This document shows, in pieces, positions 1 to 64,000 of a DNA stretch of 64,000 nt; position 1 is the stretch's first letter, and every line of letters starts with the position of its first letter. The stretch comes from Candidatus Latescibacterota bacterium. GTDB taxonomy: Bacteria; Latescibacterota; UBA2968; UBA8231. The notes below the pieces were generated by a model. That model worked only from the letters and a program-made list of their open reading frames with translations. It did not search any database and was not told where the DNA came from. Location: positions 6,080,001 to 6,144,000 of the forward strand of contig OZ242214.1 of the NCBI GenBank assembly GCA_965206595.1, given 5' to 3'. The translations under genes were made by a program, and so were the position numbers.

Positions 1-1121
1 CGGGCGAGCCGGCCCCGTACGAGGCGGAGCGCGAGCAGTCGACCGAGGCGGCGCGGAAGCGAATCGACGCCGGGCCTCCGCACGTGATCCGCATGAAGAC
101 CCCGCGCGAGGGATCGGTAACGGTCACCGACACGTTGCGCGGGGAGATCCCGTTCGACCTGGCGGGCCTCGACGACCAGGTGCTGCTGAAGTCGGACGGG
201 TTCCCCACCTATCATCTCGCCGTCGTCGTCGACGATCACCTGATGGAGATCAGCCACGTCATCCGCGGCGAGGAGTGGATTCCGTCGACGCCGAAACACC
301 TGCTCCTCTACGACTGGCTGGGCTGGGACCCTCCGGAGCACACCCACCTGCCGCTGCTGCTCAACCCGGACCGCTCCAAGATGTCGAAGCGGCGGAACCC
401 GACCTCCATCGACTTCTACCGCCGCGCCGGGTACCTGCCGGAGGCCCTGCTCAACTACCTGGCGCTGATGGCCTATCCGCCGGGGGAGGGGGGCGAGGAG
501 AAATTCCCGCTGTTCGAGCTGGTCGACCGTTTCGATCTCGGGCGGGTCAACCTCGGCGGCTCGGTGTTCGACCTCGAGAAGCTGAGCTGGCTCAACGGCC
601 GCTACATACGCGAGGATCTCACCGCCGGGGAGCTGCTGGATCGCCTGAAGGAATGGGCCCTGAACGACGGTTTCATCCGCGAGATGATCCCCCTGATGCA
701 GCCGCGCATGCAGACCCTCGGCGACTTCATGCCGGCCTGTTCCTTCTTCTTTGCGCGCGAGGTGGAGCCGCCGGCGGAGGATCTCGTGCCTAAAAAGCGG
801 CAGCCCGCCGAGGCGGCGCAGATGCTGCTGACCGCGGTCTGGGCGCTTCAGGAGGTATCGCCCTGGAATGTCTCCGCGGTCGAGGCGGCGGTTCATGGGG
901 TGAGCTCGTTCTGGGAGTGGCCGGTGCGCGAGGTGACCCGGCCGATGTTTACCGCGCTTATGGGACGGCCGGTCGGGCCGCCCCTGTACGAGTCGATCGT
1001 CCTGCTCGACATCGACCTGACGCGGGCGCGGCTGCAGGCCGCGGTGGGGGTGCTCGGGGGGGTCTCCAGGAAAAAGGAGCGGGCCCTGGAGAAGGAGTGG
1101 TCTTCCGGGGGTGGGAGCTAG
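1..1121 (+). CDS. gltX: Glutamate--tRNA ligase, 5' part outside the window
   Basis: Motifs LLKSDGFPTYHLAVVVDDHLMEISHVIRGEEW and KMSKR; TAG at 1119-1121. Confidence 0.96.
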   Translation, partial: GEPAPYEAEREQSTEAARKRIDAGPPHVIRMKTPREGSVTVTDTLRGEIPFDLAGLDDQVLLKSDGFPTYHLAVVVDDHLMEISHVIRGEEWIPSTPKHLLLYDWLGWDPPEHTHLPLLLNPDRSKMSKRRNPTSIDFYRRAGYLPEALLNYLALMAYPPGEGGEEKFPLFELVDRFDLGRVNLGGSVFDLEKLSWLNGRYIREDLTAGELLDRLKEWALNDGFIREMIPLMQPRMQTLGDFMPACSFFFAREVEPPAEDLVPKKRQPAEAAQMLLTAVWALQEVSPWNVSAVEAAVHGVSSFWEWPVREVTRPMFTALMGRPVGPPLYESIVLLDIDLTRARLQAAVGVLGGVSRKKERALEKEWSSGGGS

Positions 1122-1162
1122 CTCCGGTTACTTCCTGCCGGAGAGGCCCAGGCGTCGAGCAG
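1062..1162 (+). repeat. Junction repeat copy A: true gltX 3' end followed by a degenerate copy of the glnS 3' end
   Basis: 1062-1121 matches 1858-1916; 1124-1162 (CCGGTTACTTCCTGCCGGAGA----GGCCCAGGCGTCG) matches the glnS end from 2754 with a 4-bp deletion. Confidence 0.9.
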
Positions 1163-1250
1163 CCTCCCAACTGGCTCACTCCTACCGAACTCAGCGGTTC
1201 GGTCGGAGACCGTCTTGGCCAGTGGCCGCGAAGCGGGCGGCAGGCACCAG

Positions 1251-1500
1251 TTATGTGGAGTCCGCGCCCGTGATGCAACACTGGGCGAGAGCCGCTTCGT
1301 TTATGTCCTGCAATTCCGGAACGGGCCGCAGTAGCGCGCCAACGGCGGTCGAGAAGTAGGTCTCCAGAATTGGAAAGAAAGCCGTTGTCCTCAGATCGCG
1401 GAGCTGACCGGCGTGCTTGCCACGCGCATGTAGTGTCCCCAAGACGAAGATCTCGACAACATCTCGATACGTGAGGTTACGTGTTTCTTCGATCGCGATG
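1251..1500 (-). pseudogene. C-terminal fragment of an unknown gene
   Basis: Open frame IAIEETRNLTYRDVVEIFVLGTLH...GADST* with no convincing start; abuts the truncated antitoxin. Confidence 0.35.
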
Positions 1501-1530
1501 TTTGTCGGGTGATCAAGTAAGGCGTTGAGA

Positions 1531-1744
1531 CCGGCTCAGACTCTTGGGCGGCTTGTTCGTGAGGGAGCCAAGCTCCTCGAACCCGATTGTGGCGTTGATG
1601 TAGTCACGCAGTACGATCTTGCCGGTATCGACGTCCCCCGCAAGCAGGCACTCGATGCCTTCCTTCAGCAACCCTTCTCGGAAAGCCGAGGTCGCGCTCA
1701 GCGCGGGTCTGCACAGTCTCCTTGAAGTCACGGGTAAGCGGCAT
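1531..1744 (-). pseudogene. N-terminal part of an addiction-module antidote (HI1420-like HTH antitoxin), frameshifted and truncated
   Basis: MPLTRDFKETVQTRAERD / +1 base near 1689 / AFREGLLKEGIECLLAGDVDTGKIVLRDYINATIGFEELGSLTNKPPKSLSR, then similarity ends. Confidence 0.8.
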
Positions 1745-1746
1745 GG

Positions 1747-1860
1747 TCATATCTCCTGTTGCTTGCGACGCTTGTACTCCTGCCAGAGCTCACGGGCATC
1801 CTCGATATCCCTTTGCTGGGGCACTTTGGTTCCACCGCCGAGCAGGACAGTCAGAGAGTC
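1747..1860 (-). pseudogene. C-terminal fragment of an addiction-module killer toxin (HI1419-like, RelE/ParE superfamily)
   Basis: Hand translation [37 protein letters not shown], ending just before the antidote ATG; 5' part replaced by junction repeat B. Confidence 0.75.
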
Positions 1861-1939
1861 TCCAGGAAAAGGAGCGGGCCCTGGAGAAGGAGTGGTCTTC
1901 CCGGGGCAAGAGCTAAGCCTAGGTTACTTCCTGCCGGAG
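1858..1939 (+). repeat. Junction repeat copy B: diverged duplicate of both the gltX and glnS 3' ends
   Basis: GTCTCCAGGAAAA-GGAGCGGGCCCTGGAGAAGGAGTGGTCTTCC...AGCTAA...GGTTACTTCCTGCCGGAG. Confidence 0.92.
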
Positions 1940-2051
1940 TTGGGCTTCGAGCGGTCGATCTCAGGGAATCGCTGTCGCGGTGTTGTAAAGACCCACGTAC
2001 GCCGCTTAGCGAGCCATCAGCACCGCGCCGGGGGTGGGGTTGCGCGGTTTC

Positions 2052-2342
2052 TCAAGCGCTTAATGATCGCGCCACGGTTTCGGGATTTTCCGAAGCAATC
2101 TTGAGCAGAGCTCGGGCAGGACCCTCCGGACGGCGGCGTCCCTGCTCCCAATTCTGCAAGGTAGAGACGCTTACGCCAATCATCAGGGCAAATTCAGATT
2201 GCGATTTATCCAGCTTTTGTCGGATCAGTCGGATATCGGCGGGGTCCATCTGGATCGTGCGTCCTGGCTTCAACTTGCCGCGCTTGATCGCTCCGGCCTG
2301 CTTGACGCTGGCTACAAGTTGGTCAAAGTCGCGCTCATTCAT
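2052..2342 (-). CDS. XRE-HTH antitoxin (HigA-2/NadS-like), intact
   Basis: SQSEFALMIGVSVSTLQNWEQGRRRPEGPARALL HTH motif; ATGA overlap with the upstream toxin stop. Confidence 0.9.
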   Translation of the reverse strand: MNERDFDQLVASVKQAGAIKRGKLKPGRTIQMDPADIRLIRQKLDKSQSEFALMIGVSVSTLQNWEQGRRRPEGPARALLKIASENPETVARSLSA

Positions 2343-2653
2343 GCCAGATACTCCTTTACGAGTTTACTAAGCAGCTTACACTGTTGAGGGGTGAGATCGT
2401 CCTGTCCGCTCTTGCGATACACCCAAAGCATATAAAGAATCTCGGCCGGCTTGTCCCAATAGTAGATCACACGAAGACCGCCCCGTTTGCCAGCATGGGG
2501 CAATTTCCATCTCAGTTTTCTCAATCCACCCGTACGCTGAATTATCTCTCCTGATTCTGGCCGGAGCAGGAGCGCCAGCTGTATTGCCCGGTAGCCTTCA
2601 TCCGATAGTAGGGTCCAGATCTCCTTTGTGAAGATTGGCGTCTCAACGAAGAT
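2339..2653 (-). pseudogene. HigB-2-like RelE/ParE toxin lacking its start codon
   Basis: IFVETPIFTK...IQRTGGLRKLRW...GKRGGLRVIYYW; in-frame TGA (2654-2656) directly precedes the first codon ATC. Confidence 0.8.
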
Positions 2654-2654
2654 T

Positions 2655-2747
2655 CACTTCGAGTTGGAGGCCCTCGTGCTACTGAATCCGGCTGATGACC
2701 TCGAAAAAGTTGCGGGGGTGCGGATTGCCGGACGGACCGAGCCGGCT
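2655..2747 (-). pseudogene. C-terminal fragment of the HI1420-like antidote whose N-terminal part lies at 1531-1744
   Basis: Hand translation SRLGPSGNPHPRNFFEVISRIQ*HEGLQLEV, the expected continuation after KPPKSL in this family. Confidence 0.7.
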
Positions 2748-2757
2748 GTAGAACCGG

Positions 2758-4461
2758 TTACTTCCTGCCGGAGATCCTGGCCCAGGCGTCGCGCAGGGTC
2801 ACGGTGCGGTTGAAGACCAGGCGCCCGTCGCGCGAGTCCGGGTCGACGCAGAAATACCCTAATCTCTCGAACTGAAAGCCGGTTCCCGGGCTGCTCCCGG
2901 CGACGGATGGCTCGAGGCAGCAGCCGTTCAGCACCTGCAGCGAGTCGGGATTCAGGTTGTCCAGCCAGTCCCCGCCCGGCGGCACCGCGGTCGGGTCCTC
3001 GGTTTGGAACAGGCGGTCGTAGAGCCGCACCTCGGCGCCGACGGCGTGCCCCGCCGAGACCCAGTGCAGGGTCGCCTTGACCTTGCGCCCGTCCGGGGAG
3101 CCGCCGCCGCGGGTGGCCGGGTCGTAGGTGCAGCGCAGCTCCGTTACCTCGCCGCCCTCCTTCACTGCTTCCCTGCAGGTGATGTAGTAGGCGTAGCGCA
3201 GCCGCACCTCCCGCCCCGGGGCGAGGCGGAAGAACTTCCTCGGCGGGTCCTCCATGAAGTCGTCGCGCTCGATGTAGAGCTCCCGCGAGAACGGCACCAT
3301 GCGGGTTCCGGCCGACTCGTCCTCCGGGTTGTTGACCGCCTCGAGCTCCTCGCTCTCCCCTTCCGGGTAGTTCTCGATCACCACCTTGAGCGGGTTCAGC
3401 ACCCCCATCACGCGCGGCGCCACCTTGTTGAGATGGTCGCGGACGCAGTGCTCGAGCAGGGCCACCTCGACGTTGTTGACCCGTTTGGCGATTCCGACCT
3501 CCTGCCAGAAACGCCGGATCGCCTCGGGCGGAAAACCGCGCCGCCGCAGGCCGCACAACGTCGGCATGCGCGGGTCGTCCCAGCCGCTGACGTGGCCGTT
3601 CCCGACCAGCTCGGAGAGGCGGCGCTTGGAGGTGATGGTGAAGGTGACGTTGCCGCGGGCGAACTCGATCTGCCGCGACGGGAAGATCCCGAGCGCCTCG
3701 ATGAACCAGTCGTACAGGGGGCGGTGGTTTTCGTAGTCGAGGTCGCACAGCGAGTGGGTGACGCGCTCTATCGAGTCGCTCTGCCCGTGGGCCCAGTCGT
3801 ACATCGGGTAGATGCACCAGGCGTCCCCGGTGCGCTGGTGGGGGACGTGGCGGATGCGGTACATCACCGGGTCCCGCAGGTTGAGGTTGGGCGACGCCAT
3901 GTCGATGCGGGCGCGCAGCACCTTCTCGCCGTCGGCGAACTCGCCGGCGCGCATGCGTGACAGGAGATCGCGGTTTTCCTCGACCGTGCGGTTGCGCCAG
4001 GGGCTTTCCGAGCCGGGCTCGGTCAGGGTGCCGCGCGATTTGCGGATCTGCTCGCCGCTCTGGTCGTCGACGAAGGCCAGGCCCTTGCGCACCAGGTCGA
4101 GGGCCATCTCGTAGAGTTGCTCGAAGTAGTCGGAGGCGTAGTGCTCGTGCTCCCCCCAGTCGAACCCCAGCCAGCGCAGGTCCTCCTTGATGGCGTCGAC
4201 GAACTCCTGCTCCTCCCGGGTGGGGTTGGTGTCGTCGAAGCGCAGGTGGCAACGCCCTCCGAAATCGGCCGCCACCCCGAAATCGATGGCCGCGGCCTTG
4301 GCGTGGCCTATGTGCAGGTAGCCGTTGGGCTCGGGGGGAAAGCGGGTCACTACTTCGCCGTCGTAGCGGCCATTGCGCAGGTCTTCGGCGACCGCGGCGC
4401 GGATGAAGTCCTGGGCGCGGGGGTCGTCTCCGCCGGTCGGGTGGGGTGAAGAGGTGGTCAT
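2758..4461 (-). CDS. glnS: Glutamine--tRNA ligase
   Basis: [34 protein letters not shown] and FQFERLGYF motifs. Confidence 0.97.
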
Positions 4462-4486
4462 TGGGATCGGAACCGGAGCCGGCCGA

Positions 4487-5416
4487 CTAGCGGATCATCC
4501 AGGGGCCGTCGGGTGGGCGGAATTCATCCTTGCGAGGCAGGAACTGGCGCAGGTGCCGGCAGCCGTAGGCGAACCCCTCGAGGCCGGGCATGCCGCGGTC
4601 CTCGTTCTCGCAGCAGAGGACGTAGTCGTACCCCGATTCGACCAGGGCGCCGGTGATCCTGGCCCAGTCGAGGTCGCCGCGGCCCGGCACGCGGTACTGC
4701 CACCACCAGTTGCCGATGACGCCCTGGCGGTAGAGCATGCGCGGGCTCACCTCGCAGTCCTTGACGTCGGCGAAGTACCACTTGCCCGCGTATTCGCGGA
4801 TGACGTCCTCGGCCGGCAGGATCATCATCCAGACCCAGTGCGAGGGATCGCACGAAAGCCCGATGTAGTCGGAGGGCACCGCGTCGAGGATGCGGTCCCA
4901 CATCTCCGGGTTGCAGCCGATGTTGCCCATGCGCACCGCCACGTCGAGGGCGATCCTGACCCCGGTTTCCTCCGCTTCCCGGGCAATAGGCGTGAACATC
5001 TCCCGGTAGCGTTCGACGAGCTCGTCGCAGCGGTCGGTCGGGTTGCCCGGAGGGGAGGAGTACATGCCGTAGAAGACGCCGTTCCTGACCGGGGCGCCGC
5101 TGCCGGTGATCACTACGGGGCATTCGAGCGCCGCGGCCGAACGCAAGGCCTTCTTCAGGCGCAGCGACTGCTGCTCGCGCACCTCGGCGTCGTCGTCGAG
5201 GAGGTTGCAGTGGGCGGCGATGCAGGAGAGGTAGAGGTCGTGGCCGGAGAGGGTCTCCCGCACCTCGGCGGGTCCTTCCGTGAGGATCCTGTCGGAATCG
5301 AGCACGCCGTTGTCGGTCAGGCGCACGCAGTCGAAATCGTGCGCCCTGGCCCAGGCGGCGCACTCTTCGAGGCTCCAGCCGCCGGCTCCCGCGGTGGTGT
5401 AGAAACTGATGTCCAT
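4487..5416 (-). CDS. Sugar-phosphate isomerase/epimerase (xylose-isomerase-like TIM barrel)
   Basis: [18 protein letters not shown] and ENED motifs of the IolE/AP_endonuc_2 family. Confidence 0.8.
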
Positions 5417-5535
5417 CGAGGTTCGGGATTTCCCTGAAGAGCGGCGGAGCTTGAGCCCGTTCGGGGCCGGGCCCTAGATTGGAACTCGCTCTCACCGCGA
5501 ATGAACGAACGAACAGAAATAAGAAAGGCCACGGC

Positions 5536-6762
5536 ATGGCTCTCATCAACGAACACTACCTGAAGCTCACCGCCGGATACCTGTTCCCGGAGATCGCGCG
5601 CCGCACCAGCGCCTTCCAGGAGAAGCATCCCGGGGCCGACGTCATCCGCATGGGGATCGGCGACGTGGTCAAGGGGATTCCCCGGGTCGTCGCCGAGGCG
5701 ATGAAGGAAGCGGTCGAGGAGATGGCGCACGACGAGTCGTTCCGCGGCTACCCCCCGGGCGAGGGGTACGACTTCCTGATCGAGGCCATCGTCGAGCACG
5801 AGTACGCCTCGCCCGGGGTCGAGGTCGCAGCCGACGAGGTGATCGTTTCGGACGGCTCCAAGTGCGATTCGGCCAACATCCAGGAGATCTTCGCCATCGC
5901 CAACACCGTCGCCCTCACCGACCCGGTCTACCCGGTCTACTGCGACAGCAACGTCATGGCCGGCCGCACCGGAGCCGCCGGGGACGACGGCCGCTATGCC
6001 GGCCTGGTTTACCTGCCGTGCACGGCGGAGTCCGGGTTTCTGCCTCCGCTTCCCGACGGCCATGTCGACCTCGTCTACCTCTGCTCGCCGAACAACCCGA
6101 CGGGGGCGGTGATGCCGCGCGAGGTGCTGGCCGAGTGGGTCGAGTACGCCCGCGCCGAGAAGGCCGTCCTCTTCTTCGACGCCGCCTACGAGGAGTACAT
6201 CTCCGATCCGGGGATTCCGCACTCCATCTACGAGATCGACGGGGCCCGCGAGGTCGCCATCGAAATGCGCTCGTTCTCGAAGAGCGCCGGATTCACCGGC
6301 CTGCGCTGCGCCTTTACGGTGGTCCCGAAAGAGCTGCGCGCCTTCTCCGCCTCGGGGGAAGGCCACTCCCTGCACGCCGCCTGGCTTCGCCGGCACAACA
6401 CCAAGTTCAACGGCGTCTCTTACCCGGTGCAGCGGGGGGCCGCCGCTTCCTACTCGCCGGAGGGCCGCCGCGCCAGCGCGGAGATGATCTCCTTCTACAT
6501 GGAGAACGCGCGGCATATGAAGGAGCGCCTGTCCGCCTGCGGGTACGCGGTGTACGGCGGCGACAACGCCCCCTACCTGTGGATCGCCACCCCGGAGGGC
6601 ATCGACAGCTGGGGCTTCTTCGATATCCTGCTCGAAGAGGCCCACGTCGTCGGCACTCCGGGGTCCGGGTTCGGGGCCGCCGGAGAAGGGTACCTGCGCC
6701 TGTCCGCCTTCCAGCACCGCGAAGCGGTCGAAGAGGCCCTGGCTCGCATCGCCGCTCTCTGA
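5536..6762 (+). CDS. dapL: LL-diaminopimelate aminotransferase
   Basis: [42 protein letters not shown] and TKFNGVSY motifs; ATG at 5536. Confidence 0.95.
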
Positions 6763-6954
6763 ATTCCCGGAGGCTCCGAGTCCAGTCGCGATCCTGTAAA
6801 CCCCGGAATCCGCTGACGAAGGAACCCTTGGGAAACAGCAGGGCTTGTGTCGGGGGGTTGATATTTCCAGACCTCGAAACGCAGAAGTCCCGCCTTCCAA
6901 TCCCTCTGGCCACAGACCGGGCAGCCGGGTAAAGGCGGTGAAATTGCCGGGGGG

Positions 6955-7029
6955 TTGACAGCTTCGTGTCGAAACCGTTACACTAATGCGTTCATAAATT
7001 AACAATTATTGCATGGTTTTTAACTAATT
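6955..7029 (+). promoter_or_regulatory. Sigma70-like promoter and AT-rich direct repeat upstream of the RHH-nadA unit
   Basis: TTGACA 6955-6960, 18 bp, TACACT 6979-6984; TTAACAATT 6999-7007 and TTAACTAATT 7020-7029. Confidence 0.6.
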
Positions 7030-7101
7030 CCGGCCGGGGAAACCCGGGAAAATTCATTTGGAATGCAACATCCTCGACAAACCCGAAAGACGAAGAGATC
7101 G

Positions 7102-7296
7102 ATGAACGGAAAGGCGAAATCGAGAACTTTCTCGGCGACCGAGAGAGACTTCGAGATGCTCGAAGCGGTGGCCCGCTACCACGGTTCGAGCAAGAGTGCG
7201 GCGATCGCGGGACTGATTCGAAAGGAGTTCTGGCGCGTATTTCCGAACGGAACCGAGGAGATCACCCCTGACCCGGGAGCCAAGGTGGAATCATGA
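7102..7296 (+). CDS. Small putative ribbon-helix-helix (CopG-like) regulator
   Basis: 64 aa; strand SRTFSA, helix ERDFEMLEAVARYHG, SKS, helix AAIAGLIRKEF; stop overlaps the nadA ATG (ATGA). Confidence 0.65.
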   Translation: MNGKAKSRTFSATERDFEMLEAVARYHGSSKSAAIAGLIRKEFWRVFPNGTEEITPDPGAKVES

Positions 7297-8279
7297 GCGA
7301 AGTCGAAACGACCGGCGTCGCCGGACACTACCACTACACAGACCTTCCGCTGGAAGAGCTCGTCTCTCAGATAGAACACCTGCGCGAAGAGAAGAACGCC
7401 GTCATCCTCGCCCACAACTACCAGGTCCCCGAGGTTCAGGATATCGCCGATTTCACCGGCGATTCACTCGGACTGTCGGTCGAGGCGAGCCGCACCGACG
7501 CCGACCTGATCGTGTTCTGCGGCGTTCACTTCATGGCGGAATCCGCCAAGATCCTGAGCCCGGGCAAGACCGTCCTGCTGCCGCATCTCGGGGCCGGCTG
7601 CGCCCTGTCCGACTCGATCACCCCGGAGAGCCTCGACGAGTGGAAGGAGATGTACCCCGGGTACACGGTGGTCACCTACGTCAACTCCTCGGCGGAAGTG
7701 AAGGCGGAGTCGGACATCTGTTGCACCTCGGCCAACGCCGTGTCGGTGGTCCGCAGCCTCGACAGCGACAAGGTGCTGTTCACCCCGGACCGCAACCTCG
7801 GCCGCTGGGTGGCCGAGCAGGTCCCGGAGAAAGAGGTTGCGATCTACGACGGCGTCTGCCCGACCCACGACGTGCTGCGCCAGGCCAGTGTCGATCGCAC
7901 CCGGGGGGAGTACCCGGAAGCCGTCATCATCGCCCATCCCGAATGCCGCGAGGACGTGGTCGCCTCCGCGCACGAGGTCTGCTCGACGACCGGCATGCTC
8001 GACGCGGTTGGCCGCTACCCGGAAGCGAAGACTTTCATCATAGCCACCGAGAGCGGCCTCATCCACCAGCTCAAGAAGCGCTATCCCGGCAAGGAGTTCG
8101 TCCCCGCGGACGGCTGTATCGGCTGCCGGCTGCACTGTCCGTACATGAAGGTCACCGGCCTTCAGGACGTGTATTTTTCGCTCGTCGACGAGCGCTACGA
8201 GATCGAGATGGACGACGACGTGATCGAGGGGGCGCGGCGCTCCCTGGAGCGGATGATGGCGGTGCCGAGAGACAACTGA
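7293..8279 (+). CDS. nadA: Quinolinate synthase
   Basis: ILAHNYQ, GDSL, FCGVHFMAE, AGC, YVNS, CTSANA, HPEC and CPYMK motifs. Confidence 0.96.
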   Translation: MSEVETTGVAGHYHYTDLPLEELVSQIEHLREEKNAVILAHNYQVPEVQDIADFTGDSLGLSVEASRTDADLIVFCGVHFMAESAKILSPGKTVLLPHLGAGCALSDSITPESLDEWKEMYPGYTVVTYVNSSAEVKAESDICCTSANAVSVVRSLDSDKVLFTPDRNLGRWVAEQVPEKEVAIYDGVCPTHDVLRQASVDRTRGEYPEAVIIAHPECREDVVASAHEVCSTTGMLDAVGRYPEAKTFIIATESGLIHQLKKRYPGKEFVPADGCIGCRLHCPYMKVTGLQDVYFSLVDERYEIEMDDDVIEGARRSLERMMAVPRDN

Positions 8280-8368
8280 TCTAATGATGTCTGGGCGTCC
8301 AGGCTGACCGCCGGGTTGTTCGAAACCGAACTTCGGGAAGTCAGCCTCCCTTTTCGCGCCGTACCACC

Positions 8369-8396
8369 ACGCCGCCGGCTTCGGCGGTGTTTTTTT
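8369..8396 (+). terminator. Intrinsic terminator after nadA
   Basis: ACGCCGCCG-GCTT-CGGCGGTGT followed by a T run. Confidence 0.75.
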
Positions 8397-8422
8397 CCTT
8401 CCATCAGCGAGGAATCCAGACC

Positions 8423-9280
8423 ATGAAAGCAGGATCGGGTGATTTCGTGTACGAGTACGCCGACGGCTGGCCGCAGGTGCCGGCCGACATCGAGCTCGGA
8501 TGGGTGGCCGCGGTAGCCGTGGATGCCGACGACAGGGTGTACGCCTACAGCCGCAGCGAGGTGCCGATGGTGCTGTTCGACCGGGAGGGGAACTTCCTCG
8601 ACGGCTGGCGCACTCTCGACACCCAGGCCGCCCACGGGTTGAATATCGACGCCGGCGGCAACCTCTGGTGCACGGAGTACGAGACCCACTGCGTCCGCAA
8701 GATGTCCCCGTCCGGAGAGGAGCTTCTGACCATCGGCACACCCGAGGTCCCTGGTGCGGATGGTGACCCGTTCCGGCGCCCGACCGACGTCGCTTTCGAC
8801 TCGCAGGGGTATCTCTACATATCGGACGGCTACGACAACGCCCGCGTCCACAAGTACTCGTCCGCCGGCGAGCTGCTCAAATCATGGGGGGAGCCGGGCA
8901 GCGGTCCGGGGCAGTTCGACCTCTCCCACTGCGTCCGCGTCGACCGCGACGATCGCGTCATGGTCTGCGACCGCTCCAACGACCGCATCCAGATTTTCGA
9001 CACCGAGGGTAATTACCTCGAGGAGTGGGGGGGGCTCAGCGAGCCGGACACGATCCACATCGACGGCGACGGCATCGTCTACGTCGCCGAGCTGAACCAG
9101 CGCGTCAGCATCTTCAACCTGCAGGGCGAGCTTCTGTGCCGCTGGGGCCGGGGCGAGCGCACCGATACTCCGGGAGAGTTCAAGGGCTGTCCCCACGGCA
9201 TCTGGACCGATTCGCGGGGCGACCTCTACATCAGCGAGGTGCAGACCGACGGCCGGGTGCAGAAGTTCGTGCGCCAGTGA
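8423..9280 (+). CDS. NHL-repeat beta-propeller protein (peptidyl-alpha-hydroxyglycine lyase-like)
   Basis: FRRPTDVA, YISDGYDNARVHKY, WGEPGSGPGQF, DRSNDRIQIFD and PHGI motifs. Confidence 0.85.
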   Translation: MKAGSGDFVYEYADGWPQVPADIELGWVAAVAVDADDRVYAYSRSEVPMVLFDREGNFLDGWRTLDTQAAHGLNIDAGGNLWCTEYETHCVRKMSPSGEELLTIGTPEVPGADGDPFRRPTDVAFDSQGYLYISDGYDNARVHKYSSAGELLKSWGEPGSGPGQFDLSHCVRVDRDDRVMVCDRSNDRIQIFDTEGNYLEEWGGLSEPDTIHIDGDGIVYVAELNQRVSIFNLQGELLCRWGRGERTDTPGEFKGCPHGIWTDSRGDLYISEVQTDGRVQKFVRQ

Positions 9281-9301
9281 CCGGCCGCACCTGCAGCTAT
9301 C

Positions 9302-10612
9302 CTACAGGTAGGAGTTGATGATGTTCTCCAGCATCTCCTCGCGGCCGCTCCGTTTCTCCGGCTCCCCCCTCTGCAGGACATAGCTCTCCATTTCGGAGAA
9401 GTCCGTCTTTCCGGCGGCGATCTTCCTGCCGATGCCGGACAGGTAGGACTTGTAGCGCTCCTTGATGAAGTCGCCGACGACTCCGTCCTCGATGATTCGG
9501 TGGGCGATCTTCAGGCCGCGGGCGAAGCTGTCCATGCCCCCGATGTGGGCGTGGAAGAGGTCGACCGGGTCGAAGGAACCGCGCCGCACTTTGGCGTCGA
9601 AGTTGATCCCTCCCGGGCGGATGCCCCCGTACTTCAGGATCACCATCATCGCGTAGGTCGTGCCGTAGAGATCGGTGGGGAACTGGTCGGTGTCCCACCC
9701 CAGGAGCAGATCTCCGCGGTTGGCGTCGATGCTGCCGAGCATGGCGTCGGCCGCGGCCACGGTTAGGTCGTGCTCGAAGGTGTGCCCCGCCAGGGTCGCG
9801 TGGTTGGCCTCGAGGTTGAGCTTGAACTGATCCTGAAGTCCGTACTTGCGCAGGAATCCGAGCACCGTGGCGGCGTCGTAGTCGTACTGGTGCTTGGTCG
9901 GCTCCTTCGGCTTGGGTTCGACCAGCAAGGTGCCGCGAAATCCGATCTCCTTCTTGTAGTCGGCAGCCATCCCGAGGAAGCGCGCCATGTTGTCCTGCTC
10001 GCGGGCCATGTCGGTGTTGAGAAGGCTGGAGTAGCCTTCGCGTCCCCCCCAGAAGACGTAGTTGGCGCCGCCGAGCTCCTTGGTCAGTTCCATCGCCTTC
10101 TTCACCTGGGCGGCGGCGTAGGCGAAGACGTGGGCGTCGGGGTTGGTCGCCGCCCCGTGGGTGAAGCGCGGATGCGAGAACATGTTCGACGTTCCCCAGA
10201 GCAGCTTCACCCCGGTGTCCCGCTGCAGCTGCTTTGCCAGGGCGACGATGCGGTCCAGCCGCTTGTTGGTCTCGGCGAGGCGGTCCGCTTCGGGAGCGAT
10301 GTCGCGGTCGTGCCAGGCGTAGAACGGCGCCCCGAGCTTGGTGAACATCTCGAAGGCGGCCCGCATCGTGTCCTCCGCCCGCTGCATGGGATCGGAGGCC
10401 TCGTCCCAGGGGCGGTCGTAGACCGGACCGCCGAACGGGTCGGCGCCCGTCCCCTTGAAGGTGTGCCAGAAGACGACGGAGAAACGCAGGTGTTCGGCCA
10501 TCGTCTTCCTGCCGACCTGCTCCTCGGGGTCGTACTGCTTGAAGGCCAGCGGGTTTTTAGAATCCGGGCCCTCGTAGCGAATCTGCGGAATCCCCTTGAA
10601 GTACTCTTCCAT
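9302..10612 (-). CDS. xylA: Xylose isomerase (class II)
   Basis: [33 protein letters not shown] and NFDAK motifs. Confidence 0.97.
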
Positions 10613-10789
10613 TTAAATGGTCTCCCTGGTGGAGGTGTGCTCGGTTGCCGTCGGGCGAGGCGGATTTAGTGTAACGCGGATGAATCGAGCGGGCGAGGCG
10701 TTACCGCTTGCCAGAGCCATGGAGGGGTTCGGAATCGAGGCGGGGCCGGTTGTCGGGAGGATCGAGGGAAGCACGGTGCCGGCGGCCGT

Positions 10790-11566
10790 TCACTCCGGCG
10801 TCACGTAGGCGGCCGAGATGCCGCCGTCCACCGTGAACGAGGTGCCGGTGACGAAAGAGGACTCGTCCGAGGCGAGGAAGACCACGGCGTCGGCGATCTC
10901 TTCGGCTTCGCCGAACCTCCCCATCGGAATGTGAACCAGACGCCGCTGCCGTTTCTCCTCGGTGTCCAGGTACTTCATCAGCAATTCGGTCCGCAGCGGG
11001 CCCGGGCACAGGGCGTTGACGCGGATGTTGTCGCGGGCGTGGACGACCGCCAACTCGCGGCTCAGGGCCAGAACGCCCCCTTTGCTCGCCGTGTAGGCTA
11101 TCTGCGGTGTGGCCGCGCCCAGCAGGGCGACGAACGAGGCGGTGTTTATCACCGACCCGCCGCCCGCTCGCTGCAGCGCCGGGATGCCGTACTTGCAGCC
11201 CAGGAAAACGCCCTTGAGGTTGACGTTCATCGTCTGCTCCCAGACCGCCTCGTCGGTGTCGACGGCGCCGCCATCCTCCAGGTGGGAGATGCCGGCGTTG
11301 TTGAACAGAATGTCGAGGCGCCCGAAGGCATCCTCTGCCGCGGCGATCATCCGCCGGCAGTCCCGCGCCTCGGAAACGTCGGCGCGCGTGAAGAATGCGC
11401 GTCCACCGGCCTCGCCGGCGATCATGGCCGCGGTTTCGGGGCCGGCCCGATCGTCGATGTCGACGGCGGCAACCGCCGCCCCTTCACGTGCGCAGCGCAG
11501 CGCGGTCTGGCGGCCGATACCGCTGCCCGCCCCGGTGATCAGTGCCGATTTTCCGGCCAGTCTCAT
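10790..11566 (-). CDS. Short-chain dehydrogenase/reductase
   Basis: TGAGSGIG, NNAG and YTASK motifs. Confidence 0.92.
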   Translation of the reverse strand: MRLAGKSALITGAGSGIGRQTALRCAREGAAVAAVDIDDRAGPETAAMIAGEAGGRAFFTRADVSEARDCRRMIAAAEDAFGRLDILFNNAGISHLEDGGAVDTDEAVWEQTMNVNLKGVFLGCKYGIPALQRAGGGSVINTASFVALLGAATPQIAYTASKGGVLALSRELAVVHARDNIRVNALCPGPLRTELLMKYLDTEEKRQRRLVHIPMGRFGEAEEIADAVVFLASDESSFVTGTSFTVDGGISAAYVTPE

Positions 11567-11725
11567 GCGAAAATACCCGCTTCCTCTTCAGTGATTTCCA
11601 GGGACGGCAAACTTTAGCCCCCGGGACTGGGAGGCGCAAGCAGTTTACTCGACTCGAAGCCCGGGTGAAATTTTGCCTGAGGAATCAAACGACCCATTCT
11701 GGAAACCATCGGCGGGAGTGCGCTC

Positions 11726-13003
11726 ATGGACAGAGACACGGCCTTCGAAATGGCCACCTCCAACATCCGCTACGGCCGCGGGATCACCGCGGAGGTCGGC
11801 ATGGACCTGGTCGACATGGGGGTCGGAAATGTGATGGTGGTCACCGACCCGGTGCTCGCCTCCCTGTCACCGGTCGCCACTCTCCTGGCCGCCCTCGAGG
11901 ACAGCGGCGTGCGCTTTCAGCTTTTCGACCGCGTTCGCGTCGAGCCGACCGACCGCTCGTTCAAGGAGGCGATCGACTTCGCCGTGGCCGGCGGCTTCGA
12001 CGGTTTCGTCGCTGTCGGCGGCGGCTCGACCATCGACACGGCGAAGGCGGCCAACCTCTACGACTCCCATCCTGCCGACTTCCTCGACTACGTCAACGCG
12101 CCGATCGGCAAGGGGCTTCCGGCCCCTGGCCCCCTGAAACCGCTGATCGCGATCCCGACGACGGCCGGAACCGGCAGCGAAACGACCGGAGTCGCGATTT
12201 TCGACTTCACCGAGATGAAGGCGAAGACCGGCATCGCTCATCGCCGTCTGAAACCGGCGCTGGCGCTCGTCGATCCGGAAAATACCCGCACCCTGCCCCC
12301 GGCGGTGGCGGCGGCCACCGGCCTCGACGTGCTCAGCCACGCTCTCGAGTCGTACACCGCGATCCCGTTCGACGAGCGCCCGCGTCCGTCGCGGCCGGTG
12401 TTGCGGCCTTCCTACCAGGGAGCGAACCCGATCAGCGACATATGGGCCCTGGAGTCGCTGGCCATGGTCGCCGAGTTCCTTCCCCGGGCCGTCGGCGACC
12501 CCGGAGATGAAGAGGCGCGGGGGCAGATGCTGCTCGCCGCCTCGTATGCCGGCATGGGTTTCGGCAATGCCGGCGTCCACCTGCCGCACGGGATGTCGTA
12601 CCCCGTCGCCGGCATGGTCCGCGACTACATGCCGCCGGGATACGAGACCGGCCACCCTCTCGTGCCGCACGGGGTCGCGGTGATCGTCAACGCCCCGGCG
12701 GTGTTCCGCTTTACGGCGAGCTCCAGCCCGCAGCGGCATCTCGAAGCGGCCGCGGTGCTCGGCGCCGATACGGAAGGCGCCGGGGCGGCCGAGGCCGGTG
12801 ACCTGCTCGCCGACTGCATCGTCGACTTCATGCGGTGCCTCGACATTCCCAACGGCTTGCGGGCACTCGGGTACGACGCCAGCGACATCCCCGCCCTTGT
12901 GGAGGGGACCCTGCCCCAGCACCGGGTCACCAAACTTTCGCCGAGACCTGCCGGCGAAACGGAGCTGCGGCAGTTGTTCGAAGAGGCGCTCGAGTACTGG
13001 TAG
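11726..13003 (+). CDS. Hydroxyacid-oxoacid transhydrogenase (iron-containing ADH family)
   Basis: GGGSTID, DYVNAPIGKG, PTTAGTGSE, YQGANPISD and GNAGVHLPHGMSY motifs. Confidence 0.9.
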   Translation: MDRDTAFEMATSNIRYGRGITAEVGMDLVDMGVGNVMVVTDPVLASLSPVATLLAALEDSGVRFQLFDRVRVEPTDRSFKEAIDFAVAGGFDGFVAVGGGSTIDTAKAANLYDSHPADFLDYVNAPIGKGLPAPGPLKPLIAIPTTAGTGSETTGVAIFDFTEMKAKTGIAHRRLKPALALVDPENTRTLPPAVAAATGLDVLSHALESYTAIPFDERPRPSRPVLRPSYQGANPISDIWALESLAMVAEFLPRAVGDPGDEEARGQMLLAASYAGMGFGNAGVHLPHGMSYPVAGMVRDYMPPGYETGHPLVPHGVAVIVNAPAVFRFTASSSPQRHLEAAAVLGADTEGAGAAEAGDLLADCIVDFMRCLDIPNGLRALGYDASDIPALVEGTLPQHRVTKLSPRPAGETELRQLFEEALEYW

Positions 13004-13110
13004 AAGCGAGGGCCGCGCCGCCGGAACGAGAACCACAGGCCTGATCTTCCGTGGTCTCTTTCAGGATCCCAGGGGAGATGTCCGCCGCCCAGGGAAATAC
13101 CCGGGGCAGG

Positions 13111-13839
13111 TCAGGCTCGGGAGCCCGCGGTGACGAGACCCGCCCACTGGGTGAAAACCGAGCGGCCGATCCGGTGCAGCGCCGGCAGGTGGTTTCCGGT
13201 CGAGGCGCGGATCTCTTCGCCATCGAGATGTGCGTCGCGGAGCTCCTCGGCGAACACGTCCGTCCACTCGGCAACCGAGCTTGCCGACAACTCCATGTGA
13301 AACAGGATGCCGTAGGCGCCGCGGCCGTGCGCGAAGGCCTGGTTTTCGGTGACCTGCGACGATGCCAGCCGCACCGCTTCCCGCGGCAGCTCGAACTGAT
13401 CGCCGTGCCAGTGCAGGGCCGTGAACCGCCTGCCGAACTCGGCGCAGCCCGGTGACCAGACGGGATCGCCGGCCGCGGTTTCCTCCAGGGTCACATCGTA
13501 CCAGCCGATCTCCTTCTGCGGGCCCGGGTAGACCTTCGCACCCAGCACCGCGGCAAGCAGCTGGCTCCCCAGGCAGACCCCCAGGACCGGGCGCTCCTCT
13601 TTCAGGGCATTCTCGATCAAACGCATCTCGTTGCTCAGGTGGGGGTAGCGCTGCTGTTCGTACACCCCCATCGGACCGCCCATGACGATCAGTCCGGCGG
13701 CGCCTTCCATTTCATGGGGAACCGGTTCTTCTTCGAAAACCTTGACATGCCGCGGCCTGAGACCGCTGCCGGCAAACACTGCCTCGATGATTCCCAGCGT
13801 TTCGCAGTGAACGTGTTGGATGGCTATGACGTCGGTCAC
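13111..13839 (-). CDS. Class I glutamine amidotransferase
   Basis: IQHV, MGGPMG, GVCLGSQL, WHGD and FHME motifs; GTG start overlaps the murB stop. Confidence 0.88.
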   Translation of the reverse strand: MTDVIAIQHVHCETLGIIEAVFAGSGLRPRHVKVFEEEPVPHEMEGAAGLIVMGGPMGVYEQQRYPHLSNEMRLIENALKEERPVLGVCLGSQLLAAVLGAKVYPGPQKEIGWYDVTLEETAAGDPVWSPGCAEFGRRFTALHWHGDQFELPREAVRLASSQVTENQAFAHGRGAYGILFHMELSASSVAEWTDVFAEELRDAHLDGEEIRASTGNHLPALHRIGRSVFTQWAGLVTAGSRA

Positions 13840-14936
13840 TTTACGTCTCCTTCCGGGGAGAGGACGACCGGCTCGCGCTCGAGACGGATGCCGAACCGGT
13901 CCTCCACCTGTTGTTGAATCGCGGCGGCCAGCTTCAGCACGTCGGCGCTGCCGCCGCTTCGATTGACCAGGGCCAGGGCGTGGTTCTCGGAGATGGCCGC
14001 CCCCCCAAGGCGTTGGCCCTTGCGGAACCCGGCGCGCTCGACGAGCCAGGCGGCAGGAACCTTGTGCCCGCCAGGGTCGGGAAAGACCGGGATCGACCCC
14101 TCCTTCCCGGAGGGTCCGGCGGGGCAACGGCGGCGCAGATCGGAGAGCTCCGTTTCGCTGAGCACCGGGTTGAGAAAGAACGAGCCGACGGAGCGGGTAT
14201 TGGGATCGCCGGGATCGAGCACCATCGACTTGCTTCGCCTCAGCTCGAGCACCGCCGCCCTCACCGCGGACGAGGCAGGCTCCCCGGGCTCGAGATCGTC
14301 GAGGCCGCCGCGGCGGGCGAGGCAGTCGCTCAACTCCCGGTAGCGCAGTTCCGGCAGGACTCTTTCCTCGAGACAAAAAACCACCTCCGTTATGACGAAG
14401 CAGTCGCGGTCCTCGCTTTTGAAGCGGCTGTTGCGGTAGCGGAAACCACACTGCCGGTTGGCGAATTCCACCTTCCGCAGGGTGCGGCGGTCGATGGCGC
14501 GCACCGCAGCGATGGTGCCGGCGACCTCCTGGCCGTAGGCGCCGACGTTCTGCATCGGCGCCGCCCCTGTCATTCCCGGGATTCCCGAAAGGCACTCGAT
14601 ACCGGAAAGATTGCGGGCGATGCACCTGCGGACGAGATCGTCCCAGTCTTCTCCCGCAAAAGCGCTCACCTCGACTGTTGCGCCGCTTTCGTCGAAGCGG
14701 ACGCCCTGCAGCTCGAGCTTCAGAACGAGTCCGCGGTACCCGTTGTCGTCGAAGATGGTGTTGCTGCCGCCGCCGAGGACCTGCACCGGCAACCGTCGCC
14801 CGGCCGCCCAGTCGAGTGCGGTCCTGATTTCGTCCGCGGTTCTGCACCGGGCCAGATAGCGCGCCGGACCGCCGAGACGCATGGTGGTCATCGGCGACAG
14901 ATCGACCTGCTCTTCGATGATTTCGGGGGTGTCCAT
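13836..14936 (-). CDS. murB: UDP-N-acetylenolpyruvoylglucosamine reductase
   Basis: LGGGSN, GIPG, QNVGAYG, FRYRNS, GSFFLNP and HALALVN motifs. Confidence 0.95.
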   Translation of the reverse strand: MDTPEIIEEQVDLSPMTTMRLGGPARYLARCRTADEIRTALDWAAGRRLPVQVLGGGSNTIFDDNGYRGLVLKLELQGVRFDESGATVEVSAFAGEDWDDLVRRCIARNLSGIECLSGIPGMTGAAPMQNVGAYGQEVAGTIAAVRAIDRRTLRKVEFANRQCGFRYRNSRFKSEDRDCFVITEVVFCLEERVLPELRYRELSDCLARRGGLDDLEPGEPASSAVRAAVLELRRSKSMVLDPGDPNTRSVGSFFLNPVLSETELSDLRRRCPAGPSGKEGSIPVFPDPGGHKVPAAWLVERAGFRKGQRLGGAAISENHALALVNRSGGSADVLKLAAAIQQQVEDRFGIRLEREPVVLSPEGDVK

Positions 14937-15178
14937 CGGTAGATCGAAGAAACCGCAGCCGCTCCGGGCCGACAAGGGCGGAGGCGTGAAAACGGGTTGG
15001 ACATGGGGGAAGTAAAGCATTTGTTTTCAACGGTTTGCGCCGCCCCCGTAAACGACGCGGGTCGAGCCACCGGAAGCGGCGGCGCGATGAAGAGAGCCGG
15101 GGAATTGCATGCCAGCTCCGCAAACCCGGGTAGTCAAGGTCGAAGCGATTCAGGAATCCAGATAGATCCGAAACACCG

Positions 15179-16489
15179 ATGCAGACTTCCATCTCCCCAG
15201 AGCTGAAGAACGATCCGGACGTTCAGGTTTCCGAAGAGGCGTTGCGCACCTGCGTGCACTGCGGGTTCTGCAACGCCACCTGTCCCACCTATCTCCTGAC
15301 CGGAAACGAGCTCGAGGGACCGCGCGGCCGCATCTACCTGATCAAGAGCATGCTCGAAGGCAGGATCGCCCCGACGGAAAGCACCGTCGAGCATATCGAC
15401 AACTGCCTCGCCTGCCTCGCTTGTGAGACCACCTGTCCCAGCGGCGTGGTCTATTCCCACCTCCTCGAAGATGCGCGGCCGCGGCTGGAGAAACTCCACC
15501 GGAGGGATTGGGTCGACCGCCTGATGCGTGCCGTGCTGACCCGGTTGCTCCCCTGGCCCGGGCGATTCCGGTGGGCGCTTCGGATGGCCGTCATCGGCAG
15601 GCGGGCGGCTTTCCTGGTGCCGCGGCGTTTTCGCCACCTGACGGCGATGGCCCCGCGCTCGTTGCCCGCCCCTTCCCGCCTGGCGACTCCGGGGGTGAAG
15701 CCCGCCTCGGGTGCTCGCATGCGGGCAGCCCTTCTCACCGGCTGCGCCCAGCAGGTGCTCGGCCCGCAGATCAACGACGCGACGATTCGGCTGCTCACCC
15801 GCCGCGGCGTCGAAGTCGTGGTGCCGGAAGCGATGGGTTGCTGCGGCGCCCTGACCTACCACATCGGCGAACGCCGGCACAGCCTGCGGATGATGCGGCG
15901 CAACATCGAGGCCTGGTACCGCGAGCTGCGGGGAGCCGGGCTCGACGCCATCGTGCTAAACACCTCAGGCTGCGGGACCGCGGTTCGGGAGTACGCCCAT
16001 ATCTTCCGCAACGACCCGGAGTGGGCGGAGAAAGCCGCGGCCGTCACCCCGCTGGTGCGCGACGTTTCCGAGGTGGTCAGCGAGATCGGGCTGGGGGAAG
16101 TCGCCAAGCTGCCGCGGCTCCGCGTCGCCTATCACGACGCCTGCTCGCTGCAGCACGGCCAGAAGATCGTCGCGCCTCCGCGCGAACTGCTGAGCGCCGC
16201 CGGTTTCGAGGTGGTCGAGGTTCCCGAGTCCCACATTTGCTGCGGCAGCGCCGGTACCTACAACCTGCTGCGCCCGGAGTTGGCGAATCAGCTGCGCGAG
16301 CGCAAGGGCGCAAATATCCGGAGCATCGAACCGGAGCTGGTCGCCGCGGGGAATATCGGCTGCATCGAACAGATCGCGTCCGCAGTCGACGTCCCGGTGG
16401 TGCACACGGTGGAGCTGCTCGACTGGGCAACGGGAGGTCCGAAGCCCGCGGCGATGGGCGCCTCTACAGGACCATCTCGACGCGACTGA
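15179..16489 (+). CDS. glcF: Glycolate oxidase iron-sulfur subunit
   Basis: CVHCGFCNATCPTY, CLACLACETTCPSGV, two CCG domains, CCGSAGTYN. Confidence 0.92.
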   Translation: MQTSISPELKNDPDVQVSEEALRTCVHCGFCNATCPTYLLTGNELEGPRGRIYLIKSMLEGRIAPTESTVEHIDNCLACLACETTCPSGVVYSHLLEDARPRLEKLHRRDWVDRLMRAVLTRLLPWPGRFRWALRMAVIGRRAAFLVPRRFRHLTAMAPRSLPAPSRLATPGVKPASGARMRAALLTGCAQQVLGPQINDATIRLLTRRGVEVVVPEAMGCCGALTYHIGERRHSLRMMRRNIEAWYRELRGAGLDAIVLNTSGCGTAVREYAHIFRNDPEWAEKAAAVTPLVRDVSEVVSEIGLGEVAKLPRLRVAYHDACSLQHGQKIVAPPRELLSAAGFEVVEVPESHICCGSAGTYNLLRPELANQLRERKGANIRSIEPELVAAGNIGCIEQIASAVDVPVVHTVELLDWATGGPKPAAMGASTGPSRRD

Positions 16490-17018
16490 GGCTCTTCTTG
16501 TCGAGATCGTTGAGGTTGGAGATCTCGAAGCGGTTGCCGTCGACGTCGATCATCAGCAAGCGGAAATCCCCCAGCCACTGGGCGTTCTCGGCGACATTCT
16601 GAACCACGAACTCGCGCCTTCCCCGGTTGGTATCCACGTCCCAGTACGAGGTCCCGAACTCGTGGCGCACCGAGTGCACGCGCTCGACCAGCGAGGTGAG
16701 GTAGCGGCGGTCGAGCTCCTCCTCGACAATGCGCCGGGTCTCGTCGTTCAGCTGGCCGAGGTCGTCGATCATGCAGACCTCCTCCTCCTTTGCGTCGAGG
16801 AAGGAGATGTAGCGGTCGGGATGCGTCAGCGGCGCCGCGCGGACGACCCTGATCCTGATATAGGAGCGGTCCTCTTCGATGGTCAGGCGCAGCTGCCACG
16901 GCGGCTCGCGAAAGAGGCGTACCCTGTCGACATCGACGCGCTCCGGGTGGGTCACCACAATCGGAGTTGCCGCCTGCTGCGGGTTGCCGTTGGCGCCTGT
17001 CGTTTTATCGTCGCTCAC
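16464..17018 (-). CDS. DUF1854 domain protein
   Basis: RAAPLTHPDRYIS, EELDRRY, WDVDTNRG and DVDGNRF pattern; directly downstream of ABC exporters. Confidence 0.8.
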   Translation of the reverse strand: MSDDKTTGANGNPQQAATPIVVTHPERVDVDRVRLFREPPWQLRLTIEEDRSYIRIRVVRAAPLTHPDRYISFLDAKEEEVCMIDDLGQLNDETRRIVEEELDRRYLTSLVERVHSVRHEFGTSYWDVDTNRGRREFVVQNVAENAQWLGDFRLLMIDVDGNRFEISNLNDLDKKSLSRVEMVL

Positions 17019-17032
17019 CAGTTCCCCTCCTC

Positions 17033-19276
17033 TCAGCCGCTGACGGCCATTATTGCGGTGGTTTCCTGCTGCGTCCTGACGAGGTTGTAGAAGAACCCTT
17101 TGCGCTCCATCAACTCGGTGTGGGTGCCAATCTCGACTACCTTGCCGTCGTCGAGCACCACCAGCCGGTCTGCGCTGCGCAGCGTCGACAGGCGGTGGGC
17201 AATGGCAAAGGTGGTGCGGCCCTCGATCAGGCGCGCGATGGCCTCCTGTATTTTGCCTTCGGTCTGCGAGTCGAGGGATGAGGTGGCCTCGTCGAGAATG
17301 AGGATGCGCGGATCGTGCAGGATGGCGCGCGCAATGGCTATGCGCTGTTTCTCGCCCCCCGACAGCTTGTCCCCCTGCTCTCCGACCACCATGTCGTAGC
17401 CGTCCGGCTTGGCGATGATGAATTCGTGGGCGTTGGCGGCGCGCGAGGCGCGCAGTACCTCGGCGAACGTCGCCCCCGGCTTGCCGTAACCGATGTTCTC
17501 GGCGATGGTGCCGTTGAACAGGAACGATTGCTGCGCCACCAGGCCGATCTGGCCTCGCAGATCCTCGAGTTTCATGTCGCGAATATCGACGCCGTCGATC
17601 ATCAGTGAGCCGCGGGTTGCGTCGTAGAAACGGCAGATCATGTTGATGAGGGTGCTCTTGCCGGCTCCCGATTTGCCGACCAGGCCGATCATCTCTCCCG
17701 GCTCGACGTCGAAATCGATGTTCTTCAGCACCCGCTTGCCGGCGTCGTACCCGAACGACAGGCCATCGAACCGGACGCGCCCCTCAAGCGAGGGCATCGG
17801 CAGCGCGTCGGGATCGCCGAACGGCTCGGTGCGGGAGTCGATGACCTCGAAAATGCGCTCGGCGCCGGCGTAGGCGCGCATCATGAAGCCGTAGAAATCG
17901 CCGAACCACTTCAGCGGCTGGTAGAGCATCCATAGGTAGGTGATGAAGGCGATCAACTCGCCGAGCGCCATCGTGCCTCCGAGAATCTGGCGGCCTCCGA
18001 AGTACCAGACGAAGAACACCCCGAAGCTCATGAAGAAGTTGGTGATCATGAAGAACACCACCCAGACCCGTTCGGCGGAGACCGTGACGGCGCGCAAGTC
18101 GTCGTTGCGGCGGTCGAAGCGCTGGCCCTCGCGGCGCTCCTGCGCAAAAGCCTTGACCACCCTGATGCCGCGAATCGATTCGTTCAGGTGGGAGGACAGG
18201 CGGCCCCACTGTGCCGACCAGCGCTGCCAGTACGACTCCATCCGTTTCCAGATCAGGCTGCTGCCGATGACGATGGGCGGAACCGGGAGCAGCACCCACA
18301 GGGTCAGCTCCCAGTTCTTGTAGAAAAGGAGCCCGAGGATCCCGATCACCATGAGGGCGTTGTTGAGGATATAGGGGAGGTCGAACAGCAGGTAGACTTC
18401 GACGAGATCGGCATCGTTCGACATTCTCGAAATCAGGGTGCCGACCTTGCGCTTGTCGTAGAACCGCAACGGCAGATACTGCAAGGCCCGGTAGAGATCG
18501 GAGCGCAGTTCCTCGATGGCGCGAAACCCTACCCAGCAGCCGAGCCACCGGCGGGTCACCCAGGTGACCCAGCCCATGATGTTGACGGCGAGCAGACCGG
18601 CGACCAGCCATCCCAGCAGACCCAGGTTGGATCTGGGGGTCAGGACGTCGTCGATGATGCGCTCGGTGATCAGGGGAGGCAGGAGGTCGAAGAACGCCTC
18701 GGTGGTGAGCACCAGCAACAGCAGCACGAGCCGGTTTTTGTAGACCATCATGTAGCGGATCAGCCGCCGCAGAGTCGCCAGCTTCTTCACGCACGCCGGA
18801 CAGACGCCGTCCTTTTCGGGAAGCACGCGGAGGCAGCGCTCGCAGCGGGTGCGCTCGACCGTCGTCGGCAGGGTGACGGTCCTGCCTTCGGCCAGCTGCT
18901 GAATCCCCTCGGCCACCTCGCCGAACCTGGTCGCCAGCGAGTTGGAGTAGTAGAGGAACTCCGGCTCCCCTTCCTTCCGCTCCACCTCCAGGCGTCCGCC
19001 GCCGACAAGGGCTTCGGCGCGCGCGGTTCTGACCGCTTCCACCGGTATCTGCACGGCCCCATCCCTGCCGTCGGCACCCAGGAAAACGACGCGCCTGTTG
19101 GTAACGACCAGCCAGCTTTCCCCGTACTGGTGCCGGCCCGACATGTCGGTGGCGACCTGGATGAGGACATGCTCTTCCGGGGAGGTGACTCTCCGCAGGT
19201 TGCGGTCGATCTCCTCTGGCAGGATCTCGACGAATGGGTTGGCCGTCTTTGTCGCAGCGGTGGTCACGGCAGTCAA
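17033..19276 (-). CDS. ABC exporter, fused TMD+NBD, with N-terminal extension and CxxC-CxxC
   Basis: GKSGAGKS, LSGGEKQR, ILDEAT and IAHRLST motifs; CERC...CPAC before the TMD. Confidence 0.93.
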   Translation of the reverse strand: MTAVTTAATKTANPFVEILPEEIDRNLRRVTSPEEHVLIQVATDMSGRHQYGESWLVVTNRRVVFLGADGRDGAVQIPVEAVRTARAEALVGGGRLEVERKEGEPEFLYYSNSLATRFGEVAEGIQQLAEGRTVTLPTTVERTRCERCLRVLPEKDGVCPACVKKLATLRRLIRYMMVYKNRLVLLLLVLTTEAFFDLLPPLITERIIDDVLTPRSNLGLLGWLVAGLLAVNIMGWVTWVTRRWLGCWVGFRAIEELRSDLYRALQYLPLRFYDKRKVGTLISRMSNDADLVEVYLLFDLPYILNNALMVIGILGLLFYKNWELTLWVLLPVPPIVIGSSLIWKRMESYWQRWSAQWGRLSSHLNESIRGIRVVKAFAQERREGQRFDRRNDDLRAVTVSAERVWVVFFMITNFFMSFGVFFVWYFGGRQILGGTMALGELIAFITYLWMLYQPLKWFGDFYGFMMRAYAGAERIFEVIDSRTEPFGDPDALPMPSLEGRVRFDGLSFGYDAGKRVLKNIDFDVEPGEMIGLVGKSGAGKSTLINMICRFYDATRGSLMIDGVDIRDMKLEDLRGQIGLVAQQSFLFNGTIAENIGYGKPGATFAEVLRASRAANAHEFIIAKPDGYDMVVGEQGDKLSGGEKQRIAIARAILHDPRILILDEATSSLDSQTEGKIQEAIARLIEGRTTFAIAHRLSTLRSADRLVVLDDGKVVEIGTHTELMERKGFFYNLVRTQQETTAIMAVSG

Positions 19277-21558
19277 ACGGGAAGGGCGATGATTTCCGAG
19301 GTCTCTTTCTGAAGTTCCACGAGGTCGCGGAAGGCACCTTTTTCCGCCATCAGTTCCTCGTGCGAGCCGATTTGGACGATGCGGCCGTCGTCGAGGACGA
19401 TGAGGCGGTCGGCATTGCGCAACGTCGACAGTCTATGGGCGATGACGAAGGTCGTTCTCCCCTCGATCATGCGCCCGAGCGCGTCCTGAATCTGCTTCTC
19501 CGTGTCGACGTCGACGGAGGACGTCGCCTCATCGAGGATGAGTATTCGCGGGTTGTGCAACATCGCCCGCGCTATGGCTACGCGCTGCTTTTCACCGCCC
19601 GATAGGTTGTTGCCCTGCTCCCCGACCTGGGTTTCGTACCCGTCCGGTTTGGCGATGATGAAGTTGTGGGCGTTGGCGAGCCGCGCGGCGTGCATGATCT
19701 CCTCGAAATTCGCGTCGGGGTTGCCGTAACCGATGTTCTCTCCGATGGTGCCGCTGAACAGCACGGGCTCCTGCAGAACGATACCGATTTGTCGTCGCAG
19801 GTCGCGCAGGTTGATTTTGCGAATGTCGACACCGTCGACCTCGATGGCGCCGTGGTCGACGTCGTAGAAACGGGCGATGAGGTTGATCGTCGTAGTTTTG
19901 CCGACTCCCGACTTGCCCACCAGTCCGATCATCTCGCCCGGCTCGATGTCGGCGCTGACTCCGTGGAGCACAGGCTTGCTCTTGTCGTAGCCGAAGGTCA
20001 CATCCTTGAAGGTCACGCGGCCCTCGATCTTCCTCATGCGCACCGCTTTCGGATCGTGGTACGACTCCGGTTCGGTGTCGATGACCTCGAATACCCGTTC
20101 CGCTCCGGCAAAGGCGCTCGTCATCCAGGAGTTGACCTGCCCGAACCATTCGAGCGGGCCGTAGACCATCCACATGAACGAGTAGAAGGCCAACAGGGTA
20201 CCGAGCGTCATTTCGTTCGACAGCACCTGTTTGCCGCCGAATAGCCATACGATCAGCACCCCGAATCCGGTCAGGAAGGTGATCGTCGCGTGGAACACCG
20301 TGCGGTTGACGGCGGTCTTGATGCCGATTTCCGTCGCCCTGCGGTTGACCTTGTGGAAGCTCCTGCGCTCCCGCTCCTCCTGGGCGAACGCCTTGACGAC
20401 GCGGATACCGGCGAGAGTTTCCGCGGTGCGATCGGTGAGCGACGACCAGACCGCGCTGTACTGGGTGAAGAGTCTGCGCATGCGCTCCCAGAACGCCGCG
20501 CCCCAGAGCAGCAACAGCGGCACCGGCAGAAGGATATAGAGCGTAAGCTCCCAGCTCATCCACAGAAGAAAGCCGAGAATGCCGAGCATCATCATAGCAT
20601 TGATGACGAGGTACGGCAGCCCGTCCACGAGAAATTCCTGCAGCCTGCCCGAGTCGCGCGTCACCCGGGCCATCAGCGCACCGACGCGGCGCTTGTCGTA
20701 GAACTGCAGCGACAGCATCTCCAGCCTGCGGTAGAGTTGGCTGCGGATGTCCGCTGTCGCCTGGGCGCCAAGCCAGGCTACGATCCAGCCGTGAACCCAT
20801 TCGGCTCCCCAGCTGCCTATGCGGATCCCGACAAGGGCGAGCACGAGAATGCCGAGAAGGGCAAGGCGCTCGTCGACCGGGGCGGGATCGCCGTCGATAG
20901 GAACCAGCACCTCGTCGACGATGCGCTTGGTGATCAGGGGCGGGGCGAGCTCCGCCCCGGTCGTCACTACCGAAGCCAGGGCCAGGGCCGCGGCCCGGAT
21001 CTTGTAGGGAGCCAAGTAGGCGGCGATGCGCTTGGTCGTCGACCACTTTTTCACACAGGCCGGACAGAGGCCGTTCTTCTCGGGCAACAGGAGTCCGCAC
21101 CGGGGGCAGCGGGTGCGCTCCAGCTCGGGGTTTATCAGGAACGGCTCCCCCTTGCGCAGCTGCTCAAGGCCCCGGACAACCTCGGAAAACTTGGCCGCTT
21201 CGGTGCCGGTGTAGGGAACGACCACGGTGGGCTCGCCGAAGCGCTCGATTTCCAACCTCCCGCCTCCCACGAGCGGTTCGGTCTGCGCGGCGCGCATCCT
21301 CTCGACAGGTACGTCGATCACGCTGCCGTCCGCGGGAAGGATGACGGCGCGGTGGTCGGTGATCACCACCCAGGTGTCGGCGTAACTGCCGTCGGCGCCG
21401 ATGTCGGCTCGCACTTGCACAAGGATCTGTTCGCCCGCGGGCAGGCAGGCGTCCAGCCTGGCAGCTGTGGACCGGTCTGCCGGCTCAATCAGACGAGAAC
21501 TGTCGCTGTCGTTCAAGGTCGAAACCATCCGGGGGGTCGCTGCACCTATTTGCTGCAC
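19273..21558 (-). CDS. ABC exporter, fused TMD+NBD, paralogue of the downstream gene (start may be ATG 21528)
   Basis: GKSGVGKT, LSGGEKQR and ILDEAT motifs; CPRC...CPAC; stop overlaps the next start. Confidence 0.93.
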   Translation of the reverse strand: MQQIGAATPRMVSTLNDSDSSRLIEPADRSTAARLDACLPAGEQILVQVRADIGADGSYADTWVVITDHRAVILPADGSVIDVPVERMRAAQTEPLVGGGRLEIERFGEPTVVVPYTGTEAAKFSEVVRGLEQLRKGEPFLINPELERTRCPRCGLLLPEKNGLCPACVKKWSTTKRIAAYLAPYKIRAAALALASVVTTGAELAPPLITKRIVDEVLVPIDGDPAPVDERLALLGILVLALVGIRIGSWGAEWVHGWIVAWLGAQATADIRSQLYRRLEMLSLQFYDKRRVGALMARVTRDSGRLQEFLVDGLPYLVINAMMMLGILGFLLWMSWELTLYILLPVPLLLLWGAAFWERMRRLFTQYSAVWSSLTDRTAETLAGIRVVKAFAQEERERRSFHKVNRRATEIGIKTAVNRTVFHATITFLTGFGVLIVWLFGGKQVLSNEMTLGTLLAFYSFMWMVYGPLEWFGQVNSWMTSAFAGAERVFEVIDTEPESYHDPKAVRMRKIEGRVTFKDVTFGYDKSKPVLHGVSADIEPGEMIGLVGKSGVGKTTTINLIARFYDVDHGAIEVDGVDIRKINLRDLRRQIGIVLQEPVLFSGTIGENIGYGNPDANFEEIMHAARLANAHNFIIAKPDGYETQVGEQGNNLSGGEKQRVAIARAMLHNPRILILDEATSSVDVDTEKQIQDALGRMIEGRTTFVIAHRLSTLRNADRLIVLDDGRIVQIGSHEELMAEKGAFRDLVELQKETSEIIALPV

Positions 21559-21776
21559 CTAATTAATGTATTGGTTTCAAGGTGTCGCCGACGGTTAGCG
21601 GGCTTTTTCCCGAAGACTTCCGGAGATGGAAGCGCAGCCTGTCAGTTAGCCGTTGCGATCTCCTTCGGACGCTCCCGTTGGGGACTCCCTGCGTCCTGGC
21701 AAACCGGTACGGGGCGAAAGGGGCAAGGTTCGCACTGCCACCGGGCCAGATAGGGGTGACCGCGGTCACGGGCGGA

Positions 21777-21959
21777 CTAGTTGCCGGAACTGCTGGATTT
21801 TCTTCGCCGGCGCTGGCGGGCGAATGGGGTCTCGATGCCGTACTGGCGGCAAAGACGACCGAAAGTACCGCCGGCGATACCGAGCGCTCTGCAGGCATCC
21901 TGGTTGCTCGCGTAAACACGGGCGGCTCTCTTGATCCACTCTCTGGGTATTTTCTGCAT
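21777..21959 (-). CDS. Small basic helix-turn-helix protein
   Basis: 60 aa; SNQDACRALGIAGGTFGRLCRQYGI resembles a Fis/RWP-RK-type HTH; purine-rich GAGAAGAAAGAG before the ATG. Confidence 0.65.
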   Translation of the reverse strand: MQKIPREWIKRAARVYASNQDACRALGIAGGTFGRLCRQYGIETPFARQRRRRKSSSSGN

Positions 21960-22034
21960 CTCTTTCTTCTCCAAAAATGCTGTTTTGTAGCAGTGCGACT
22001 GATGCGTTGGTGCGTTGCAGATTTCGTGCCTGGC

Positions 22035-22084
22035 AAAAAAAACGGCTGCGGCCTCTGAACTGATCCTTCCAGAGACTGCAGCCG
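22035..22084 (-). terminator. Terminator-like hairpin
   Basis: On the minus strand CGGCTGCAGTCTCTG...CAGAGGCCGCAGCCG followed by T8. Confidence 0.6.
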
Positions 22085-22086
22085 GC

Positions 22087-22119
22087 AAAAAAAAACCGTA
22101 GGGATGTGATCCCTACGGT
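22087..22119 (-). terminator. Intrinsic terminator
   Basis: Perfect 11-bp stem ACCGTAGGGAT/ATCCCTACGGT followed by a T run on the minus strand. Confidence 0.8.
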
Positions 22120-22147
22120 ATGAGAAGAGCTTCGCGTGTCTGCTTTC

Positions 22148-22621
22148 TCAACCTCCGGGATCCTCACCAGCTGCAGGGCTGGTTTCGAACTTGGAGACCA
22201 TGGCGTTGTCCATCAGATGACCCCGATCGGTCCGCGGTATCACCGAAACGGCTTGGCATTTTACAGATCCGCCAAAGCCGGCCTTGGGAATTCGCTCCAC
22301 TCTGGAGTGATCCGCGCTGACTTCCCGGCGCCCGGTCGGGAACCCCTTGCCCATCCAGTCGACTTCCATCACCGATCGACATCCGGGGAATCCGAACGCG
22401 TCCTGCACGGCAAGGCCGGGTGCCGCGGCCATCATCGGCGCCCGGGATTTGGCGCACGCGAATCCGGACGTTTCCACCATCTCACATATGGGCAACAGGA
22501 AAGCGCCCGCTCCGGGCCGGTTACTCGGACCGAGCCGAGCCGCCGGGGCGAATTCGCCCTTCTTCTTCCTGCCGATGTGTGGAATCATCTCTTCATCCGG
22601 TTTCAGGTTGTCTGTTTCCAT
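22148..22621 (-). CDS. Hypothetical protein with no recognisable motif
   Basis: 157-aa ATG ORF between a promoter-like site (22688-22722) and a terminator. Confidence 0.35.
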   Translation of the reverse strand: METDNLKPDEEMIPHIGRKKKGEFAPAARLGPSNRPGAGAFLLPICEMVETSGFACAKSRAPMMAAAPGLAVQDAFGFPGCRSVMEVDWMGKGFPTGRREVSADHSRVERIPKAGFGGSVKCQAVSVIPRTDRGHLMDNAMVSKFETSPAAGEDPGG

Positions 22622-22687
22622 AGTGGCATTCCCTATGCTCCCTACCGTGCGCTCAAGGGGGTTAGTAACTCATTCCTCCCTGATCGA

Positions 22688-22722
22688 TGTAAAACTTACC
22701 CGGTGGTTTTTTACAATGTCAA
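22688..22722 (-). promoter_or_regulatory. Sigma70-like promoter with an overlapping inverted repeat
   Basis: TTGACA (22722-22717), 18 bp, TAAGTT; TGTAAAA 22688-22694 / TTTTACA 22709-22715. Confidence 0.55.
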
Positions 22723-22796
22723 GTAGAAAAGCCGATCCATGCTGAGAAGAGATTGCGTTTTCAGTTCGGCTGTCCTCCTCTATATTCCGCTTTACC

Positions 22797-23651
22797 ATGA
22801 CGCTTTCGCCACCTCTCGAGGACCAGTCTGGAATGTCGCAAGCCGAGTTGGAAAAGCAGCGCGGCGACGGGGGGCAGGACAGCCTCTCTCTTCATAACGA
22901 GAAGCTGGAAGACCTGCTGCGCGAAAACGACTTCGAATCGATGTCCGCCGAGTCGATCCTCACTTGGGTGAGCTCGGCGTTCTCATCCGGCCGCGCCGTA
23001 CTGAGCACCAGTTTTCAGAACACAGGAGTGGCGATGATCCACATGCTGCGGCAACTCGACCTGAAGATCCGCATCGCCACCGTCGACACCTTGCGGTTAC
23101 ACCCTGAGACCTACGCCTACATCCGCGAGCTGGAGCAGCACTACGGCATCGAGATCGAGGTGCAGCGGCCCGATCCAGAGCAGGTTCGCAGCATGGTGGA
23201 TCGCTTCGGGGAGTACCTGTTCTTCGATTCGAAAGCGCGGCAGGAATACTGCTGTCAGATGCGCAAGCTCAGGCCCCATGACGAGCTGTTGAAGACGGTC
23301 GATTGCTGGATATCCGGAGTGCGCCGCGACCAGTCCGCGGTTCGCGAAAGGAACACGCCGAAGGCGACGACGGTTGCCGAGTACGGCTCGCGGAGGCAGA
23401 TCTTCAAGCTCAACCCGATGAGCGACTGGACCGAAGAACGCGTGCGCGAATACGTGGCGGAAAACCGGGTTCCCGTCCACCCGCTGTACGCGAAGGGGTA
23501 CCGCAGCATCGGATGCATCATCTGCTCGACTCCGACGTTGCCGGGAGAGGATCAGCGTGCCGGGCGCTGGCGCTGGTTCAACGGCAACGAGACCATCGGC
23601 GAAGAGGAGTTGAAGGAATGCGGTCTGCACGTGCCGGTGTACAACATTTGA
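22797..23651 (+). CDS. cysH: Adenylylsulfate (APS) reductase, CysH family
   Basis: CC pair (EYCCQMRK), SIGCIIC, RAGRW and ECGLH; the Fe-S cysteines indicate APS rather than PAPS type. Confidence 0.9.
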   Translation: MTLSPPLEDQSGMSQAELEKQRGDGGQDSLSLHNEKLEDLLRENDFESMSAESILTWVSSAFSSGRAVLSTSFQNTGVAMIHMLRQLDLKIRIATVDTLRLHPETYAYIRELEQHYGIEIEVQRPDPEQVRSMVDRFGEYLFFDSKARQEYCCQMRKLRPHDELLKTVDCWISGVRRDQSAVRERNTPKATTVAEYGSRRQIFKLNPMSDWTEERVREYVAENRVPVHPLYAKGYRSIGCIICSTPTLPGEDQRAGRWRWFNGNETIGEEELKECGLHVPVYNI

Positions 23652-23666
23652 CACCGGTCTCTCCCA

Positions 23667-25040
23667 TCATTCCGGGATGGCCGCAACCGCTTCCTTGAAC
23701 TTCGCTCCCCGCTCAGCGTAACTCGCGAACATTCCGAAGCTCGCACAGGCCGGAGACAGAAGCACTACGTCCCCGGGCATTGCACGCTGTTTCGCCATGG
23801 CTACCGCCTCGGCAAGCCCGGGGCAGCCGGGCTCGATGTGTCCCGCATAACCGTAAGCGCGCACGGCATCCCCGAGCCGTCCTTCCTCCTCACTCGCCAA
23901 CAAAACCAACGCTTTCAGGCCGCGGTCTGCGATCTTCCTGGCCAGGCCGGAAAAATCAGCTCCTTTGGAGGATCCCCCGGCGATCAGCAGCACCGGTTGG
24001 TCGAAGGCAGCGATCGCCGCCAGGGTCGCCTCCGGAGTCGTTGCCAGGGAGTCGTTGTAGTAGGCGACGCCGTTGCGCGTGGCGACGTGCTCCAGGCGGT
24101 GCTCCAGGCCGGCAAAAGATTGCAGTCGCGGTGTCAGCCGGCTGGCGGGGGCGCCGACGGCAACCGCGGCCGCCGCGGCTGCAAGTGCGTTGGCGACATT
24201 GTGCCGTCCCCGGAGTTTCAGACCGGAAGCGTCGCATAGGAGCGTCGCTTCGGCGTCGAACGGGCGCGCCCACAGCCGCCCATCCTCCAGGAAAGCACCG
24301 GCTTCGACAGGGCGATTGATGCTGAACTCCATGGGACGGGCCGGTGAATCCAGGGCGAAGCGGGACGCTGTTTCGCAGTCGGCGTTGAGGATGAGGGTGT
24401 CTGCGGCCGACTGATACCGGCAGATGGATTTCTTGGCTTCCACGTACTCGTCGCGGCCGGCGTGGTAGTCGAGGTGGTCGGCGGTCACGTTCAGCACGAC
24501 CGAGACAGGCGGGCTGCGGTCGAGGTCCTGCAGCTGGAAGCTGGAGAGCTCGAGAATGACGAGATCGGATAAGCAGATATCGTCGAGGAAATCCATTGGT
24601 GGTGTCCCTATGTTGCCCCCGAGCCAGACCCGTCCGTACGGGCCGTCGCGAAGTATCTCGAAGAGCAGGGAGCAGGTGGTCCCTTTCCCCTTGGTGCCGG
24701 TGATGCCGACGATTGGCGCCGGGCAGCGCTCGAAAAACAGGCGCGTCTGACTGTTGAGCGATGCTCCCGCATGCCGTGCCCGCACCAGGGCAGGGTTGAG
24801 GGTGCTGATTCCGGGGGTGCGGAAGAGGAGGTCGAATTCGTCGAGCTTTTCCAGGTAGTCGGGACCGAAGTGCCAGCTCCGGGTGATGTGATGCCATTCC
24901 GCTGTTTCGGGTAGCTCGTCCCCGGTCCTGGCGTCGCAGACGGAGAACTCGATCCCGCGGCTCGCCAGGTAGCGACCGACGCTGCGATTCTCCACGCCAA
25001 GTCCGAGAAGCGCGATCCGCTTCCCTTCAAGCTCTTTCAT
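23667..25040 (-). CDS. murD: UDP-N-acetylmuramoyl-L-alanine--D-glutamate ligase
   Basis: ITGTKGKGTT, GNIG, ELSSFQL, DHLDYH, HRLE and LSPACASF motifs. Confidence 0.96.
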   Translation of the reverse strand: MKELEGKRIALLGLGVENRSVGRYLASRGIEFSVCDARTGDELPETAEWHHITRSWHFGPDYLEKLDEFDLLFRTPGISTLNPALVRARHAGASLNSQTRLFFERCPAPIVGITGTKGKGTTCSLLFEILRDGPYGRVWLGGNIGTPPMDFLDDICLSDLVILELSSFQLQDLDRSPPVSVVLNVTADHLDYHAGRDEYVEAKKSICRYQSAADTLILNADCETASRFALDSPARPMEFSINRPVEAGAFLEDGRLWARPFDAEATLLCDASGLKLRGRHNVANALAAAAAAVAVGAPASRLTPRLQSFAGLEHRLEHVATRNGVAYYNDSLATTPEATLAAIAAFDQPVLLIAGGSSKGADFSGLARKIADRGLKALVLLASEEEGRLGDAVRAYGYAGHIEPGCPGLAEAVAMAKQRAMPGDVVLLSPACASFGMFASYAERGAKFKEAVAAIPE

Positions 25041-25258
25041 CTGTCATCCCCGACGACAACCCATGCCGAAAGCCGAAGAGGCTCAAGGCCATCCGGGGAA
25101 GCGTGGTTTTTATCTTGGCAGCTCTCGACTAAGAAGTCGTAAATCTTCTTTTGCCCGGGTTTGCGAAATCGGATATAATCACGCGCATTCGATGCAGGAC
25201 AGCCTTCCCCGTCTCGAATTTCCCTCGCCCCCATCGCAAATTTTCCACTGCCCGACGC

Positions 25259-26209
25259 ATGAAATTGATCGTGCAGATCCCCTGCCTCAACGAAGAGGCG
25301 ACCCTGCCGGCGACTATCGCCGACATTCCCCGGGAGATCGACGGCATCGACGAGGTGGAGATTCTCGTCATCGACGACGGCTCCACCGACCGCACAGCCG
25401 AGGTAGCACGCGAGTGCGGGGCGGATCACATCGTGCAGTTCCCGAAAAACCGCGGACTGGGGCACGCTTTCAAGTCCGGTTTCGACAGCTGTCTGAAACT
25501 GGGCGCCGACATCATCATCAATACCGACGGCGACAACCAGTACTACGGCGGAGACGTTTGCGAGCTCGTACGGCCGATTCTCGCCGGCGAGGCCGAGGTG
25601 GTCATCGGGGATCGGCGCACCATCGGCATCGCACACTTCGGCTTTACAAAGCGCTGGCTTCAGAGGTTTGGCAGCCACGTGATCAGCCGTCTGGCACGCC
25701 TTCGAGTTCCGGACGTTGCCAGCGGTTTTCGCGCCTACAGCCGCGCCGCCGCACTGCAGCTGACGACATTCACCGATTTCGACCACACTGCTGAACACGT
25801 GGTCGAGTGGGGGCAAACCCGCATGCCGGTGGTCAGCGTGCCGATCCGGACCAACCCCAAGGCGCGCGAGTCCCGGCTGTTCTCCAATGTCGGCGAGTTC
25901 GTCATGAAGTCGGCGATGATCAGCCTGCGCACCTACACGCGTTACAAGGCCCTGAAAATCTTCGCTGCTTTCGGATTCGGTACTTTTTTTATCGGATTTC
26001 TTCTCGGATTGCGGTTCCTCTACTTCCTGCTGTTGACGGACGAGGGAATCCTGCACGTGCAGTCCCTGATTCTCGCCGCGGTGCTGTTGCTGGCCGGCTT
26101 TCAGATGTTCCTGACGGGTGTCGTGGCCGATCTCATCGCGACCAACAGGGCCATGCTTGAGGATGCGTTGACCCGAATCAAACGGCTGGAATTGAAGAAG
26201 CGGGAGTAA
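25259..26209 (+). CDS. Family 2 glycosyltransferase (DPM-synthase-like) with C-terminal TM helices
   Basis: QIPCLNEE, IDDGSTD, NTDGDNQY and SGFRAYSR motifs. Confidence 0.92.
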   Translation: MKLIVQIPCLNEEATLPATIADIPREIDGIDEVEILVIDDGSTDRTAEVARECGADHIVQFPKNRGLGHAFKSGFDSCLKLGADIIINTDGDNQYYGGDVCELVRPILAGEAEVVIGDRRTIGIAHFGFTKRWLQRFGSHVISRLARLRVPDVASGFRAYSRAAALQLTTFTDFDHTAEHVVEWGQTRMPVVSVPIRTNPKARESRLFSNVGEFVMKSAMISLRTYTRYKALKIFAAFGFGTFFIGFLLGLRFLYFLLLTDEGILHVQSLILAAVLLLAGFQMFLTGVVADLIATNRAMLEDALTRIKRLELKKRE

Positions 26210-27152
26210 GTATCCCGGGAGGGGAGGAGTAGACGGCCTTCCGGCTGCCGTCCCGGGGATGTGGGAAGCCGAGTTTCATGGCATGCAAGTGATACCCCCC
26301 GTCTCCCGGTAAGGGTGGACGCTCTCCGGCGCCCGGTTCCCTCGGCATGCCGCCGGGACCGAAGAATGTCTCCCCGACCAGCGGAAATCCCGCCGCGGCC
26401 ATATGTATCCTGATTTGGTGCGGGCGGCCTGTCGGGATTGCCATCTCCACAAGAGCGGTCCGTTTCCCCGCCTCATGGCGGCGTTCCAAAACGCGAACCT
26501 GCGTCAAGGACTCCTTTCCCTCCGGCCGGGCCGAAAAAACCTCCCCCAGCGGCGCGTATCGTACGGGCCCGATCGCCACGTCCACTGAAAACCCGTCTCG
26601 CCAAGGATGGCCGCGTATCAGGCCCCGGTACGTTTTCTGAAGACGACCTCGACGGAATTCGAGCGCCAGTTCCCTCTTTGACAAAGGCGTTCGAGCGAAC
26701 AGAACCAGCCCCGACGTTCCACGTCCGATGCGGTGTACGGGTGCGACTCCATCTCCGAACCGGGTTCGCAGCAACCAGAGCAGGGTGTTTTCGAGGAAAT
26801 CCCCTCCTGGCATCACCTGCAATCCGGCCGGCTTCGAGACCACAACCAGATCCTCGTCTTCGCAAACCAGCGTGAAAGAGCGAGGAGAGGCAGGTTCTCG
26901 CCATGGCGGCCGGTGGTAGGACAACACTTGGCCCTTCTGGAGCTTCGCGCCGCAATGGGTCCGGTGTTCATCGAGGCTAATCGCCCCCGATTCGATGCGG
27001 GCTCGCCATTGCGCGCGATTCGAATGCGTGTATCGCCGGGTGTAGAAATCGAGCACTGACTGGCCGGCTTCCGGGCCGGCGATACGGTCGTGATACACCC
27101 ATCCCCGGTTGAGGCGACTGGTGCAGCTTTCGAGGGACGGCGTTTTTGTCAT
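26178..27152 (-). CDS. RluA-family pseudouridine synthase
   Basis: KPAGL, VHRIGRGTSG (catalytic D appears replaced by G), TGRPHQIR and LHA motifs. Confidence 0.85.
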   Translation of the reverse strand: MTKTPSLESCTSRLNRGWVYHDRIAGPEAGQSVLDFYTRRYTHSNRAQWRARIESGAISLDEHRTHCGAKLQKGQVLSYHRPPWREPASPRSFTLVCEDEDLVVVSKPAGLQVMPGGDFLENTLLWLLRTRFGDGVAPVHRIGRGTSGLVLFARTPLSKRELALEFRRGRLQKTYRGLIRGHPWRDGFSVDVAIGPVRYAPLGEVFSARPEGKESLTQVRVLERRHEAGKRTALVEMAIPTGRPHQIRIHMAAAGFPLVGETFFGPGGMPREPGAGERPPLPGDGGYHLHAMKLGFPHPRDGSRKAVYSSPPGILTPASSIPAV

Positions 27153-27164
27153 CAAGTTGACGGA

Positions 27165-27202
27165 ATCTTATAATTATTCGCTGATGTAAATAATTATTAC
27201 CA
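27165..27202 (+). promoter_or_regulatory. Tandem ARG-box-like operator upstream of argC
   Basis: ATAATTATT twice with a 20-bp period (cores 27167-27180 and 27187-27200) in an AT island. Confidence 0.55.
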
Positions 27203-27219
27203 ACGGAGTCTGATCGAGA

Positions 27220-28194
27220 GTGGCGAAACCGGCAATTTACATCGACGGACAGGAAGGCTCTACCGGGCTACGCATCCGCGAGCTGCTGGGGAGGCGCGAC
27301 GACATCGATCTGCGGTTGATCCCCGGGTCGGAACGAAAGGAGACCGGTATCCGCGCCAGCTTCCTCCGCGCTGCGGATTTGGCCATCCTCTGTCTGCCAG
27401 ATGACGCGGCTGCCGAGGCTATCGATCTTGTGTCCGGGGCAGACACGCGCATCATCGATACAAGTACGGCTCGGCGAACCCACGAGGACTGGGTGTATGG
27501 GTTGCCCGAGCTGGAACCGGCTCAGCGCGCGGCGATTCGCACCGCCACGCGCGTAGCCAACCCTGGTTGCTATCCGGTGGGGTTCATCCTCGCGGTGCGG
27601 CCGCTCATCGAAGCGGGTATTCTCCCTGCCGGAGTTCCGCTTACCGTCAACGCAGTGTCTGGTTACTCGGGGGGCGGACGAAGGATGATCGAAGTCTACC
27701 AGAGTGCCCCTGCTTCACAAACCACAGCCGGTGATGCCCCGTTGCCGTTGGCCTTGTACAATCTCGACGGCCCCCACAAACATGTCGCGGAAATGCAGAA
27801 ATTCAGTCTCACCGCGCATTCCCCGATTTTCGTCCCTTCCGTCGACCACACCTATTCCGGGATGCTGGTCTGCACGCCGATTCCGGCGGCTAATCTCGCC
27901 GCGGATGCCTCGGCGGAGTCGATTTTCTCCGCATGGAACCAACGCTACGCCTGCGAGCCGTTCGTCCGCGTTGTTTCGCCACGCGAGGCATCTGCGGCGC
28001 TGAGAAACGGGCGTTTCCTCGATCTGGGCGAAACCAACCGTACCAACCGCGTCGACCTTTTCGCGTTCGGCGACGACCGAGGGGTCGTGCTGATCGGACG
28101 CCAAGACAACCTCGGCAAAGGGGCTTCGGGCAATGCCGTTCAGTGTATGAATCTGATGTTGGGATTCGAAGAATCGAAAGGTCTGACCTCATAG
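27220..28194 (+). CDS. argC: N-acetyl-gamma-glutamyl-phosphate reductase (type 2)
   Basis: IDGQEGSTGL, YGLPEL, ANPGCY, SGYSGGG and DNLGKGASG motifs. Confidence 0.95.
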   Translation: MAKPAIYIDGQEGSTGLRIRELLGRRDDIDLRLIPGSERKETGIRASFLRAADLAILCLPDDAAAEAIDLVSGADTRIIDTSTARRTHEDWVYGLPELEPAQRAAIRTATRVANPGCYPVGFILAVRPLIEAGILPAGVPLTVNAVSGYSGGGRRMIEVYQSAPASQTTAGDAPLPLALYNLDGPHKHVAEMQKFSLTAHSPIFVPSVDHTYSGMLVCTPIPAANLAADASAESIFSAWNQRYACEPFVRVVSPREASAALRNGRFLDLGETNRTNRVDLFAFGDDRGVVLIGRQDNLGKGASGNAVQCMNLMLGFEESKGLTS

Positions 28195-43820: not shown

Positions 43821-44832
43821 ATTGGGGAAAATTGGAGATACTGCGAGTTAAGTGCATTAGTTTCTCTGTTTTTAGCAGATTCGGATGTTTTTCAACCATT
43901 TCCAAGTAAATTCCGAACCAAAGGCGAAAGTCTGGGTAGCGTGCATATCGTTTCATTGCGTTGGGGCGATGGAAATACCACGGCTTGAAACCGGCAAAAT
44001 GAGTAGCAAACAATACCGAAGGATGTGGGTAGCCGTTCATCCCATTAAAGCGAGTGTCGATATTCGTCCACTGACCCGACCAGCGCATAGTAAGGTACTG
44101 CATGTCCGGCCAGTCGAAGAGGTCTCCTACGAGCCTGCGAATTTTCGGCTGCTGGACATCTTGAAGTATTTCTTCGTATTCGTGAAATGATGGTTCCAAG
44201 ACAAACAATGCACCATTCATTCCCATGTTGGACGGGTCTGTGGCGACGCGATCTGTTATTTCCGATGGGACAAGAGATCCATGGGGACAAATTCCATCGT
44301 ACTGTCGATGCCATTCCCATTTGCCGGTTTGAAGCATTTTATGCGTTACTTTGTAACTGCCCGCATCGTCACTTTGAATGACATGGGACTTGGCTTCGTT
44401 GAGCACACCTGCTGGAGCCGGTATTGAGAACAGGTGATCGCAATGCCTCAGGGGAAGAAGATCAGCGTCTATGACTGATATTTTTTCGAAGGCCAACCCA
44501 AGATCTCCGTCTGTCCCTAACCTGAGTGAGTGGACTCGGGTAAAGAAATAAGGGCGGTCCTGCCGTTGTTGTCGCCGTTTATGAGGAACGAAAATAGGCT
44601 CTACATCTGTCACGTGGTCGAAAATCGATTCAAGCGCCGAACGAGCACGCGAGGATACTCCCTCTGTGACCAGACAAATCAAGCAAGCCTGTGTCGACTG
44701 CTTTCTCAATCCAAATCCGACCACTAACGCACCGGGGAGATAGTTGTCATTGAGCATGAGAAAGGTTACGTAAGCAAATCTGGGGTCACCATTTGCCTTC
44801 CTCATTTTTTCGGGATAATCCTTGAAATCCAT
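43819..44832 (-). CDS. Family 8 glycosyltransferase, glycogenin/P13-like
   Basis: AYVTFL...NYLPGALV, FTR, IDAD, MNGALFVLEPS, DMQYL and HFAGFKPW motifs. Confidence 0.82.
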   Translation of the reverse strand: MDFKDYPEKMRKANGDPRFAYVTFLMLNDNYLPGALVVGFGLRKQSTQACLICLVTEGVSSRARSALESIFDHVTDVEPIFVPHKRRQQRQDRPYFFTRVHSLRLGTDGDLGLAFEKISVIDADLLPLRHCDHLFSIPAPAGVLNEAKSHVIQSDDAGSYKVTHKMLQTGKWEWHRQYDGICPHGSLVPSEITDRVATDPSNMGMNGALFVLEPSFHEYEEILQDVQQPKIRRLVGDLFDWPDMQYLTMRWSGQWTNIDTRFNGMNGYPHPSVLFATHFAGFKPWYFHRPNAMKRYARYPDFRLWFGIYLEMVEKHPNLLKTEKLMHLTRSISNFPQ

Positions 44833-44983
44833 GCTCGCTATGCTACGGGTTGAGACAGCTTGACACACCTTCTCGGGTTGTTAGCTTATCGTTGCAGAGG
44901 AAGATAGTGATTTGTACGGGGTCAATCTAAGGCAACAATGGACCCCTAACTCAGAGTTGCGTTTTGGTAGGAGCTTTCTAAAG

Positions 44984-47026
44984 TTGGCACACACGACAAA
45001 AAACCTCAGGAATGTGGCCTTAGTTGGCCATAGCGGATCCGGAAAGACTTCCCTTGCCGAGGCGATTTTGTTTGTTTCGGGTAAGCTCAACCGGATGGGA
45101 CGCATTCAGGAAGGCTCCACAGTTTGTGACTATGACCCGGAAGAGATAGAACGCCAGATTTCTCTTAATACGTCGATGGTTACGACAGAATGGGATGGCG
45201 CACATCTCAATTTGCTGGACAGCCCTGGCTACGCCGACTTCGCCCCCGAAGCCAAATCAGCTCTAAGGGTTTCCGACGGTTGCTTGGTAGTGGTGGAGTC
45301 CGTTACTGGGGTCGATGCAGGTACAGAAAGAGGTTGGCGATATGCGGAAGAATCGGGTCTGCCGCGGGTGATATTTATCAACAAAATGGACCGACCCGAC
45401 ATCGACGTCGAGAAGGTTCTCCAGCAGATCAAGGACCGGTTCGGTAGGCAGGCGGTGCCGTTACAACATCCCGTAAATCACGGCGAAGGGTTTAGCCAGT
45501 TGCTCGATGCCGCCCGCATGAAACTGGTAACCTACAAAGACGGGAAAGCCGAAGAATCCGAATTGGGTGAGCACGAGTCGACGGCGCAGCAGCTACACGA
45601 ACAGCTCGTCGAAGCGGTTGCGGAGACCGACGAGGAGTTGATGGAGAAATATTTCAGCGAGGGTGACCTCACCGAGGAGGAGTTGGCTGAGGGAATGCGT
45701 GTGGCCGTTCTTCGAGGTGAGCTGTTTCCGGTAGTATTCGGTGACGCCTTCAATGCTGTCGGTATCGATGTCGCATTGAGCGCCATCGTTCGATTCCTGC
45801 CGTCCCCGGCGGAATCCCCCGGTATTGAGAAGGTATTTCAGGGGTCGTCTGATCTCCCCCTCGTGGCCTATGTGTTCAAAACCATCGCCGAACAGCACGT
45901 CGGGGAGCTCAATCTTGTACGCCTCTATTCCGGCGGCTTCAAACCGGGTGACGAGGTGGTCAATTCATCGCAGAAAGCCAATGAACGGATCGGCCAGCTT
46001 TTCGAGTTGAGTGGGCACGAACGGACGGAAGTCGAGAATGCGGTCGCTGGTGACATTGTAGCACTGGTAAAACTGAAGAAGACTCACACGGGAGATACCC
46101 TGTGCCAGAAGTCAAATGAAACAACCCTGACTGGCGTCGAGTTTCCTGATCCCTTGATCCGGGTCGCCATTTCTCCCGAAGAGAAGGGCAGCGAAGAGCG
46201 CATGGCGACAGGTTTGGCACAGCTGCGGCAAGAAGATCCGAGTTTCATATTCCGATACGACAACGAGATTCGTCAATCGTTGTTACAGGCACAGGGAGAC
46301 CTGCATCTCGAGACTATACTCAAGAGATTGAAGGAGCGGTTCGGAGTAACCGTCGTCACCGAACCGCCGAGAATTCCCTACCGGGAGACGATCCGGGGGA
46401 ATTCAGAGGGCCACTTCCGACACAAGAAGCAGACCGGAGGTCGCGGCCAGTTCGGCGAGGTCTTTCTGCGTATTGCTCCGAAAGTGCGCGGTGAGGGGTT
46501 CGAGTTCATCAATTCAGTTGTCGGGGGCAACATTCCCAGCAACTTCATTACCGCCGTTGAGAAAGGGCTGCAGGAGACAATCGTAGAGGGACCCCTGTCA
46601 GGCTCTGCTGTAGTCGATGTAGCCGTTGATGTTTACGACGGCAAACACCATCCGGTGGACTCCGATGAGGTTTCTTTCAAAATCGCCTCATCGATGGCAT
46701 TCAAAGGTGCTTTCCTTAAAGCCAAGCCAGTTCTGCTCGAGCCGATCTACCGACTGACCATCACCGTGCCCGAGGAGTCCATGGGTGAGGTGATGGGCGA
46801 CCTGACTTCGCGTCGAGGAAGGATTATCGGGACCGATGCAGACGGGCATTCTCAGGTCATTACTGCTGACGCGCCGCTTGCTGAAATCGACCGTTACGCC
46901 ACCGCCCTGCGTTCAATGACCCAAGGCAAGGGGATCCACACCCAGCAACTAGATCGCTACGAAAACGTCCCTGGTGACGTTCAGTCCAGAGTCGTAGCGG
47001 AAGCGAAGGAGCGGCAGGCAGCGTAG
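44984..47026 (+). CDS. fusA: Elongation factor G paralogue (EF-G2-like)
   Basis: GHSGSGKT, DSPG, NKMD, HKKQTGGRGQFG, DGKHHPVDS and LLEPI motifs; TTG start inferred. Confidence 0.93.
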   Translation: MAHTTKNLRNVALVGHSGSGKTSLAEAILFVSGKLNRMGRIQEGSTVCDYDPEEIERQISLNTSMVTTEWDGAHLNLLDSPGYADFAPEAKSALRVSDGCLVVVESVTGVDAGTERGWRYAEESGLPRVIFINKMDRPDIDVEKVLQQIKDRFGRQAVPLQHPVNHGEGFSQLLDAARMKLVTYKDGKAEESELGEHESTAQQLHEQLVEAVAETDEELMEKYFSEGDLTEEELAEGMRVAVLRGELFPVVFGDAFNAVGIDVALSAIVRFLPSPAESPGIEKVFQGSSDLPLVAYVFKTIAEQHVGELNLVRLYSGGFKPGDEVVNSSQKANERIGQLFELSGHERTEVENAVAGDIVALVKLKKTHTGDTLCQKSNETTLTGVEFPDPLIRVAISPEEKGSEERMATGLAQLRQEDPSFIFRYDNEIRQSLLQAQGDLHLETILKRLKERFGVTVVTEPPRIPYRETIRGNSEGHFRHKKQTGGRGQFGEVFLRIAPKVRGEGFEFINSVVGGNIPSNFITAVEKGLQETIVEGPLSGSAVVDVAVDVYDGKHHPVDSDEVSFKIASSMAFKGAFLKAKPVLLEPIYRLTITVPEESMGEVMGDLTSRRGRIIGTDADGHSQVITADAPLAEIDRYATALRSMTQGKGIHTQQLDRYENVPGDVQSRVVAEAKERQAA

Positions 47027-47275
47027 CGAAACAGGTGAGGCCGGTTATATGGCGGCAGTAAAATCGGAGTCAATCCCATGCCGCAAAAGCCCCTATTCTT
47101 CGTCACCCTTTGAGTTGGAAAATGCGACGTTGCGGGGGTACAGCTTTGCCCATAGATTCGGAAAGACCCCGTTCATAAGCCATGGAGTCGAACCCTACTC
47201 TTTCATGGCTCTGGCCATTGGCCGATGTTTGCCCGTCCGACCTTTGACGACAGCATACAACTCGGATCCCCCCTC

Positions 47276-48049
47276 ATGTCTGGCCACTCAAAGTGGAGCA
47301 CCATAAAGCGAAAGAAGGGCGCCAACGACGCCAAGCGCGGCAAACTGTTTACGAAACTCATCAAGGAGATCACCGTCTCGGCACGCGACGGCGGTGACGA
47401 AGAGACGAATCCAAGGCTGCGAATTGCGGTGCAGAATGCAAAGGGCGCCAATATGCCTCAGGCTACCATCGATCGCGCCATTCGCAGAGGCACTGGAGAG
47501 GAGCCCGGTGCGGTCTACGAGGAAGCAATGTACGAAGGTTACGGTCCTGCAGGTGTCGCGCTCATGGTAGACACGCTGTCCGACAACAGAAATCGGACGG
47601 TTGCAGAAGTGCGTCACGTTTTCACCAAACACGACGGGAACCTGGCTGAGAAGGGGGCCGTGGCGTGGATGTTCACCCAGAAAGGCCACATCGAAATCAG
47701 CTCGGAAGAGACCACCGAGGAGGAATTGATGCTGGCCGTAATGGATGCCGGGGCAGAGGATATTCAGGATTCGGAGGGGGTGTTCGAAGTCCTTTGTTCC
47801 ATCGACGCATTCGAAGTATTGAAGCAATCACTCGAGTCGAAGGGCATTTTCTTCTCACAAGCGTCGCTTGCATGGATACCTCAAAATCTCCTGGAAGTCG
47901 CCTGGGAGAATGCGGAGAAAATCGTTCGCCTGCTTGAGGATCTCGAAGATCTCGACGATGTGCAGCGCGTTTTTTCCAACTTCGAAGTCGAGGAAGACGA
48001 GCTGCAGAACTGTTGTCGTGAGGGAACGAACCTCTCCCGCACACCCTAA
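47276..48049 (+). CDS. yebC: YebC/PmpR family protein
   Basis: MSGHSKWSTIKRKK, YEGYGP and DNRNRT motifs. Confidence 0.96.
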   Translation: MSGHSKWSTIKRKKGANDAKRGKLFTKLIKEITVSARDGGDEETNPRLRIAVQNAKGANMPQATIDRAIRRGTGEEPGAVYEEAMYEGYGPAGVALMVDTLSDNRNRTVAEVRHVFTKHDGNLAEKGAVAWMFTQKGHIEISSEETTEEELMLAVMDAGAEDIQDSEGVFEVLCSIDAFEVLKQSLESKGIFFSQASLAWIPQNLLEVAWENAEKIVRLLEDLEDLDDVQRVFSNFEVEEDELQNCCREGTNLSRTP

Positions 48050-48148
48050 GTTCTTGCTCCTGATTGCTACCACTGGATCTGTCTCTACCCGCCGTCGGTC
48101 TCCGATGTCGAATTTTACATTCTCTTCTGACAGGACACTTGGTCGGTT

Positions 48149-48691
48149 TTGATAATCCTGGGCATCGACCCTAGTAGTACTGGAACCGGGTTCGGTTTGG
48201 TCGACTACTCGCCGAGGCTCTGCACCTTAATCAGTCTCGGCTGCATACGCCCTTCTGCCAAGGCCAGCTTCGAGGACCGGCTCGTTGCCTTGTTCGATCG
48301 CATCAATTCGGTTATCGACGAGGTTTCACCGGCCGAGGTCGCCATGGAAAGTAGTTTCTATGGAAAAAATCCCGACGCTGCCGGCAAACTGGGCCAGGCG
48401 TACGGGGTGCTGAGTCTGGCGGTACGCAAGGCGGGATTAAATGTCGTGAAATACACTCCGGCCGAAGTGAAGAAAGCGGTTGTCGGAAATGGTCAGGCAA
48501 AAAAAGAGCAGGTCCAGTTCATGGTTGCCAAGCTTCTCCGGCTATCCAAGATGCCGACCCCGCTCGATGCCTCCGACGCCCTCGCCGTTGCGTTGTGCCA
48601 TGGCTACAGGCGGGGCTCACTGTTCGCCCCCTCCCAGTCGCAGCGCAAGCCGGAGGTCGAAACTCTCCTGAAAAGGGTTTCGATGAGGTAG
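48149..48691 (+). CDS. ruvC: Holliday junction resolvase
   Basis: ILGIDP, VKKAVVGNG and DASDALAVALCH motifs. Confidence 0.95.
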   Translation: MIILGIDPSSTGTGFGLVDYSPRLCTLISLGCIRPSAKASFEDRLVALFDRINSVIDEVSPAEVAMESSFYGKNPDAAGKLGQAYGVLSLAVRKAGLNVVKYTPAEVKKAVVGNGQAKKEQVQFMVAKLLRLSKMPTPLDASDALAVALCHGYRRGSLFAPSQSQRKPEVETLLKRVSMR

Positions 48692-48693
48692 GA

Positions 48694-49296
48694 ATGATCG
48701 AGAGAGTCAACGGCGTACTCGTCGAACGCGCACCAACACACGTCGTCGTCGTCGTCGGCGGGATTGGCTACGGCCTTTCGATTTCTCTCAATACTTACGA
48801 GCAATTGCCGGATTTGGGAAGCGAAGTCAGTCTGTTGACTCACACTTATGTGCGGGAAGACAGGCTGCAACTTTTCGGCTTCTGTAATGCCGAAGAGAGA
48901 GAGATGTTCCAGCATTTGATCGGCGTCGCAGGGGTCGGTCCGACTTCCGCGCAGATGATTCTGTCGGGTATGTCCGTTCAAGAGCTCAAATTTGCGATTT
49001 TCGAAGAGAGGGCTTCCGATCTGACGCGGGTGCGCGGTATCGGCCGCAAGACCGCCGACCGCTTAGTGGTTGATCTAAGGGACAAAATCGACCCTGCCTC
49101 GAAGCGAGCTGTCGACACCGAAGGCGAGCAGGTGTCCTCGTCTTGGAACGTTAAGACCGAAGAAGCGGTCCTTGCTCTGGTGGCCCTGGGTATCGCCACC
49201 ACCGCGGCGCGCAAGGCGGTTGCCAGCGCGATGGAGAAAACCGGGGTCGACACTACTCCTCAGGATTTGATCAAGCAGGCTTTGAACGAGCGCTGA
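48694..49296 (+). CDS. ruvA: Holliday junction branch migration protein A
   Basis: GIGY, VRED, LFGF, GVGP and GIGRKTA motifs. Confidence 0.95.
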   Translation: MIERVNGVLVERAPTHVVVVVGGIGYGLSISLNTYEQLPDLGSEVSLLTHTYVREDRLQLFGFCNAEEREMFQHLIGVAGVGPTSAQMILSGMSVQELKFAIFEERASDLTRVRGIGRKTADRLVVDLRDKIDPASKRAVDTEGEQVSSSWNVKTEEAVLALVALGIATTAARKAVASAMEKTGVDTTPQDLIKQALNER

Positions 49297-49302
49297 GCGC
49301 AG

Positions 49303-50346
49303 ATGGCAGAAACAAATCCGAACCCGATCGATCCGGTTATTCAACAGGATGACATCGAGACTGACCTGACGTTAAGGCCGAAAACCTTGGCCGAGATGCT
49401 GGGACAGGAAAAGGTGAAGGAACAACTGCGTATCACCATTCAGGCGTCCCTAAAACGGGGCGAGGCGATGGACCACGTACTCCTTTACGGTCCCCCCGGG
49501 CTCGGAAAGACGACGCTGGCACAAGTGATCGCCAACGAACTCGGCGTTCAAATCCACAAGACTTCCGGACCGCTGCTAGAACGTCCTGTCGACCTTACCG
49601 GCATGCTCACCAATCTTGGCTCCCGAGACGTTCTCTTCATCGACGAAGTACACCGCGTGAATCGCACGGTGGAGGAGTTTCTCTACTCGGCTATGGAAGA
49701 CTTCCATATCGACATCATGATCGACCAAGGTCCTCGAGCCCGCTCCGTGTCCCTCCCGCTCGAACGGTTTACACTGATAGGCGCAACGACGCGGCAGGGT
49801 CTTTTGACCGCCCCAATGCTTGCGCGCTTCGGAATCACTGAAACTCTCGATTATTACACAGTTACAGAGCTGGCCGAAATCATCCGCAGGGACGCCGTTT
49901 TTCTGGACTCCGCGATTGCCCCGGAGGGTGCCGGGGAGATCGCGCGGCGTTCTCGCGGCACCCCGCGGATTGCCAAGCGCTTGTTCAGAAGAGCGCGCGA
50001 CTACGCGCTGGTGGAGGGCAATGGACAGATCGATGTCGATATCGCGAAGAAGTCCCTGGAGATTCTGAAAGTCGACACCCTCGGGCTCCAAGAGGCGGAT
50101 ATTAAGCTGCTGCAGGCGATCGTTGACAAATTTGGAGGTGGTCCAGTCGGGATAAACAACCTCGCGGCAGTCATCGGCGAGGAGGAGGAGACTATCACCG
50201 AGGTGTACGAGCCGTACCTCCTCAAAGAGGGATTTCTCAAGCGCACGCCGAAAGGCCGCGTGGCGATGCCGCGGTCGTACGAACATCTGGGGAGAGTGCC
50301 GACAGCGTCTGATGCGGGCGCGAGCGACCAGATGACGCTCCTGTAG
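49303..50346 (+). CDS. ruvB: Holliday junction branch migration ATPase
   Basis: GPPGLGKT, FIDEVH, GATT, SRGTPR and YEPYL motifs. Confidence 0.97.
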   Translation: MAETNPNPIDPVIQQDDIETDLTLRPKTLAEMLGQEKVKEQLRITIQASLKRGEAMDHVLLYGPPGLGKTTLAQVIANELGVQIHKTSGPLLERPVDLTGMLTNLGSRDVLFIDEVHRVNRTVEEFLYSAMEDFHIDIMIDQGPRARSVSLPLERFTLIGATTRQGLLTAPMLARFGITETLDYYTVTELAEIIRRDAVFLDSAIAPEGAGEIARRSRGTPRIAKRLFRRARDYALVEGNGQIDVDIAKKSLEILKVDTLGLQEADIKLLQAIVDKFGGGPVGINNLAAVIGEEEETITEVYEPYLLKEGFLKRTPKGRVAMPRSYEHLGRVPTASDAGASDQMTLL

Positions 50347-50377
50347 GGGGGCGAAACCGACCCCCCTACACGCAATA

Positions 50378-51082
50378 ATGCTTGTTCTGGCGTTCGACAC
50401 GGCAACCCCGGTCGCCAGCGTGGCTTTGCTCGACGAGGAACGGGTTATCGCGAGCCGATACTTCGACGTCGGAAACCAGCGCTCCCGGCGACTTTTCGGC
50501 GAGATGTCGCAACTGTTCGAGATCTCCGACCGAAACTGGGGAGACCTCGGGGCCGTGGCGACCACTACAGGCCCGGGGTCGTTCACCGGCCTGCGCATCG
50601 GTCTGAGCGCCGCCAAGGGAATCTGCTTTGCCTGCGGCATACCCCTGGTCGGCATCCCCACCCTGGAAGCGCTCGCGGGACGTTTGCCATATGCACGCCT
50701 GCCGGTCTGGGCCCTGCTCGATGCTCGTCGGGGCCAGGTGTACGCTGCCCACTACGATACGGCAAGCGGGTACCCGGAGGCCCTGACCGAACCGCGGGCG
50801 CTCGCTCCCGAAGTCCTGATGGAGGAACTGGCCGGGAACGAGGTTTTATTGACCGGGAGGGGAGCGAGCGCCTACCGCGCTTTCCTTTCCGGGCTGGAAG
50901 GGGCTCATTTCGCGCCGCCCCGGGTCGACCACCCAGACGCCCCAACGGTCGGCTGGTTGGGGCTGGCGAAGCTGGCTCGCGGCGAGGTGCTCGACATCGA
51001 TGCTGCGGAACCGGAGTACCTGCGAACCCCCATGTTTGCACCGGCTCGCCTGCGACCAGACTTCGGGAAACCCCGTGCCTGA
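50378..51082 (+). CDS. tsaB: t6A biosynthesis protein TsaB
   Basis: FDTA, GPGSFTGLRIG, DARR and PEYLR motifs. Confidence 0.93.
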   Translation: MLVLAFDTATPVASVALLDEERVIASRYFDVGNQRSRRLFGEMSQLFEISDRNWGDLGAVATTTGPGSFTGLRIGLSAAKGICFACGIPLVGIPTLEALAGRLPYARLPVWALLDARRGQVYAAHYDTASGYPEALTEPRALAPEVLMEELAGNEVLLTGRGASAYRAFLSGLEGAHFAPPRVDHPDAPTVGWLGLAKLARGEVLDIDAAEPEYLRTPMFAPARLRPDFGKPRA

Positions 51083-51573
51083 GCTTCGACTCGAAGAACT
51101 CGACGCCGGCTCGGTCCGCCAACTGCACAGCGTCATGGCGATCGAGAGACGATCCTTTCGCAATCCGTGGACGTTTGCCGAATTCCAGTTCCTTGCCGAA
51201 GACGCGCGCGCGCTGAACCTCGGCTTGTGGCGCAACCGGCACCTTGTCGGATACGCAATCGGGTATGCCAAGGGGCCAGACTTCCACCTCGCCAAGCCTG
51301 GCGGTCGAGCCAGCCTGGCGCCGACGAGGCCTTGCGACCCGGCTGCTCGTAAGCATCCTCGAGAGAGCTTGGCATCGCGGTTGCACTACTTGTCGCCTGG
51401 AAGTGTGTCCTTCCAACAGGTCGGCCCGGAGGCTGTATAACAAACTCGGATTCGAGGCCGCAGGGGAGATCCTCCGGTTTTACACCTGCCCGGAAGAGGC
51501 CGCCCTTCAGCTCAGGGGACGAATCCGGGAAATCCGCGGCCGGGAAATTCACAGCGATGCTGAAAACAGTTAG
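51075..51573 (+). pseudogene. rimI: RimI-like GNAT acetyltransferase with a +1 frameshift near 51295
   Basis: IERRSFRNPW...FHLA in one frame and LAVEPAWRRRGLA...LEV..SN..A..LY.KLGF in the next; follows tsaB. Confidence 0.8.
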
Positions 51574-51655
51574 GTTAATCTGTCTGCGGCGCCGGTCGTT
51601 CCGACGCCGCACGGGTTCACTCTCGGGATAACCGGAACTCAGGAGCAGGCATTCC

Positions 51656-52765
51656 ATGGCGGAAGTGGTCCTCAAGAACATCCGCAAGGTTTTCGACAGG
51701 GAGGTCGTTGCGGTCGAAGACGCGAACATACAGATAAGCGACCGCGAGTTCGTCGTCCTCGTAGGACCCTCGGGCTGCGGCAAATCGACGATGCTGCGGA
51801 TGGTTGCTGGCCTCGAGGAGATCACCGAGGGCGAGATCTACATCGACGGTCTGCTTGTCAACGACATTCCGCCGAAAGACCGGGACATCGCCATGGTTTT
51901 TCAGAACTACGCCCTTTATCCGCACATGACCGTCTACCAGAACATGGCCTTCGGCCTGAAGCTCCGTAAATATCCCAAGAAGGAGATCGAAGAAAGAGTC
52001 CGGGAGGCCGCCGATATCCTCGGAATCGAGGAGTTGCTCGAGCGTAAGCCAAAGGCGCTTTCGGGAGGCCAGCGGCAGCGAGTGGCGGTCGGCCGCGCCA
52101 TCGTGCGCAAGCCCAAGGTTTTCCTCTTCGACGAACCGCTGTCGAACCTCGATGCCAAACTGCGAGTTCAAATGCGCACCGAGATCAGCAAGCTTCACAC
52201 GCGCCTCGAGGCCACCATGATCTACGTGACGCACGATCAGACCGAAGCGATGACGATGGGGAACCGTATCGCCGTGATGAAAGAGGGCCGCATTCACCAG
52301 ATAGACACGCCGCTCCATCTCTACGGCCACCCTGTCAATCAGTTCGTAGGCGGTTTCATAGGGAGTCCCTCGATGAATTTCATCGAGGGCAGGCTGGTGG
52401 CAAACGGCCCCGGCCTCATCTTTGACGAGGGCAACTTCCAGATTTCGCTTCCTTCGGAGTACAGCGACGGTCTCGGCGATCATCGCGGCAGGGAGGTAAT
52501 CCTCGGTATCCGTCCCGAAGACATCCACGACCCAGACACGATCGGAACCGGAAAACAGACGGAAGAGATTTCGGCGCGCGTGGAGGTCGTCGAACCGATG
52601 GGCAGCGAAGTGTTCCTGTATGTCACTACCGGGAAGTCCTCCTTCGTAGCCCGTGTTGATCCGCTACATATTCCGACCGTTGACCAGCAGGTGCCCCTGG
52701 CGGTCGAAGTCGATCGGGTCCACTTCTTCGATCGCGACAGCGAGGCCAGCCTCCTGATGAATTGA
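51656..52765 (+). CDS. Sugar ABC transporter ATPase (MalK/MsmX/UgpC family), stand-alone
   Basis: GPSGCGKS, FQNYALYPH, LSGGQRQR and DEPLSNLD motifs; TOBE tail. Confidence 0.95.
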   Translation: MAEVVLKNIRKVFDREVVAVEDANIQISDREFVVLVGPSGCGKSTMLRMVAGLEEITEGEIYIDGLLVNDIPPKDRDIAMVFQNYALYPHMTVYQNMAFGLKLRKYPKKEIEERVREAADILGIEELLERKPKALSGGQRQRVAVGRAIVRKPKVFLFDEPLSNLDAKLRVQMRTEISKLHTRLEATMIYVTHDQTEAMTMGNRIAVMKEGRIHQIDTPLHLYGHPVNQFVGGFIGSPSMNFIEGRLVANGPGLIFDEGNFQISLPSEYSDGLGDHRGREVILGIRPEDIHDPDTIGTGKQTEEISARVEVVEPMGSEVFLYVTTGKSSFVARVDPLHIPTVDQQVPLAVEVDRVHFFDRDSEASLLMN

Positions 52766-52784
52766 GGAGGCCCCCCACCAGGCC

Positions 52785-53876
52785 TTGTCACTCCAACGCA
52801 TCCCCGGCCAGCACCGCCCCAAGGCGCAGATAGCAGCTTGGTTAACTGCTGGGCGGCTGCCCCACACGGTTTTGATCACGGGCCGGGAAGGGGTAGGAAA
52901 AAGGGAGTTGGCGTTAGAACTGGCGCGTGCCATCAACTGCCGGAGCGCCACGGATGCCTGCGGTGAATGCCCTTCCTGCCTCAAGACCGCTTCCCTGTCC
53001 CACAGGGACGTGCATGTGCTGACGCCGCTGCCGACCGGTTCGAACCGCAGCGACGAGACGATGATGGCCTCAATGCGCGAAGCCGGGCTCCAATATCTGG
53101 AACAGCATACGGGCTTCAAGCACAGCAATTCGAATATCCCAAGGGACTACATCAGGCTGCTTCATCGCGAGATGTCGTACGCCCCAGCGGAGGGGCATCG
53201 GCGTATCGGGATCATCTTCGAAGCGGATTGCATGCTGCCTGCGGGAGCCAATTCCCTGCTCAAGATCCTCGAGGAACCTCCTCGGCACTCGGTATTCATA
53301 CTGGTGTCTTCGGCTCTGCACCTTCTGCTACCGACCGTGGTGTCTCGCTGCCAGCGGCTCGACCTGCGTCCGCTGAGCACCTCGGAGCTGACCAAGCGCC
53401 TGAGGGAGCGGGGCGTCGACCAGGGCGCCGCCGAGTTTGCGGCACGCATCGGCGCCGGCAGTGTCCGACGGGCGGAGGCGGTAATTGACCGCGCCGCAGA
53501 ATTCGAGGAGCGGCGTAATCGGGTGGAGCGCTTCCTGCAGGCGGGATTTCAACAGGAGGACGGCGCCTATTGGGCTGCACTCGAAGAGCTGGGGGCGCGC
53601 GCCGACCGCGGCCAGCTCGACAGCTTCCTCGAGATCTGCGGAGTTTACCTGAGAGACCTGTTCCTGATGGGGCAGGGCAGAGCCGAGAATGTCACCAACG
53701 CCGACCGCATCCCGTGGCTGCAACGACAGCTACGGACGCTGAACCTCCGGGCACTGGAGGTGATCGCCGAACGGCTCGACCGCTCATACGCCGATCTCCA
53801 TGGCAATATCAACGTACAGCTGCTGCTCGCGGATTTCTGGCAGAGCCTGCGTCGGTGCGCCCGCGCTTCCCGGTAG
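52785..53876 (+). CDS. holB: DNA polymerase III delta-prime subunit
   Basis: GREGVGK, Zn motif C...CGECPSC, ANSLLKILEEP and SRC motifs. Confidence 0.9.
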   Translation: MSLQRIPGQHRPKAQIAAWLTAGRLPHTVLITGREGVGKRELALELARAINCRSATDACGECPSCLKTASLSHRDVHVLTPLPTGSNRSDETMMASMREAGLQYLEQHTGFKHSNSNIPRDYIRLLHREMSYAPAEGHRRIGIIFEADCMLPAGANSLLKILEEPPRHSVFILVSSALHLLLPTVVSRCQRLDLRPLSTSELTKRLRERGVDQGAAEFAARIGAGSVRRAEAVIDRAAEFEERRNRVERFLQAGFQQEDGAYWAALEELGARADRGQLDSFLEICGVYLRDLFLMGQGRAENVTNADRIPWLQRQLRTLNLRALEVIAERLDRSYADLHGNINVQLLLADFWQSLRRCARASR

Positions 53877-54042
53877 TAGTGCCTGCTCCCGCCATCCTGT
53901 CTGAATCCGGTCATAGTTCCACTGTGCGAGGCCTTGCACCTGATCTGTGTATCCCAACCATTCCCATGGTTCACGCCACTCGCGGACCGGGGGCATCATC
54001 ATTTTCGGCAGATAGGCGGACCAACGTTCCTGGGCACTGTCG

Positions 54043-54918
54043 ATGAATCGACGCACGCCAAGGAGGCGATTCGGCCAACACTTTCTCGTCGACCCCGAAG
54101 CGGCCAGACGGATCGTCGAACTGGTTCATCCCCGGGAAGGCGACCTCGTGTTGGAAGTGGGACCCGGAACCGGGGCCCTGACGCGGGGCCTCGTCAGGCG
54201 TTTCGACCGCGTCGTCGCCGTGGAAATCGACCGCGACCTAGCTGCCCAGCTCTCCCGGATGGCAGGCGAGGGTTTTGCCTTGGTTAACGAGGATATTCTT
54301 CAGTTCGACTTGGTCGATCTGCTGTGCAGGGAAGGTCGCCGCAAGTTGTGCGTCGTGGGAAACCTCCCGTTCAACATATCGGCGCCGTTCCTGTTCAAAT
54401 TGAGGGAAAACGCACGTCTGGTCTCCTCGGCCGTACTCACGCTGCAGTGCGAGGTCGCACAGCGGCTCACCGCGGATCCCGGATCAAAGATCTACGGAGC
54501 GCTAACCGTGATGCTGCACCTGTGGTGCCACTCCCGCACCGTTCTGCAACTGCCACCGCAGGCGTTCCGGCCCCAGCCCCAAGTACAGTCCTGCGTGCTG
54601 CAGCTGGAGTTCAGCGACCGCCCGCGCCTGGAACTGCTCAGCCAAGGGATGTTCGAAGGACTGGTTCGGGCTGCCTTCGGCCAGCGGCGCAAGATGCTGC
54701 GGAACGCCCTGCAACCATGGTGGTCCTCGCTGGCGGTCGGAGTGGAAACCTCCCTGGTGGAGGTCGCCGAGAACGCCGGCATCGATCTCAGTCTGCGCGC
54801 CGAGTCGCTGGCTCCTTCCGAATTCGCCGCCTTCAGCAACGCCATCAAGAAATGTGTCGACACCGAGGCCGGCGGCGTTGCACAGGACCTTTCGGCATCC
54901 CCGGATGCAACGGGGTGA
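54043..54918 (+). CDS. rsmA: 16S rRNA dimethyltransferase
   Basis: GQHFL, EVGPGTG, GNLPFNI, QRRKML and RAE motifs. Confidence 0.95.
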   Translation: MNRRTPRRRFGQHFLVDPEAARRIVELVHPREGDLVLEVGPGTGALTRGLVRRFDRVVAVEIDRDLAAQLSRMAGEGFALVNEDILQFDLVDLLCREGRRKLCVVGNLPFNISAPFLFKLRENARLVSSAVLTLQCEVAQRLTADPGSKIYGALTVMLHLWCHSRTVLQLPPQAFRPQPQVQSCVLQLEFSDRPRLELLSQGMFEGLVRAAFGQRRKMLRNALQPWWSSLAVGVETSLVEVAENAGIDLSLRAESLAPSEFAAFSNAIKKCVDTEAGGVAQDLSASPDATG

Positions 54919-56858
54919 CCTTGTCTCGCGACCGGATGTACGGGTTTCTTTTCGCCTTTATTCTATTGCTGTCACCCGCAATTTGCGCCGGGGCCGAGAC
55001 CTACAGCCTGGCGTTCAACTCGGCTAGCGGGCGCATGAGCTGGAACCCCTCTTTCCCCGGGTGGACCTACTCGACCCCCGTCGCTTTTTCCGCGGCAGGC
55101 GATTCGACTTCAATGCTGCGCCTGAACGCTTCGGCGTCGCTCAGGGCGAGCGTCTTCCCGCGTGACGGGCGTCAGAACCTGCAGGAAAACGGGAGCCTCA
55201 GGACCTCGGTGAGTTACCCGATCCTCGGGCCCAAGGCGACGATGAACGTCAGCGGTTCGATTTCGAGCAGCAGCGCCGCCCTGGTCAAGCAGAAGAGGAG
55301 AAGCCAGTCGGTCGGCTTCGGTTTCGGGTATCAACCGCTGGTAAAGTCCGACGGGCCCTTCCGCTCGATGCGGGTGAGTCTGACGCCCGGGTTCATCACC
55401 GCTCGCACGGCGAGCCGCGCAAATCTCGACAGTACAATAGAAGAGCGAGGGCTGTCGTACAACGCATCCCTCAACATGTCGCCCGGCTGGGATATTGCGA
55501 AGAAAAAGCTCAACACCTCGTTCAGCCTCACCAAGCGGGACAACACCTTGAAGAACAACAAGAACAGAAACGAGAGTATGAGATTCAGCACGGGGTACAC
55601 CTTTCCGAAGGGCCTAAGGGCGAATTTTTCGGCCGGCGAGAGACGCTCTCAGCGAGGGTTGACGCGTCGGGCCATCCTCGAAGAAAAAGAGGGAGATTTC
55701 GTTTCCAGGGATATCACGGAGCAGGCCGAGCTTTCGGAGACACGGAGCCGGAATTTTTCGACGACCCTCAAGGCAGAGGTCATGGGCTTCGACTTTTCTG
55801 CAGGACAGAGCTGGAGCAGGTCGAAGAACACCAACACCGCCAATGCCGACGAGGATTTGCCCAATCCCTATTTTGCCAAGGACCGCGAGAGCGAAAGGTG
55901 GGAGTACGACGTGAGCGCCAAAGGTGAGTTGCCAGGCAATCTTGTCGGCAGCACGTCAGTGAAGTACCAGACTAGCGACGAGCATCGCCTTCCGGTTACG
56001 CGGAGCAGCGGACTCGTCTTCCGCGACGTCACCGACGACCGCGACGACCGCGACCTGTACCTTCGCGGCTCGCTCGACTGGCAACCCAGCGAGGATCACG
56101 GCATGACTCTTTCCGGGTCGTCGCGGGTGAGCCGCAGCGACAACCCGGGTGAACCGGAACAGGACCGGGACACCTTCAGCAACAGCGCCAGCCTGCGCTA
56201 CCACGGCGGTTTCGACAGCGGCCTGAATCTCAGCGCAAACATCGCCTCGGGAGCCACCCACCGCGTCAACCTGCACTCGAGACGCTCCAGCCAGAACCAG
56301 CGAACCCGCGATCTGAGCTTCAGTGTCAGTCCCAGCTACGAGCGCCTGGAAACCAGGATCAGCCACAACTTTATAATATCCGCCCGGCGGACTACCTTCG
56401 ACTTCGACCGGCAGACCAATCGCAACCTCCTCGCCCGTCGCAGCAGTATCAGCCGCAGGTGGTCGATGGCGCACACCCTGTCGCGCTCGATTATTGACAA
56501 CCTCTCGCTCAACGTAAACTACAGGTACAGCGCCGACGACAGGGGGATTCTGCTCGTCGAAAACTCTTCCCAGATCGTCGAAGAGGACAACGCAGACCAC
56601 AGCGTGGGCGTCGGTACACGGTACAAGCCGAGCAAGGCGTTGTCGATCGGGATGACCTACCGTTATATCCTGGACCGGCAGTGGAAGTCTAGCGGCGAAG
56701 AGCGGGATTTGCGGCGCCGGAATCAACACCGAACCTTTGTCGTATCTGCCGAATTCAACCCCCGCCCCGAAACCAGGATGTCGGCGAGGTTCAGTCGCAC
56801 GCGGCAACTGAGCGGCACCTATGACAGCGTTAACGTTTTAATCAGTCGCCGCGTTTGA
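54915..56858 (+). CDS. Secreted protein of unknown function, probable outer-membrane beta-barrel
   Basis: Signal peptide ([20 protein letters not shown]); S/R/T/Y-rich alternating beta strands throughout. Confidence 0.7.
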
Positions 56859-56889
56859 GGCGCCGACACGAAACCTTGGAGCTCGAATG

Positions 56890-57813
56890 ATGCCGGAAAT
56901 GCCGAAATCCGAGTTTATTTGGATGAACGGCGAGTGGGTCCCCTGGGACGATGCCAACATCCACGTCCTCTCCCATGTCGTTCATTACGGATCCAGCGTT
57001 TTCGAGGGAATCCGCTGTTACGCGACCCGAAGGGGGGCGGCTGTATTTCGCCTGCAGGACCATGTCGATCGCCTCTACGACTCGGCCAAGATCTACCGCA
57101 TGGAGATCCCATACACACGCGAGGAGTTCTGCGAGGCGATCCTGGAAACCATTCGACGGAACAGGCTCGACGCCTGCTACATCAGGCCCATCGTCTATCG
57201 CGGTTACAGCTCGCTCGGAGTCGATCCCTCAACCTGTCCTGTAGACTCGGTGATCGCGGTCTGGGAGTGGGGAGAGTACCTGGGAGAGGAAGCCCTGGCC
57301 AAGGGGGTTTCGGTCTGCACCTCCTCCTGGAGCCGCGTGGGGCCGAACACCTTTCCCTTTCTCGCCAAGGCGGGCGGCAACTACCTGAACTCGCAGCTGG
57401 TGCGCATGGAGGCGAACGCGAACGGCTACGACGAGGGTATCGTGCTCGGCCCCGACGGCCTGGTCAGCGAGGGCAGCGGCGAGAACATCTTCGCGGTCCG
57501 CAACGGTCGCATCTACACGCCGGCCTCCAGCTACTCGATCCTTCCCGGGATCACCAGGCACACGGCGATCGCCATGGCGCGCGACCTCGGAATGCAGGTG
57601 GAGGAGCGGGGGATACCGCGGGAATTCCTGTACATCGCCGACGAGGTGTTTTTTACCGGAACGGCGGCGGAGATCTCGCCCATACGGGCCGTGGATAAAG
57701 TGGAAATCGGCGACGGTCGATGCGGCCCGATTACGAAAAAGCTGCAGGATCTGTTTTTCGAGACTGTCAACGCCAGGACCGAGGATCGCCACCAGTGGCT
57801 GACATTCGTGTAG
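56890..57813 (+). CDS. ilvE: Branched-chain amino acid aminotransferase
   Basis: [32 protein letters not shown] and TGTAAE motifs. Confidence 0.96.
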
Positions 57814-57891
57814 AAAGAGAGCAGAACCTATCTCAAAATAGGCAAACTTAAACTTGTTTTCGAAATGACAGTGATGTATCATTGGTGTATG

Positions 57892-59548
57892 CCTGAATCC
57901 GTGAAGTCGAGGGCCTGATTTTTGGTTGCTTTCCGAGGGGAATCCAGGGTATAGTAGAGCAGGATTTGGACTCACCTTGGAGGTGAAGAATTGAGACCAG
58001 TTTCGTTTCACATTACGCAGGGCGAAGAAGCGCTGACGTCGCATTCGGGTTTGGCCTTGATGGGACGCCCGCGCTTGGCAGCGCGGGCCGATGAGATCAT
58101 CTTGCCGGAGCGCCCTCAGCCCGAGGTTTCTCACGGCGACGTGATGGCGTCGATGGTCGGTTTGCTGGCGCTGGGCAAGCCGGATTTCGAGGCCGTGGAA
58201 GCGTTTCGTGCGGATCCCTTTTTCTGCCAGGCGCTGGGCTTGGATACGGTGCCGTCGGCGGCCACCCTGCGGCAGCGGCTCGATGGCTTGGCCGGACCGG
58301 TGGAAGCCGCGATTCGAGAAGAGTCGGCCGACATGGTGGCCCGTCACGCGCCGCCGATGGTGGCCCTGTTACGAAGTCGCCGACGGGCGCTACGGTCCCT
58401 GGATCGCGCTCGATATCGACGTGTCGGTGTTCGACAACTCCCACACCAAAAAACAAGGGGTGTCGTGGACCTACAAGAAGGTCGACGGTTTTGCCCCGAT
58501 CTTCGCCTACCTGGGCCAGGAAGGGTATCTGATCAACTGCCAGCTGCGGCAGGGCAGCCAGCACTCCCAGGAAGGAGCCCCGGACTTTCTTCGAGACACG
58601 CTGCGGCTGGCGCGCCGTATCACCGGCGAAAAGCTGCTGGTGCGCATGGACAGCGCCCATGACGACCTCGCCACCGTACGGCAGTTGCGGCGCACGCCCA
58701 AGACCGACTTCATCGTCAAGCGCAACCTGCGCCGCGAATCGAAGCAGACCTGGCTGGAAAACGCCCAGGCCTTGGGCACGTGCACCTGTCCGCGAGCCGG
58801 CAAAGAGGTCTTCACCGGCTCGCTGAGGAGCGACAGGGGGTCTTCGAACGGGTGGTTTACGAGGTCGTGCGGCGCACGATCAGCGCCGAGGGTCAGGCGC
58901 TGCTGATCCCCGAGATCGAGGTGCAGACCTGGTGGTCGAACCTGGAGGCGCCACCCGAAGACGTGATCCGGCTCTACCGCGAGCACAGCACCTGCGAGCA
59001 ATTCCACGCCGAGCTGAAGACGGACAGGGACCTCGAACGCCTGCCGTCGGGCAAGTTCGCCACCAACGCCTTGGTGCTGCTGTTGGCCATGATGGCCTAC
59101 AACGCCCTGCGCCTGTGCGGCCAGACCAGCCTGCGCGAGGAGCGCCGTCTGCCTGCCGAAAAGCACGTGACTTTTCGTAAAAAGGCCGGCCGTCGGCGGC
59201 TCCGCAGTGTCATTCCGGACCTCATGTATCAGGCCGCCCGCTGGGTCCGGCATGGGCGCCGTTTCGGGCTCAGCTTCGGGTATTTCAACCCCTGGTTCGA
59301 TGTCTGGAGACGGACCTACCTGCAGAGTGTGTGCCTGAAGGCGACGACTTCCCCCGCCTTCGACTCCCCGGAGCACTCAAGGCAGGCGTAGGCCCGCTCT
59401 TGCGACTCCTATCGACTTGGAGAGCCATCGACAGCCCAATCCGCCGTAATGGCCTGTCGCTGACACCCAAATCCCCTGTTGACAAGTACATGACGCAGCT
59501 TAAATATCAAATTTGATCACCCGCTATAGAAGCGATCACGGATTCAGG
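57892..59548 (+). mobile_element. IS1380-family element A; transposase 57991-59391 with two frameshifts
   Basis: IRs CCTGAATCCGTGA/TCACGGATTCAGG; 5-bp TSD GTATG; TSHSGL, DID, RMDS and EQFHAELK motifs. Confidence 0.92.
59479..59507 (+). promoter_or_regulatory. Outward-facing promoter-like sequence at the right end of IS1380-A
   Basis: TTGACA 59479-59484, then TAAATAT at 59501. Confidence 0.45.
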
Positions 59549-60342
59549 GTATGGTCAATCTGACCGACATGCAATGGCAACGAATCCGCCATCACTTTCC
59601 TGAAGAACTTCGTCCCAAGAGCCATCCGGGTCGCAAACCGGTTTGCACCCGTGATGTTTTTGAAGCCGTCCTTTGGATTCTAAACACCGGGGCTCAATGG
59701 CCTATGTTGCCGCCGTGCTATCCGAACTACAAAACCGTGCATCGCCGTTTTCAAAACGGGTGTCGTCAAGGGGTGGTGCGCGAAGTTCTCATGGACCTGG
59801 CCCAGACCCTTCACGAGCAAGGGGGCCTGGACGAATCGGAGGCTTTCATCGACGGCATGTTCTCGGCGGCCAAGGGTGGAGGTGCCGATATCGGCCACAC
59901 CAAGCGAGGTAAGGGGGTGCGGGTCATGGGGATCGTGGACGGCAATGGGCTTCCCTTGTCGGTGAGCACGCATGCAGCGAACCATCATGAAGTGACGCTG
60001 GTTCAGTTGACCTTTGACTTTTACCTGATCGAAGACCAACCTGACAACTTGATCGGTGACAAGGCGTACGACAGCGATTCGTTGGATGAAGAACGTAAGA
60101 AAGACGGGATCGAGATGATCGCCTCGCATCGCCAGAATCGGACCAAGAAAAAGACTCAGGACGGACGGCGATTGCGGCGTTATGTGCGGCGTTGGATGGT
60201 TGAGAGATTCTTTGCTTGGCTTCAATGGCAGCGTCGAGTGATCACTCGCTGGGAAATTGTATCCGGAGAATTTTCTTGGCTTCGTCCAACTTGCATCCAT
60301 TTTGATTTTACTTAAACAATCTCAATTTTGAGATAGGTTCAG

Positions 60343-62202
60343 CCCTTGTTATTCATGGAATTTTAGTGGAGAGGGCTGTACTGGGTGCCTCCCATGCTTA
60401 GATTTCAGAGGGAAACACAAGGCAGTATCGCCCTTTGAACCCATCACACAGTAGGACACCCAATGGGTGAATTACCGTCACACACCGAGTCCGAGCAAGC
60501 CGGGCCGATTCAGCCGTCTTTCAACCGCTCCATCCACATCGAAGCCCGCCCCACCCACCTTGGCAGCGACACCGGTGCGCTGATGTTGCGTCAACTGCTC
60601 GAACACAGCCGGGTTCTGGATTGGGTCGACGCCCACTTCGAGGATCTCCGTACCCAAGACCAGATCACGCACCCGCTGCCGGAGCTGCTGCGCACACAGA
60701 TCGTGCTGCTGGCACAGGGCTGGACCCACGCCGCCGACGCCGACGCGTTGCGCCAAGATCCGATCCTGCGTCTGGCGGTCAGCGATCGCAAAGGGCAGGC
60801 GCCGTTGCGCAGCGGCGACGAAGACCGGCCGCAGGGACTGGCCAGTCAGCCGACGCTGTCGCGCCTGCTCGAGCAAGCCTCGACTGCCTATAACCGCGAG
60901 GTGTTGGAGGAAGCCGTCCTGCGCAGCGCCCGGTCTCGTTGCCGGCTGCTGGAAGGACGGATGAAATACGAGGAGTTGGCCGTCGACATGGATGCCCTGC
61001 CGATGCCGGCGCACGGGCACCAGGCGGGGGTCGAATACAACGGCTACTTCCACGCCTCGGGGTACCATCCCCTGCTCCTCGGCTCGGCGCAGACGGGCGA
61101 TTTCTTCGGTGCCGTGCTGCGGCCGGGCAACGTGCACGCCCATGAGGGCGCCTCAGAGGCTCTCGGCAAGCGCTTGGACTGGATTCAGTCGCATCTGGCC
61201 CGGCGCCTCATCCTGCGCTTCGACGCGGCCTCGGTGAGCGGGTCTTTCCTGAGTGAGCTGGAAGCGCGGGCCGACACCTCGTACGTGGCGCGCATCAAGA
61301 AGAATGCGCGCCTGGAGGAGCTGGCTCGTGCCTGGGTGGAAGGCTATCAGCAGGAGCTGGCGCAGCACCCGGAAGAGCTGCGGGAAGAGGGTTTTCGCTG
61401 TCGCGAGCTGCGCTATCAAGCCAGGTCCTGGGCGCAGCCCCGGCGGGTGGTGTTGGTCCTGGTCCCTTCCGAGACGGAAGAGCTGCCCATCGCCCGCCAC
61501 TTCTTCCTGATCACCGACCAGAGTCCCCAGACGATGAGCGGCCGCGACCTGGTCGCCTTTTATCGTCAGCGCGGCCTTTTCGAGCGCATGCTCGGCGAGT
61601 TGAGCTCCACCCTCCAGCCTCAGCTCTCCTCTACCACCCGTCGCAAGCAACACTACCGGGGTCGAGAGCCGCGTCAGCGCACCCCGTCCCGGGATGCCTT
61701 CGCTGCCAACCAGGCGCTTCTGACCTTGAACCTGCTGGCCTACAACCTGCTTCACCTGGGCCGCCAGGCCGCCGAACGCGCCGAGGCCCGACGCGGGCGG
61801 CCCCGCACATACGGACGCTCGACGACGGCCCTGAGCCTGGACAGTTTTCGACGGCGCTACCTGCGCCTGCCGTCCCGCGTCACCTTGCATGGGCGCAGGG
61901 TGGGCGTCATCCTGACCCAAGGGACGGCGGCTGCCTGGGATCGTCTGTGGAGATTTCTGGCCACGCTCAAACCGGTGGACGCGGCGATGGCGTAAGCGCA
62001 GGCCGGGTCGGTCGGGATGATGGGCTCGCAAAGGCAAGCGTCTTCGAGAAGGCGCGTACAATTTCAACAAGGTCGGTAGAGATAAGGAGACGGCTCTACC
62101 CAAAAAGCCGACTATAGAAGGGACGCAAGCCTCTGAGGCTAAGCAAAGGGGTCTCGGAAGCGCCTATGTCCGCTTATGCGCGGGTTGAATGAATAACAAA
62201 GG
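60343..62202 (+). mobile_element. IS1380-family element B, complete
   Basis: IRs CCCTTGTTATTCAT/ATGAATAACAAAGG; 5-bp TSD TTCAG at 60338-60342 and 62203-62207. Confidence 0.92.
60463..61995 (+). CDS. IS1380-family transposase
   Basis: SDTGAL, LASQPTLSR, DMD, HGHQ, YNG, LRPGN, RFDA and YRQRG motifs. Confidence 0.92.
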   Translation: MGELPSHTESEQAGPIQPSFNRSIHIEARPTHLGSDTGALMLRQLLEHSRVLDWVDAHFEDLRTQDQITHPLPELLRTQIVLLAQGWTHAADADALRQDPILRLAVSDRKGQAPLRSGDEDRPQGLASQPTLSRLLEQASTAYNREVLEEAVLRSARSRCRLLEGRMKYEELAVDMDALPMPAHGHQAGVEYNGYFHASGYHPLLLGSAQTGDFFGAVLRPGNVHAHEGASEALGKRLDWIQSHLARRLILRFDAASVSGSFLSELEARADTSYVARIKKNARLEELARAWVEGYQQELAQHPEELREEGFRCRELRYQARSWAQPRRVVLVLVPSETEELPIARHFFLITDQSPQTMSGRDLVAFYRQRGLFERMLGELSSTLQPQLSSTTRRKQHYRGREPRQRTPSRDAFAANQALLTLNLLAYNLLHLGRQAAERAEARRGRPRTYGRSTTALSLDSFRRRYLRLPSRVTLHGRRVGVILTQGTAAAWDRLWRFLATLKPVDAAMA

Positions 62203-62211
62203 TTCAGAGCA

Positions 62212-64000
62212 GTGAGAACCCGCGTGAATCCGGCGGTGTTCCCTCTCCTCACGGCGCTGATCGCGTCCCCAGCGGTCTTCGGAGACGAGTGGGAGGAGGT
62301 GCAACGGATCCTTGCAGGCACCCGGGATATCGTCGTCCTCGACGGTGTGGAAACGGCTCCGGTGCGCTACACGGCCACCGGGGAACCGGAGTACGGGGAC
62401 TGGCTGGTGCGCCATTTCCTGTCGGATCCGGAAAGCTTCAACCCGTACACATCGAGCGATGCCGGCGCCTCCAGCGTGAGGGACTACATCTTCGAATCGC
62501 TGCTGTTGCCAGGGCGGGAACCGCCTTACGCACTCGAAGGACTGATCGCGGAAAGGTACCCCGAAGTCGGCGGCGATCACCTGAAGTACACCTTCGATAT
62601 CCGCGAGGGGGTCCATTTTTCCGACGGAAAACCGCTGACTGTCGCCGACGTCCTCTTCAGCATGAAGGTGATCCAGCATCCAGAGGTGCTGGCGCCCCAT
62701 CTGCGAAACTACTACGCCTCGGTCAGCGACGTTCGTGTCGAGGGAGAATCTCGCATTTCCTTCTTCTGCAAGGAACCGTATTTCCGCAACGACCTGATGT
62801 TGGGAAGTTTCAGCATCATCCCCAAGCACTTCTACGATTCTGATGGCCTTCTCGATCAGGTCTCCATCAGCAGCCTGATAGACGGAACCTGGGAACAGGG
62901 TGAGTACGCCGGGGAGGCGCGGGCGTTTGCCCGGGGCTTCAACCGGGACTTCAACCGCGCGGTGCTCGGGTCCGGGCCCTACCTCGTAGAGGACTTCGAG
63001 CGCGACGTCGTCACCCAGCAGAAGGTCGTTCTAACACGCAACCGAAACTACTGGGCCCGGGACATGGGAATCGTTCCGGCATCCGGGTTTGTCGAAAGAA
63101 TCGTCTTCAAGGTCATCAACAACACCGATGCAGCTTTCATCGAGCTGGCCAACGGCAACCTCGACATGTACGGTCTGCGGCCCCTGGAGTTCAAGGAGAA
63201 GAGCTGGACTCCGGAGTTCCGGCAGCGGTTCATGAAGGTCATCCAGTACGGAGGTGGCTTCACCTACATCGGGTGGAACAACGCTCACCCCCTGTTTCGC
63301 GACAGCCGGGTGCGCCAGGCAATGAGCTTGCTAACCGACCGCCAAGGCATGATCGACAACCTGCTGTTCGGCCTTGGGGAGCCGGTGGCAGGACCCATCC
63401 ACAAGTTTCGTCCCGAGTACAATCACGACCTCGAGTTCTACCCGTATGATCCCGAGCGCGCACTCGATTTGCTGGAGGGGGCCGGCTGGGAGGATGCGGA
63501 TGACGACGGCATCCTCGACAAGGTGATCGACGGCGAGAGGGTGCCGTTCGAATTCGAATTCCTCGTCAACTCGGGTAACCAGATTCGCAAGGACATCGCC
63601 CTGATCATGCAAAGCGAGCTGCAGGATATCGGCATCGACTGCCAGGTTCGCGAGCTCGACTGGTCGATTTTCCTGCAACGTGTCCGCAGCCGCGATTTCG
63701 CCGCGATGACGCTGGGGTGGACGGGGTACGTGCGCTTTCCACCTGACGGGTACCAGGTCTGGCACTCCTCCCAGGTCGATAGCGGCTCAAACTATATCGG
63801 ATTCATCAACGCCGAAGTGGATGACATACTCGAGTCCTACCGGCGCGAGTTCGACCCCGCAAGGCGCATAGTGCTGTATCACCGCTTCCAGGAGATCCTG
63901 CATGAAGAACAGCCGTATACGTTCCTGTGGAAGGGAAGGAACGCACTGGCGTACAGCCGCCGTTACCAAGGCGTCAACTGGTACCCGGGAGGGGACCGCT
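62212..64000 (+). CDS. Peptide ABC transporter substrate-binding protein (family 5), runs off the window
   Basis: Continuous frame from GTG 62212: signal peptide, FSDGKPLTVADV, GSGPY, DSRVRQA, AGWEDADDDG. Confidence 0.88.
   Translation, partial: MRTRVNPAVFPLLTALIASPAVFGDEWEEVQRILAGTRDIVVLDGVETAPVRYTATGEPEYGDWLVRHFLSDPESFNPYTSSDAGASSVRDYIFESLLLPGREPPYALEGLIAERYPEVGGDHLKYTFDIREGVHFSDGKPLTVADVLFSMKVIQHPEVLAPHLRNYYASVSDVRVEGESRISFFCKEPYFRNDLMLGSFSIIPKHFYDSDGLLDQVSISSLIDGTWEQGEYAGEARAFARGFNRDFNRAVLGSGPYLVEDFERDVVTQQKVVLTRNRNYWARDMGIVPASGFVERIVFKVINNTDAAFIELANGNLDMYGLRPLEFKEKSWTPEFRQRFMKVIQYGGGFTYIGWNNAHPLFRDSRVRQAMSLLTDRQGMIDNLLFGLGEPVAGPIHKFRPEYNHDLEFYPYDPERALDLLEGAGWEDADDDGILDKVIDGERVPFEFEFLVNSGNQIRKDIALIMQSELQDIGIDCQVRELDWSIFLQRVRSRDFAAMTLGWTGYVRFPPDGYQVWHSSQVDSGSNYIGFINAEVDDILESYRREFDPARRIVLYHRFQEILHEEQPYTFLWKGRNALAYSRRYQGVNWYPGGDR

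Follow-up and report, generated by a model that had tools for sequence, protein, structure and literature searches.

A decaying store of cassette fragments between repeated gltX and glnS stop-codon junctions in a Latescibacterota genome

Genomic islands are found at the 3′ ends of genes (tRNA, tmRNA, and protein genes), where they lie between attL/attR direct repeats, and tandem arrays at a single site are known. In homology-facilitated illegitimate recombination during natural transformation, said to have been described by de Vries and Wackernagel, a conserved gene anchors the incoming DNA at one end, and the other end is joined without homology; to our knowledge, demonstrations are confined to laboratory model bacteria, and the anchor is not usually duplicated. 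For restriction-modification genes, insertion with long target duplication (ILTD) was reportedly described by Nobusato et al. in 2000 (Gene 259:99). The ILTD events presented by Furuta et al. 2010 (PMC2853133) have repeats of 46–423 bp, which align with one unduplicated sequence in a relative that has no insert; they are described there as having no mobility gene, with the mechanism given as unknown. Integron cassettes are also found outside integrons, as attC clusters without integrase (CALIN and SALIN) and through attG insertion (10.1101/2022.09.11.507474), and the main text of that report does not mention target duplications.

Here, we compare these systems with a locus at the start of a 64,000-nucleotide stretch of Latescibacterota DNA, hereafter the window. 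The region is a small, decaying store of cassette fragments wedged between the stop codons of gltX and glnS. Our overall reading, held with a little better than even confidence, is that this store was built by repeated insertion with long target duplication via host recombination.

Anatomy of the repeated junction

The glutamyl-tRNA synthetase gene gltX enters the window on the plus strand (3..1121; its 3′ 372 codons, the start being upstream), and the intact glutaminyl-tRNA synthetase gene glnS (567 aa) lies on the minus strand (2758..4461); both are open reading frames with tblastn matches (for gltX, to relatives). Their stop-to-stop junction is present in 3 copies, A (1062–1162), B (1858–1939), and C (2741–2796, or 2749–2796 if delimited more narrowly), which are 89–96% identical to one another and have start-to-start spacings of 796 and 834 nt. 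The original prediction placed the last codons of glnS at about 1126, 1922, and 2756, and the 18-mer GGTTACTTCCTGCCGGAG occurs at exactly these positions; all 3 of its occurrences in the 7,053,161-base genome are at this locus, compared with none for the reversed control pattern. The predicted repeat of the gltX tail at 1062 and 1858 was recovered as well, with about 60 nt (1062–1121 and 1858–1916) showing 92% identity over 49 nt (family D2) and 96% over 50 nt.

In copy A, a 6-nt spacer separates the real gltX tail (1062–1121) from a dead duplicate of the final ~39 nt of glnS (1128–1162). The gltX stop is at 1119–1121 and the glnS-type TTA at 1128–1130, 6 nt apart. The part of this glnS tail at 1145–1162 (~19 further nt) matches 2779–2796 at 94%, an alignment score reached by only 4 of 2000 shuffles, and the tail carries a 4-nt deletion specific to this strain, the TCCT being kept in sequencing runs X18, X19, and X20. 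Both gene ends are dead in copy B, which joins the last 59 nt of gltX to the last 16 nt of glnS across a 7-nt spacer (TAA at 1914–1916, TTA at 1924–1926); the spacers of A and B thus agree with the 6–7 bp that had been proposed. The C-terminal reading of copy B is SSRGKS before the stop versus SSGGGS in real glnS, also as proposed, and a shuffle test did not support glnS-tail homology in copy B beyond 16 nt. Copy C has 17 nt including TAGAACC followed by the real glnS end (family D1; 26 nt, 92%). The proposed gltX remnant on the left side of copy C has no statistical support: only 7 nt are alike (TAGAACC versus TAGCTCC), and a longer alignment was equaled by 249 of 2000 shuffles. TAGAACC might be what is left of the gltX stop and spacer, but this reading is weak.

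A 10-nt stretch, GGTTACTTCC, is common to all copies, apart from a single C/T change each in J3 and J4. The lengths of the copied tails are scattered (10, 14, 18, 23, and ~39 nt for glnS; ~7, ~40, and 59 nt for gltX). Folding of the junction is not unusual (z = 0.1 to 0.4).

Because short repeats can misjoin contigs and this genome was assembled from a metagenome as a single contig, the repeats could in principle be an assembly artefact. We consider this extremely improbable. In a check set beforehand, contigs from runs of 4 studies were found to tile the array and to span the repeats, each copy being bridged by single contigs (in run X18, record 11 covers 812–1580, record 12 covers 1759–2297, and record 13 covers 2346–2774), and copy B is bridged in this way in 3 runs. 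Run X15 may be the source sample and was therefore counted as not independent; every copy is also bridged by independent contigs from the 3 other studies. In addition, the copies differ from one another, and parts of the layout are common to 2 sister genomes. All 4 runs agree, and none contained a strain whose site was newly empty or held other inserts. Strains from the 3 other studies have the identical array layout and so give no hint that turnover continues; by now the array is fixed and, for the most part, dead.

Contents and cassette origin of the inserts

Both inserts have lower GC content than their flanks (0.52–0.60 versus 0.66–0.72) and carry toxin-antitoxin (TA) DNA on the minus strand, as translations and family models confirmed; both features had been noted in the original prediction. 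To the right of copy A lies a putative attC-type site remnant (1163..1262, minus strand; DNA fold z = −2.2), whose aligned part at 1212–1241 matches a covariance-model-validated attC of sister species G001 (L302 1462–1558) with a score reached by 12 of 2000 shuffles; positions 1163–1211 are left unassigned. The remnant belongs to the cassette gene on its right, a 3′ fragment (1246..1537, minus strand) that has no Pfam or NCBIfam match and is 89% identical to L302 1545–1840, where the homologue is flanked by 2 attC sites. Next on the minus strand is the front part of a putative pair-1 antitoxin gene (1536..1750), frameshifted in translation and without its 3′ end; no family model matched, and the name comes from its position after the toxin. 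The toxin itself, of the RelE/ParE family, is reduced to its last 35 codons, cut at the edge of copy B (1750..1857, minus strand), and being a fragment it falls below the cut-off of NCBIfam TIGR02683 (model positions 69–95 of 95, E = 4e-5).

The unassigned 92 nt between copy B and the second TA pair (1940..2031) showed no attC match, no unusual fold, and no second copy in the genome. Pair 2, of a different family, comprises a NadS-family HTH antitoxin of 96 aa with an intact frame (2052..2342, minus strand; NF041265, 68.9 bits against a cut-off of 60; Pfam HTH_3) and a RelE-like toxin without a start codon (2339..2653, minus strand; PF06296, 24 bits, under the cut-off of 27). Homology of this toxin to intact copies stops at codon 2, and a TGA (2654–2656) occupies the ATG position; other loci in G001, G012, G019, and G016 have intact copies that begin with an ATG and are preceded by a conserved palindrome. 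The detached 3′ end of the pair-1 antitoxin gene follows (2653..2740, minus strand), 900 nt from the front part. The front part runs straight into this piece in sister species G002 (L025 4561–4761) and in the contigs of run X20, and the piece adjoins glnS in all 3 species of the genus (this genome, G001, and G002).

Judged by these sequences, the inserts are fragments of integron-type gene cassettes, mostly type II TA modules. The pair-2 module lies beside covariance-model attC sites at other loci (L041, 31.5 and 28.9 bits; L042, 79.1 bits; and L010), and the G002 array has 3 attC matches on one strand within 1 kb. This genome also has an integron-like locus with an IntI-like recombinase and 5 attC sites beside it. 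Such a recombinase might have used secondary sites of the genome (attG, GWT) within the gene tails to insert the cassettes, with imprecise excision and re-insertion carrying junction pieces within composite cassettes. The motif GTTGGG, which resembles the integron core site (G/TTRRRY, with the slash at the boundary), is found at 2 boundaries, between 1939 and 1940 on the plus strand and at 1163–1171 on the minus strand, so an integron integrase could have made some of the joints; the first boundary reads G/TTGGGC versus G/AT in the real glnS tail, as expected of attG × attC. We nevertheless find it quite unlikely that an integron integrase built the array. The recombinase, although TIGR02249 was the best of 13 NCBIfam matches (223.6 bits), is under the family cut-off of 265 bits and lacks model positions 180–234. 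The attC model finds no site in the window, pair 2 is without both cassette boundaries, and the attC sites adjoining the junction in G002 and G001 are truncated mid-site, not at G/TT. The GTT between 1939 and 1940 is on the strand opposite to the cassette genes, and one G/TTRRRY match among ~8 boundaries and 2 strands is near chance (by our estimate, ~1 in 256 per site). The word duplication is absent from the main text of the report on attG insertion (10.1101/2022.09.11.507474).

Sister-species arrays and the route of insertion

The stops of gltX and glnS lie between 20 nt overlapping and 15 nt apart in 5 of the 17 family relatives examined, and 3 more have gaps of 84–156 nt. The empty-site relatives belong to other genera, with the C-terminal parts of both proteins 55–78% identical to those encoded here, and no genome of this genus (3 species) has an empty junction. 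The ancestral state, with stops that abut or overlap, is the empty site that had been predicted. Junction-flanked inserts vary in number, as was also anticipated: none in G001, 2 in this genome, and 3 in G002, corresponding to 0, 1 (copy B), and 2 internal junction copies. The internal copies of G002 (L025 2420–2470 and 5026–5048, for 4 junction copies in total) have breakpoints and neighbors that differ from those of this genome, and its inserts hold a 383-aa ORF, a HicB-like gene, DUF433, an EVE-like 364-aa ORF, and an intact BrnT/BrnA pair. The arrays of the sister species are independent, insertion was recurrent, and both synthetase genes were always left whole.

This variation bears on a single tandem duplication of a junction plus cassette unit, followed by divergence and cassette replacement. 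The similar copy spacings would fit such an event, and the antitoxin gene halves are in circularly permuted order, which duplication then deletion can yield. Moreover, G002 joins window position 1758 directly to 2022, so the 2 species may have separated only after a window-like layout, copy B included, had arisen. However, the units share nothing past the junction (the alignment of the sequences right of A and right of B was matched by 1581 of 2000 shuffles), the 2 TA pairs are of different families, and the copy at glnS is common to all 3 species while the internal copies are not. With no invariant arrangement among the relatives, and given the other breakpoints in G002, we regard a single duplication as very unlikely.

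The original prediction had proposed a duplication of the attL/attR type. The duplication of the junction stood; precise attL/attR formation by a dedicated integrase was not supported, given the scattered repeat ends, the cut genes, and the lack of any recombinase within 83 kb. Decayed site-specific elements are the corresponding alternative: tyrosine-integrase islets would have used a core site in the spacer or next to it, with an attP mimicking both gene tails, the junction copies being attL and attR, and integrase genes and element ends being deleted later. Integrated islands are classically recognized by direct repeats that contain gene 3′ ends, and 2 successive integrations would fit, with A composed of the host gltX tail and an element glnS tail, B of the gltX tail of element 1 and the glnS tail of element 2, and C of an element 2 remnant and host glnS. 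The 10-nt stretch in all copies could hold the core site, insert number differs between sister species, and scattered repeat lengths are on their own compatible with site-specific integration, because elements sharing a core site can mimic different lengths of flank. Against this, no integrase gene or fragment was found in any of the 3 arrays; among 13 Phage_integrase (PF00589) matches in the genome, the nearest is ~83 kb from the junction, Resolvase (PF00239, serine recombinase) has no match genome-wide, and the nearest DDE transposase ORF is ~9 kb upstream, consistent with the predicted lack of an adjacent integrase or transposase. The joints cut genes (a toxin down to 35 codons, a toxin missing only its ATG, and a split antitoxin gene), so that truncated genes and not element ends lie directly beside the repeats. 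The contents are integron cassettes, which normally move by way of attC, the junction has no unusual structure, and no related element appeared among the matches listed from public metagenome contigs. Decayed elements are thus an unlikely source of the array.

Joining was probably carried out by host recombination and not by a dedicated integrase of the elements. Under insertion with long target duplication, each round would bring in foreign DNA plus a duplicate, 26 to ~100 nt long, of the sequence spanning both stop codons, with at least 2 rounds in this genome and 3 in G002. Since each round copies both stops, gltX and glnS would each always keep a complete end. With scarcely any neutral DNA between the 2 essential genes, no insertion but a duplicative one would survive, and the junction would be copied every time. 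The event itself could be a single Campbell-type crossover between the chromosome and a DNA circle or fragment with a junction copy, a homology-anchored illegitimate joining of DNA taken up from relatives, or entry at a landing pad left by an earlier, short tandem duplication of the junction. The repeat around insert 2 measures only ~26 nt, about the shortest that RecA-type recombination can use. Homologues of ComEC and DprA are present; the same searches match 10 and 11 of 14 control genomes and so lend little weight to DNA uptake. Later deletions would have removed toxin starts, promoters, and attC sites. The identity of 89–96% between copies points to old events, and the breakpoints seen today may have been shifted by deletions since then.

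Other duplicated gene ends around inserts were sought in this genome, as had been advised, and 3 further loci show the same footprint, with direct repeats of 101–162 nt that include gene ends and flank lower-GC inserts; in one of them, a sigma-54 regulator and its kinase are separated by a HipA-like gene and an IS66 transposase. The footprint also recurs at the 5′ end of gltX, which has 2 extra partial copies upstream in this genome, and in G001 a 1.2-kb duplicate of it surrounds a 2.8-kb insert with a GC content of 0.47.

Comparison with described systems

Like genomic islands, the locus has direct repeats that carry the target gene end, and the gene stays whole; unlike them, it has no integrase, its repeat ends vary, truncated genes lie at the joints, and the repeat extends across 2 genes. 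Homology-facilitated illegitimate recombination would likewise leave genes truncated at one joint and copies of gene ends at the second, but here the anchor would have been duplicated. As in CALIN/SALIN and attG insertion (10.1101/2022.09.11.507474), cassettes are found outside an integron with no adjacent integrase, and the 3 attC sites of the G002 array, on one strand within 1 kb, resemble such clusters; in contrast, the array in the window has no detectable attC and its cassette boundaries are not at G/TT. An array on duplicated gene ends had been thought novel, whereas its footprint is already in print as "insertion with long target duplication" (PMC2853133). The two share foreign genes between long direct repeats, a single sequence in a relative without the insert, an insert without transposase or integrase, and a cargo of addictive genes capable of post-segregational killing. 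They differ in that the cargo here is TA and other integron-cassette fragments instead of the restriction-modification genes of the ILTD described there, that the target is the abutting stops of 2 convergent essential genes, and that the event recurred at one site, in the phylum Latescibacterota, to give a nested repeat array.

Repeated gltX and glnS ends and the DNA between them

The genes gltX (3..1121, plus strand, the window beginning inside the gene) and glnS (2758..4461, minus strand, an intact ORF) converge on a segment in which their ends recur. The 18-mer GGTTACTTCCTGCCGGAG, formed by the last codons and the stop of glnS, occurs at 1126, 1922 and 2756, and the last ~60 nt of gltX, present at 1062, are repeated at 1858, as the original prediction had described them. 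All 3 occurrences of this 18-mer in the 7,053,161-base single-contig genome lie within the gltX/glnS locus, and the reversed control pattern has 0. In junction copy A (1062-1162) the real gltX tail is separated by a 6-nt spacer from a dead copy of roughly the final 39 nt of glnS, a match whose score was reached by 4 of 2000 shuffles. In copy B (1858-1939) 59 nt of gltX tail, with a different end peptide, are followed after a 7-nt spacer by 16 nt of glnS tail. Copy C (2749-2796) comprises the real glnS end and, in front of it, 7 nt similar to a gltX stop and spacer. As direct repeats, A and B share ~82 nt and B and C ~26 nt. The GC content between the junction copies is 0.52-0.60, compared to 0.66-0.72 outside.

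An extension of the gltX remnant leftwards from copy C was rejected, since 249 of 2000 shuffles equalled its score. A glnS tail in copy B beyond the 16 nt, or homology of the DNA on the right of A with that on the right of B, was likewise rejected, as 1581 of 2000 shuffles scored as well. Searches of 900-3000 for Rfam families, promoters and terminators gave nothing above chance. Copies A and B fold as ordinary DNA on either strand (z = 0.1 to 0.4), and the junction was therefore rejected as a folded attC-like site; compared by eye with the dif consensus it also looks unlike a dif site, and the Xer/dif idea was set aside.

Logan contigs from the runs of four studies, one run being possibly the source sample of the assembly, tile the region, and each junction copy is bridged by single contigs in three of those runs. 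The array structure is therefore real and stable among close strains. Relative to the genome under study (G000), the other strains show point changes and keep in copy A a TCCT that is lost in G000, and two runs carry 26 extra letters at 1224-1228. Among the contigs of the compared runs, which drop rare variants, neither an insert-free contig nor a junction-to-junction joint was listed. The array is old, fixed and mostly dead.

Insert 1, between copies A and B, contains the 3′ part of a cassette gene without assigned function (1246-1537), a RelE/ParE toxin reduced to its final 35 codons (TIGR02683 positions 69-95 of 95) by a cut at the edge of copy B, and the frameshifted front part of the gene following this toxin, which we regard as its antitoxin. 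The 3′ end that this pair-1 antitoxin lacks is the 88-nt fragment beside glnS (2653-2740), and both antitoxin parts are contiguous in G002, a sister species of the same genus, and in diverged homologues from the contigs of one run. Paralogues of pair 1, sought in G000 for joint microhomology, were not found in the genome.

Insert 2, between copies B and C, holds toxin-antitoxin (TA) pair 2, with an antitoxin of the NadS family (NF041265, 68.9 bits against a cut-off of 60) and a RelE-like toxin (Pfam PF06296, 24 bits, under the cut-off of 27). The 622-nt pair-2 module is also present, with 79-95% identity, at unrelated places in the second sister species, G001, and in the family relatives G012, G019 and G016; at these other loci the toxin has an ATG and a conserved upstream palindrome. 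In the window the toxin homology stops at codon 2, with TGA in place of the ATG. Judged as a type II TA system, pair 2 has an antitoxin above the curated cut-off and a toxin that lacks its start codon, leaving no intact translatable toxin gene. The palindrome, TATACGCCAATGACGTATAG, probably an operator bound by the NadS-type antitoxin, lies just 5′ of the toxin ATG in four genomes (loci L041 2176-2230, L042, L043 and L010) and is absent from the window copy.

The junction in related genomes

We compared the gltX-glnS interval in 17 of the 24 listed relatives of the same family, leaving out G003, G005, G008 and G024 (gltX and glnS on different or short contigs), G012 (genes not adjacent), G020 and G023. 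In each of these 17, gltX and glnS lie next to each other and converge. The stop-to-stop distance is -20, 1, 11, 13 and 15 nt in 5 genomes, 84-156 nt in 3 genomes and 0.5-12.5 kb in 9 genomes. The empty site that had been proposed from the window alone therefore exists as a common compact state, with abutting or overlapping stops in 5 of 17 family relatives. These relatives belong to other genera, and no genome of the same genus has an empty junction. Outside the genus, seven genomes carry ordinary genes (FapA, HEAT/PhyH, LacI and two-component regulators) in gaps of 0.9-12.5 kb, and these gaps hold neither junction copies nor attC, which indicates that the array is peculiar to this genus alone. 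The gaps of the distant relatives show no hotspot outside the genus.

Within the genus, the gap measures ~0.5 kb in G001, where it contains a single frameshifted HTH gene and lacks an internal junction copy, and 4.6 kb in G002, where there are four junction copies. The first of these is the real gltX end followed by 10 nt of glnS tail, the second (internal) has ~40 nt of gltX tail and 14 nt of glnS tail, the third (internal) has 23 nt of glnS tail and no gltX tail, and the fourth is the real glnS end. Between them lie a 383-aa ORF, a HicB-like gene, a DUF433 gene, an EVE-like 364-aa ORF and an intact BrnT/BrnA pair. The 88-nt gene fragment directly adjoining glnS is common to all three species of the genus. 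Copy number, breakpoints and cargo in G002 are unlike those in the window, and the repeated insertion put forward originally is borne out. A single tandem duplication does not fit, since the units share nothing past the junction (the same 1581 of 2000 shuffles) and the G002 copies have other ends.

Pattern scans with the 18-mer in public metagenome and genome contigs returned at least 120 and at least 119 stretches, and 239 loci were compared with the window. Among these 239 listed loci it was matched by the two sister genomes only, and the other hits arose by chance in unrelated organisms; the public collections may contain more relatives than the matches listed.

Integron cassette DNA as cargo

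Elsewhere the pair-2 module is flanked by imperfect palindromes with CTCTAAC...GTTAGAG ends, and an nhmmer profile of these found 9 sites in G000. From a 9-site alignment, which folds with 11 covarying pairs, we built an attC covariance model. It gave 5 matches beside a tyrosine recombinase gene (genome 4482489-4483370), attC at each of the pair-2 module loci L041, L042 and L010, 2 matches around the homologue of 1246-1537 in G001 (locus L302), 3 inside the G002 array (L025 2463-3393) and, with filters off, nothing credible in window 1000-2900. The array cargo is therefore integron-cassette DNA, and in G000 it consists of cassette fragments without their own recombination sites. An attC read by eye at 1163-1270 was not found by the covariance model and is kept as a remnant only; window 1212-1241 aligns to a G001 attC with a score reached by 12 of 2000 shuffles. 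The boundary 1939|1940 reads G|TTGGGC on the wrong strand, and the other boundaries do not fit the cassette G|TT. At least two attC on one strand, the CALIN criterion, are found in the G002 array and not in the window. By the attC test the window array is thus neither an integron nor a CALIN, whereas the G002 array would count as a CALIN.

Two loci outside the window were also observed. A small attC cluster without an integrase, in G001 (contig C11, L302 1462-2257), holds an intact relative of the 1246-1537 fragment, and G000 has an integron-like locus at C1:4482489-4489291 (L294 1490-8292). The latter contains the single IntI-like gene of the genome (4482489-4483370), ~1.6 Mb from the array, which is divergent from at least 5 attC and cassette ORFs, one of them paralogous to the 383-aa ORF of the G002 array. 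The gene encodes a 293-aa tyrosine recombinase whose best-scoring family is integron integrase, with 223.6 bits against a cut-off of 265; model positions 180-234, the IntI-specific part, are missing.

Mode of insertion and comparison with known systems

The same footprint was seen at five other places, two gltX 5′ regions and three further loci. In G000, two partial copies of the gltX 5′ region (404 and ~480 nt) lie at C1:6071303-6073298 (L301), 7-9 kb upstream of the window start; they differ from the real one by 8.2% and 6.6%, respectively, and, in a comparison made with a possible foreign origin in mind, the closest sequence to both is G000's own gltX. Near them are a 70-nt copy of the sequence upstream of gltX, an ORF for a DDE transposase and ~6 kb of lower-GC DNA, in which a Type ISP restriction enzyme is present as a fragment. 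In G001 the gltX 5′ region is directly duplicated over 1.2 kb (L024 358-1583 and 4360-5582, 96% identical, with differences concentrated in the first 270 nt) around a 2.8-kb insert of GC 0.47. This insert has a 447-aa ORF that by eye looks like a P-loop ATPase, followed by a 184-aa ORF, and may be a defence islet.

A self-comparison of the whole genome, restricted to direct repeats that include the terminus of a long ORF, yielded 24 rows, the gltX/glnS locus included; four of the other 23 were viewed and three of them followed. The three are a 162-nt repeat (98.8%) with the end of an M81-family peptidase gene that flanks ~2 kb (L296, G000:C1:2413763-2416031), a 101-nt repeat (94%) with the 3′ end of a sigma-54 response regulator that flanks 3.2 kb (L297, G000:C1:2396406-2399803) and a 125-nt repeat (96.8%) that flanks ~1 kb (L298, G000:C1:6788418-6789707). 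The L297 insert, a HipA-like gene and an IS66 transposase, sits between the sigma-54 regulator and its partner histidine kinase gene; the insert ORFs of L296 and L298 had no family match in Pfam. The self-comparison also returned three long arrays of regularly spaced 30-40-nt exact repeats (G000:C1, ~2114570-2115680, 2912670-2920305 and 6772497-6776160), which look like CRISPR arrays.

The integrase-style, attL/attR mechanism first suggested for the junction array is not supported by the scattered tail lengths, the truncated genes at the joints and the absence of any recombinase within ~83 kb. All junction copies do share GGTTACTTCC, apart from a single C/T change each in J4 and J3 (two of the copies); the ends of the repeats differ and the copies have decayed. 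The dead glnS tails measure 10, 14, 18, 23 and ~39 nt and the dead gltX tails ~7, 40 and 59 nt, and truncated genes adjoin the repeats. A precise site-specific mechanism predicts constant crossovers and intact element ends and is disfavoured, as neither is seen. ORF and family scans revealed no mobility gene in or beside the inserts; the nearest of 13 tyrosine-recombinase matches is ~83 kb away, serine-recombinase matches in the genome number 0, and the DDE transposase 9 kb upstream is outside the array. Without a recombinase gene, the array is not a recognisable integrative island. Moreover, the attC adjoining the junction is cut mid-site in both G001 and G002, so those joints were not made at the integron crossover point.

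A survivorship argument, which we add here, may account for the repeated copying of the junction. As gltX and glnS leave 0-15 nt between them, the only viable insertions would be those that duplicate a stretch across both stops, and we infer that each surviving insertion would add a junction copy. A Campbell-type single crossover with junction-bearing DNA would reproduce the layout exactly, copy A combining the host gltX tail with the incoming glnS tail and copy B the incoming gltX tail with the resident glnS tail. Homology-anchored illegitimate joining would likewise reproduce it, and either route may have been taken. We consider it rather improbable that the copied junction is a working recombination site of an integrase-free cassette system, in which the insert would loop out by host recombination between the copies, pass to a related cell as a circle or a fragment and there rejoin the gltX/glnS junction through one crossover, with the ends of the synthetase genes in the role of attC/attI and integron cassettes being recruited. 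If host recombination alone moves such units, conserved housekeeping genes would be universal docking sites for exchange between relatives, which would explain many "orphan" accessory genes without mobile-element marks. The locus is an example of foreign genes gaining entry to the tightest and best-conserved parts of a genome with the essential genes left undamaged.

Arrays of this kind had been thought new, and the footprint has already been published (PMC2853133) as insertion with long target duplication (ILTD). According to that paper, genes without mobility function lie between direct repeats of 46-423 bp that align to one sequence in an insert-less relative, the cases come mostly from naturally competent species and the mechanism is unexplained. 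All three structural features, direct repeats, an uninterrupted site in a relative and no mobility gene, are present in the array. ILTD thus fits the footprint, and the locus documents a way of inserting genes that is general but unexplained. It extends the ILTD footprint from restriction-modification genes to TA and integron cassettes, to an uncultivated phylum and to nested arrays at a two-gene junction. In ILTD as first described the cargo is a restriction-modification system, whereas the array carries TA and other cassette fragments and no restriction-modification genes; its own features relative to ILTD are thus the cargo, the two-gene target and the nesting.
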